The notes beneath the pieces are model-generated. The model saw nothing but the letters and a program-made list of their open reading frames with translations. It searched no databases and was not told where the DNA came from. A DNA stretch of 64,000 nt from Trichodelitschia bisporula (Eukaryota), in assembly GCA_010356995.1 (NCBI GenBank), contig ML996689.1, positions 576,691 to 640,690 on the forward strand, given 5' to 3'. A program made the position numbers and the translations under genes. How positions within the stretch are numbered: the first letter of the stretch is position 1; every line of letters begins with the position of its first letter. Below, piece by piece: positions 1-64,000 of this stretch.

Positions 1-308
1 ACAACAGGAGCTACGATTTGACCTCAAGGGCTGCCGGGTTGCAGCATTATTTGTCTGACCCGCACCCTGTTGATCTTGCCCAACCTGAGGAGGAAATCCT
101 CGCGTGGGCCCAGGAATCCAACTCGTGGGTTTGCAGATATGTCTTGAAAGATGGGCAGACCAGTGTTTCCGGCCGCGAGCTCTCTGGTGGCTACTATGAG
201 GGCGCAGTGCCCATCGTCGATGAGTTGATTTGGAAAGCTGGCAAACGATTGGCATCGTGGATTAATGCATTGGCGGCGGAGCAGTCCCGGTCACCGGTCG
301 GGCCCTGA
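1..308 (+). CDS. S1/P1 nuclease family protein, 3' end only (truncated by window start)
   Basis: Translation WAQESNSWVCRYVL...ELSGGYYEGAVPIVDELIWKAGKRLASWINAL matches the recalled C-terminus of S1/P1 nucleases (WA.ESN..VC..V / YY..A.P.V...I.KAG.RLA.W.N); stop TGA at 306-308. Confidence 0.85.
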   Translation, partial: NRSYDLTSRAAGLQHYLSDPHPVDLAQPEEEILAWAQESNSWVCRYVLKDGQTSVSGRELSGGYYEGAVPIVDELIWKAGKRLASWINALAAEQSRSPVGP

Positions 309-765
309 GCAGACCGGCCCTAGGCTCTCCACTTGAAATCCGTATTCCGCATCGAAACAGTTTCGAGGTGATGAAAGTGCCTTGCAACTTTGCTGCACTC
401 TGAAAATGGCGCTGCACATAGGAAGTCCCTTGGCAGCCAGGAGCAGCTCAACATTGACTGGGCCAACCACTGCAACCTCGTTGCTACGGTGGCCACCACT
501 GCTGTGGTCACACAACTTCCACAGCCACCTTTCGCACGAAACCAGATGAATGGTAAAATTCCGTTATCGCTTCGCTTCACACTGGCTGCGGCGCCACAGT
601 GGGCGACGGCGGACGAAGAGACACTTACCTGCGACCTGGAGCTCAGCCTCTTCTCCCATTTCCTTCATGAACGCGCTTTTTCGGCGCTCAATCCCGCAAA
701 GTCGAGCTCACCGACCAGGTTTAGCCCTTTTAGTCCCAATCTCAAGTCATTTCTCTTCTTTCATC

Positions 766-3189
766 ATGGCAGGCAATCCAAGAAAGCGCACAGTCAACCG
801 GACGGAATGGCTCGAGGAACCTAGCTCCAACGGAAAGCGCTTCTTCATCCCGAACACCTGCAAGTGGATTCGGACCGAACAGCCTTTTACATCCTGGCTC
901 CGTAACGAAGACTTGTCGCCTTTACTATGGGTTAATGGGGCTCCTGGCAGTGGCAAGACCTTTCTCGCGCAGAACATCGTTGAATATATCACGGAGTCGA
1001 ACCCGCGTGCGACCGTCCTCAGTTACTTCTGCGATGCATATTCCACGCCGGCCTCGATTGCTCGTGCCTTCACCGCCCAGCTTCTCCGCGATGAACGGGT
1101 CGCCGAAGAGGCTCGTACTGATATTGCGCACGTCCTGGGGAGCCAGCCGGGACTAACGGATAATGCCGGCTTCCCGCTATGGGAGAAGCTTACTTCGCTG
1201 TCCCAATGGAATCGGTTAACCTTCATTGTCATTGATGGCCCAGATGAGATGAAGAAGGCTTACTTGGACGGCTCTGAATTTGACGTCCTCGACCGGCTTC
1301 TTCAAATCGTTCTCGTGAAGCCTGGGGCCGGAAGCGTCAGGGTCTTGGTCTCAAGCCGCCCGGAACCACACCTCCACGCGGTGCTTAAGCACTTCTCGCG
1401 GATGACACCCTCCGCCGAAAAGGTCTCCGAAGACATGGAGCGCTTTGTATCGGCTGAGATTACTCGATTCCCACAGCTGCAGCCACATCGAGAAAAGATT
1501 ATCAAGACGATATGCCCCGAGGCCGACGGGATATTTCTCTGGGCTGGGCTTGCGATCAAGGCCCTCGCTGCTACGGGCGCCGAGGGCGATATCATGCGCG
1601 ATCTCGATTACCCGACACTCGACAATCTGTACACCAAGATCCTCCAAGACACAGATGAATTATCACCTTTCGATCTTGACCTCCGCAAACATATCCTCGA
1701 AGCCATTACCGTGGCGGTCCGTCCACTTAGGGTTGTCGAGGTCATGAATGCGGTGCTTCTCTCTACGAACGCCTTGATTCTGGATTTTAGGACGAGAGCC
1801 ATCAAGGTCTGCGGCACGTTGGTGAAAATCGAGGATGACGAAATCAAGCCCATCCATTTCTCGCTCCGGGACTTCCTCCAGAAGCAACCAAAGCCCCTTC
1901 AGATCGAAAGCGCACATTTGCACATGACGCAAGCCTGTATCCAATACCTGAGTCACCCCGCCTTCACCAAGTTCTACGATGCACTACCAGATGTCGATCA
2001 ACTCCTCCGCGACTACCCGTTCTTAGAATACGCAGCCCTCTACTGGGTCGAGCATTTCACAGCTTCAACAGACCACCCAGGTCACTCAAAATCCATCGAA
2101 CTCGTATCAAATTTCTTCCGCACCACCCGCGCAGCCTTCTTCTGGGCCGATGCCCTCCTCCCCGCCCTCTCCACTCGCTCAGTCTACTCCCTCGCCCCAC
2201 GCCCCCCACTCAACGCCCGCTTCTTGCATCTCACAACCCTGATGTCGCGCGTCATCCGCGCCAGCGGCCCGGAACACACCCCAGCAACCACCTTCCTGCT
2301 CACCGCCTACGAGAACGCGCTGCAAACCGTACGCAAAACCCACGGACCCACGGACCCAATCACCCTAGAGCGCTCGCTCCACTATGCCGAACTCTGCAGC
2401 TGGGCTCCACACCAGGAAGTCGAAGCCGAGACGCTCCTCACCGCCGTCGTTTCCGCGGCTCAGCCGCACACGCACCGCGCCCTCGCCCTGACCGCACACT
2501 CCGCCCTCGCGGATGTATACAAGCGCGCGGCGCGCTTTGCCGACGCGCAGCGGCTGCTCGAGAAGGTGCTCTACCTGGCTGAGGAGGATGACGAGACCGT
2601 GCGACTGTTTGCGCTGGACGGGCTGGGGTGGGTACATTTGCGGCAGGCGCAGACGGGGCCGGAGAAGGAGCGCGGGGCGCGACTGATGGACGCGGAGAGG
2701 AGGTTTCGGGAGGCGCTGGCGGTTGCAGAGGGGAGGTATGGGGTGGGTGCATCGGTTACGGTGCGTTCGAGTGTGAGTCTTGCTGAGGTGCTTAGTGAGA
2801 TGGGAAGGGTGGAGGACGCGGAGGAGTTGTGTGCGACGCTTAAGGAGCATTTGGTGGCGCACAGGATGCATGGACATGCGATGCCGGCTGATAGTGTCTC
2901 GCGGTTGAATGCGTTGGCGGGAGTGCTTGGGAGGCAGGGGAAGTGGAGGGAGGCGGCGGAGACGTGGGAGGTTGTTGTGAAGGAGCGGCGGGGGATATTT
3001 GGGGAGGAGGGGAGAATGACTTTGGGTGCGACTATGCAGCTGGGGATTGCGAGGATGGAGAATGGAGAGGGTGATGTTGCAAGAGAGACTTTTATGGAGT
3101 TACTGCCGCTACAGGTGAAGGTGCTTGGGGAGCATCCGGATGTTGCGGAGACGAAGAGGAGGCTTGAAGCGCTTGGAGAGGGTGTCTGA
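766..3189 (+). CDS. NACHT NTPase + C-terminal TPR-like repeat protein (fungal NLR-like STAND protein)
   Basis: Likely start ATG 766 (atcATGG); in-frame ATG also at 550. TCKWI...F.SW then LLWVNGAPGSGKT (Walker A), YFC, FIVIDGPDE (Walker B), VLVSSRP, ADGIFLWA, HFSLRDFL, YPFLEYAA.YWVEH; C-terminal helical repeats (LADVYKRAARFADAQRLL, LAGVLGRQGKWREAAE, KVLGEHPD). Confidence 0.9.
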   Translation: MAGNPRKRTVNRTEWLEEPSSNGKRFFIPNTCKWIRTEQPFTSWLRNEDLSPLLWVNGAPGSGKTFLAQNIVEYITESNPRATVLSYFCDAYSTPASIARAFTAQLLRDERVAEEARTDIAHVLGSQPGLTDNAGFPLWEKLTSLSQWNRLTFIVIDGPDEMKKAYLDGSEFDVLDRLLQIVLVKPGAGSVRVLVSSRPEPHLHAVLKHFSRMTPSAEKVSEDMERFVSAEITRFPQLQPHREKIIKTICPEADGIFLWAGLAIKALAATGAEGDIMRDLDYPTLDNLYTKILQDTDELSPFDLDLRKHILEAITVAVRPLRVVEVMNAVLLSTNALILDFRTRAIKVCGTLVKIEDDEIKPIHFSLRDFLQKQPKPLQIESAHLHMTQACIQYLSHPAFTKFYDALPDVDQLLRDYPFLEYAALYWVEHFTASTDHPGHSKSIELVSNFFRTTRAAFFWADALLPALSTRSVYSLAPRPPLNARFLHLTTLMSRVIRASGPEHTPATTFLLTAYENALQTVRKTHGPTDPITLERSLHYAELCSWAPHQEVEAETLLTAVVSAAQPHTHRALALTAHSALADVYKRAARFADAQRLLEKVLYLAEEDDETVRLFALDGLGWVHLRQAQTGPEKERGARLMDAERRFREALAVAEGRYGVGASVTVRSSVSLAEVLSEMGRVEDAEELCATLKEHLVAHRMHGHAMPADSVSRLNALAGVLGRQGKWREAAETWEVVVKERRGIFGEEGRMTLGATMQLGIARMENGEGDVARETFMELLPLQVKVLGEHPDVAETKRRLEALGEGV

Positions 3190-3407
3190 GATGTACCGTC
3201 GACAGAGGAGGATCTTTTAGTAGCCGTCGGATTTAGTAGCTGTTGGATACAGTTTTGGATACTAATTTTGGATACTAGGGGAAGTTCAGGCTGTTCATCT
3301 CTTCGCACACTAAGTCCAGCGCATGTCATGTGATATCAAATGACGTAGTGATGAAACGAAGTCTCTAGGTGTATCCGACTCCAACGCCGCGTAATGCAGA
3401 TGTCCAA

Positions 3408-4113
3408 CTATGCCAGCATAGGTTCTGGTTCCGGTTCCGGCTCCGCCTGCGCTGCTTGTGTCTCCAATTGTTCCCTCGCTCTCCGCTCCCTCCGCTCTTT
3501 GGGCGTCTCCTCCCTCTCCAGCGCCTTGGACGGCGCGTCCGGCAGCTTGTCAATGCCGGCCACCTGGCGCTCCAGTTCAGCCAGCTCGTCCTCAACCTCA
3601 TCCTCATCCTGATTCGACATGCGCCCCGCCAGCATGTCACTAACTTCCTGCACGCCATTAGCCCCGCCCAGATTCCCAGAAACACAGCACCAACCTTAGC
3701 ATATCCCTGCGCCTCCGCCGAATCCTCCAGCAACTTCTCCACACCCTCAATCCCACCCATCTCCTTATGTATATCCTTCAACACCTTCGTACCCTGTTGC
3801 AAGCCGAACAGCACATCCCGCTGCACAAGCGCGAACTCCACATCCTGCGTCAGCGTCTCAAGGCTCGCAAGCTGCGCATCCGTCTTCGCCAGCAGCGATT
3901 CTTGGTATTTCTTCCGGCGGAGCGCGAGAAGCGCCCGCGCCTTGTCGTTGCGTCGCAGGCATTCGCGCGCGATTTCGGTTTCGCGGGAGGTGAGGACGGT
4001 GATGCGTTTTTGGTATTGCTGGAGGCGGTCGCGTTGGTAAGGTAGGGTGAGGAGGGGGGTGGAGGTTACTTGTCCTGCGCGGAGATCTTGTGCGAACTGT
4101 TGGACTGGCCCAT
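3408..4113 (-). CDS. VPS20: ESCRT-III subunit Vps20/CHMP6 (Snf7 family); intron-1/exon-2 junction appears defective
   Basis: ATG 4113 gives MGQSNSSHKISAQD (MGxxxS myristoylation motif); downstream QRDRLQQYQKRI...ARALLALRRKKYQESLL; intron 2 at 3694-3648 (GT..CTAAT..CAG); last exon EVSDMLAGRMSNQDEDEVEDELAEL. Confidence 0.9.
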
Positions 4114-4235
4114 GGTGTGTTGAGTGAGGAGGGCGCGTGCCTGCAGCTGCGTTGGAGGCTACTGGCACATGCGGATAGCTCGAGTGAAGCAATCGATAAG
4201 AGATGCGCTAGCCTGGATGTGGGGGACCCATGCTT

Positions 4236-4242
4236 CGATGAG
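4236..4242 (+). promoter_or_regulatory. PAC-like element (CGATGAG) in the 243-bp divergent VPS20/RIX7 promoter
   Basis: CGATGAG about 115 bp upstream of the ribosome-biogenesis gene RIX7; resembles the yeast PAC motif GCGATGAG. A short motif that could occur by chance. Confidence 0.3.
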
Positions 4243-4356
4243 GCCAGCTTTGACCACTCGGGAAATCATTTTTCCCGCTCAAAGGACATCAAATTGAAGA
4301 AAAGTTGAAGCTTTTTATACCGCGAATTCACGATCCGTCATTCCCCACTATACACC

Positions 4357-6543
4357 ATGGCCCCGGTCAAGGTTCGCCCGAGAGTAACACTCCAGCAGGG
4401 TTTGGATAAGGAAGTCTTCCAGGTCGTCCGCAAGCTCCAGGATGAAAACGAGGATGAGCGCATCTCAATCGACTCCATCATGACCTACATCCAATCCTCC
4501 AACTCGTCCCTCAAGCGCAAGCCCAAAGCCATGCTCTACAAAAGCGCCGAGCGCGTCCTAGACGTCCTCCGCGAAGACCAGAGCGACTCCGAAGCCGCCC
4601 TCGAAGAAAAAGAACCCGCAGACCTCCCCGACCGCCCCGTGAACTTCATGAACAAAAGCATCACGCGCGAATGGGCCGCGAAGGGCGCCATAACACCCGG
4701 CACCGGAACCTCCACCCCGAAGGAAAAGGACGAATCCCCAAAAAAGCGTGAGCCCCGCCAGATGAACGGCGAACCCGCGCGCAAGAAGCGCCGCACAGAA
4801 GTCGATCGCTCCCCACCGACATCCATCCGCCTCGCCGATATCGGCGGCGTCGACGCCGTAAAGCAAGTCCTGAAGAAGCACCTCGTGCTGCCCCTCCTCT
4901 GCCCGGAAGAGTACGTCAAGCGACGCATCGGCATCCCCCGCGGTATCCTTCTCCACGGCCCGCCCGGCTGCGGCAAAACCGTGCTCTCCAAAGCCTTCGC
5001 CGCCGCCCTCGGCGTCCCCTTCATCGAAATCCAGGGCCCGGCTATCGTGAGCGGCATGTCCGGCGAATCGGAGCAAAAGATCCGCGAGCACTTCGACGAA
5101 GCGCGGCGGCTGGCGCCGTGTCTGCTGTTCATCGATGAAATCGACGTGATTGCGCCGAAGCGTGACACCGCGCAGAGTCAGATGGAAAAGCGCATCGTGG
5201 CTCAGCTGCTTATTTCGATGGATAGTCTGGCCATGGAGCACAACGACGGCAAGCCCGTCATTGTATTGGCGGCTACAAACAGGCCCGACAGTCTCGACCC
5301 CGCCCTGCGCCGCGGCGGCCGCTTCGACACCGAAATCAACATGGGCGTGCCGAACGAAGCCATGCGCGAAGCCATCCTCCGGGCCCAAACGCGAGACACC
5401 CCGCTCGCACCGGACGTCGACTTCGCAACCCTCGCCAAAATGACGCCCGGCTTCGTAGGCGCCGACCTGCGCGATCTAGTCGGCAAAGCGGGGGAGTGGA
5501 GTATGGACCGGTACCGCGCGGCGCTGGAAGCCCAAGCCGCGGTCCTGGAAGATGGCATGGAGCTCGATGCCCCGATGTCCGCGACCGACGTGTCCATCCT
5601 GCGCCTCATCGCGCGCGCGCGCGACGCTGCAGCCCCGGACCCGCCGGGCTTCGACGACACATCAATCCCCATGGCGGCTTTCCTCGCCGTCCTGCCTTCC
5701 ATCCAACCCTCCTCCAAGCGTGAAGGCTTCGCCACCATCCCCGACACGACGTGGGAAGACATCGGCGCGCTGGGCGCGGTCCGCGAAGAACTAGAAATGG
5801 CCATCGTAGCGCCCATCTGCCATCCCGCGCGATACGCGCGCGTCGGAATCTCCGCCCCAACAGGGGTACTCCTCTGGGGCCCACCGGGATGTGGCAAAAC
5901 ACTCCTCGCCAAAGCCGTAGCGCGGGAAAGCAAAGCGAATTTCATAAGCGTCAAGGGGCCGGAGCTGCTCAACAAGTACGTCGGCGAATCCGAGCGCGCG
6001 ATACGGCAGGTCTTCACTCGCGCGCGCAGCTCGGTGCCCTGCGTGCTCTTCTTCGATGAACTTGACGCCCTGGTGCCCCGGCGCGACGCATCTCTCTCGG
6101 AAGCCAGTGCCCGGGTCGTGAATACGTTGCTCACGGAGCTGGACGGGCTGTCGGGGGCGCGGGAAGGGATCTACGTCGTTGCGGCGACGAATAGGCCCGA
6201 CACTATCGATCCGGCCATGATGCGGCCGGGCCGGTTGGAAAGTTTATTGTACATCGGACTGCCGGGGCCGGGCGAGAGGGTGGAGATCTTGCGTGCGCTG
6301 TTGAGGAGATCGCCGGTGAACGTTGGGTTCGCGGAGTTTGCGGCGAGGGACGAATGTGATGGGTTCAGTGGAGCGGATTTGGGTGCGTTGTTGAGGAAGG
6401 CGGGGCAGCAGGCGCTTAGACGGGGCGGGGAGGCTGTGGAGTGGGTTGATTTTGAGAGTGCGGTTGGGAGTGTTAGGAGGAGTGTGTTGGATGTGGGGAA
6501 GTATGAGCGCATGCGGGAGAAGTTGGCTAGTATGGTGTCGTAG
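4357..6543 (+). CDS. RIX7: Ribosome biogenesis AAA+ ATPase Rix7/NVL
   Basis: Intronless 728 aa; two AAA domains (GILLHGPPGCGKT...IVSGMSGESE...[30 protein letters not shown]...ELLNKYVGESERAIRQVF) and the linker QPSSKREGFATIP typical of Rix7/NVL. Confidence 0.93.
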   Translation: MAPVKVRPRVTLQQGLDKEVFQVVRKLQDENEDERISIDSIMTYIQSSNSSLKRKPKAMLYKSAERVLDVLREDQSDSEAALEEKEPADLPDRPVNFMNKSITREWAAKGAITPGTGTSTPKEKDESPKKREPRQMNGEPARKKRRTEVDRSPPTSIRLADIGGVDAVKQVLKKHLVLPLLCPEEYVKRRIGIPRGILLHGPPGCGKTVLSKAFAAALGVPFIEIQGPAIVSGMSGESEQKIREHFDEARRLAPCLLFIDEIDVIAPKRDTAQSQMEKRIVAQLLISMDSLAMEHNDGKPVIVLAATNRPDSLDPALRRGGRFDTEINMGVPNEAMREAILRAQTRDTPLAPDVDFATLAKMTPGFVGADLRDLVGKAGEWSMDRYRAALEAQAAVLEDGMELDAPMSATDVSILRLIARARDAAAPDPPGFDDTSIPMAAFLAVLPSIQPSSKREGFATIPDTTWEDIGALGAVREELEMAIVAPICHPARYARVGISAPTGVLLWGPPGCGKTLLAKAVARESKANFISVKGPELLNKYVGESERAIRQVFTRARSSVPCVLFFDELDALVPRRDASLSEASARVVNTLLTELDGLSGAREGIYVVAATNRPDTIDPAMMRPGRLESLLYIGLPGPGERVEILRALLRRSPVNVGFAEFAARDECDGFSGADLGALLRKAGQQALRRGGEAVEWVDFESAVGSVRRSVLDVGKYERMREKLASMVS

Positions 6544-6671
6544 ACTGTCAAGGGTATGGGATTATGTTGCGATCGGCACGGCATCATGGCACTGAACAGC
6601 ACTTTACGGAATTTGGTATGGCAAAGCTGGTGGTGATTTTTTCTGTGCTACAAACGTGTCCCTGATCCCGT

Positions 6672-7721
6672 TCACTGCTCAGATGGATTGAAGCCAGATG
6701 GGAGGACCTGGTTACTGTACTGAGGTAGGAGATCCGCGATTCCGAACAGCAACGAGTTCTCATTATACTGCGGGTCCGTGCTGAATATGGTGATACTCGA
6801 GACATACTTGGGGCCCATAAGGTGCTTGTGATCGATGAGCAGCAACGCAACCCCTCTGCCTTGAGGAGTGCCGAGCAATGCCATTCCTTCACTCGAACCC
6901 GGCATGTAGGTTTGTTTCCCATTTTCCCACGTGCCAACCCTGCCGTGAGCCGCCTCGATTTCTCGGATGACCCGCCGCGTGTCGTCGTCTGCGATGCCAT
7001 CACGGATGATCCACTGCAGCCTATTTATGTTCCCACCGCCAAAGGCCTGACCCATCTCGTCCCACATGTACCACACAACATCGCTCCAGTGCGCGATTGG
7101 CGGCCATTGCCAAAGTGGAACGGCCGCGGCTGGGTCAGTGACAGCTCGACCGATAGGCGACATCGAGGCGCCGGCGAAGATGAGTCCAGATTCCCAGTTG
7201 AGGATGACGCCGTAGTAAGCCCCCGTGTGGGGGACGTTGGCTCCGTCCGATGCATTCACCCAATCGTGGGCATGTGCAGCGATAGCACCTACATTCGGAG
7301 GATACTCCTTACTCATGCTGAGATCACGACGGAGGCCATCGTATTCAGGATCTTCAAAGTTATACTGATTGGGGCCGGGCATGGCAATCTCCCAGCCAAA
7401 GGCCTCCATGTCCTGAGCGGTAATGCGAGTATTGGGCGGCTGGTTGGGGCGATAGGTGTTGCCGCTGTAATAGTAGGCCTCATCGAAGGTGTGAGACAGC
7501 ATCATGCGATTATACAAGCATCCTCGCGCGATGACAGCATTGAAATCGAAGTTCTGGCGAGCTCGAAGACTACGATTGAAGGCATTGTGGCGTCCACGGT
7601 GCTCATCAGGCGTCTGGTCGTTGAAGTTCAGTGGCTCCGCAGCAAGAGCATGAGGGATCACGACTTGGGACGTGATGAGGAGAAGAAGGAGGGTGATGAA
7701 AAAGCGAAGGGAGGAGGCCAT
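6672..7721 (-). CDS. Secreted protein of unknown function
   Basis: ATG 7721, hydrophobic signal peptide MASSLRFFITLLLLLITSQVVIPHALA; 349-aa intronless ORF; C-terminal HWSDVVW and ALLGTPQGRGVALLLIDHK motifs. Confidence 0.75.
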   Translation of the reverse strand: MASSLRFFITLLLLLITSQVVIPHALAAEPLNFNDQTPDEHRGRHNAFNRSLRARQNFDFNAVIARGCLYNRMMLSHTFDEAYYYSGNTYRPNQPPNTRITAQDMEAFGWEIAMPGPNQYNFEDPEYDGLRRDLSMSKEYPPNVGAIAAHAHDWVNASDGANVPHTGAYYGVILNWESGLIFAGASMSPIGRAVTDPAAAVPLWQWPPIAHWSDVVWYMWDEMGQAFGGGNINRLQWIIRDGIADDDTRRVIREIEAAHGRVGTWENGKQTYMPGSSEGMALLGTPQGRGVALLLIDHKHLMGPKYVSSITIFSTDPQYNENSLLFGIADLLPQYSNQVLPSGFNPSEQ

Positions 7722-9516
7722 TGCGCCGAACTTGAATGAGTGGTTCAGAAGTTCGAATGGAAGCGGATCTAGAGAGAGACGGTGGCACACTTAGGTGCAC
7801 TCCGCGGGTGGCGGGGTGGGGGGGGGGGGCAGCAGTGAGAAGAGGAGGGTGTAGAGGAATGAGAGGATGGGGGGTTTTGGAGGGAGTCCATGGGGTTTTT
7901 GTGAATGAAGGCGCTGGGAGCTTACATCATGTGTTGAGCACGGAAGTTTCCTGGCGAGGAGCAAGGAGCGAGTGATGGTGCTGGCTGTGGGCGAAGGAAC
8001 GATGGCTGTGTGCGGAGTAAGTGGGAAAGTGCGACAGACGAGGCCGGGTGGGTACGATATGCCGTTCGTCATTGCTTTGAAGACTTTAATATCTTCACCA
8101 CGGATATGGACGGTCAGCACGGCCAGCACGGCCATTGAAGGAAGGGAAGAGCTCCATTATATCTCAGTCTGAACGCTGAGTATAAATGGAAGCATTCAGC
8201 GTCCCACGCATGGGGCCAAACCTTGCCTTACCATATGCCTCTGGGAAGGATAAGAGTTGGGTGTCCACAGCCTTCACACTCCAAACGCTTGGATCAAAGA
8301 CGGTGTCTCCTTTGGGATTTGGCTTGTGAATACTTGCGGGACGGGTCACGGCCGTTCCCGAGTGTCTGATGCCCGCCATGGCGGTATCAATGTCAGAGCC
8401 TATAGGTAGTCGATGCAGGACGGGGGAGATGCTCTGATACCCTCCCAGGTCCAGGGACTAAAGGCCCACACAATGCCATGCCCTTCGACAGTCACTCCAT
8501 CTGGCCGTTATATCCAGAAGAGCTGCCGTAGGGTCAAGGGTTGAGGAACGAGACACTACTAGCGCTTTAGGTGTCTGAGTTCTGACGGTCACTTAACAAC
8601 ACCATAATGCCGTCAACCGTGGTATAGTAGCCAACTGGTCGGTACCTGATGGTTAGCCTTGTGCTTTCTGTGATTTTATGCTATAATAGTCAGATATAAC
8701 GAAGATACGATTCGGTTAAAGCATTCTAAGGGGAGTCAACAAGCCTCGAAATCTAATCCCCATCTCCCCCGAACACCTGATCTTCCCGTTTGATACCTGC
8801 AATCGATGCCAACGACTGATGCCAAAAAACGCAACGAGCAAACTTAGTATGTTGTGTGGACAGGTCAGTGAGCGGCGTCCTCCCTCGAGGATAAATCCAA
8901 GCGAAGCAGATGATCAGAAAGGCTTCGGAACGGTGGTACGAAGCGGGGATCAAGAAGCCTGCCGTCCTTCCGTCTGGTGCCACTAGAATCGACTATCTCC
9001 ATCAAAAGCAGGGCAAACCCGTTGTTGAGGCCCCATGATGTGCCCGGAAAGGCTGAGGCTGTGACGCTTGTGAGATGGAAATGGGGAATACAAGGTGGAA
9101 ATGGTGAAATGATGAAAGGCTGATAAGATACGGATAAAACCAGGACGGAGGCAAGAGTGCCAAATCGTGGGGTCTCGACGTCGGCCAACAAAGATAACTA
9201 CGTCCACGGGCAAATGATCAGTTTCCAAAGAGAGGGAAGTGAAAGAGATAGGAAGCGGGAAGACATTGAAGTCGAAGCACCTGAGTCACGTGAATCAAAC
9301 CTGGCGGCCTTGTCGCCTGAATGGCATCGAATGATTTCGAGCGCAACTGCTTTCCGCGAAGCCACAACACCAAAGCCGATGCACATCAACAGCCTCACGT
9401 TTACATAGCCCGCTGAAACCCCCTCAAAAAAGTCTTGGGCTAACCACACGGAGCAATTGGCGTATGTCTTCCACCACCCCCACTCCCAAACTAACCCTCT
9501 TAGAAGCATCGCAACC

Positions 9517-10674
9517 ATGCGTCCCCTCCACCCAACCCGCTGTCTCCATACCCTCCGCCCCCTCCACACAGCCGCCCGCCGCGCCATCCCCCGCCCCCCA
9601 CCCCGCATCGGCTCCGTCCCCAACACAGACGACTTCTCAGACACACAGATCCGCAACCCCCTCGACTCAATCAACAACAGCACGCGCTGGGCCGCCGAGC
9701 GCGCATGGCGTATCCGCCGCATGAAGCTCGCCGGCGCCGGCGTCGTCCTCTGCGTGCTCATGCAGCTCGGCATCATGTACATGATTAAGTTGGACGACCC
9801 GGAGACCATTGCCGCAGGCCGGATGGAAGGGGCGGACGAGGGCGCTACGCTGCAGGAGAAGGGCGGGGAGCAAGGGAGGGAGGGTGGGGAAGGGGTAAGC
9901 CATATGGTTCAGGGCCTCCTTCCCCGCGACCGCTGCGACGAGCTTCCCCGCCCCCCGGCTCAGGTCCCGGATCCTAATGCCGTGCCGACGGGGACGTCGA
10001 GCGTGCCGACCTTCCCGCGAACCATCAGCCTCCCCGGAGCTCGGGGCGGAACGGAAGAATACACGCTGCTGGGACTGGGTATCCGCACGGTCTCTTTCCT
10101 CGGTGTGCAGGTCTACGTCATTGGGCACTACATACCGACTAGCTCTTTCCGCGTGCTGCGGAAGGTGGTGTCCGCGGCGGCGGGGGTGGACACGCGCAAG
10201 GGCGTGCGCGAAGCGATGCTTGATCCTGAGATGTCCAGCCAGATTTGGAATGCGATAATTGATTCGGGCGTCCCGCTTGCGCTGCGTGTTGTGCCGACAA
10301 GAGGTACGGATTGGGGTCACTTGCGCGATGGGTGGGTGCGCGGGATCGTGGCCCGGGCGAAGGACCTTGCAGCTGCCGGGGACGAGGTGTTTGCGGATGA
10401 AGGGTTTGGGGCTGCGATAGGCGACTTTAAAAAGATGCTGGGTGGAAAGGGGAGCATGCCTAAGGGCGGCGTGATTTACTTAGTCCGCGAGGCGAGGGGT
10501 GGGCTGAGGGTGTGGAAGGGCGAGGGCGGCGAGGAGGAGGTGGGGTATGTGTCTGATCAGCGTATTTCGAGGGCGATGTGGCTTATGTATTTTGGGGGGA
10601 AGAACGTGAGCAGTGAGGGGGCGAGGAAGGCGGTTGCGGAGGGGGTGGGGGAGGTTGTTGCGGGTAAGCGGTGA
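9517..10674 (+). CDS. AIM18: Mitochondrial chalcone-isomerase-like protein (Aim18/Aim46 family)
   Basis: Arg-rich presequence MRPLHPTRCLHTLR..., one TM segment, then YTLLGLGIRTVSFLGVQVYVIG, LRVVPTRGTDWGHLRDGWVRGI, ISRAMWLMYFGGKNVSSE. Confidence 0.8.
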   Translation: MRPLHPTRCLHTLRPLHTAARRAIPRPPPRIGSVPNTDDFSDTQIRNPLDSINNSTRWAAERAWRIRRMKLAGAGVVLCVLMQLGIMYMIKLDDPETIAAGRMEGADEGATLQEKGGEQGREGGEGVSHMVQGLLPRDRCDELPRPPAQVPDPNAVPTGTSSVPTFPRTISLPGARGGTEEYTLLGLGIRTVSFLGVQVYVIGHYIPTSSFRVLRKVVSAAAGVDTRKGVREAMLDPEMSSQIWNAIIDSGVPLALRVVPTRGTDWGHLRDGWVRGIVARAKDLAAAGDEVFADEGFGAAIGDFKKMLGGKGSMPKGGVIYLVREARGGLRVWKGEGGEEEVGYVSDQRISRAMWLMYFGGKNVSSEGARKAVAEGVGEVVAGKR

Positions 10675-11066
10675 TGATGGATGGATGAGACGCGCAATTG
10701 CATATGCGGGCATGGGTAATGGAGATTGTAGCCATTCCATCCTCATCCCAAAATGAAAATTTCTCAAGGCCCTTCCCCCATTAAGTTATGGCAAGATGTC
10801 GGCTACTGGCAACCCGCCATCGCGACATCTGCACCCCGCTATCGCCAAGGATGTACCCCTGCCACGCCACCGCTCAGGTACAAGGCGGGCATTTCTGGGC
10901 GGAGGGACAGATCTGCGAGTTTCTCTGTACGCCGGAAGGTATCCACGGGAAGGTTTGGGGTTGATGGGCTAGCAAAGGGAGGTCATCAATAGCGAGGAAT
11001 GTGCACACTTTTGTGCAAACTATGATTGAGGTGCTATTAGGATGGTGGTGTCTGCGCTTGATCGCC

Positions 11067-11093
11067 GGGGGGGGGGGGGGGGGGGGGGGGGGG
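11067..11093 (+). repeat. Poly-G tract (27 nt)
   Basis: Direct count of a G homopolymer in the intergenic region; length may be unreliable in the assembly. Confidence 0.9.
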
Positions 11094-12445
11094 CAGGTTC
11101 GGAAGAATGCGAAGTTGTTGCCAGGGACGGTGCGCGTTGTAGGGATGTGCTGATGTACAGATGAGTGTTGATGATATGGAGGACGATAGAGTATATGGTG
11201 GATTGTAGAAGCTGAAGATCGGCGGGTGCGCTTCATGACGTTGACGTTGATGTTCACGATGCGCGATCTTACAATTCCACGATTTCACAGCCCGGAGGCT
11301 ATCCGATGACACCGATGAGGCGCAGCAACGCTTATCGATAGGAACCGGAAAGTGAATTAGGCCGCGGCGTCAGTGGCGCTTGGAGTTAAGGTTCGGCGGG
11401 GGGACCAAGGGGACGGACGAAGATGCGCGGATGGGATGATGAGATAAGAAAGGGGAGAAAGGAAACAGAGGGCGAATGAGCAATGTCGAAATGCGGGAGC
11501 CTGGACTGCCGTTTTGCTCTTTTCTATGCTTCTCTTTGGCTGCTTCTCTCCTGCCTCTTCGTCACTCGCTAGAATGGTAGAAATAAGAATAGCTGCGGCA
11601 AGGGGCGGCGTCCCGGCGTCAAGTGTGTGGCTGTGGCCGGGTTGGGTTTGAGGGGGATGAAACGTGAGGCGATTGGTGTTGGTGTTGGTGATGATGACGG
11701 TGTTGGTGGGAGAGAGGAAGAGTCGAAAGAAGACCGGTAGATGTTCTTCTGTACGGAGGTAGAAAGAGTAGAATAGATGCAGTCATTTGTAATAATAATA
11801 TACGAAGCGATAGACGCTGGCCGGCCTGGTCACTTTAAGGATAGACATATCCATCGACGACGTACAGTATTGCTCTTCTATCCGGCTATCCTAGTCGCCT
11901 TGCTCTCTACCGTATTCTCACGCCTCGCAGCTCCCGCCTCACGTACATCCGCATGCTGCACAATCGTACCATTCAGATCCCCCGCAAAAACTGACTCCAA
12001 CCCCTCGAACCCGGAGATAATAACCGTACCAACACGAGCAGTCTGACTGAATAGATCAACGACATTCTTACACAGCCCCTCTGCCTCTCCCTCTCTTTTC
12101 TCCACTGCTTCTCGCCCCTCTTCTACTCCCCCTCCGCTCACATACCGAACACCCCCTCCGACACAACCGACGTCTGGATCATCTTCCACTTCCCAGCTCC
12201 GTTTCAGCCCTCTCTTCCTCCCCCTCACCCATCCTAGCGAAACAGGCACCCCACGCGCATCGCGCAACGGCCATCCCAAACTTTGTTCCTCTCGCGGCAC
12301 ACCCTCCCGCTTCTTCAATCCTTCCCCCCCCTCGGATCACACCACCAAACGCCGCCGGAACCTTCTCCTCCACCACATCTCAACCCACCACCGCCAAAGC
12401 CCCTCATCTCGATTTCCCCGCAGTGGCCCCCGCGGCCCCGCCGCC

Positions 12446-15400
12446 ATGAATTACCTCAATACCGGCAACGACCCGTCCGGGATGAACTACTTCTCCCCGC
12501 AATCACTCGGCGTCGCGAACCAGCGCATGTTCCCGTCCTACGGTGCAGATGGATCGCCACTCCCCCAGATGCCGCCGGGCATGTACACCGAGGATATATC
12601 TGGGTTTGGACTCGACGATGCGAGCGAGCACGCCGAGGCGAAGAGGCGGCGCATAGCCAGGGTACGTGTTGTGGCTTCTGGGTTGGGATAGGGAGGAAAT
12701 GGTGGTGCTGATGGTAGACGTGTGTGTAGGCGTGTGACATGTGTCGCAAAAAGAAGATCAAGTGCGACGGCAAGATGCCCGCGTGCACCCACTGCCAGAA
12801 CTACAAGACGGAGTGCATCTTTACGCAGGTCGAGAAGAAGCGCAATCCGCCCAAGGGGTGCATGCCCCTTTCGTCTTAACTCCCTTTCGCTGCTAACCTC
12901 GCCACCAGTGCTAAATACATCGAGGGCTTGGAGAATCGCCTCGGGCGCATGGAGTCCCTCCTTCGCCTCTCGGGTCTGTTATCCGATGATGACCCCAGTG
13001 CCACAGACCTCGGTACCCTGGAGAAGCGACTCGCAGACCGTGCAGCCGCGCGCCGGGACAGTAACGACGACGTCCGCAGCGCATCCACCTCGATGCCGCG
13101 CGACTCGGCGGAGCTGACGCCGATGCACGACACGCTGCCGAGTCCGAATAGTAATGGCAGCCCCGAGACCGGGCGCAAGAGCGAGGAGGAGGTCGAGGCG
13201 CTGTCGGACATGATGTGCTCGCTTGTGACGAACAACTGCGGCGAGACGCGGTACATTGGCTCGTCGTCTGGCTTCTCTATCTTCTCTCCCAAGGGCATCC
13301 AGTGGGTCAATGAAAAGACCGGGGACACGAGTTTCCAGGATATGATCTCGACGGCGAGCGTGGACGACAATAAGTGGATCCACTGGAAACCGGATGTGTT
13401 CAGGGACATCTTCGCCCGCCGTGTGTATAAGCCCCTGCCCCCGAAGCAGGAGGCCTTGTCGCTGCTCAAGGACTACTTTGAGAACTTCAACTGCATGTTT
13501 CCCCTGTTCCACGAGCCGACTTTCATGCACCTGGTCGACAAGCACTACTCGCGCGACCCGTATGAGGGCTCAGGGTGGTGGGCCAGCTTAAACGTGGCGC
13601 TCGCCATTGCGCACCGTTTGCGGGTTATGAGCAACCTGGTACCGCAAGAGGAGGACCAAAAAGCATGGGGGTACCTGAAGAATGCGATGGCGGTGCAGAC
13701 GGAACTGACAATTCGGAACACGGATCTCTTGAGCGTGCAAGCGCTGCTCGGGATGGTGAGTTTTCATTGGCGTGGCATTGATGGCCGAAAGCTGACGACC
13801 AGGCCCTTTTCCTGCAAGGCACGCCGAACCCCCAACCGTCTTTCTTTTTCGTCGCCGCTGCCATCCGCCTTGCGCACAGTATCGGTTTGCACAAGCGCGG
13901 ATCGGGCTTCGGACTCAACCCGAACGAGATTGAGCAGCGTAAGCGCGTCTTTTGGATTGCGTACATGCTGGATCGGGAGTACGTCCCCTTTTTCGTTGAT
14001 GAGAGTAACGGAAAACTGACCCCGCAGTCTCTGCCTCCGTTCCGGACGGCCACTGATCCAAGACGATGACGACATGAACGTCGAGCTCCCAAGCGAAGAC
14101 CCAGTCGACAACATCGGCAACATCCCTCTCGCCGATGGCAAAGGCAAAGTCAACCTCTTCCGCCTAATGTGCACCTTCGCCGTGATAGCCAGCAAAGTCT
14201 ACAAACAGCTCTACAGCGTCAAAGCCTCGAAGCAATCCGACGGCGAGCTCCTCAACACAATCGGCGAACTCGACCGCGAACTCGAAGAATGGAAAGACAG
14301 CATACCCATCGACTTCCGCCCCGAGCACGAAATCCGCGCCTCCCACACCCCGCTCATCCTCCACGTCGTCGTCCTCCATTTCGCATACTACAACTGCCTA
14401 ACCACCATCCACCGCATGAGCGTCCACCATGGCTACTGGACCAGCCGCCTCTCCAACTACGCCATCCAGGGGCTCAACGCGCGCCCTCTGAATCCGCGCG
14501 TCTTCAGCAGCGCCGCGCTCTGCGTCTCCGCCGCCCGCGCCTCCATCCACCTCATCAAATACATCCCCCAAGGCGACTTCTCCTGCGTCTGGCTCATCCT
14601 CTACTACCCCGTCTCCGCCCTCGTCACCCTCTTCGCTAACATCCTGCAAAATCCGCACGACGCCCGCGCGCGCTCCGATCTCAAGCTCATGGCCCATGTC
14701 GTAGGCTTCCTCTCGTCCCTATCGCAGGACGACGAAAACTCCTCCGTCCGCCGCATGCTCTCCATATGCGCCGAGTTCGAGCGTATCGCGCGCGTCGTCC
14801 TTGACAAGGCAGACAAAGAAGCCGCAGCAAGAAGGAAGCGCAAGGGCGCCGGCGGCGCCGACGGCGGCTCCGCACGAAAGGCACCGGGCGCAGCACCGGA
14901 GCGCACGAACGGCGCCCCCGCGGCGGAAGGCGAAACGCTCACCCCGGCCCATCAGCCGGATACCCGCGACCCGAGCGTGCAGCCGCTGGAGGAACATCCC
15001 ACGCCTCAACCGAGCCAGCCGGGGAATATACCGAAGGTGTTTACGCCGCCGGATTATGATAGGTATATGAATAATGAGGTGAGTTTGCTCCTTCCCCTGG
15101 CTTTTTGGAGGGTGGGGTGATTGACGGGACTAGGGTATTGCGGCTGCGCTCGCGCACCTTGCGCCTCAGGGTATTTCGGCAGGCCCGGCTGCGATGGCGG
15201 CTATGGCGGCTAGTCCGGCGGCGGAGGCGTGGTTATCGCCCCGTGCGAATGGGAATGGGGCGGAGAGGCATACACCCGGAACCGGGAACGGGGGTCCGCC
15301 GCATGGGTTGCCGATGAACGGCTCGCTACAACCTCCTACCAACGGGACCAGGCCCGGGCTCAACGGCACAGTTAACGGGCCCGTGCCGGGTAGCGGGTCA

Positions 15401-15577
15401 ACAGCGGGTAACGGCGAGGTGGGCGACTTCGACCAACCCTTCGTCCCGCAGGACCTGTGGCAGATGCCTATGACGCTGGAGTGGGATTGGGCGGATATTA
15501 CGGGGGGGTATGGAGGGTTGGGGATGGGGATGGGGATGATGGGGCCTGGTGGGGGGGGGATGGGGGATATGGGATGA
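12446..15577 (+). CDS. atrR: Zn(II)2Cys6 transcription factor with fungal-specific TF domain, AtrR-like
   Basis: Exons 12446-12661, 12730-12857, 12909-13755, 13803-13978, 14028-15078, 15134-15577 (all GT-AG, frame-consistent). [36 protein letters not shown]...[20 protein letters not shown]-terminal [17 protein letters not shown]. The AtrR identity is from recall. Confidence 0.8.
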
Positions 15578-16307
15578 GCACCACAGTAGTGTCGGAAGGG
15601 GGGGCGTCCGGGGTTAGTAAGCGCGGAAGGGTGGGAGCTCCGAGTGTCAGTGAGCGGAAGGAGGGGCTCCGGTGTTAGTTCTGGTGAGTGGGGAAGGGGG
15701 ATATGCATTTGGAAAAGTTTGGGCGTTTTTCTTTGGGGTGGGTGGTTTGATAGATGGGTGAGCGCGGCTGCGGGGATCTCCACTTCTTGTTTCTCTTCTT
15801 TCGACTTGCTTCAAGGATATGGCTTGGGTTTTGGGTTGCAACGGCGGCGCGATGGGTGGATGTGTTGTTCTTTTTGTCACGGCCGCATGTAGCTGGTGAT
15901 CTCTTCTGTGTTTTCATACCACTTCGGCTTTGGGAGATGGGGTTGGAGATGAGGTTGGAGGTGTAGTTCTGTCTACTGCGTATGGCCTTTTGGCGTTGTA
16001 ATTGGCCCCCCCGCGGGCTATGTACGATGTAGTTTAAATCCACTCCCCACCAGCGCTTAACCGCTATGCGAAAGCCTGAGAAAGGAGATGGTGTGGTATC
16101 TTCAGTGACATGTGCCATTACACCACCGTCTACATCTACGTCCAGCCAGGTACATCATCAAGACCCATTCCTCTATCAGCTATATACATACACCCTTACA
16201 CCCCATCCTTCCCCACACCACCCAATCCTTCAAGAGTTGAGATGCAACAAGAAAAAACGCCGCCCGCCGCAGTCAGGCCCGATGCAATTCTAAACAACGC
16301 GCTCTCC

Positions 16308-18971
16308 CTACAAGACATCCTCCCTCTTAAACGTCGCTACCGGCCCCCCCGTCGGCGGCGTGTCGTTGCCGGGCAAATCAGCCTCCGTACCAGGGATCTT
16401 CTCGCTAGGCGGCGCAATCGGATCGCCACTGAAATACTTCGCAAACTCCGTATCATCCGGGAACGGGCGTTTCCCCAGCAAGCGCACCATATCATCCCTC
16501 GTCAGCATCTCCTTGCGGAGCAACTCCTCCGCCACCAGGCCGATTTCCTTCATCTTACTCCCGAGCAACTCCTTACACGCCGTATGCGCCTCGTCGACGA
16601 TGCGCCGGACCTCAGCGTCGATGTTCTTGGCCGTTTCCTCGCTGAACGGCTTGTGCAACTGCTGTTGAGAATCGTCCTCAAAGGATACGAACCCGATCTT
16701 GCGACTCATTCCGAAGCGCGTGACCATCGCCGTAGCCAGCTGAGTAACCTTCCTGAAATCATCGCTCGCCCCGCTCGTCACCGTCTCAAAGTGCAACTCC
16801 TCTGACACCCGCCCCCCCAGAATCATGGTCATCTTGTCCTGCAACTGCCGCACATTAAGCAGATACGTATCGCCGCTCGGCAAATACTGCGCGTACCCCA
16901 ACGCGCCCTGCCCGCGGGGGATAATGCTGACTTTAAGGAGCGGGTCCGCGTACTTTAGGTACCACCCGCAAATCGCATGCCCGGCTTCGTGGTACGCGAC
17001 CGTTTTCTTCTCCTCCGGGTTCAGGACGAGTGATTTCTTCTCCAGGCCGCCGATGACGCGCTCGATAGCTTGCTCGAAGTGCTTCAGCTCGACGGATTCG
17101 GCGTGGTGGCGGGCGGCTGGGCGGGTTAGCTACATTAGAGGCATACGGGGAGGGGTGGGGAGCTTACCGATGAGCGCGGCCTCATTAACACAGTTCGCGA
17201 TATCCGCGCCTGAGAAGCCCGGCGTCAGCGCCGCGAGCCGGCCCTTGAGATGCTCGATATCCTCCTTCGTGACGATCTTCTTCAGATGCACCGCGAAGAT
17301 CTGTTTCCGCCCTTCCATGGTCGGCTTGTCAATCGCGATATGCCTGTCGAACCGACCGGGCCGCAGCAGCGCCTTGTCCAGAATATCTGGCCGATTCGTG
17401 CCGGCAATCACGACCACCTGCTCCGAGGTGTTGAACCCGTCCATCTCCGTGAGAATCTGGTTCAGCGTGCTTTCACGCTCGTCGTTGCCCCCGCCGAAGC
17501 TCTGTTTAGCGCGCGACTTGCCGATCGCGTCGATCTCGTCGATGAAGATAATGCACGGCGCATTCTTCCGCGCCGTCGCAAACAGATCACGCACACGGCT
17601 CGGACCCACACCAACGAACATCTCCACAAACTCCGACCCGCTCACACTGTAAAACGGCACGCCGGATTCACCAGCCGTCGCCTTCGCCAGCAGCGTCTTA
17701 CCCGTCCCCGGCGGGCCAGACAAAATAGCCCCCCGCGGGATCTTAGCCCCAAGCTTCTGGAACATGCCAGGCTCCTTGAGGAAACTAACAAACTCCATAA
17801 TCTCCTGCTTGGCCTCGTCCATGCCCGCCACATCGGAGAACTTCATCTTAACGTCCGTTTCGTGGTTGAAGCGCTTCGCGCGGCTGCGGCCCATGCCGAA
17901 GATACCGCTCTGCCCGCCGCCACTGCTGGCCGCGCGCCGCGAGAGCCACACAATAGCGCCGATGAAGAGGAGCGTCGGGCCGAAAGAGAGCACGGTCGCG
18001 AGCCAAGGGACGTCGTCCGTGTAGGCGACCGGGATACGCTCGGCGGAGGGCACGCGCAGCTCGCGTTGGGCGTCGTCCATCTTGCGCTCGAAGGCCTCGA
18101 CGGAGCCGATGCTGAAGTAGTAGTGGAAGTTTCCGTGGACGGCGGGAGAATCCGGGTACATCGAGGCGACGGCTTCGCGGTGCAGATAGACTCGCGCGCG
18201 GTTGCCATTGACGACGACGACCTTCTCCACGAGTCCCTTGTCGAGAAACGTAGTACGAAACTCTTGCCACGTGATCTCGCGCGAGTTCTCGCCGGGGATG
18301 AGCATGCGGTAGGTGAGGTAGGCGAGCAGCGCGGACAGGAGGAAGGTATTCGTGTCGAACTTGATGTCGAGGTCCCGCCAGCCGTTGCCGCCCTTGTCGT
18401 TCTTGGGATCAGGCTTCTGTCCTCCAGAGAAGTTTCTCTTGTACTCCGCCTTGATGTCGGGTGGAGGAACCTGTGGACGCTTCGCTTTGCCGGTTGACGG
18501 GTACTGCACGCTCTTCAGGACCTGCGCTGCCGTAATCAGGTCGATGGGCTTGCCCTCACGCATGAGCTTGAACACCTCGTGTAGCTCAGCGGGCAAGCCC
18601 TGCTTCTTGATCTCAGCCATGACGGCGCTGACGTCCTTCTCCAGTGCGCGCGCCATGCCCGGGGGCATGCCCTGTGTCAACTGGACCATGAGCTTCTGCA
18701 GCAGCTCCTCCTCCTCCTTCGTGAGCGGGGTAAAGTTGGCATTTGGCTGTGCGTCCTTCCCGGGTTGCGAATCGGCCTTCGGATCTATCTTGTCCTTGTT
18801 GTCCGGCTTGCCAGGCTCCTCGGGGGGATTGGACGGTATAGCATAGTGGCGGAGGGCGGATGGAGAGCGGTGAAGCTGCGAGGAAATGCGCGGGGTAAAG
18901 CGAGCGGACGGGGCGGCGGATCTCGGTAATGAGGCGAGTGAGGGAGTTGACCGCCGGAGAAAGGCGCGCAT
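16308..18971 (-). CDS. YTA12: Mitochondrial m-AAA protease subunit (Afg3/Yta12, FtsH family M41)
   Basis: Presequence, two TM segments, [39 protein letters not shown]; intron 17167-17117; exon 2 carries VAYHEAGH (HExxH) and GASDDF. Confidence 0.9.
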
Positions 18972-19382
18972 TGTGGGAGTCGGAGCGGGCGGGTAGGAGA
19001 TGAGGATGGAGGATTAGCAGCGCAGCGGCAGGAGCATTACTGCTGACGATGTGGATTTAGGGAACGGGGTCGACGGGTGAGGTGAGGTGAGGTGGCGGAT
19101 GACTGGTTAGAGGAAGCAAGATCAAGAGGGAGTGGAGCCTCTTTCTTGGTGGCGAGTTGAAGTCTCGTTGCCAATGCCGCAAATTGGTCCGGATGTCGCT
19201 AAGCCGTTTTAGGTAGTCACGGCCTCAGGCTCCAGGGCAAACATCACATGCAGGCAGTGGAGCTTTTAAGCCAACATCAATTGCTTGGAGCAACTTTGAT
19301 CCATCACGAGGAATGACATTCAGATGCTAAACTGCCACCGTTCAGACTGCAGGTGCAGGTTTCTATCTAGTCATGCGCAACC

Positions 19383-21848
19383 CTATGTCGGCTTATGCAC
19401 CTGATGTAACGGAGACATGATGTGCTGCTTCTTCGTCCTATTCTTCACCTGCGGTGATTTGTCCTGATTAAGATCATCACTTGGTCCTCGTTTCCGCTTT
19501 ATCCCTTGCAATCCCAATCGTACGCTCTCAACCTGCCAGTGGAGGGGGCGCGAAAAGTTCGCCTTCAAGTAACGTTCCCTCCCGGGATCATCATCGTCAG
19601 CGACTGCCTTTTCTTCGTTGTTAAGGCCATTAGCCGCACAGTCAGACTGTGCATCATCATGGAGACTACTTTGTGGTGGACTAGAACCGATTGGTGGACT
19701 CAATGATCTTGTGAGAGTTAAAAAACTAGACGACTCAACAGAAGGGAAATCATCTGGCGCACCACTCTCCATAGGGGGACTGGATAGACCGTCAGAGAGT
19801 TGAGGAGGAGAGCTGGGTGGCGAGATCGAGTCTCTATCACGGCCGCCAGGTGCGTTACTCTCGATGCTCATCCGGATATCCTGGCCAGAAGTCTCGACAA
19901 GATCTAAACCAAGACGGGAACGTCTTTGAAGAAAGGGGTGTCCCGGCGGAAAGGGGTCATTGCTCAAGGCTTGTTTGAGAGGGATCTGAGAGGCAGTTCC
20001 CGCTTGCTGCCTCACGCCTCCATATTGTGCGGTTAATGAACGAATCTGCTCCTCAGTCCAACTAATCTCATCAATCTCGTCCTCAGCCGTCAATCTGGAT
20101 GTATCAAATGTGTCAAATGACATTTTGCTGGCTCTGCCTGATGACGAAGCCTGGGCAAGCCGAGTGAATGGCTCCTCGACGTTGCAGTGGTCAATAAGCC
20201 AGGAAGGTTTACGTGGAGTGACCTCGTCGCAGTCCTTGATTAGATCCTGGAACACGGGTGGCTGAGTACTCCGCCATTTTTTCGTATGAAACTCGTCATC
20301 GCTGTTGCTGGGTGGGTCGGGGTCGTCAGGGCATATACGAGCATATGGGTTGTCCTTGAAATAGTTGTCCCAGATCCTTTGCAACAGCGGGTAGAAGTCG
20401 GACTTGGGCGAAGGAAAGAGGCCGGTCAAGAAATACTTAAAGTCGCCAACGGATTGCGGCGGCATGGCCTCGCGCTTGGACTTCATCAATATCAAGTCTT
20501 GTTTGAAGTCTTGGAGGAGCTTCCGCAAGTGTTTATGGAAGGCCGCATCGGGATCTAGCGGGCCCTGCCGGCGAGGGACGGCTCTATACTCGGTTGATTG
20601 GAGCGCAGACGGGCCCTTCTTGCCACAGAGGGGTTCTGACATAGGCCATCTGTCGGTATTGTCCGAAAGGGGGAAGGAATCGTCCGTAAGGCGTGGGGAT
20701 TCAGAAGACCAGACACTGTAGCCGTCAGTCGCGGGGTCGGAACTGGACAAAGCTTTTGCCAACTTCTTGTCGCCTTCCTGCAATGTTCGAGCTTCTTCCT
20801 GCCGCACCATGTCGAACTCTTTCTGGGTGGCCCGTTTTTCCCGCGGCACCTCGTCGTCTTCGTACCACGCTTTCTCGGGCTTGCGCTTCAAGTTTTTCCT
20901 TCTTGAGGTGGCTGGTAAAATGTGCCTGACTGGCGGGGAAGTCGACGGGCGCGTCACAGGCCCCTTCGGGAGATCTGCATGCCCGGGCCTTGGAGATGGT
21001 GGCGGAAGTACCGCAAGCCCGGGCCTTGGAGATGGCGGCGGGAGTTCCGCATGTCTGGACCTTGGAGACGATAGCGGGAGTTCCACATGCCTCAGCCTCG
21101 GAGACGGTGGCGGGAGTTCCGCATGCCTGGGCCTTGGAGACGATAGCAGGAGTTCCGCATGACTCGGCCTTGGAGACGGTGGTGAGAGTCCCGCATGCCT
21201 AGGCCTTGGACTTGGAGATGGTCGTGGGAGTTCCGCATGCCTTGGCCTTGGAGATGATGGCGACCCATATCCGAGCAAGAGACTGTCCCTCCTAAAGCCT
21301 GGGGCATTGTCTTCGGCTAGATGTTTGTCTGGAGGAGACTTGAATGGACGCCTGGGACTGATGTAGCACTTGGGCTCATCATAGAAGTAGAAGTCGTCAG
21401 GGAATGGAGCCTCTGGTCCCGGTGGCGACAATCCTGGGCGGAACATGAGGCCTTGTAGTGCGTGCAAACCTGGACTAGTGGGGTCAGTACGTGCCGTGTT
21501 GGCTCCTGGGCGTGATGGAGCTTACCTGAAGCCGCTCTTGGTCCGGCAGGGCGAAAGACTGTCCCTCCTAATGCGTGTGCCCTTTTTGTTGGCCAGAGTC
21601 TTGAGTGGAAGGGTCTTGAGGGGAAGAGACACGAACTGAGCTTTGAGATCGATATAGCACTGTGGCTCATCATAGAAGTCAAAGTCGTCAGGACGTGGAG
21701 CTTCTTCATGGCCGAATCTGAGGCCTTGCGGTATGTCTGAGGGCGAGCTTGTGAAGTTAGTACATGCCATGCTGACTTATAGGCGTGACGGAGCTTACCT
21801 GAGGCTGCGCTTGATTTGGCGGGGCGATGTGAATGAAGAGGGACACAT
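19383..21848 (-). CDS. Orphan Pro/Ser-rich protein with internal repeats (3 exons)
   Basis: Exons 21848-21799, 21747-21526, 21474-19383; two 51-nt phase-2 introns with GTAAGC donors, CTAAC/CTGAC branch points and AG acceptors join into one open frame; basic NLS-like segments (RRKNLKRK, KRKR). Confidence 0.65.
20970..21260 (-). repeat. Coding minisatellite, about 8 x 36 bp (12-aa unit xSPRPRHAELPP)
   Basis: Repeated GGCCTTGGAGAYGRT...GAGTTCCGCATG on the + strand; protein units SSPRPRHAELPR / PSPRPSHAELLL / SSPRPRHAELPP / PSPRLRHVELPL / SSPRSRHAELPP and others. Confidence 0.9.
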
Positions 21849-22093
21849 AGCGATAGTAAATGCTCGCAGTGACGGTGGTGTAAGGTATATGATCAGCGAA
21901 GAACGGCCGGTGAGATGTGAATGTTGAAGATTTTATGGCAGGGTTTAGCAGACACTACGCGGCCGATGGAATCTTGGATGGTCAAGATGGCGCCTTCCAT
22001 ACTCCAACAAAGGATCTGACCATCCACTTCCTCGTGCGGCAATACCCCGTCCAGCGAGTAGCAGCTTCCCGATTCCCCTAACCTCATCTTCAC

Positions 22094-24374
22094 CTACTTT
22101 AACTTTTCGTTCCGCCGCACAGCAATAAAAGTCAAGCTCCACAACTGCCTCACATCCGATTCTGTTGGACTGGCTCCCGGTGCTGGCGGTAGATTCCCCA
22201 ACGCCTCGACAGTAAAGGCTCCATCCCGCCACACCCAACTCCATACTTCGCTGCTCAGCTGAGCGTGATTGGCTTGAATCAGGTCCCAGACGTGATTATA
22301 CGCGGTCTTGACCTTTCCGTGTAGTGTTTGGTCATAGCAAAAATTAGGTGCACTTGCGTCGTCGCACCTCACAAGCTGTCGTTCTAGCCCAGCTGCCATC
22401 ATGGCCAGCTGCCAAGACCAGACCACCGTCCCATGGTAGGCGTTGGTGGTCCAGTTTTCGGCAGACATCAGGTCCTCGCCATAGGCGGGGTTAGCGATCA
22501 GCAGACCCACAGAGGTGGAGAGTCCGATCGGGAAGGGCTGAAGTATGTGATCTGCTACCTGGGAGAGAAATGCGCTGAGCTGGGATTGGTTAGTGGTGTT
22601 GAGCAAAAAGAGGCGGAAACAGTCATCAGTGTTGAGCACTTGAACGACTGCCTGATTGTTGTTGCCCTCAAGTGCCAGGCCATAGAACGAGACGTTTCCT
22701 GTAATGTTATCGGTGTTTGCAGGGCCTTGGAAACCCGACTGTTTGACGTAATCCTCCACGCGCCGGATGGCGCTTGCCTGGGGCACTTGTACCTGCACAT
22801 GTTAGAATCGGTACTATGAAACTTGGGGTCCGGTACCTCGAAAAACTGGAGAGTCTCGTCCTCCCAAACCTTTGCAAAGTCGGCGGCATCGGTTTTCCAA
22901 CCGGGATGGTCGGGGAAATAACCAGCATTTGACAGGGCGCTAATTGAGCGTAATGCCGCCGGTACCAATGCTGTATTGACGTCATACGGAACTCTTCCGC
23001 CTCCGATACCGTACGTCGAATCTCGCCATTGGCCCACGATCTGGCCTTTTTTGAGATGTATCAGATTGCCCTTGACCTGGCCTCCATCTGCGGCAAATGC
23101 GACAGAAGTGTTCATGATCTTTTCGGCATTGAGCCGTGCGAGGTCGGCGTAGGTTAGACCTTCGTTCTTTGGGTTGACCGATGCTTGAGTCTGGAGGAAC
23201 GCTTCGGAGCGACGTTGCCCTACAGCAGTACGGACGAAGTACTGCTCTATAACGATGGGGAGGTAGTAGTCCGAGTCAATCATTTTGTAGTCATACTGCG
23301 GCGCCGTGGATGCCAATCCGCCTTGCATGTTCAAAAATGTGGCATAGTCGCCAATCGTTTCTTCGTGACAGATACTTCCGTCCGATCGGTTGATCCGCTC
23401 AAGGACCGCTGAGATGACCGCTTCAACCGCACCACCTTCGCCTTCACTGAGCACCGGCTGTAGAAGCAGCAACGATATCATCGAATCACGTCCAAAATAC
23501 GTCAGAAAGCGCCAGGCGCCGGCAAGCAGCTTTGTAGTGTAGGACAAGAATGATAGTGATGCCGTTTGGTCAGAAAACTGAGTGACGAGCTCGGTAGATT
23601 GCGGCTTCAGGACCTCAATCGAGTTTAGTTGCTCCAGTTGAGGATAGTTGTAGGAGGCTTCGAACGAATACACGCCTGCCTCAAAGACAACTGTTCGGTG
23701 GTTCAAGCTGACACCGCCCAATCGGGCTGTGAAGGAGAGATGTGTCTCGGTCACATTGTCCAGCCATGTTCGTCCCAAAGAGACTTTCTCGCCATCTTGA
23801 GAATACACAACGGCATCTTGAATCTTCGGAACCAGAAGGCTGGGGCCTTCGGTAAAGTCTCTAATCGTTCGGATACTGCCGAGAATCGCGACTGTCAAGA
23901 TTGCCGACGTATTGAATCGGATACGTCCCGATATTCCGACAACTGGCGGACCAGAGGTGTTGTTCTTGAATATCGGTGCCAACGGTGTGGTGGAATTCTC
24001 CAAAGTGATGGCGAGAGAGCCGTTCTGCCCATCTTGCGGAGCAAAAAAGCCAACAATGCCGCTGTTGCCGCCAGGCCAAGCCACCTACGTTGTCAGAATA
24101 TGAAACGTATGACGGACAACCTTACGAGAAGTCTCGGACCAATGATAGTGAGATTGCTCATCGGTGCTGGACTCGTTACCACTACCTGGACGCTTGTATG
24201 GCAGTCCGAGAAGAAGTAGTTGTCATACGGGGGGGCGCTTATATGGAACTGTGATGCAGACTCTTTGCACACCGTCGACGACTGAGGAGCATGGTATCCA
24301 GTATGATGTGGGATTGCGTAGACTGTCAAAGTCCACATGAAGGTCACCAGGGTGGCGGCGAAAATTGAATACAT
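22094..24374 (-). CDS. Secreted six-hairpin glycosidase-like protein (glycogen-debranching-enzyme-like fungal family)
   Basis: Signal peptide MYSIFAATLVTFMWTLTVYA; exons 24374-24126, 24084-22837, 22792-22094; motifs LLAGAWRFLTYFGRDSMI, CHEETIGD, GQWRDSTYGIGGGRVPYDVN, YHGTVVWSWQ, TESDVRQLWS; many N-glycosylation sequons. Confidence 0.75.
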
Positions 24375-25185
24375 GATGGCGAGTGATGGACGGAGCTGAC
24401 CGTTTTTAGCTGAACCTCCATCTCTTCTTAACGTCGTCAGCCTCACAAAACGATTGGAAACTGACGTCATGCTAAGCATCGCCGGACATCTGTCCGGTAG
24501 GCTGTGGAACGTGGGGAGGTTGAAGATTGTGCGGGGTCAGCCACCAGAAAGCTTGCTTGAGTGATGTTCAGCGGGGGAACCAGATTTGGGCGAGTCGACG
24601 CGAGCCGCGATGGTGATCCAGCATAGCATGAGAAGCGGATACTTCGGCATGCAGTTTCTTATGGAGTTTAGAGGACAGTCAACGGAAAGGAGAGCACCAG
24701 GGTACGGAATATACAACAGCCAACATGGAGCACGCTCCTTCAACAGGGTGTTGGGCCGAGAAAGAGTATTGTTGGTGGAGGCGGTACCCGTATGCGGCCC
24801 ATTTCGTCTGTTTGTTTGGCGAGCGTAACATGTTGCTGAGCGTTGCGCGACCGCCGTGTCCTCTAGAAGCACTGAAGCAGGGCGCAAATTCGTGGTCGGA
24901 TACCAGAGCGATGAGCTTGATATGCTTGGCTATTGATGGCCGGATCGACAGGCATCACAAGCAAGCCAGCCGCCCATGTGATGTTTGATGTGGGCGCACC
25001 CCGCACGCCATGCCATGAGGTGCAGGTCAAGCTCCCACCCCTCGAACTCCACTCCAACCGCGTCGCGCGTCATCTTCCACCTCCACTTTCGAGCCCTGTG
25101 TACAGCAACTCCAATGGGCTTGATATCTGCTAACTGAATTCTCACCTTCTGGCGTTTAGTTCGCTTGTCCAAGGTCCTTGGAGCC

Positions 25186-28141
25186 ATGGTCCGATTGACA
25201 GCCCCCTTTGGCTTCACACCTTGGCCTGTCTCCGTCTTCATCACCGCAACTTACGTCGCTCTTCTCGTCGCACTCGTTAGCCTCCACAATGTTGTCCCTC
25301 ATGCACCGAAGAAGGAAGCGCCCCTCGCCGGAGTCAATATGACTGAAGCCTGGAGAGACTTGCAGCACCTGAGTGGCGGCTTCCACCCCTACAACAGCCG
25401 GAGAAACGACGAGGTCCGCGACTGGCTGTTGCTGCGTATCGAAGCCATTCTGGCCCGCAACAATGCAACTTGGGACGCTCCTCTTGACCATGCTGTGCCG
25501 AGCTCTTTGGCAGACTCATCGGTACACATATACAACGACCTCACTACGAACCTCACCTTCTCGTCGAGGGATTCCGACCTCAGTGTTGCCTACACTGGCA
25601 CCAATATCATCGTCTACATTCGAGGTACAGAAGATGGCAAGCCTGATGGAAAGGCACCGGTGCTTGTCAATGCGCACTACGATAGTGTCCCGTCAGGATA
25701 CGGCGCAACGGACGATGGTGTCGGCGTCATCACTGTCCTGCAGTTGATATCGTACTTTTCCGCTCCTGGACACCAGCCCAAACGCGGTGTGATGGCTCTC
25801 TTGAACAATGGAGAAGAAGACTACCTGAACGGAGCGTACGCCTTCTCACAAAGCCCGCTCTCGAAACTCCCCCATACCTTCTTGAATCTCGAAGGCGCTG
25901 GTGCTGGTGGCCGGGCAGTGTTGTTCAGGAGCACCGACACCGAAGTGACCAAGTTCTATAAGAAGAGCCCGCATCCTTTTGGAACAGTGATAAGCGCCGA
26001 TGGCTTTAAGCGGCACTTGGTGAGGTCTGACACCGACTACACTGTCTTCCATGGCGAACTCGGCATGCGTGGCTTGGACGTCGCGTTCATGGAGCCCCGC
26101 GCGCGTTATCACACCATTGAGGATTCGACTCGGTTCACGTCGGTCAATTCTATATGGCACATGCTCTCGGCAGCGGTTGCGACGATGGACGGGCTCACGT
26201 CTGACACCAGCTCTTCCTTTGACGGAGAGCCAGCCGTTGCAGGTGGAGTAAGCAGTGGTACCGGATCCGACGGTGTCTGGTTCGACCTTTTCGGCCAGTC
26301 TTTTGCTGTCTTCAAGCTGCATACTCTGTTTGCTATCTCTGTGACTCTGCTCGTCGTTACGCCTCTCATCCTGATTGCCTTGACGGTAATTCTTGCAAAA
26401 TGTGACAAGCTGTACCTCTTCTCGGGAAAGAAGCTTTCGCCCGAGGGAGACATTGTACACCTGAACGGCTGGCGAGGCTTCTTCCGCTTCCCCATCACTG
26501 TTACTGTCGCCTCAGCAGCAGTTGTTGGCTTGGGGTTCCTTCTTGCAAAGATCAATCCCTATATTGTGTACAGCAGTGAGTACGCGGTTTGGAGGTACGT
26601 TTCAATGCTTGCTGCTTCGCTCACTTGTTAACTTCATTAGCATGATGATTACTGCTTGGACCTTCGTTGCATGGTTCCTCTCCCGCGGAGCCGATGCTAT
26701 GCGGCCGTCGGCCCTCCACCGGACATATGCGCTGATTTGGCTGTACATCTTCGCATACGCCATACTTGCCGCTGACGCCGTAGCGCAAAACAACTTCAAA
26801 CTAGCCGGCGGGTATTTCTTAGTGATTTACTTTGCTGCTGTATTTACAGCCCTGTTTATTGGTTACCTCGAGCTGTTTGCATTGGCCAAAAAGTCCGACT
26901 ATCTGGAGGAGCTGGCTCGTGACAGCACCGATGGATCCACCATCCTCCGTGCCGGAAGCGAAACCGTAAGTCCTCCGAGGACTAGCTCTGGGATTAGTGA
27001 CGGAGGCCGCCGTCGCGACGCCGAGGACGACGACGCCGGCGAGCGGACGTCACTGCTCCGCGGTGATCGGCACAGGACATACGCTGGGTACCACAGCTAC
27101 TCGCGCTCCGTTGAAGACTCGCAACTAGATCTCGACTGCAACGTGCCGCGGACCTGGCCGAAACCCTACGCGGCGGAGCAAGGCTGGAGCGGTCATCTGC
27201 TGTCCTGGATCTGGCTGCTCCAGTTTTTAGTTTTGGGTCCCGTTCCAATCATCTTCCTCACGCAAGTTGGCCTCTTCACCACCGCCGCCTTAAACCAGAC
27301 GCCTTCGGACGGCAGTTCCGTTCTTACGATTTACCTGGCCTTTGCGATCATTTCGGTCCTCCTTTTAATCCCCATCTTGCCCTTCCTGCATCGCTTCGCA
27401 TACACGCTCCCCGCCCTGCTCTTCCTCGTCTGCATCGCGACCACGCTCTACAACCTCGTCGCCTTCCCGTTCTCCGCTCAGTCCCGCCTCAAGGTGTACT
27501 TCATCCAGCGCGTCAATTTCGACACCGGCAGCAACGAAGTCTCCCTGACCGGTCTCTCGCCATACGTGGAAGACATCATCAAGACGATCCCCAGCGCCGC
27601 GGGCCAGCATCTCGTCTGCTCGGGGCCCGATTACTCCGCGCGGTCCGGCCTCACCAAGTGCGCGTGGGAGGGCATACCGCCGAACATTGGCAACGGCACA
27701 AAGTTACCCGGTGCCGCGCCGCCGCTGGAGCGATATACCGGATTGGTGGAGTACAACGTGACGCGGGTGGCGAACTCGACGCGCGCGGTGTTCCACATCT
27801 CGGGACAGGATACGCGGGCTTGTCGACTATTGTTCGACCGGCCGATCAAGGACTTTACGGTTGCGGGCTTCGCGTCCGATCCCCGGTTTCCGCGCGTGGG
27901 GCGGAAGGGGTGCAGTTCGATTCGGTTGTGGAATAGGGAGTGGGGTGCTGGGTGGACGGTGGATGTGGAGTGGGAGGGGGAGGGGGGGTTGGATGGCCGG
28001 GTGGTGTGTCTTTGGAGCGATGCGAATGATCCCGCGACGATACCGGCGCTGGCGGAGGTGCAGCATTACATGCCCGTATGGAGCATTCCGACGAAATTGA
28101 GCGATGGGTTGGTGGAGGGGTTTAAGGTGTTCAAGGTGTGA
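25186..28141 (+). CDS. PFF1: Vacuolar membrane metalloprotease, peptidase M28 (Pff1/ERMP1-like)
   Basis: Exons 25186-26594 and 26641-28141; [35 protein letters not shown] zinc motifs followed by multiple TM helices. Confidence 0.9.
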
Positions 28142-28265
28142 GTTTGACGGCCGGGCTGTGGGGTATCTGGAATAGCGTTTGTTGGTGGCATATCTGTGGC
28201 GTTCTCATGGGGTATGTTTTGTCAAAGCGCTAATACTATGCACAGCTAGCTATCGAACTCTGACT

Positions 28266-29422
28266 TCATTCCCTCCAGTGGGACATATCAATGCTCCACC
28301 CGTCCTTGTACAGTGTCGATGACTTGTTGAAGAACAGCGCCTTGGACGCCTGGTCGCCCTGCAACTGCCACTTCCAGAACGCAACGGATATGACGCCGAA
28401 CTTGCCCCCGTGCGGCTCGAAATACGTCCCCATGTGTCCGACCTGGAGGCTCGACATAATGGCCGGCAGCGTCGCGGGAATGTCCTTGAAGTCCTGCATA
28501 ATCTGCCACGCATCAGCCCCATCCGCCCCGTCGCATACTCAAGACAACTCACATATTTCGCGCTAAAGTCCTTCTCCCCCCCGTAAAAGTACCCAATCGG
28601 CTGCTTGATCTCCTTCAAGTAATGCCTCCGGCCCGGATCGATAACACCGGTGTTATAGATCCCAATAACCTTCACCCTCTTCTCAAACACGCTCGCGGAG
28701 TACGCCTCCACCCCGCCACAACTCTGCCCCGCGGCCCCAACACGCGCCATATCGATCGTGCCGAACTTTCCTCCGGCAGCACCCTTCTCCGCCCAATCCA
28801 ACGCCTCAGTCAACAAACTCGCCCTCGTCTTATCCCCCTCCGTCCCCCCCATCAAACTCCCCGCATAATTCGGCGTCGTCGCGCCCCACGCACCCTTCGG
28901 ATTCCCATTCGCAACCACCAGCACCCCCCAACTCGCAATCTCGGTCAGGAAATTGCTAAACCCCGCCCCATTACTTCCGCACGCGCCATTCGCCCACACC
29001 AGCAACGGCATCTTCCCCCCAGCCGGCGGCGTCTTCGGCGCGTAAATCGTGTGTTCCGGCAGCGAGCCCGCGCTCCCAGGCCAGTATTGAGCTTTGTACG
29101 GCCCGGACCCGCCGCTGAAGTCTTGTTTTGCCTTGTTGGTGCCCCCGCCGTCCTTTCCGCCGGAGCGCAGCGAGCTGAGGGCAGACATCATGTCGGGCGC
29201 GAAGCAGGGGTTGAAGAAGTCGCCGCCCAGGATGCCGCCGACGAGGCAGTCGTTGTCTTTCAGTGTGCCTTCGGCGGGGGGCACGGCGTCCCAGGAGGGA
29301 CAGTTTTTGGGTTTGCTCATTGAGGGGCTGCGGGGGACGGCGGGGCAGCCTGGTTTTAGGGGTTTGCCGCCTTGCGCGGCTGCGAGGGCCGCGAGGAGGG
29401 CCAGAGCCGTGATGAAGTGCAT
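28266..29422 (-). CDS. Secreted alpha/beta-hydrolase (chlorophyllase/cutinase-like esterase)
   Basis: Signal peptide MHFITALALLAALAAA; PLLVWANGAC, FLTEIASWG, nucleophile elbow GQSCGG; intron 28552-28503; exon 2 has GHMGTY (catalytic His candidate). Confidence 0.85.
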
Positions 29423-30270
29423 CGTGCAGATGGTGGGGGTGGGAAAGGAGGGTGGGGTGAGGCTCGATGCGCCATTGTGGGGGATTTGGTTCGGTTTTTG
29501 TTTATACGTGAGGGAGGTGGTGAAGTGAGGTTCCTGGCGCAGGGCGCGGACGGAAAGCGGTTAGGGCTTAATCTCGCATATGAGCTGGGTGCGGGAACGA
29601 ATGCGTGGATGCGATATCGATTGGGCTAGCTGTATCGGGATGGGGGTTGTGTGGTTCCTGATTTGGAAGGATGGTCGCTATGGTGGAGCGCGGTGGTGAG
29701 GTTGTCTTCGGGGCATCATGGTGGTGAGCAACCTCAATGCTTCGTCTCCAGATGAGGGAGGGAGTGTTGTTGATAGAAAAGCAAGCACACATGCTGTCAG
29801 ACTGGTGCTTATTACTTGTGTTTATTTTTTGCTGTGCTGGCACGTAAGCCCGTATCTCACTCCGCCTCAGCCTCGTTCCGCTCCATCCGCCAGCCACCGC
29901 TATAAGTATCTCAAACCTCCTCAAGCAGAGGCGGAAAGGTGCTATTCTCTTCTACTACTACTGATACGTACATTACATATTCACGTCCCAACTTTCTATC
30001 TCCCCATCCCATCAGCACCATTTACCCATAATTCCCAGTTCCGCCAATGCAATGGAAATCCCTATTGAAATGTGCTCCCCGACCCCGAGCCACGTCCCCA
30101 CCCAACGCCCGCAGACCCACCCCAACCCAGTCTCAAAATCTGCATTTTCCAAGAAAGCCTGAACGAAAAACCAAAGCCTCATAATGCGCCCCACAGCCTC
30201 GCATCCAGCCAAAAGAAAGCCACGCACCCTGTAAGAAACCCCGAACCAAAAACTCAACTCTTCCTCCCCC

Positions 30271-33200
30271 TCAATACCCATCCAACCCCCACCCAAGCGC
30301 CCCCGGCGTCAAATCATCAAACGTAATCCCCTCCCGTGGCTCTTTCTTCACCACCCTCCCCTCCTTCGCGCGAAACGGCCCCACCTCCGCATCATACCGC
30401 TCCGCATACCCCGAAATTCCCGCCCACTCCTCGCCCCCCAGCAACAAATCCAAATTCATATTCGGCCCGCCATTTCCCTGCACTTGGCCCCCATTCGCAT
30501 GCTCTTGGAAACCCCGTGCCGGACCCCCGTTCACTTGCGGCCCATTAGATGATCCGCCCTGCATGGCGTACATGGGCATCGGCCCGAGGAGCTGCACGTC
30601 GCCGTCCTCGTCCAGCCCCATCGCGGACCCGTGACGCTCTTCTTCGCCGCCGCGCGCCCGCCCGCCGTCGCGGAACATGAATGCCGAGGACGGGGGGACG
30701 AATCCGCCTTGCACGTCGGCGGCCTGGCCCGTCCTTCCCTGGAACCCCCGCAACGCTTCCAAGCTCGCGGGGAACGGGAAGGTAGGGTCATCGCCTAGGG
30801 ACTTGAGGATGGCGTCGTAGGTGTGGGCCGGGGGCGCGGATTGGTTGGGGTAAGCGAAGGGATCGGCTGAGGGGAACATTATTGCGGAGAGGTCGGCGAG
30901 GGGGAAGGAAGGTTCCGGGATGGCGGGCGAGGCGGGGAAGGAGTTGGAGTCGTGGGTTGAGTGGGTTAGGGCGGGGGTTGCGGAGCTCATGGTTGGGGTT
31001 GGCGTGGTGTGCATGGAAAGGTGTAGTGGATGCGCGACGTCGAAGAAGGATTGCGTTACTTGTGCTTGTGGGAAGGAGTACTGATTCAGGTCGACGGGGG
31101 CGTTGTACGCCTTGCCGAATTCGCCCATGGTTGGCGCGGCTTCGGGGAAGGTGCTGGACCGGCGGGGAGGCGGAGGTCCCGATCCCGATGCCGATGCCGA
31201 ACCTTCAAGACCAGTAACAGTCCGTCCAAACTCCGGTTGGCTAAAGGTTACGGCTTCTTGCCGGCGCTTGCGGCCCGAGATCGAGTTCTGCCGCGTCCGG
31301 TGCAACCGTTCCGGGAGTTGCTTAAACAACGACTGGGACTGGTCAGCTAACAATATCGCCAGCTGTCCGAGCACTTACACTCAGTGTTGCGGTACACCGA
31401 TCTGCCGCCATGCTGCGCTTTGCGAGCGCCTCTAGCGTCTCCTTACCCTCCTTAGCCACTTGTAGGACACTCTGACTCGCCTCGTTATCCGGATTTTCCA
31501 GGGTGTAAAACACCAACGACAGAATAGCGAAAAAGGTAGTGTACATGGTAAACCAATAGGCTCCAATTAACAGACCGCGCTTCTTCATCTCCACGGCAAT
31601 ATGCACGATGTTGCGGGACACGCTCACACAGGCGGCGGCGCAAGCGTACGAGCGCTTGTCGACGACTCGCGATTTGCATGTTTGCGAGACATAATGCAGG
31701 AACGGACGATAGAGCATCATCTGCGCGTGGGCGTACGACATGCGCAGGAGGTGTTGCACCCTGGCAGAAGTCAGTCCCGTCTGGATGGAAAATTCGACGC
31801 CACACGGATTCTGCCGTTAGGCTGAAACGGACAACGTCGGTTTGCATCGCAGTATCGCAACATCTCCACATGGAAGACACTGGCGTTCAACGCACCATGA
31901 ACTCTGGGGCAGCGAAAAAAACTTACCTGACTATTATCAGTGGAGCCTCACCGCCGGGCTTCAGGCCCATGGGCAGCCTGTCCTGCCATTCCTGCAGGTC
32001 CTTCTCTATCTCAAGAATCTGCGAGTAGCTGACGCTGTACGATTTGAACTTGCCCGGCGCACCGACCGGCGAGCCTTTAGTCGGATAGACGTAGCGTACG
32101 ATCTTAGCCAGGATGCGCACCAGATCGGTATGTGCGTTTGACGCTGCAAGCACGGAGACGCGGCCCGGTGGCATGTCGTAGATGCCGTCGGCTGTGATGA
32201 ACTCATCATCCACCGGCGCTGGATAGTCCTGATCGATGTCGTCGTCGCTCAACGAATGCGGCAAACCAAGCAGCGCACCTACGTACGTGTCCATTTTGCG
32301 GATAACCCAGAAGACACGCTTCCGCGTCTCGGCTTCAATGGGGTTGAAGGGGTCAGGGAATGAGCGATGCAGACCCATGCGCAGCGCGGACCGGAGTGCA
32401 ACGCCAATATAGGCGTAGCATGTCGATAGCTTGGCTGACGATTGTAGGAAGAGGATCATGAATAGGATGGCCTGTAATTGTCGCAGGTCGCGAACATCAG
32501 CAATGTCCATCAGTTGGCGAGACAGCTTGAAGTATTTAAATCTGGAAGAGTAAGCTTTCGTTTTAGTGCAACAAGATGGCAATGACGTACCCTTCGTTGA
32601 TTGCTATCTCGTATCCATTCTTCATCAGCTCACTCTCCTCATCCTTTGCAAACAGGGTTCCCAGCGCCATGCACGCATAGGCCAGCGGCAAAAAGACGTT
32701 ATCATCGTTCGTATACGACTCTGGCGGGATATCGTACAGCCGGTCCAGTGACGCTTTGAAGGTGGGATAATGCACTATACGCAGCAACGCAGCAGCGTCA
32801 TCAACGGCAATCTCGCAGAGTAGGCTTGCCTTCTCCCGAGGTGGCAGATCGGACCCTGGATGTGCTGAATCCCAAGGCGAGTCGGTGGTCGAGCGTGGAG
32901 AATCGAACACCTGAGACAGCGGACGCGACTTGACAAACGGCGTCGCATGGCCTTCGACGATGAAATCCGCTCCCAGCTGCTCTTTCATCCGGCGCACAAA
33001 CGACAGGCCCGATGACTGCCCATGGTACTCCAGGTTGCCCTGCTCGTCCAAATCCAGTTGTCCCGTCGACTTGACCATCGACTCGAGATGGCTCTCCGCA
33101 GCAGTGTCGTTGCTCGGTACTCCGTTCGACGCATGCGCGACGGGATTCGCGGGGAAGGCCACGGGCGGCGGAGCCTGCACCTGCTGCAAGCTGGCATGCG

Positions 33201-33801
33201 GACGCAGCAAGCCCTGGCGCAGCTTCGCCTCGAGGTTATGGTCACCGAGGTCAGCATCCGGAACAAGGAGCTTGATAATGGCATTGGCGCGCTTGAGCTG
33301 GGTTTCGAGTGCCTCGATATACTGCGGTGCAGCGTTGCGCCTCCGGTTCGAAGGTTGGTCATAGGTGCACTCTGCCACACGTCAGCCTTACCCCTCACAC
33401 CTCCCGCTCAGCACAACCCCAGGCTCACCGTAGCTATACACGGTGCAATGCGTGCACGGCTGCTTGCCGTCACACTTGATCTTCTTCCGCCGGCACTCGT
33501 CGCAAGCCCGCGTTACTCGTCGCCGCTTCTGGATCGGCGCACTGGGTTTCGCGCCCTGCGCAGCGGTGCTCTCCTCCTGCTCTTCGCCGCCACCTGGCGA
33601 GAGGGGTGGCGAATGGGCTGGTGAGTTATCCTGTGTCGAGTCGCGGGGGTCGAGGCTCGTACTTTCGCTCTGCATCGGGTCGGGTGCCGGGTCCCAGGCG
33701 GGCGCCGAGGGGCCGTCTGCCGCCGGTGTAGCCGAAGCGGGCACTGAGGACGGCGTAAAGAGCTCGTCGTCGGCAGTCTCCATTGAGTCCATGGTTAACA
33801 T
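30271..33801 (-). CDS. ASG1: Zn(II)2Cys6 transcription factor, Asg1-like
   Basis: [38 protein letters not shown]; exons about 33801-33429, 33371-32591, 32541-31927, 31760-31379, about 31338-30271; fungal TF domain [30 protein letters not shown]. Confidence 0.8.
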
Positions 33802-36575
33802 TATGCGCGGGTTGGGAGGTGTTGGAGTTGGAGTTGCGGTTCAGCCAAGGGCTATTGCCGCAGGGGAGAGGCGCGGGGACGGTTGCTGCGGCAGAGCATG
33901 CGGCCAGCGTGCTTCTGGTTGAGGGCGCTAGCTTTAGTAGTGATAGTGAGGTTGAATGGATGGTGATCGGGGGAGGTTAGGGCGAGAGAGACGGGTTAGT
34001 GGCGTGCTGTCCTAGATCTAGTGCGCAGGGCGGGTGGGGGGTTTAGATCGTGAGATTTGGGATCGCGATGGGTGAGGGAATGGGTAAGTGGTTCGGTGCT
34101 GGGGGGAGGGGGGGGATAGAACGGGAATTGGAGTGCAAGTAGGGTGGGCTGGGGGGGTTGATCTTGGTGTGCTGGGCTGCGGGGAATGCGGAGGCGAAGG
34201 TATGCAGGAGGTTGTAGGACGTGATGGGGTGGAGAAGAGAAAGGCGAGCAGAGGGGATTGGCGAGAGGGGATATGGTGACTCGATGCGGTAATGAGGAGG
34301 TAAATGCAAGAGGCACTCAGAGGAGAGGATGAGATAGAGGTGGCGATAGAGATGTAGATGAAGGTGAGATGGAGAGGGGACAGCCCTATACGAGTATGCG
34401 CTTGGCGTTTTCTGGAGCAAATGCGGAAGGGCGCAAGATTGAACAGAAGACCATTTGGAAAGAAAGGAGTCAGAGTCAGAGTTCGCGCGATTTACGGATG
34501 TACCGGTGTGCGAGACGATCAGGCACGTAAAAGGTATGGACAAGTGATGGATGAATTAGCGTAGGGTAATGGAAAGAAGAAGCGATGATGGGTTCGTACG
34601 AGTAGCAGATGCCAAACGCACATCAGACCGCACATCAGACCGCACCATTGTTATTCTCCATTCATTCCCTCTTCCTTCGCCTATCCTCTCCATCGCCTTT
34701 TTCTCTCCTCCTTCCCCACTCTTTCCCCTCGCCCTCTCCAGTCCCCACACGAGAACAGACTGTGCCCAAGCTAAACTCGGTCCGTCCTCGCGCCCCTCCC
34801 CCCTCCTTATTCTCCCCTCTAAGTTTAGCCCCAGTCCCCGCTCTTATTTCCCCTAACTCCGCCCTGGCGCTGATATACTACGTACGAGCTGGCTCCCCTC
34901 CCTCCACCACGCAGCGTTAGAGTCAAAAGGGCGTGCATCAGCAGCCTCAACCCCATCGCATGCGATCCCCGGCGCCGAGCGTTAGCGACCGACCGCACAC
35001 CATCCCATCCCAATCGCCATCCACCTACCTGACATCCACAGAAAGTCAAAACCCTCCAAAATTCACCCGCTTCCGACATCGCACCTGTCGCGTATCCTCG
35101 GCACGAGATTCCACCTGCAAGCTCCCAAAACGCAATCCTAACTCCACACTGGGGTAGTTCCCACACCACCGGGCCCGCCCGCGCAAAATGATGCGATGCC
35201 CACGCGCATGTCGCCATGCGGCGTCCCATTTGATCGATGAGGGCCTGCTTTTTTTTCTCCGGCCTGGGCGGTTACCGCGTGCCCTGACGACGTACGCCCA
35301 ATTCCCCAATCATCACTTCCCGGGCGTCGAACGGGGAGCGTGGCGCGTGCGCGGGCATATTGCTATATCAGCGCGATAGGCAACTGTCGCATCACCACCA
35401 TGATATCTCTATCGACTGCGATAAGTCTTTAAAGTTTCAATCGTCGCCATCGCATATTACCCGCTGCCGCCAGCGGCGCCCTCCGCCCCCTCCCCCGCCG
35501 CTGACTAATCCCCGCCCGGATCCCACGCCGCATCGGCAGTCCCGTGCGCACCTCCCCCCCCGGCTCCGGGGAGGGAGGGGCGCTCGGGCGGACACATACG
35601 TCACCGGTAGGGTGCAGGGGTTACCTGGAGGAGTTCGCTAGCGTAAACAGATGGGAACTGAGAAGCGCTAGGTGCGATTAATAAACATGCAGAACGCTCT
35701 CCTGCATGACGGGCAAGAGCCTTCCTACACTTCGGGTAAGAACACACCGGGTAATTGATAAGGGCAGGGACAAATCCCCGCTGTGAGCCCTGCCCGTCGC
35801 CGCTGTGCGTCGGGTGCTGGGACTCGGGGACGTACCGTAAGGGTTTGGAGCCAGTGTCGTGCGCAAAACGAAGGTTCCCGTCACTAGGGATTGCACTCGG
35901 GCCCGAGTCTGTTACACAGCGCATTCCCTCAGCGCGGGGGCGGGGATAAGCGCATCTCATTCCATTCAGCAGCTGCCCATCGCATTCGCATCGCGCGATT
36001 TGCGCGCTCACCTCGCGAACCCAATATCCACAACGTCCGCCGCAAACTCCAACAAGCCCCCATAAATGAATCGACCATTCCACACCCAACCGCTCGTCCA
36101 CGCGTCGTCATCCTCGAAGGCGTCGAGTCAATAACCGGCCAACCAACCACCGCCTTCCCTCCTCGCCTCAGTCCTGACCCAGAAAACCCCTACCCCGCCA
36201 CAGGCTAAGCATCAGCCAAGCCGCTCGGCGGGCGTTAGGTCGAAGCTTAGTTAGTTTCGGGGGGCTTGCTCGTGGACGGGCGTCTGTGCGCGGTAATGGG
36301 GTTTGCCCGTATCGGTATGTACCTGGTGCCTGGGAAGTGTCTGATATGGGAAGGCTTGAAATGCTTGAGCGACGGTGGATCGACTGGCACATCTCGAGTT
36401 GGTGGAACAGTTGTTTAGGGTGATCAAACGCGTGCGGGGAAGCTTGATATTAAGAGGCGTGAAAGGATGAATGGGAAGAGCATGGGCAGGGGGCGGAGAT
36501 GGTGCCGATGCTGATGGGAGCAAAGGCTCATTACGTGCGAAGGCAACTGTAATGCTGAAGGTCGAAGTAAAGTCA

Positions 36576-36614
36576 AAGAGAGGAAGAGAGGAAGAGAGGA
36601 AGAGAGGAAGAGAG
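36576..36614 (+). repeat. Short tandem repeat (AGAGAGGA)n, about 4-5 copies
   Basis: Direct inspection. Confidence 0.7.
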
Positions 36615-36840
36615 TCAAAGTCTCTCGAGACTTAAATACAAGATGCCAAGTATCCTCCTTTGCTGCTGCCTTCTATCCTGCGCACATTACATCATGTCTC
36701 ACAACATGCTCCTTCCATGTCTACATCAGGCGCTGTGTATATTCAACTGTATACTTGCATTCAATCGCGTTTGTTAAGCACGCGATGGTGAGCACACTAT
36801 GGCATATCGGTTGCAGTAGCTAGAGATAATAATGTGCCCT

Positions 36841-39800
36841 CTACAACGTCCACCCCCAATACATCGCGCCCTCAAGCCTCTGCACCGCACCATCCAGGCA
36901 CGGCAGCTCCTGCACCAGCGTCCCGTAAAACTCCTCCACAATCTCGACCACTCCCTTCCTTACACCCTCCTCATCCCCCAGAGTCACAGGCACCTCCCTC
37001 CTTCCCCCACCACGAAGGACAAAATACCGCCCCCCCTCGCACCGCCACCGCTCCTTAACCTCCATCTCCAGTTCCCGCCAACAATAAGCGCCGACGGCAT
37101 CAACATGCAGCTCTTCACTTCCCAGCGCCGGGCCAACCGCGTCATCTTGTCCCAGCACTATCTGCGCCGCAAAGACCGCGAAGCGCTTGAAGTACCCGAG
37201 AGCGCGTAGTGCGCGCTTGCCGTCCTCGTTCAGGCCGACCCGGCGCATGATGTAGTCGAGCGGATACATCGCATTCCGCACGACGACGAGTACGAGGCGC
37301 AGAATGTGTAGCACATGCACCTGGTCAAATAAGCCGGCGTGTATGACAAGTAGCTCGGTAGCGGCCTCGAGGCTGGCAAGCGTTGCGGCGAGGAGGCGCT
37401 GCGCGACAGCGACCGAAGCTGGCAACATGACCATGAAGGAGAAGCGCAGGTTGTCCATCTGGTGCGCCATGGCGTGCAGCACGGGTGTGGCGAGAATCCA
37501 GCCCGTGGCCGATTTGAGTGCTAGACCGATGTAGGGTGGGAAGACGGTTTGGAGGAGGACGGAGCGCAGGGTTGGTTTGTCTGCGTCGCCAGTCTCCATG
37601 GTCTGGCCGATGGCATCATTGAACTGGACTACCAGGTTGTCTTGTTGGGAATCCAGGGCGGCGCGCTCGGAAAGGTTTTGGATGAAGGCGGCGAGTTGCT
37701 TGACGGCGCGGGGCTCGCTGAGCTTTGTGCTGTATGACTTGAGCCGGCCGACGACGTAGGCTGGGTCGTGTACTGGGAGCGGGAAGGCGGCGCTGTCGGT
37801 GAAGAATAGGTCGACGGGTGTGATATCTGAGGTGTACTGCTGGATATAGGAGACCAAGCTCTGTGCGAAGGTGGTATATGCGCTCTTGGTGGGGTCGGCA
37901 TTCTGCAGGCCCAAGTAGTTACGCTTCACGGCCGTCATCAAGCTTTTGAGGTGCGATGTGTACATGCGCCGAAGATCGGGAAGCGCACTGGGTTCAGTCG
38001 CGCTGACCAGGTCATAGTGCTCCCGCATGTTCTCCAGAACACTGGATATCAGTGAAAGACGTCGCTCGCGGAGTTCGGCGGCAGATATACCATATCTTGT
38101 CGATTTGGCAGTCTTTGCAAACGGCAGGTTTCGAAGCAAGCAATTCTCGCCATCTGCATTCAGCAGAACCGATGTGAGGTGATGCTGGAACTTGAGCATG
38201 GAGTCTCGCTCAACCAGCGACACAAGCCAGGCTGAGATAAACTGTGCATGATTGCTCGTAAGCGCACTGCTGTCATACTTGACAAGGGCCGACAGGAAGT
38301 ACGGTCCGTACTTGCGCTTCTGCGGAGTGTCCCCTAGCTGGGACCACGAGCTGGAGCCATAGCTGTCGAGGAAGCTGTTCCACTCCTTTTCGCCCTGCTT
38401 GACCATAAGACAAGCCAGCCTTGCCCATGTATCGACCACAGATGTGAGAAGGCTGTCTTCTGGTGGTAACTCCGCGCCAAAGCAGTTCGAGAGCAGCTGG
38501 GAAAGGGGCTCCAAGATGAACTGCAGCAAGCTCTGAGATGGAGCAGCCTTTGGGACCTCTTCAAGGTCAAACTCGGGCCATTCGCCATAATCTTGACTCT
38601 CCTCGTTGCTGACGAGCGCGGCAGCCTTTTGACGGCTCGCCTCGAGGCCGCCGAGGAGTGCTTCAAACACCAGAAGGAGCTCCTGCATCAGGCCACATGA
38701 CTTGGCCGTCTTGACATCGAATACCGCAGCCACTTGACTGATACCAGATTTCCGAACAAGCTCCACAACCGGGTTAAGTTCCTTGGATGCACCGATTGCC
38801 GCTTTCATTCCAGACACAGCATCTATCAGCGTTCCTAGGACTTGAGCTTGATTCTGGCCGATGGTGATAGTTAGGACATCAAGCGAGAAGGCCTCCCGCG
38901 ATTCTTCAATCGCTGCTTCGTATTGGCTCTCAGCTTCGGTGCGGGCCAGGCGATATTGGTATATTGTCTGTTGAACAATGTCGCTAAACCATTCCGCAAA
39001 GGGCTCGAGAGCGCTGACAGGCTCATCGGTGGAGAGCTGGAAGCGGACCAAGATGGTCCAGGCTCTCACATTAAGGCGACAGGCTTCGCGATGAGATGTC
39101 GCATGGTCAACGAGATTTCGGATCAGCTGCAATCGCGGTCGAAATGCGGGCGGAGATGCCCAGTACAGTGTGCAAAGGAGGTCATGGTGGTTGCGAAGGG
39201 CGTCTAGATCGTGCTGCTTTAGCTCCTTGTCCTTGGGATACGTCCGGCCATGGTTCGGAATGCACCGCCAAACCAAACTCCGGACAGCCTTGTCGGGACA
39301 CAGCCCTTGCATGCCCTTCAGCCCAAGTGCGATAATCTTCAGGAAAATGTGGAAAGACTTGTCTTCCGACACGACATTCAGTTGCGGGTCCTGCTCAAGA
39401 TTCTCGAGGAACCGGGGGGAGCCGGACAGGTTCTCGTTGCGCAACGGGGCCAGGCCATTTCTGGCAAAGAAATCGAAGATCGTCCCAATGATTGAGTCGC
39501 ATTTTCTCCAACCCCAAGCTTGGATGAGGTGGTGGCATCGCGCTAAAGTCGCTCGAATGTAGTTGTTGATGGTGGAACCAGGCTGGGTCGATGTTGCCGA
39601 ATACAGTGTAAGCACCCGAGACACAAGGGCCTTGACAACATCCCAGTTGTCCCACGACTGCGAGAAGCGCTTTCCAACCTCAAGCAAGCCGCCGTCATCC
39701 ATTTCCAGGAATGGGAGCACGGTGAAGATATCGTACCACACCTGTTCAAATCCTGCAACATGATGCAAGTGACTGACAGAAGGCTGAGTCTCTTCATTAA

Positions 39801-42800
39801 ACCCCTTCCAGAAGGTTTGAGGTGCTTGAGTGCCTTTTTGCAGTGCATGCCACAGAACCACGACTGCCTCGACTGTAGCTTGCTCCTCTCGTATACCCGC
39901 TTCTCGTACGGAATGCCGTCGATTGTCATCAAGAAAAGTCCGCAAAGATTTCAGGCTGTTGCGGATGAGAAAGCGCTGGACACTGTTCGTAAAGACGGAA
40001 AGAAACTGTTCAAGGCGTGTGCGGATCCCGGAATCTGCCGTCTCATGCTGTGAGATGCCCGTAAGTTGCGCCAGGAGGGACACAAGCAGCGAGCAAAGAT
40101 GCAACACCGGGCCCAGTAAGATAAGGTCGCTACCGTGGCAAGAATTCAGCAGTTGGAGGGCGGCGACGCTCATGGGCTCCAAGCTTCCGAGAAACGTAGC
40201 CACACAGGAAGATCGATCGATCGGATCCGAGAAACTGAGCCAGCTGGAATTGAGCTTGATGACCTTGCGAAGGAGTAAGGTTGCTGCTCTGATTGCCTGA
40301 GTTGGCCGAGTAAAGTCCGTAAAGCCCCCTACTGGTGGCCCCAGCGATTCCAGATGCGCAGCGGAATTGTGGAATACATGCTGAACGGTCGTCGCCATTT
40401 CGTCGTTCCAGCTTGTCCAAGTACATGTAAGATCGCTGAGGGCCGCTACATGCGAGCCAGCGTCTAGGTCGAGATCCCGAGCCATGGTCAAGCAGTTGCG
40501 GTATTCGCCACTACCGACAAATGTTGAATCGTGGAAGTACGTCCCAAGAGGGAGTGGAAGTACATCAAAATCGATCGAATATAGCATTCCGAAGGATCCC
40601 AACCCTGCAAGAACCTCTGGGCCATCATCTATCATGTCGATGTCGATGACATCTGCCGGAGGAGGGTTGAATTCGATTGGCTGCCGATATTCCTGGGTTT
40701 CGACATCCACCCTCCTCGCAGGCCGTTTCCGCGGCTTTGGCTTAGCGACACGCTTCGGAGCCGGCGCATTCTGGGCTTCATTTCCCTCAAGAGTGGGTCC
40801 AGGATGCTGCTCGAACTCAACTTCTTGCTGTAGGTATCTAGCCAGCTGAGGGTTGCGAAATTCGTCCGAGTGAAGCCTGTACTCGCGTTCCACCTGACGG
40901 AGACCCTGCGCAAAGGCTGACGTGCCATGCCTGGAGGCAGTTCCTGTCTCCACAACCTCGAGCTGAGCATCTCGCCAGGCGGGTTGCACGCCTCGAAACA
41001 GGTTTCGAACGCGAGGCTTTGGTTGTCGGGCCTTTGGCGGCGGCATATTTCTTGCTTCCGCAGCAGGGGTGGACACTACATTCAGCAGAGTTTGGCGCTT
41101 TCTTTGCAGTTGGGACTTTGAACTCGACTTCGTAGTCACGGAAGCATTGACTGGTTGCGGGAGCAACTGCTGCTGCTTTGATGATGCTTGTGTCCGTGGT
41201 GGGTGTACATCACTTCTCGGAGTTTTCCGTACACGTTTCGGTATGGTACCTTCCCGCCATCTTTGCAAAGTGGCATTCGCATCTTGAGTGTCTTGTCGGG
41301 TTTGCAATCTGATGTGCTTGTTCACAGGGCGGTGGCGACCTTCGTCAGGCATGCGCCGTGCCTGTCGAACTGCAATTTTTAGGAAAGCTGGCATCGACCG
41401 TGGACTGGGCGGATCTGCCTCAACGGCATCTAGTATCCCCAACTTCGGAGGCTTCTTCCTCCGTGCAACACTGCGCGATGCCCCAGCACCAGTATCACGC
41501 GGTGCGCCAATACCGGACCCTGTGCTCCGATAGTTGGTGGCGCTAGGCTGCCCTTTTGGCTTAGAGAAGACATCGGTAATCCTGGGCTGCCTCTTCTTTG
41601 GCTTCCTCTGAGCTGGATTTCGATGACTCTGCCCCATTCGGTCGACCCTATTGTCCTCCATGGCCTCGCTACCGCTGGACTCGCCGGCACGTGCGCGACG
41701 GAAGCCTCGGGAGGAGACCGATTGGATCTCCACGGAGTGCCGAGACTTGGGCCGAGAGACCGTAGGTGTGAATGCAGTGTCTGTCGGAGGTTCTGAGTCA
41801 TCGGACATGTCAATAGAGAGTGGATCAAAGCGGGGATTTCGCTGTGGAGTCAGCCGGGATTGAACTCTGCGCGCGACGCCGGTCTGATGTGCTTCACGGT
41901 CATCAGGCTTTGACGGCCGTGCCGGTTTGGGATCCGGGTTTTGCCCTTGTGCCTTCAGGTCAAGTTTCAACCAAGAGGCGGGTAGTACCCCCTTGATTCG
42001 TCGGCGGACAAGTTGTACTTCCCCTGGATCCTCACTTTCAGGCTCTGATGCCGAACTTGAGTCCGAAATCACGACTGGGGAGGGCTTCGAATGCCTCAGG
42101 CTAGATGAAGTGTTCAAGACACGTCGAGCAGTGGGTCCGAGAGGGGTGTCGTTCAGTGAGAGGCCGTCGGACGGCGGAAAGGCGGGAGTTTGAGGCTCAT
42201 CATCTGGAAGGTTGGGGCCAATCTCAACCGCTGTCATCCTCGGGGGGGCGGGTAGCGTGTCCCCTTGTGGAAGACTTCTCAGTTCCGAGTCCCCAATCGT
42301 TGGCATTTGCAAACTCCCAGGACGTCGATGGCCTCTCCGAGCCTGGAAGCCCATTCCATGGCCGGGGCTTGAAATGCGTGACACCGCGTGTGGACGTGGA
42401 GGGCTGGGAGGCACATCGAACATGTCCACGTCTTCGTCGACTGGAACACGATGCGTAGGACCGTCCACCCCTAGTCGACGGCCAACGTTGCCACTTCGGT
42501 AAACGTGCTTCGTTTTGCGTCGCTTATTGCCCAGAGCTACCGCCTCCCCGGAAGAGCGGAATAACTCATTGATGTCTGGAAGGTCGTCCGTACCAGACCT
42601 GTAGCCAGGCGGTGAAGATGGCGGCTGTGAAGGTGGAGGCCGTGGGATCCGTACAGGCCGTACCGCAGAATTGGGCTGAGCGGAAGAGAAGCTCTTCGTA
42701 CGCCGATGCCCCCGATTAGTCGCAGGAGCCGGGCGCTTCTCTTGAGATTCTTCCGCTTCCCCGCTTGAAGCCTCACTGACTTGTGTCTCCTCCTGCGCCT

Positions 42801-43539
42801 GTTCAATGCGGACCGGTTTCACTCCCCGAGCTTTGAGAGTTTGCTTGTATTTCTCCATCTCTAGCAGGTAAGGATGGAGCTGGATTGGGTTGCGTTTCCG
42901 CAAGCTCCGTTCCGGCCGTCCTTGTAATTCCCATGCCGCTTGTAAATCAGACTCCGGCACCACCGGCCTCTCAGTGCTTGGTGCTGGTCGAGAATGTTTT
43001 TGATGTTGTGGCCGCACCATAGATGATGTAAAAGGCAGAGTAGGGAGACCATCATCTGACTTCTCGTTTTGTGATGCGGGTCTTGACGGCCAGTCGGGCA
43101 AGGATGTGAGAAGGGACGACGCGCGGGATTCATTCCCACCCCCTTGAGCGATCCGATCGCGGTGCGGGGAACTCGTGAACTTGGTCACCGAAGAGATGCG
43201 GAACGGGGTCGATTCGAGCTGCAGCTCGTCCAACTCTATGGCATTTCTGCCCAGCTGCTCCGCAATTTCTTCATCGCGAATTCCACCGTCCTGAGAGCCT
43301 TCCTCGGGTCGAGCCCGTACGATTTGCGGTGCATGATATGGTTGAGCAGTCTTTGCGGCGTCGGCGGATTGTGTGGCCTCGGCGGCGTCTGCGTCTTCGT
43401 GATCATGCTCAATGAGATCGGCGTCATTGCGTGGCGTTGGGTCGTCGTGTGGCGTGCTTTGGGTTTCGATATCTTCGTCTTCGAGTATGCCTTCGTCTTC
43501 CGAGTCGGGAACGTACCCCAGCTCCCTCCATCGCTTCAT
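36841..43539 (-). CDS. MMS22: DNA repair protein Mms22/Mus7
   Basis: Likely start MKRWRELGYVPDSEDE (ATG 43539); about 2230-aa intronless ORF; RSLRKRNPIQLHPYLLE, IKGVLPASWLKLD, LRNHHDLLCTLYWASP, SHREAC motifs recalled from fungal Mus7/Mms22. Confidence 0.85.
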   Translation of the reverse strand: MKRWRELGYVPDSEDEGILEDEDIETQSTPHDDPTPRNDADLIEHDHEDADAAEATQSADAAKTAQPYHAPQIVRARPEEGSQDGGIRDEEIAEQLGRNAIELDELQLESTPFRISSVTKFTSSPHRDRIAQGGGNESRASSLLTSLPDWPSRPASQNEKSDDGLPTLPFTSSMVRPQHQKHSRPAPSTERPVVPESDLQAAWELQGRPERSLRKRNPIQLHPYLLEMEKYKQTLKARGVKPVRIEQAQEETQVSEASSGEAEESQEKRPAPATNRGHRRTKSFSSAQPNSAVRPVRIPRPPPSQPPSSPPGYRSGTDDLPDINELFRSSGEAVALGNKRRKTKHVYRSGNVGRRLGVDGPTHRVPVDEDVDMFDVPPSPPRPHAVSRISSPGHGMGFQARRGHRRPGSLQMPTIGDSELRSLPQGDTLPAPPRMTAVEIGPNLPDDEPQTPAFPPSDGLSLNDTPLGPTARRVLNTSSSLRHSKPSPVVISDSSSASEPESEDPGEVQLVRRRIKGVLPASWLKLDLKAQGQNPDPKPARPSKPDDREAHQTGVARRVQSRLTPQRNPRFDPLSIDMSDDSEPPTDTAFTPTVSRPKSRHSVEIQSVSSRGFRRARAGESSGSEAMEDNRVDRMGQSHRNPAQRKPKKRQPRITDVFSKPKGQPSATNYRSTGSGIGAPRDTGAGASRSVARRKKPPKLGILDAVEADPPSPRSMPAFLKIAVRQARRMPDEGRHRPVNKHIRLQTRQDTQDANATLQRWREGTIPKRVRKTPRSDVHPPRTQASSKQQQLLPQPVNASVTTKSSSKSQLQRKRQTLLNVVSTPAAEARNMPPPKARQPKPRVRNLFRGVQPAWRDAQLEVVETGTASRHGTSAFAQGLRQVEREYRLHSDEFRNPQLARYLQQEVEFEQHPGPTLEGNEAQNAPAPKRVAKPKPRKRPARRVDVETQEYRQPIEFNPPPADVIDIDMIDDGPEVLAGLGSFGMLYSIDFDVLPLPLGTYFHDSTFVGSGEYRNCLTMARDLDLDAGSHVAALSDLTCTWTSWNDEMATTVQHVFHNSAAHLESLGPPVGGFTDFTRPTQAIRAATLLLRKVIKLNSSWLSFSDPIDRSSCVATFLGSLEPMSVAALQLLNSCHGSDLILLGPVLHLCSLLVSLLAQLTGISQHETADSGIRTRLEQFLSVFTNSVQRFLIRNSLKSLRTFLDDNRRHSVREAGIREEQATVEAVVVLWHALQKGTQAPQTFWKGFNEETQPSVSHLHHVAGFEQVWYDIFTVLPFLEMDDGGLLEVGKRFSQSWDNWDVVKALVSRVLTLYSATSTQPGSTINNYIRATLARCHHLIQAWGWRKCDSIIGTIFDFFARNGLAPLRNENLSGSPRFLENLEQDPQLNVVSEDKSFHIFLKIIALGLKGMQGLCPDKAVRSLVWRCIPNHGRTYPKDKELKQHDLDALRNHHDLLCTLYWASPPAFRPRLQLIRNLVDHATSHREACRLNVRAWTILVRFQLSTDEPVSALEPFAEWFSDIVQQTIYQYRLARTEAESQYEAAIEESREAFSLDVLTITIGQNQAQVLGTLIDAVSGMKAAIGASKELNPVVELVRKSGISQVAAVFDVKTAKSCGLMQELLLVFEALLGGLEASRQKAAALVSNEESQDYGEWPEFDLEEVPKAAPSQSLLQFILEPLSQLLSNCFGAELPPEDSLLTSVVDTWARLACLMVKQGEKEWNSFLDSYGSSSWSQLGDTPQKRKYGPYFLSALVKYDSSALTSNHAQFISAWLVSLVERDSMLKFQHHLTSVLLNADGENCLLRNLPFAKTAKSTRYGISAAELRERRLSLISSVLENMREHYDLVSATEPSALPDLRRMYTSHLKSLMTAVKRNYLGLQNADPTKSAYTTFAQSLVSYIQQYTSDITPVDLFFTDSAAFPLPVHDPAYVVGRLKSYSTKLSEPRAVKQLAAFIQNLSERAALDSQQDNLVVQFNDAIGQTMETGDADKPTLRSVLLQTVFPPYIGLALKSATGWILATPVLHAMAHQMDNLRFSFMVMLPASVAVAQRLLAATLASLEAATELLVIHAGLFDQVHVLHILRLVLVVVRNAMYPLDYIMRRVGLNEDGKRALRALGYFKRFAVFAAQIVLGQDDAVGPALGSEELHVDAVGAYCWRELEMEVKERWRCEGGRYFVLRGGGRREVPVTLGDEEGVRKGVVEIVEEFYGTLVQELPCLDGAVQRLEGAMYWGWTL

Positions 43540-43756
43540 TGGAACGTGTGTGCATTCCGGAAAGTGAACATGCGGAAAGCGTGGGGATGTTGGATGAGTG
43601 CACTCAAGCCTAAGACGCGTTGTGATGTCGACGCGCAGGCCTCGGGCCGTTCCGCGCCATTGCCTGATCACATGATGTGCGCAAACATTTGATTACCGCA
43701 TTTCACCCCAACTGTCTTTGCATTCACTGTTGGAGGTGCCATCGGCTTGATAATCC

Positions 43757-44095
43757 ATGGGTAGGAGAGGGTTGGTTCCTTTGGCAATTGCGACTGTCTT
43801 CGGGATTGCCAATGGTGAGTACAGACCGCTACTCCTGACAAGCAAACTTCTCACCTCTCCAGGCGTCGCCACTTTTGGCCCGGCATTCCAAGAGCAAGCC
43901 AAAGAGAAGCAGCAACTAGCAGAGTACTTCTCCACCTTACCCGGACATGGTCGCTGGAGATGCTGATGTGCTTATCCTAGGCAAGCTGCTAAGCCTCCTC
44001 AAGGAAGCTCACCTGTCAGCGAGGATGGCATGCCTCTTACTCCGCTACAACCTGCTCCGAGCAATACCAAATCAAACGCTTCCGACTCAAATTGA
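43757..44095 (+). CDS. 77-aa single-TM microprotein, PIGBOS1-like (3 exons)
   Basis: Exons 43757-43814, 43863-43923, 43981-44095; introns GTGAGT..CTGAC..CAG and GTACTT..CTGAT..TAG; spliced product MGRRGLVPLAIATVFGIANGVATFGPAFQEQAKEKQQLAEQAAKPPQGSS...ASDSN*. Confidence 0.75.
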
Positions 44096-44599
44096 CGGAC
44101 TGAGCACAGTCTAGTTCTAGTTCTAGTCTTCGGCCGCAGCACCGGTCCCTAAGCCTAAGGAAAGCAAATCACCGTTGCATAGCTTCGGACGCCAATCATG
44201 TACAACCCAAACTCAGAGTCTTTGAACTTCGGATTTCGCGTACTGTGCTGCCTTTTGGTTCGAGCAAGCGACTGTGTTCTAGTGCCCGCCAATGTAGCTG
44301 CGTCAAAATGTAGCCGCCCAACGAAACGGCGGCTCTGTATGAGAAGGATGTTTCAAGGCCTAACGATTGGACATCCGTTGTCTTCTCAGCAAAGTGATCG
44401 GAACCTTGCATCTGAAGTCTTGGCGGAGAGACCAATCCATTATATTTAGGACAATGACGCAGGCAGCTCTTTATCCGCCATTGTTCGCCACGCCCTTTCA
44501 TCTCACCATGTGCTGAGGGATACATATCTCAATCGAAAAGTGAACGCCCGGGTGTAGAGATCCATCTACTTTCTCTTTCAATTCGACCCTGTTGGCATC

Positions 44600-45639
44600 A
44601 TGTCAAATTCAACCATTTGCAGCCTGGTACCTAAAGATGCCAGCTCCGACGCAGGCGTCGCTGGTGCAGGCGTACGATTCTCGATGCCTTGTAAAGATCT
44701 AACGGACGGCTAATTATCGCAGGTTCTCCTCTCCTTCATCATAACCGCGGCGCTCTCCGTGCTCCTCAGCGCCACGATCATCCTCTCTGAACTGCGACGT
44801 AACTCCGAAGCCAAAATCTACCGCAAAATCCTCCTCTCCTTCAGCGACCAGCAGATCCTGACAGGAATCGGCATCCAAACCGTCGGCCTCGTCAAAATGG
44901 ACTCAATCGTGCCGTACCACTTCTTCATCATTTGGATGCTCTCCATGCTCTCGACTGCCACCCACGGAGCCGCCCTCCTTGCGCTCGTAAATGACTTCAG
45001 GCGCGACTGGGTCCTCCGCTGGCTGCGCCAGTTCCTCATGTTCATCAACCTGGTGCTCTCATGCACTTATGGCGTCCTGGTTGCGATGAACGTGACGAAG
45101 GACCTCCAGCCCACGCTCCCCATCTCCTGCGTCTGGAAGATCCCGGCCCGCAAAGCCCCCTCATATCTCGGCATTTCTATCGTTGGGACCATTGCCGTCA
45201 TGGCCGGCAGCTGCATCGTCTTCGCGCTCGGCGTTTGGTTCTTGCACAGCAGACGTGAGCGCTGGAATAAGATCATTCAGGTCGCGGGTTTGGCTGTGTT
45301 AACTGCCATTGGGGTGGGCGCGGCGATCAGGGTCATACTTCTATCGCAAGCGTTTGGGTCACCATCTGTATCCTTGAGGGACACCAATGAGAAGGACTGG
45401 AGTTTTGGGCAGCTGCTTCCTTTGCTCCTGCTGCTCTTGCCGCTCATGTCGGTCATCGAGCTAATTCGCGGTAAGTTCTATGCTCGAGTGGGAATAATGT
45501 GCTAATAAGACTAGGCGAAATGAGAGTACCTGCTCCAGTCATGGAAGGCGAATACATCGGAGAGGAAAAGAACCAGGCTCGGCTGTCGTTTGAGCCGAAT
45601 CCTTTCTGGGGTTCGCGGTCAAATCTTGTTGCCAAATGA
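44600..45639 (+). CDS. Multi-pass membrane protein of unknown function
   Basis: Exons 44600-44671, 44723-45470, 45515-45639; motifs DAGVAGAGVLLSF, FSDQQILTGIGI, WSFGQLLPLLLLLLP, typical of a widespread uncharacterised ascomycete TM family; about 7 hydrophobic segments. Confidence 0.8.
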
Positions 45640-46092
45640 AGTTCTGCGAAAGTTCGACCTCTGACGGCAAACTCACCTCTACCGAACGACTGGCGGCCCT
45701 TGGTGGCTCGAACTGGCGTTACGCAGCTTGCACGCATGTGTTATCGAGCACCACAGGGGCCGAATCCCTGGCGCCGTGAACGCATGGGATGGTGGACTAA
45801 AAGGTCACGATCGGCCTTGTGGCCCTGGGAAGGTCGGGCAATGGTCCTTTTTGGAGCTTCCATCTACAGATATATTCACGATTAAGACTGATCTATCATG
45901 GAGCAACCACAGACGACAAGTCGCTGATGGCCTCCGGTAATAGGATATCGCTAAGAAAGCTGCCACATGAGGGACGCCAAATGTAGATTAATGAGACACA
46001 AGTATGCAGGAAATATCTTTGATGTACAGGAACTAGATGGGCTACATACCCGAACGAGTATTACCAATCTACACTGCCCCCCCTCTCCACAC

Positions 46093-46809
46093 CTAATTCC
46101 AATCCGGCTCAACCGCCTCCCCCTCCTCCAACCCATTATTCGCATTCCCCCCCCTCCCATTCTGGGGCCTATTCTGCTGCTGCGGCCGTCCCGCCTGCGC
46201 CTTCGGCGCCGCCGCCGCCGCCCCCGCCTCCGGCGTCCCCACAACAATCGTGCTGCAATACCTGTCCCCATTAGCATCGCCCCCGTTAAGTCCAAAGCAC
46301 ACTCACTCCGGCCGCCGATTCACATTCGGCCTCTCACACCAGCTCGCCGCCGCCTCATTTGGCGCATACGGATACACAACCGCATCATCCGCCGCCTCTC
46401 CGCCCTTAGGCTTCGGCGTCGCGGGGCGGGGCTGGGTCGCCGGGCGTGGGGCCGGCTGGGCGGGACGTGGAGCCTGCTGGGTTGGGCGCGGGGCCGGTTG
46501 GGCGGGGCGCGGGGTGTTGTTCGGGCGGGGTTGGTTCCAGCCGTTGTTCGGCCTCGGCTGGGCCTGTTGGGTGGGACGCGGGGTGGGTTTCGAGTCGGCG
46601 TCCTCGTCGTCGCAGCCGCCGGTTAGACGGTCGAAGAAACTGCAGTCGGAGGAGCCGCCCCATTGACGTTTGGTGAGGTCCGAGGAGGCTGTGGGGGCGG
46701 CGACGGTGGTTGCGCTGGGTTGGGTTAGTGGGTGGTTTTGAGGTCAGGTGGAGATGGATTTGTACCTCAGGCCGAGGAGCGCAACTAGGAGGGTGTTGGA
46801 GAAATGCAT
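46093..46809 (-). CDS. Small secreted Pro/Gln/Arg-repeat protein with Kex2 site (206 aa, 3 exons)
   Basis: Exons 46809-46766, 46714-46307, 46261-46093, frame-consistent; MHFSNTLLVALLGLSATTVAAPTASSDLTKR|QWGGSSDCSFFDRLTGGC...PRPAQPAPRP repeats...WCERPNVNRRPEYCSTI...EPDWN*. Confidence 0.75.
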
Positions 46810-47962
46810 GGCTGCTAATGCGGAACGGTAAGGAACGACTGAAGGAAAGACAGGACGGAAAGACGAGAAGACGGCGACGAATGTGCGGGACGGAACAGCC
46901 GGGGAGCGGGCATGGGACAGATCTTATATGGGCAGGGAGGAGATTGGACGTAGGGTCGCATGGCTCTGGGCAGTCGCTTTTCGGGTATACCGCGGACGAT
47001 GTTGCAGTCTGAAAGCCTAGCGTCTAGACTTGCTGTCGGCTTGCGTAAGGTCGTATGGGACGTCATTTAATTAGCGATGGCGGGGTTGCTGGGGTGGTGT
47101 TCATATATGGGGTGTATATCGTGAGCCTTAACGGGCAGGCCGGGAGTAAGAGAAACAGTTTCTTGTCGTCAGCCGGTTGCATTTTCCATGCAGAGACCAG
47201 AGAATGATTAGATTGGCGGCAACGTTGCCATGTTTCACGCACAACTGTTTCTCGAAACATCCAACGAGCCGGCTCTTCTTCGCAAGACCGGTGACCCGGG
47301 CTGGGCAAAATTGATTGCACAGAAAAATATACGAGATCCATGGCGCTGAAAGCCAAATGGTCTTTTCCTAGGCACGGGCAAGATTCAACGTGACAGCATC
47401 CAGGGACGGTGAGGCCGGTATGTGGTCCGAACGGGCACAGAGTCCCATATAAGGTAGGGCTCACGGCTTAGCCACGGGGATAGCCATGTGACGCTGAAAA
47501 TAGTTCCAGGAAATTTTGGCTGTTTCCCGGTATCGATGAGCCTAACTGATGGGATGCTTTTCGGCCTAGATGTTTCGTCCGCACGCTTGATGACGGCGTT
47601 GATGCAATCGCGTGCGTGTGGAGGAAAGGCTCCAGGGAACAAATACTGAGATCAGCAGCTGTAGACTGATAGGAGGAGGTGATCTTGAAACACAGGTAAG
47701 TCTGTCTGGCATTGCCGCATGGAACACAGTTTTGGCGTCAGCAGAAATTCATCGAGAGAAAAAAAGGCCTTAGCTTCTTCGATAAGCATCTCCAACATAC
47801 GGGAGGAACACTCCTGCCCACCTCAAAACCGTTGCAATCCATACGATTGGCTTTCTCACTCGCTCCAAACACCATACGCCTCTTGCCCGTAGGCATAGGT
47901 CTATGTTTCTCCATTTGCTCACTGCCTCTTCATAGCGTCAGATCCCGAGTTCCTCACACTCT

Positions 47963-48473
47963 TCATCTCCGTCCTTCAACGATGAGGATGTGATATCCTT
48001 CCCTCGTCTTGACCTCTCCCCAGACGGGCTTTCCCGTCGTTGAGACTTCAAGAGCATAAGCCACCTCTTCAAACGGACCCATCAAACTCCCTCGGGTCTT
48101 CCAGCCAAGCGAGCCACCTGCTAGCATTAGAACGAGTGCCACCCTTCGTGAAATGGAATCGTCGTATAAGGCCAGCTACTCGTATGCCCTCCAACGTCAA
48201 GCTAGTAGAGAAAATTCAGAGATGAATACCTTGCCGCGCCTTGTCCTCGCTAAACTCTCGAGCAACCGCATCGAACGAGTCTCCAGCACGTAACTTCTCC
48301 AGCGCCTGCTCCTTCTTGCTATGCTTCTCGCACAAGATGTGGCGTACATTGATGGCAGTTGCGGGCTTTAGCTTGCCCTTCTTCGGATCGGATGCTTCGG
48401 CCGATTTGGCGTCCTTTCCTTTGGTGTCTTTTTTGGCGCCGGCTTTGGAGGACTCGCCCTTTTTGGGAGGCAT
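47963..48473 (-). CDS. PIN4: Parvulin-type peptidyl-prolyl isomerase Par14/Pin4
   Basis: Basic N-terminus, [13 protein letters not shown]...FSEDKARQG; intron 48229-48118; exon 2 [20 protein letters not shown]...[16 protein letters not shown]. Confidence 0.92.
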
Positions 48474-51400
48474 TTTGGAGACGGTATGGGGATGGGATTG
48501 AGGCCTAGGAGCCGAGTAAAGAGGTCTTTGAGGTTTCTAAGCGTTGAATGTCCTGATGATGGAATACCGCCAATCGAGGACGTCGAGTTCGACGCCGCAT
48601 TTGACGCGAAGTCACGACCCTTCCACCCCGCTCCCCGCTCCGCTTCTGGATGCGGTGATGTGGGGCCACCGCCGTCGAAAAAGTCGTAGCTAGCCCCCAC
48701 GGTGAGCAGTTCGCATAACTCATCAAAAGCCGGGTGGGGGGCGGCCACGACTTTTTCAACTAACCAAAGACCATTGTGCGGAAAGCCATCAGCACCACAC
48801 AGTGTTCCATCCAAGCTTCTTATGATGGATCTTTAACTTCGTCGGGCGTAGCCAGCCATCTATGTAAGCTACTCCATCTGAAGTGCCAAATTATTCAACA
48901 TCCACGGATTCATGCAATATGCTCTCCGTTACCAGAACATTGCGTTGACAGCTCCAGGCAGATCAGCACGCAGCTAAGGTCGCTTATATCATAAGCGCTT
49001 ATATCATACGCGCCCACATATGCCTGTATAAGCCGTTGTACATTCCGTGTATTATCATGCCGACCAGTGCATTTCTCGATGTAGCTCAACGCGAATCTAG
49101 CTATTCAGCGTCAGGTCGCTTGAACAAGAAAGCAGCATTGATCGCGACACCTTAATAGAATTGCTGTCAGCTGGCGGGAATCAGCCGAAGAACCGTTCCT
49201 GCATCTTCTTTCAAACGACGATAGTTTGAACCGAAAGCTTACTCTCCCAGGCCAGTGTCCCTCAGCTCAAACATATCCTTCCTCCCACAGCTCAATTCCC
49301 TCGCCTTCGACCACCTCACCCCTCGATCTCTCTCCTCCACAGTATGCGGATGTAGGACACGCGCTCTCCTCTCCTCCGCGCCCTTAATCCGCACTCCTCC
49401 GCTTATCGTCGCTTCGGACCATCCTCGCCAAGCCAGCGGCGTCAGGAATTCCAAAACGTCAATCCCATGGCGCAAGGCAGGCGCAGGCGGAGCCTCTGCC
49501 GGCGCCTGTGGCGGTTTCACCCCCCCGAACGCGAGCCGCGCGGACGGCTGAGGGGCCAGACCGCGGCTCTGGCGCAACGCTCGCGTTCCGTGCGTCGCGG
49601 TGGCTGCGTTTTCTCGACCAATCAGCGCGGGGCGGGTTGGAGGAGGGGGCGGACGCACCCGCGCGATCCCGTTGATCAGCACGCCATGTGAGACATAGGC
49701 AGATGTTTTGTGTTCCATGAGTGTTGATCTCGATTGATCGACTAGAGTTAAGTTTCCGGCCCGTTTGGCGACTTTGCTTCTACGTCTTCGCAGCTCGATC
49801 ATTTTGTTGGAGATCAAGCGGCACTCTGCAGGAGTTTTTGAGGAAGCATTGAAGGATGGAACCTGTGCGGCACATTTATTTCTCCACCCGCTCAATGCAA
49901 ACACCGAATACCGAACACCGACTGCCAATGTCGACACCGAAAATCCCCATGCCCGTGGAAGCCCATGTCTCGGGCTTCGTGACGCTGTGGCGCTCTCCGC
50001 AGGGAGAACGGGAACGCGCCGAGGAGGTCAATCCGTGGGAGTCCGTACTGGCGTCCGCATTTTTTCATCAAACATGGATAAGTCGCGGCCTACCAGCGCA
50101 GGCGAAGCGGCAGCGTTGGATGTACGGCTGAACAGCACCAATACCCTCACGCTCTTGTAGGCGCGAGAGGGGATGTCGGCGGAATTATTTCCATTCCGGT
50201 CGCAGGGTCCATCTGGGTCTTATTCGGCAGTCTGATAGTCTCCTCCAGTGTGCCTGGAGGAGATCCCGTCTGTGACAAATAGCAAGCGGAACACCTGAGA
50301 CGCAGTCGTGATGGTCGTGTCCTACGACACAAGTTGCGGCCTGTGTCATGCTCATCCGCGACTGGTAGAATCTTTGCGGTTCGTAATGTCGACGAGCGGG
50401 CAAGCTCTTCATCAGACTCGTGGCCGCGGGCAACCACTGCTCGAACCTCATCCCAACCGGGTCCAACCGGGTGCTTGCGATCCGCTTAAGCTTCACTCCC
50501 AGTCGAAGGCCCTGAGCTGCCATTGTACTGGAAGTCAAAGTCGAATCCCGTCAACGCCGGGACCATGCTAAGGCGCTGTTCAATGCAGGTGTGCGGTTCG
50601 AAGAGCCTGAAGGCTGCGTTGAAATCTGTTTCGGTTCCCGGAAGGTCCGGAGGTTGGTAGGACTAAGGTGGTGTCTGAAGACTCGAATTCGAATTGTATG
50701 AATGTGACGCCATTTGTTGCCTCGTTCGACGGAAGGAAGGAGCTCCTGACAGGATCCTGAGGCGAGCTCCCTTAGGAAGGGACAACCAGCTTCTGGCAGA
50801 CATAGGAGTGCTGATTCGGCATCCGGTTACATCTTAGGCGTGACGTTCGACTACGAGTTTAGGTTGAGAAGTATAAGCTTCGCCGTGGAAACAGTTGTCC
50901 GAGTCAATGCCAGCTTTAGAACACGGGAACATCTGGGGCACCCGCACAGACACGGAGCCCAAGACCGCCCGATAGAGTATCGACGCACCAACAGTCTTGT
51001 CGGCAGTCACCATTATCCAAGCGGCCTAGCTCTCGAGCGACGCGATGGACATCAGGGTAGGGCATTCTTCTATTCTTTGATGTTGAAAAGATCATCAGTC
51101 AAGTGCTTTACCACTAGCATATGGCTCAGGTAGCCATTACGGAGCTCACCCCGCAGCACTGTACCGTGAGGAGCAGGAGGAAGATCAACCAACCCCAGAC
51201 GCGCTAACTGACGGCGCGGGAAGCGTTGGACGGCTTGCCGGCTAGCAGATAGTTTCGGGCCGCGGCGTGGAGGAGTGGGGTGAAGAAGCGGAGAGATTGC
51301 GAATGATAAGTTTGACGCGAAAGCTGAAGCAAATAGGACGTGCAGAATCTGGAATCGTTAGAGAGCTACCGTAGAAAGACAGAGAGGACAGCTTGTCAAT

Positions 51401-51921
51401 CGGCAATTGGCAATTGACAGTGACATCCGCACGCTATAACCTGTACGTGATGGCGCCTGCAGACGCCATGGCCGTTTTCTGTCCACTCTCTTCAACACTC
51501 CCTCCCGGCCTTCCCAAAATATTCTCCTTGCCGAGACGAGACGAGACGGCCGCGCAGACGTGCAGAGAAGTGCTACCCTTGGATATGTACTAATGTAGTC
51601 ATCCCGTCCCTATTCAAATCCACCCCAGTCTCCCCCCTCGCTCCCCCACGGTCCCACTCACCGCGCGTGTCGCTTGTCGCTTCGTAAACAATAAACAACC
51701 CCAAAAAAGGAGGGGAGAGCGCAAGAGACAGGTCTTCGTGTCCGAATTGAGATTTGCCGGGCATTGTCGCAAAGCGCAAGTCGCACCCGCACAGCTGGTC
51801 GGACTGTTTTTGTCGCACGGCAGTTCCCTGGCCCACCCACCGACCACCACACCCACCCTTGTATCCTAACCACAAATCCTAAAAAAACGAAGGACGAATC
51901 CCTTCCCCCGTCTGTCCCGTC

Positions 51922-54877
51922 ATGCACCGCAATCAGAGATCCGACTCCATCCTGACTGCAGCAACAACAACGTCAGCGACCCGCAAGTTTGATCATCATC
52001 ATCATCATCATCACAACAACCCTTCTTCAACCACCAACATCCCCTCGCGCCTTGTCTACCCTAAGCACGACCGCGCTGCACGTTCCCTAGACAACCTCTC
52101 GAACATCCCTCTCTCAGCGCGACCCTCTACTGCTCCTTCGAATTCACAGCTTCAGCAACCACATTCGCTACAGGGGGCCAAGTCACCGTCACCTACATCC
52201 AAAGTCCCTCGAATATCCTTCAGCGGCTCGAATACACCCTCGACGCGCTCACGTCAAGTCTCGTCGGCTTCCATCACCAAATCCGACTTCTCCGACCTAA
52301 CGTCGCGCACGCGCATCCGCAGCTCCTCCATCCTGTCGCGTCCCGCCGCCATCACCACCAGCACCGTTCCACCTCCATCCGAAGCTGAGCCGCGCAGTCC
52401 CACGATAAAACGGCCGCCTGCGTCGTGGAGCAGCCATGGAATAGAGACGTCGCATGGTCCCCCTCCTTCATTGATCACGCGCGGATCCTACCACTCAGAC
52501 GTTTCGCGCCGAGCTCAGAACTCCATCCCCCCTCAACACCAACAAAAGCCGCATCTCTCTCAACCCGATAGAACCTCATCGCGTCCAGGCTCCGCCGGTG
52601 CCTCAAAGCCTAAATTATCTACCCCAACTTACAATTGGCCGCAATCGCCAATGCAGTCGTCGCCTCTCTCCCCGAAAGGGGGTACGTCCGACTACATCCA
52701 GTCTCTCAATGCTATGATCGATCGGTCACGGCAGCGCGTCAGCGGATACTCGGATGATGACATAACGGGCAGTGGGCCAAATTCGCAGGGATTCGATGGT
52801 GCTATGGATCATGACGATACTTTGGATGCATCTGGCGATCTTTTTCTACGACTGGCGCAAGATGGTTCCGACAAAAAGGAAGCCTCCCCACATTTGCCAG
52901 AGCGAAGAACGGTATGAATTTCTTCTTCCATACTCCCCTTTCACATGTCCCACTCTCCTGCATGAAGTCTCGCAGCCAAGGACTAACTGTATGCAGTCAC
53001 GGGGAAGATCAAACAAGCCACAGCTCTCCTCTCAAACCATTTCATCTCGCCCGCGTCGAGACTCGAGTAGTCATGATTCCGGCTACGCCACGCGATCCGC
53101 CGCTCCCGCTGCAGAATCGTCCGTGAGAGACCATCGCAGACCCTCTGCTGTACTGTCTACCTTTTCCACATCTAAGAATCCGACCACAATGTCCGCCGAT
53201 CAACGGTTCAGTGCCTATCGCAGCCGATACATGGCCTCGAATGCGCAGTCATCATCGCCCTCCGTCGTCTCATATCCCGTCCGCGAAACAGGCTCCTCCT
53301 ACAGCCACCGTCGACCATCTGTTCCCGATCCAATCTCCGCCCTCGCAAGACCGCCCGTCTACCGACCCTCTCGTCTCAATAATACCGCAACAAGGGAGTT
53401 TGATGTTATGTCGAACACTGGATCGCCGTCCGAATACCGCCGGACCGCCAGCTTACGCGTTGACCCTCGCGCCGAAGTTGCCGAGTCCGTGATATCTGCC
53501 GCGCCCTCAACCGTGTGGGACGAGCTGCACGAGCTCAAGTCGCGCATTCAGAAGATCGAACTGGCCGACAAGCCGTCATCCGGTGGGACGGGCACAGCGA
53601 CCATGTCCATTGGCTCTGGTGAGCGCCCGAGGACAGCTACGACAGGGGTAACGACCATGTCCTCGTCACCTAAAGTCTCACTAAAACCTGGACAGTCGCC
53701 TAGTGACGTAGCCGCTAACACTGCAAATCTGCACCCCGTCCTCCGTCAGTCTCTCGCGCGATCAAAGACTCTGCTCAGTCCGGCACTGTACCGTTCCCTG
53801 GAAGCCATGACCAACGAGGCGCTGGAAATGTGCGTGTTAGCCAGCAATATGAACACGCAAGGCAACAACTACTCGGACAGCCCCGCCAACAACGGCGTTG
53901 TGACGGACCGCCACTTGCGGCGTAAAGCGGACAATGTCTGTCGCAACCTTGCAGACCTGTGCATAGCTCTCTGCGACGGCAAACTCGACGCTCCGGCCCC
54001 GCCGCCCGCCCCCACCACCGTCGTATCACCAACGGAGGTGCCGACGCGCAACAGTCGCGAAGTCACGCCCGCGCCACCACCCGCCCCTTCTGTGACCACG
54101 CCTCTCACCACCCGCGATCCGCCGAGTTCATTACCACGCCATATCAGCGTCGACCCGGAGACGCCGGACAATTCCGCGCGATCGGCTCCGAGCCGGGCCC
54201 TGGATCGTGTGGAAGCGCGTCGCGTTTCAATGCTGGCAACGCATTCGCTAACGAACAGTCCGCGCGAAGTACCGCTGGTCACTACCACGCCGGCCAACAA
54301 CCGCCTGCAGGAATATAACACGCCAGCGTCGGCGCCGGCGGGCTTGGCTGCCCAGCAGATTCTTTCGAAGACACCGCGCACGGGGACGGCATTGTTGCGA
54401 ACGCGGCGACGAGCACAGGCGTTTGAGGACGACGAGGATGATACCACGCTGAGGGCGCCGTCTCGGGCAGTTACTGAAGTGGGAGGCTTGCGGAAGAGGA
54501 GTATGCGGGTTGCGCCGACAGGAACGGTAGCGGCGCGCGAATACACGAGTCAGCATTCTATGCCTGGGAATGGTGGAAGTAACAACAATTCTCCTGGAAG
54601 TTTGCTACCTGGACCACGAAGGGCGGGGACTACTGGGCTTGGGTTGTCGATGAAAGCGGAGACTGGTCGCTCGGGGAAGTTCCTGGAGAAGCCGGTTGAG
54701 CTCTTGGGGAACGGAGAAGAAGTGGGAGACTTGAGGAGAAGGTCGCTGGGGCTGTATACCAGTGGAGCGCGGAGTAGTTTGGCGACGGGCCGGAGGGGGA
54801 GCTTCAGCAAGAAGGCGCGGAGTATGCTTGTGGCAGGCAGCGGCAGTGGAGGTACCGGTGGGGGTAGTGGGGAGTAA
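51922..54877 (+). CDS. Mto2/SPA18-like non-centrosomal MTOC protein (disordered, Ser-rich)
   Basis: Exons 51922-52911 and 52997-54877; conserved islands STVWDELHELKSRIQKIEL and KADNVCRNLADLCIAL resemble recalled S. pombe Mto2 segments (LQELENLRERLNQVEL; VDALCRSLAELCLGL). Confidence 0.7.
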
Positions 54878-57800
54878 TGGGACATGGTCGGCGAGGTGAG
54901 ATGTGAGCACTGTAACAGTTTTCGTGGAGTTTTATCGTCTGGACGTTGGCTGGTGAAGGCGTACGGGCGGCACATACCCCCTTTTTGCATTTTCGCTCTC
55001 CGCTTGTCGTTTTTGGGTTGTTTGGGCGGTGGTTCTTTTTGGGGTGTTTGCGATCATGGACATGCTCGGTTCGGTGTAGTCTTTTTTTTGGTATGCGCCG
55101 CATGTTCACGAGGTCTTCAACGGCGAGCTCTTGGAGATGGAGCAAGGGTCGCAAGGGACGCATATGCGGGTGGCGTTCACGAACATCACGCGCAAGGATT
55201 CTGATTTTCAACGTTCACGAAAGCAAAATCTTATCTCCTCATCATGTGCGCGAGGGGAACGGGGGCGTTGCGGTTTGGGTGAATGCGTTTATGGTGGGCT
55301 ATGGCTAGACAGCGTTTGGCTTTGCAGCCGGTGATGCTAGCCGGCTTCCGTGAGCCGGGCCGGTGTATGTAGCTTCGGTTCATCAGTATATATTATTAGC
55401 GCCCACGCGCAAGGCGCGAGCGATTTGGATCGTATTCCAACGTCGCGTGGCATCTCGTCGTCATCGTGCAGTCTATCTTGCATTCGTATCTGCACATCGT
55501 CATCGCTCAGTCATCTCTCACCCGAACCGGTAAGGTTCTCAACATCTGGCTAGGCTCCTAAGCTCAGACACATTCCAAACACCCCTTCCTCTACGCATGG
55601 GACAGCCTCTAAGGGACAGGCGAGACCATCTAGTCCTTTCACTCACCGCGCCATCCGCGCTAGGGCCAGGCGTTCATCGAGCGAGGCGAGACGGCGAATA
55701 TCGTATATCGCCGACGCGCCTCGGGGTGATCAGGTACGGCTCGCGATCACTAGTTCTACATCGAAGGCACGGCCGTCGATATATTGAAGACTCACCTCGT
55801 TACCGCATTGCCGCGTTGCCACGCTGCCGCCCAGCCTTGCCTCTACCCGCAACGGTTCCTGCATCCGAGCCACCCTATGGTATGGCGTAGAGATGTAGGA
55901 CCGGGCGGTGACGCCGGTTGTCGGTGTGGTTTGCTGCACGCGTGGTAGTGTATGTCGGCTTAGACGGCGCGGTGGGACACGGCGCCGCCGATGCGCTATG
56001 GGTCGCGATGAGTGGTTGCAGAGGTTAAGGGGAACTGGTTGCAGACGCTGTGCTGCCTGTAGGCGGGATGACCGGTGCGGGCCGTGACGGCGAGATGATA
56101 CGGGGATCCGAGTGGATGCAGAGGGGGGAATATTGGAGCGGGGAAGCCCCGATTAGGCACAGCTGCACGGTAAGGCTGAGTGGCGCTCGGCCGTTGCCAA
56201 CGGCCGCGAGAGGGGACCGGCAAGGGCGGGGTTGGGTGAGACTGTCATACCGGGCGATATATCGACGACACTACGCTACTCGGAGCTGGGCGGCGGGGAA
56301 GGTGCTCCCGCTCTGTGAGCCGGTTTGCGACGGAAGAGGGCGGATTGGGGAACGGTTTGGGTCTGACGGGGAGGGTTTCTGGTATGTGGGTTTTGAGCTG
56401 TGGGTGCAGTGGTTAGTGGATGTTTCTTCTCTCCTCCAACCGTCTCCCTCCTCCCCGTGATGCAAAACACCTCCGTAACTCCCCACCCTCCCACCCCCTC
56501 TATTCTTTTCCGCGCAAGTTTGCGCCCCAAGGGCGGAGGCACGCAAGCTTCTGCCCACAGCTTCAGCCAAGTGACGCGCCCGCCGCGGCAGCGTGGACGG
56601 GCGAGAGTGTGCAACGTTACAGGTCGGCGTTGCCTTTAGCTTGCAGCGGGCGTGCAGAATCGGTGAAAGGCAGCGGGCGGGCACGATGGATGGGGCAGGT
56701 GGAAGTGTTAGGTGGAAGCGTTGCGATGGGGTTTGGTAGCACGATGGTGGCGGGCACGCACGCTGCGGGTAGCACATGTGGTGTTGTGCACGATGGCCGG
56801 TGTGTGGGCGGGCGGGCTGGCAGATGCATGGTTCGGGGGAGGGGGGAGGGGAGAGGGGATGAGGAAGTTCGTCCCTCGTGCAAGTTTGGGTGCTTATCGC
56901 CGAGGGCGGATCTCTCAATGCGATCATGACGCCGGCCCGTGATCAGGCCAAAGGCTTCGGAGCCTGTTGATGGGTGGGCGGGAGTGTCGGCGGTTGATGC
57001 AGACGAGGGCGCGGCTGTGGGGGCGGATGGGGGCGGGCATGATGCCCTCGTGGCCTGTCCTGGCCCTGGGCCGGCGGATGGGAGATGCAGATGCAGCGGG
57101 GGAGAGAGGCGTGCAGCGGGTGGTGATGCAGATTGACTGCGAACCAGGTATCGGGCTGTATGATGGATGGGCGGATGGGCGGAGGGGAGTTGTGCTGTGG
57201 GATAGGGGATGGGGATGTACCCGTGTGTTTGGGCTAGGCTGAGGCTTGCTCCTCGAGGCTGAGGCTTGATGTTCGAGGATGGATGGAGGCGTAGAGAGTT
57301 GAAGGTAGATTGGCTTTTTTTTGCTTACCCGTTTCTGCACCGAAGATGGGATTGAAACCGGGTAGATGGTGGAGACGTGGGAGACGTTTGGAGACGTGAG
57401 GTGACAGTGTAAGGGGGAAGTTCCGAGTCTTCTCTTCCCCAATACGGAGTACAGAGTAGATTGCGCTTGTGATGATAAGCTTCCGCACAAACCTGGGATA
57501 CTGCAAGTAAAAGATAGATCAATATGGACAAGGCAATTAGTGCAAGGCCTAGCTCGAGGCCGAGCTCAGTCGCCTTTTCTCCCACTCTATCTCTCTCTAC
57601 AGCAGTCTTGCAGCAGTCTTGCCCGCCCTCCTTGTTGTACTGTGCATGTTGTCGGATGTTACCCCCTGGACGCAGCGGTCACGGCGCCTCGCGTCTCTAT
57701 TCCCTGCCCTGCGACGTCAACAAACAAGCCACCACAGCAATGTCGACTTCCACACCTCACCACTTCATCCAACAAGCTTGTGTTGTCAATATCTCCGAAA

Positions 57801-59399
57801 ATAACACTCTGTGTCGCTATCGTCTACTGTTACCAGTCCACATCCTCTCCGCAGTGTACTTACCACGATGTACAGCAAACCTCAAGCCACACCCACGGGG
57901 CCGGCGCATAGCCGTTCGCTCCCACTTCGCCATTGTCGCGACACCACGAGTTTCATCATGTAACTCCCCATCGGCTCTCGCGCCGCCCTGGAAAGGCTTG
58001 AAGGCTTGAAGCAAAGCCTGCCAAAACCCGCTCCCGGGTCTTTCTCTGGCCCTTTTTGCCTCAGAACGTCGGCCTTGCTGTCGCCTCATTCGTTCTCCGC
58101 CGCACGGAAGTCCTTTTCGGTATCCTCCTCCCCATTCCTCGACACGCCTCTACACGCCTCGACACCTCCAACAACCCACCCTAACCCCGGCCTCTGCAGC
58201 GTTTGTGTGCGCGACGTGCCAGCTCACGTAGCTCTGCTAGCAAGAACAACCGCGTTTCCTCGCTCAATGCTGGCCGGCCAACTGTAGACGCTGTTCCCGC
58301 TCCCTAGCTGATGCTGTTTTTGCTTCTCCTCGTTGTCTATCTCTAGCTCCCCCCCCCCGATGCCGCTGCCGCTCAAAGCTCGGGCTCTGGCACACCAGCG
58401 AGATCAGAAAAAGGCATCCCGATACACACAATACACGCCTGCGTCTACCCCACCCCTACATCCCTCCCCCCCCCTCCCTCACCACCACCACTGCCAGCTG
58501 GCTACAGGTACTGTATCGTGTTGAAAGAAGCCTCTACTCACCTCTCCCCTCTGCCGAACTCCACCGGTTCCAGATCCTAAAGGCCAAGAGAAATCGGACG
58601 CGGCTGTGCGTCCCGTCGTTGGCCGATGTCGAGTGTGCCGGTTTGACCTCGAATACTGTTTGGCTGATATTGCTGCCGACTCTTCGCCCACTTCTCCTAG
58701 ACACCGGCCGTTCTGATATACAGAGACTCTGTCCCTCAATTCCTTTCCGCCCTCCTCCATCCCCGCTCACTCGGTCACGGCCCTCTTTCCTTTCGGTTTG
58801 CCATTATTCCTCTATGTCGGCGCACCTTTTGGCCACTCACTCCTCCCCTCCTTCCTCTGCGGCCATCTTCCACTCCACCCATCTCTCTCTGCCTTCTACC
58901 TCTTCTTCCCGCCTCTTCTCTGCACTGGTAGCTAGATAGGTAAACTGGCCCCTCCCCCCTTTCTCCCATTCGCTATTCTTTAATCCCTCGTACACCGTAT
59001 TCCCTTCATCCGTCACGAGGGCCATTATTTGCTAGTACTACACCACACGCATTTTCCCTCGACATTCCTTGGCTGGTTCTCACCCTCCTCTTCCTCCAAC
59101 CTGGAAACCCCAGCCCACACCAGTTCGACTTTCCATTCCTGTCCTGTAAGTCTCCGAAAGGCTTAGCCGCCCCTTGCTTGATAGTCTGTCCTCCGCTGTG
59201 AGCACCGCCGTCCACCACACCCTCCCTGCCTCCCTCGGCTGTGGCAATTGGGCAAGGCTAGCTAGGCTGGCCGTCCGAGTCCGAAAGAATCAGTGCCGGT
59301 CGGCCGTTATGCAGCTCGCTCTCAGTCCTGTCTGACTTTGGAAAACGAAGCAGGCCTCGGGCGTAGCGAGCAATCGCCTCCCAGCACATCCGCTGAAAA

Positions 59400-61685
59400 A
59401 TGGAATTTAATGCGCTTCAACAGTACGTTTGTTCCCATCCATTTGATCCATCTTCATTTCCACCTTATAAGCGGGTTGTCTGATCACATATAGACTCCAA
59501 TCCGCCGACGGTTTTTCTTTCCTTCAGCAACGCTCCCGAAATGCTGGCCAGATGATGTACCCAGGCGGCACGTACTCGGCTGCGGCCACTCTTGGGCTTG
59601 CACGGCCTCCTTCGGCGGCACAGCCAACGCCGCGACACCCCCCCACAGCCTTCTCCACGTGGACGCTAGGCACCGCCGCCGTGAAGCCATACCCGCATTT
59701 TCAGCATCGTGCCCAATTACTCGACCCCCGACCAGTGCAGGCTGACCTTGCGGCGTCGCGGGGTTTCAACCAAACACTCCGAGTGGGGATGCAGAATCCT
59801 CAGGGCGAGTACCTGCCGCAACCTAATGTGCCCCCTCAGGCTATACCCAAGCCTGCCTCGGATCAGAGTAGTACGTGTCGGCCTCGGTGTGCTGTCGCCC
59901 TGCTAACGTGACTAGACGGCTGGAGCCAGAAGCCTTGTAATAACGATTTCGACTTCCCGACGCTGGACCCGGATACTTCGGATCTCGGACACAACCTAAT
60001 GACCGGTACTGAGGAGGAGACTGCTATCATCGACTTGCGGCAATATCCTAACTACGATCAGGACGCACATGACTTCAACCCGAGACGCATGTCCGAGTCG
60101 TCGTTCTCCATGTCGAGCAATGGGCACCTCGCTGATGTGCCAACATTCGAAGAGTTCACGCAAGAAGTGATGACAACCGAAGTTGACTGGAATCTCGACG
60201 GTGGTGCCCAACCCCAGGATCAAGGTCGAGGATCGAACCAACTGCAGACCACGCAGCCTCAGCAGTCAAATCTCAGGTCCCCTATGCCTTCGCCCGGACG
60301 ACCGGCCGCCCACGAACAGTCCGTCATCCGCACCAACCGTTCAAGAACATCTCCTGGTCCTAGCGTGCGCGCCTCGCCATATACTCTCGATAGCCAGCGT
60401 AATAAGCGCTGGTCCACCGGTACATATGTTGGGACACCGACGCACTCACGTGCGATGCACTACTTCAATCGTAATACCATCTACAGCTCCCCATTGAATC
60501 CGCATAACCCCCTCGGCTCATTTACTCTCGACAGCTCCCAGTCGCTCCACCCGCACATGTACGGCCAGTCTTACATGTCGGCACCGAACCCTCCACCTCT
60601 CTTCTCCTCAGCAGCCGGCTTCCCCGAGGCCCCCCGTCCACTCCCTTCGCAAGGCCTGTTCCGGCTTCTACAATCCTCACCCCTGGACCGTCTCCCAGGC
60701 CACCACCACACAACCCACTTCGCCGACCTCACCGACCCCCCCGATCTCTACGCCAGCATCGCAGCCGCAGCATCTGACCCCCCCGAATCCGACATGCACC
60801 CCTCAGACGCCGACCTCACGCCCCACGAGCAAGACCTACGCTTCACCGGCGACTTGTACACCCCCAAATGGGTCCGCGGCCACGGCAACAAGCGCGAGGG
60901 CTGGTGCGGGCTGTGCAAGCCCGGCCGCTGGCTCGTGCTCAAAAACAGCGCCTTCTGGTACGACAAGAGCTTCACGCACGGCGTGAGCGCGGCGACGGGC
61001 GCGGCCTTCGCGGGGCCGAGGGAGACGAGGCGCACGGAGGGGAATTTGGATGTTTGGGAGGGGTTGTGTGGGGGGTGTGGGGATTGGGTGCCGTTGGTCA
61101 GTAGTAAGAAGAAGGGGACGACGTGGTTTCGCCATGCGTATAAGGTATGTTGGCCGACCTCCTGCGGGCGAGTTGTGGTCCCGTGATGGGGCGAGGCGAG
61201 GCTGACGGAGATAGTGTCACACGCATCCTAAGGTTAAGGACACACCTAAGCGCCGACGTGAGGCTTCGGCGGCGATGCGCACGCGGGCGGCTAGTACGTC
61301 GTGTTTGCCGCCGACGGCGGGGACGGTGCTGAAGGCGATTGATGGGGAGGGCGTGACCAGTCCAGGATCGAGCACGACGACGGCGATGAGCGTGGCGACC
61401 GTTACCGGACAAACAACGACTGATACGCAATCTTCTCCCACTGGGGGAGGGAATGTCAAGTCTTCACCGATGGGAGACGGTGTCAAGCGCGAGGAACAAA
61501 CGCCGTTCTCTACGCCGCACATTGGCCATCCGCCGCAGACGCCGGTGCATCCTATTACGTCGCATTTGGGGAGGGGGTGTGCGACGCCGTCGCTTTCGGG
61601 GAGGAGGGATAGTGGGTGGGAGGATGGGGGTGGGGTGCAGGTGATTGAGCAGGCGAATCAGCAATATCAGCAACAGCAGCAGTAC

Positions 61686-61780
<95 letters not shown>

Positions 61781-62171
61781 GTACCAGCAACAACAACAGC
61801 ATCACAGTCCGCAGCATAATCAGCAGATGAACCCACCGCAGCAGATTAGCCCGATACAGCAGAGCCCGTTTGAGCAGTACAAGGAGGCGATGAAGCAGCG
61901 GCAAGGCGCTTTCCAACAGTACCAACAGCAGCAGCAGGGGTATTATCAGGTGCACCAGCAGCAGCAGCAGCAGTTCTCTCAGATGGCCCAGCAAGTCCAG
62001 GAGGCGTACCAGGCGCAGTTCCAGCAGCCGCAACAGAGTCCAGGGATGGTGCGGTCGCATTCGCAGACGCAGCCGCCGACACCGGTGCATCAGGTGCCCC
62101 AGAGCCAGAGGGGGAGCTTGGAAGGGTCGCCGCTGGAGCAGCAGCAGCCTCAGGGACAGCAGCAGCAACTC

Positions 62172-62242
<71 letters not shown>

Positions 62243-62429
62243 AGCACAACAACCACAACAGCAACAGCAACCGTCAGCATCGCTTCCGCCCGAAGATATT
62301 AGCCAGTTGGAGACATTGCAAGACCCGTTACAAATGCACATGGGCATGCACGATCTGGGGCTCAATCTTGACGAATACGATGGGTTCAGGATCGATCCGT
62401 TTGAAGACCGGTATGCGGGGATGCTTTAG
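59400..62429 (+). CDS. Rua1_C/DUF4451-domain putative transcription regulator with long polyQ C-terminus
   Basis: Exons 59400-59422, 59494-59870, 59916-61144, 61215-62429 (GT-AG, frame-consistent, aaaATGG start); DLYTPKWVRGHGNKREGWCGLC...LKNSAFWYDKSFTHGVS...EGLCGGCGDWV...WFRHAYKCH. Confidence 0.8.
61659..61800 (+). repeat. CAG/CAA microsatellite encoding polyQ tract 1
   Basis: (CAGCAA)n then (CAA)n in frame with the CDS. Confidence 0.95.
62139..62270 (+). repeat. CAG/CAA microsatellite encoding polyQ tract 2
   Basis: (CAG)n interrupted by CAA, in frame with the CDS. Confidence 0.95.
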
Positions 62430-63498
62430 ATTCGATACACTCTCCTTTCCTTTCTGGGCTTGTATTTCTTTTCCTTGGAGGATCTTTTTTGCTGTGACAG
62501 CCTTGCCAGCGAGCATTATAGACATTGGCTTTTTGGTGAGCGTTTTCGTTCCGTCCTTTTTGTGTCTGGGGATGATGGGTTATGGGTCTGGGATATGGGC
62601 ATGTTAGGGTCTGGGAGGCGTGTAATGTGTCATGCGAATGTTTTACGGTATTTCCGAGGTTGGTTATCAAGAAGGGTTGGAAGGGAGGCTTCTTTCAGAC
62701 TTGTCGTGAGTAGCATAGAGGAGACTAGCTGGGGCAATCTGAAGACGAAGCAAATGTAACATCTTTCGGGCTTAAGAGTCGAGCATGAAGCAGTCACTGC
62801 AATGAAGATGCCGTGGGTTAGGCTTGGCTGTCGTAATCTGTGAAGATGCCATGCTGATGTTCTCTTTTAGGAAAGCTGTAAAGCATCCAAGAAATCCTCA
62901 AAGCGCTGATCCAACCATCCTCCCCAAATCTCTCAGATATCCCATCCTTATCTCTCTGATCGACAACGGCGGACGTCATACCTCGCGATCGTACTCATAG
63001 CCATCACGGGATCCTACCCCACAAACTCACCCGGTTATGTCAGCGCGTAAGGTACGCCATCCTCCACCCAGGGCTGACGGCGACCTGCATGACCCCCATG
63101 CCTTCTTCCTTGCACACCTGCGTCCATCCGCACTTCTCATTAGCTCAACTCACGGGCAGACAGTCGGGATTCATTGTCTGGCAGCGCGTTGAGGCGAGCA
63201 CCTCATCAAGAAATATATGCACGAAAAACACTGCATGTCCGCTAAGCCCGCTAAGCATTCTGACTACCGTCCCCCCAAGCTCTACTAGCGTCAATGGCTG
63301 ATCCCGCCCGTACTGCGTCCGCCCCGCCTCACCTCTTCCCGACCTGCCGACTTAACGCATGTCTGGCCTCGCCTTCTTCCTAGTCCTGTACTGAAGAGTA
63401 TATATTCACCGCCCGTCGCTCGGCTCCCTGCGTCTCCGACCCTTTGCCCCCTTCTTTCCCTCGCGGCTCCCCTTCCTGGCCCTTCATCCCGCATCAAA

Positions 63499-64000
63499 AT
63501 GCCATCCTCACCCCGCGCCTCCGCCTCCGGCGTCCCACGCCCCTCGGCCGCGCAACGCGCCGGGCCCACCGTGCATCCAAATCCAACCCCCTCCTCCCTG
63601 CTCCAGCGACATAACACACTCGGCTCGCGGGGCACAGGCGCCTCGAAGCGCTCCCGCTGGTGGAAGATACACCCGTTCCGCGGCATGGTGAAGGACGTGC
63701 GGCGGCGCGCGCCCTTCTACGTGAGCGACTGGGTGGATGCGTGGGACTATCGCGTTGTGCCGGCGACGGTGTATATGTATTTTGCTAAGTATGTACTCGT
63801 ATCCGGTGGCGAGGCGGGTGGGAGAATCACATTCCAATTTTTTTTGCGACTCCGGCTCGGCTCCCCTTGTTCTTGGGGGGTTTTTTTTGTCGACCTCGTT
63901 GCTGCGGAGGAGCCGAGGCTGGCGGGTTGGCTTGAGGCGAGTGGTGATGCGAGACTAATGGCTTTGCAGTATTCTGCCTGCGCTCGCCTTCAGCCTCGAT
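63499..64000 (+). CDS. BOR1: Boron efflux transporter Bor1 (SLC4/HCO3- transporter family), 5' part
   Basis: ATG 63499; exon 1 to 63788 ...PFRGMVKDVRRRAPFYVSDWVDAWDYRVVPATVYMYFAN; intron 63789-63969; exon 2 ILPALAFSLD; absent from the ORF track. Confidence 0.9.
   Translation, partial: MPSSPRASASGVPRPSAAQRAGPTVHPNPTPSSLLQRHNTLGSRGTGASKRSRWWKIHPFRGMVKDVRRRAPFYVSDWVDAWDYRVVPATVYMYFAKYVLVSGGEAGGRITFQFFLRLRLGSPCSWGVFFVDLVAAEEPRLAGWLEASGDARLMALQYSACARLQPR

Follow-up and report, generated by a model that had tools for sequence, protein, structure and literature searches.

In the contig segment analysed here (64,000 nucleotides of Trichodelitschia bisporula ML996689.1, hereafter the window), a small gene on the + strand at 43757-44095 stands head-to-head with MMS22. 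Reading of the sequence, followed by splicing at the coordinates given below, yields three exons, two GT..AG introns and a 234-nt spliced coding sequence that specifies a 77-aa product of about 7.9 kDa. The features of the locus are as follows.

36844..43539, - strand: MMS22 (Mus7/MMS22 family), the head-to-head neighbour; Pfam PF09462, 508.7 bits
43540..43756, no strand: divergent intergenic region between MMS22 and the small gene, 217 bp; ACGCGT at 43615-43620, ACGCG at 43631-43635
43757, + strand: start codon ATG of the small gene; an in-frame TAA lies directly upstream at 43751-43753
43757..43814, + strand: exon 1, 58 nt (19 codons plus 1 base); carries the start codon and encodes the basic N-terminus along with the first half of the membrane helix
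43815..43862, + strand: intron 1, 48 nt, phase 1, GTGAGT..CTGAC..CAG; keeps the reading frame and contains no stop
43863..43923, + strand: exon 2, 61 nt; encodes the membrane helix from its middle to its end (F-G-P), then the conserved polar juxtamembrane segment
43924..43980, + strand: intron 2, 57 nt, phase 2, GTACTT..CTGAT..TAG
43981..44095, + strand: exon 3, Pro/Ser-rich tail, predicted to be disordered; TGA stop
44096..44671, + strand: 3' region of the small gene; RNA contigs continue unbroken into the first exon of the next gene

This model reproduces exactly the 77-aa ORF, joined by two canonical introns, that a preliminary description of the locus had put forward; its figure of 217 bp to the MMS22 start also stands, with the first ATG of MMS22 at 43539 (- strand) and that of the small gene at 43757. 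The same description had stated that the six-frame track displays the gene merely as a misread fragment, and we identify that fragment as a stop-to-stop frame of 70 aa (43754-43966) that reads through intron 1 and ends within intron 2; the six-frame listing gives this single read-through frame because intron 1 is both in frame and free of stops. When all 2,032 six-frame pieces of the window were scored with a profile built from 15 annotated homologues (alignment A3), the sole match was 43754-43963 (+), at E 6.7e-13; the next best piece had an E value of 4.7. The three-exon frame at 43757-44095 is more than a chance reading. Genes so small, and split by two introns, are easily overlooked.

Transcript evidence comes from RNA-like contigs of two public sequencing runs (X1 and X2), both from one sample of one study and labelled as RNA by a guess; we treat them as behaving like RNA because, when compared with 43000-45600, they skip three GT..AG intervals. 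One of these is intron 2, which is skipped exactly (43923 to 43981) in one contig from each run, so that splicing of intron 2 is confirmed by RNA-like contigs from this one sample. The contigs begin at 43890 (X1) or 43902 (X2) and cover the remainder of exon 2 to 43923 plus exon 3, and the hole in contig cover at 43611-43889 is of a kind that proves nothing. Of the two proposed introns, then, RNA bears out the second; the contigs do not extend to exon 1 or intron 1. On the 3' side, one contig per run joins 43890/43902-43923, 43981-44671, 44723-45469 and 45514 to beyond 45600, and so connects exons 2 and 3 to the gene that follows on this strand; the two genes may have UTRs that overlap, may be linked by read-through or may share one transcript. 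The introns of that next gene, 44672-44722 and 45470-45513, are skipped in the same contigs. No Pfam family reaches its cutoff on the gene's 249-aa exon, where DoxX_3 comes to 17.9 bits with 25 required.

The reality of intron 1 is supported by comparison with homologues. The annotated spliced homologues run contiguously over the intron 1 junction, and on the A3 profile the spliced window peptide scores 64.8 bits in one stretch, while the read-through form is split into two stretches and reaches 46.6 bits. The position of this intron (phase 1, in the Gly codon that follows an invariant Asn) recurs in six to seven metagenomic fungal loci (L001-L007). Its length ranges overall from 48 to 77 nt (48 in the window, 49-77 in the metagenomic loci), and in three of the six sequences measured (the window, L002, L003, L004, L006 and L007) that length is not a multiple of three; for those three, L004, L006 and L007, exon 2 can consequently be read only after splicing. 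A second intron comes after an exon 2 of 61 nt in L001-L004, as in the window, and of 58 nt in L005-L007.

The only Pfam family found for the small-gene protein is PF23670, "PIGBOS1-like". With window 43757-43966 as the query, intron 1 being read through, the match reaches 41.4 bits at E 1.6e-10, where the gathering cutoff is 27, and it falls into two stretches, exon 1 on profile positions 1-23 and exon 2 on positions 22-40 of 54; exon 2 by itself scores 20.4 bits. Spliced homologues match the same profile in one stretch at 51-61.3 bits, covering positions 1-44 to 1-53 of 54, with the closest annotated spliced homologue at 60.5 bits over positions 1-53; a divergent metagenomic protein (P0069) reaches 27.5 bits. 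The preliminary description had inferred a fungal member of the PIGBOS1 family, and these scores for the window protein and its homologues sustain that assignment as regards the Pfam family named after PIGBOS1. Membership of PF23670 is thus supported at the level of sequence, with the qualification that the match spans profile positions 1-40 only and that a second, Trp-rich C-terminal motif is missing from the window protein. Homology with the human protein is proposed by way of the Pfam model; the model length of 54 equals that of human PIGBOS1, and the fungal proteins align from position 1.

A word-index protein search with the read-through protein as query gave no match. Searches of the same type that started from alignments were productive: A1 returned 28 matches, 25 of which carry a precomputed PF23670 assignment, and A3 returned 65, with 52 so assigned. 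In a library of 1.84 billion representatives there were four matches at E <= 0.001, and three of them are true relatives, all being intron read-through ORFs from metagenome or Logan assemblies. We rejected the top match of that search (P0002, 482 aa) as a false relative: it is a low-complexity, Cys/Trp-rich tandem-repeat protein that matched only the intron-derived residues 21-46. The word-index and representative searches together returned only fungal or unnamed sequences, none of them marked as the window's own protein. A set of metagenomic and Logan entries (P0003-P0009, P0058-P0060, P0064 and P0067) are likewise intron read-through ORFs and yet carry a PF23670 match; such ORFs consist of the exon 1 peptide, then 13-24 junk residues, then the exon 2 peptide, with a stop within intron 2. 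Prokaryote-style gene callers make intron read-through 'proteins' of such genes, and these products are now in public collections. Among solved structures no relative was found, the best PDB match being a designed ankyrin at E 2.1. A homologue queried against the ESM Atlas had as its nearest clusters two of PF23670, one of 112 members, mainly from Ascomycota, and one of 59, mainly from Chordata, at scores of 0.83-0.84, which we take as leads only, since scores below 0.9 are often reached by chance.

Every one of the 33 NCBI-named relatives is a Pezizomycotina protein labelled 'hypothetical' or 'uncharacterized', none of them belongs to the window's own species, and the four species that were checked belong to Leotiomycetes, Lecanoromycetes, Candelariomycetes and Xylonomycetes. 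The gene was described beforehand as hidden, which is true in part only: Pfam already has Ascomycota members, and the 33 named fungal proteins belong to the family as well. The accompanying remark was that an ER-mitochondria contact function of this kind is not known to be characterised in filamentous fungi; our literature search found no paper on fungal members or on their localisation or function. Fungi are mentioned in none of the 75 publications found to contain PIGBOS, nor does 'PF23670' or 'PIGBOS1-like' occur in any of them; of the PIGBOS papers that also name yeast, those inspected describe no yeast or fungal homologue, and a preprint on the yeast subphylum names PIGBOS merely as an analogy. 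With fungal members already in Pfam and in public annotations, the window gene joins a known family. What is added here are the conserved intron positions, the conserved pairing with MMS22, and a juxtamembrane block that may match the partner-binding site of the human protein.

Compared with L002, the window is only 58% identical at 113 coding bases, and the intron gives an equal figure; of the 37 codons compared, 30 differ, and 17 of these 30 differ synonymously. By this codon comparison, the small gene is shown to be under purifying selection. In 38 full-length rows there are nine invariant positions (A3 numbering: M1, R5, G6, P9, G17, N20, G21, F25 and P27), and the window protein retains all nine. 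The juxtamembrane segment is also well kept: for window residues 29-35, the commonest residue is present in 28-31 of the 38 rows at five of the seven positions.

The architecture is that of a 77-aa microprotein with one N-terminal membrane helix. The N-terminus is short and basic, with two arginines and a charge of +2 ahead of the helix. The helix itself (about residues 6-28) is moderately hydrophobic, with a Kyte-Doolittle 19-residue maximum of 1.83 at residues 6-24; two invariant prolines bracket it, an invariant G-x-x-N-G lies at its centre, and it ends in F-(G/Q)-P. Beyond it come the conserved polar juxtamembrane segment (about residues 29-40) and the Pro/Ser-rich tail. An AlphaFold2 model of homologue P0015, computed with A3, contains one helix at residues 7-45 and disorder past residue 47, at a mean pLDDT of 59 that rises to 71-85 over residues 1-30.

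The head-to-head arrangement with MMS22 recurs in four of the five metagenomic loci with enough flanking sequence (L002, L004, L006 and L007), in which the MMS22 start codon is separated from the small-gene ATG by 266, 273, 262 and 277 bp, respectively. In the fifth, L003, no MMS22 lies within the 1.7 kb of upstream flank; L001 and L005 have flanks too short to judge. Taken across these loci, the pairing is an old and conserved one. The intergenic regions of three lineages contain no common word of 7 bases or longer. Each of the MMS22/small-gene intergenic regions does hold two to five ACGCG/CGCGT cores, versus about 0.4-0.5 expected from shuffles, an enrichment that is strong in two loci, L006 and L007, and modest elsewhere. 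The positions are:

ACGCG/CGCGT cores: window, 43615-43635; L002, 9842 and 9869; L004, 9835 and 9862; L006, 9758-9843; L007, 2428-2512

ACGCGT corresponds to the MluI cell-cycle box known from G1/S genes, and such an element would be fitting for MMS22. RNA contigs of MMS22 extend to 43598-43610, and the window's ACGCG cores are situated just upstream of these contig ends. Elsewhere in the window, a frame at 31926-32603 (- strand) matches Fungal_trans, a fungal-specific transcription factor domain, at 83.2 bits, and seven other long frames in the 28-55 kb interval gave no Pfam family at E <= 0.001.

The founder of the family, human PIGBOS1 (PIGB opposite strand 1), is a 54-aa microprotein of the mitochondrial outer membrane, with a membrane helix at residues 7-29 (Chu et al. 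2019, PMC6814811). It is a signal-anchored protein whose C-terminus was placed in the cytosol by protease protection and split-GFP, and its binding to CLCC1 depends on residues 30-36 (PMC6814811). That founding report also says that PIGBOS has no homologs. A 2026 preprint links the C-terminal region to calcium signalling via CLCC1 (10.64898/2026.01.08.697870). Because exon 2 aligns to profile positions 22-40 of 54, the conserved fungal block probably includes the human CLCC1-binding segment at residues 30-36, provided that profile numbering is equivalent to human numbering, as we infer it to be.

Our preferred reading, which we hold with somewhat more confidence than doubt, is that the locus contains an intact gene under selection for a 7.9-kDa PIGBOS1-like (PF23670) protein, and that this protein may act as a signal-anchored mitochondrial adaptor, the latter part being carried over from the human founder. 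By analogy with that founder, the N-terminal helix would serve as a signal anchor and insert into one of the mitochondrial membranes; the outer membrane is the likeliest, and the C-terminus would then be in the cytosol. There the protein would work as a small adaptor that engages a larger partner in the membrane through the conserved face of its helix and the juxtamembrane segment, a core function for which the variable tail would not be needed. Any ER-mitochondria or UPR role of the fungal protein would be taken over solely from the human work (PMC6814811).

The main rival accepts the same gene and family and places the protein instead in the inner mitochondrial membrane, as a small accessory or assembly factor of complexes III and IV rather than an outer-membrane partner of the ER; we consider this unlikely. 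FLAG-tagged human PIGBOS1 co-purified HIGD2A (the Rcf1 orthologue) along with subunits of complexes III and IV (PMC8664129), a result that fits the inner membrane no worse than the outer. Furthermore, the part that is conserved among the fungi and in the Pfam profile is a helix with a small and polar face, as would be expected for an intramembrane partner. The Atlas neighbours by language-model features also include two mitochondrial assembly-factor families, DUF4516 (0.79) and PET117 (0.76), although these are leads only, and fall below the score of 0.9 under which chance resemblance is frequent. On the other hand, the protease-protection and split-GFP assignments of the human protein, with its cytosolic C-terminus, speak against an inner-membrane site. 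At stake for the family as a whole is a choice between outer-membrane crosstalk with the ER and assembly of the respiratory chain; a conserved fungal member would open the core function to deletion, tagging and the mapping of interactions in fungi that are easily manipulated.

A second rival would have the fungal family resemble animal PIGBOS1 through convergence upon a short Gly-rich helix, such that Pfam lumps together two unrelated families. The match does extend over only about 40 residues, of which the membrane helix accounts for more than half. Nevertheless, we regard convergence as quite improbable: scores of 41-61 bits are far above the curated cutoff of 27, the polar segment of exon 2 earns its 20.4 bits on positions 22-40 independently, the model is as long as the human protein and is entered by the fungal alignment at its first position, and in some fungal members F-Q-P replaces F-G-P.

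It is more improbable still that the frame lacks expression as a separate gene and belongs instead to a long spliced leader at the 5' end of the membrane-protein gene downstream, or to a two-gene transcript, with the small ORF being at most an upstream ORF. The contigs that join exons 2 and 3 to the next gene, neither of which reaches exon 1, speak for such a leader; however, contigs that span two genes do not prove a single transcript, nor does a hole in cover prove anything, the peptide has been kept under purifying selection, and in L002, L004 and L006 the downstream gene is non-syntenic whereas the small gene and MMS22 are syntenic. A chance ORF or noncoding leader we rejected outright on the combined evidence of selection and profile.

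There is also a bolder extension of our preferred reading, that of an outer-membrane adaptor. CLCC1 is the human homologue of yeast Brl1/Brr6 (PMC13061601), and because of this homology a fungal test of an ancient PIGBOS1-CLCC1 axis is conceivable. In that extension, the PIGBOS1-CLCC1 pairing would predate the split between fungi and animals, Brl1/Brr6 in the ER and nuclear envelope would be the docking site of the fungal juxtamembrane segment, and expression of the small gene would come under cell-cycle (ACGCG-box) control via the tight divergent promoter that it has in common with MMS22, a replication-stress gene. We offer this as a long shot; if it were true, an ancient pairing of PIGBOS1 with Brl1/Brr6 would link mitochondria to the machinery of membrane fusion and lipid homeostasis.

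It is instructive to compare the window protein with known systems. Chu et al. class PIGBOS with the N-terminal signal-anchored proteins of the outer membrane (PMC6814811), and the window protein is similar to the Tom20-type members of this class in having a moderately hydrophobic N-terminal helix with flanking positive charge; it differs from them in that a receptor domain is absent and the protein has just a short conserved helix followed by a disordered tail. Its place in the class is a putative one. Among Pezizomycotina proteins of PF23670 (such as Xylona heveae L228DRAFT_250295, which is P0028, and Pleopsidium flavum M1830_003465, which is P0015), the N-terminal 40-45 residues are alike and all invariant positions are kept. 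Most of these proteins are about 117 aa long and have a second Trp-rich motif near residue 90, whereas the window protein is without it. That motif, S-W-W-P...L-W, occupies A3 columns of approximately 88-100 and is also absent from the short homologues P0015, P0050 and P0051.

A further comparison is that with human PIGBOS1. The two genes differ in structure and in setting: the window gene has three exons and is paired with MMS22, whereas the human coding sequence lies in one exon, and its partner is PIGB. The proteins differ in length, 77 aa in the window, and the Pro/Ser-rich tail of the window protein is unrelated to profile positions 41-54. On the other hand, human PIGBOS1 is the founder of PF23670, a family that the window protein matches above cutoff, and both are microproteins in which a short basic N-terminus leads into one N-terminal helix, with a polar juxtamembrane segment after it.
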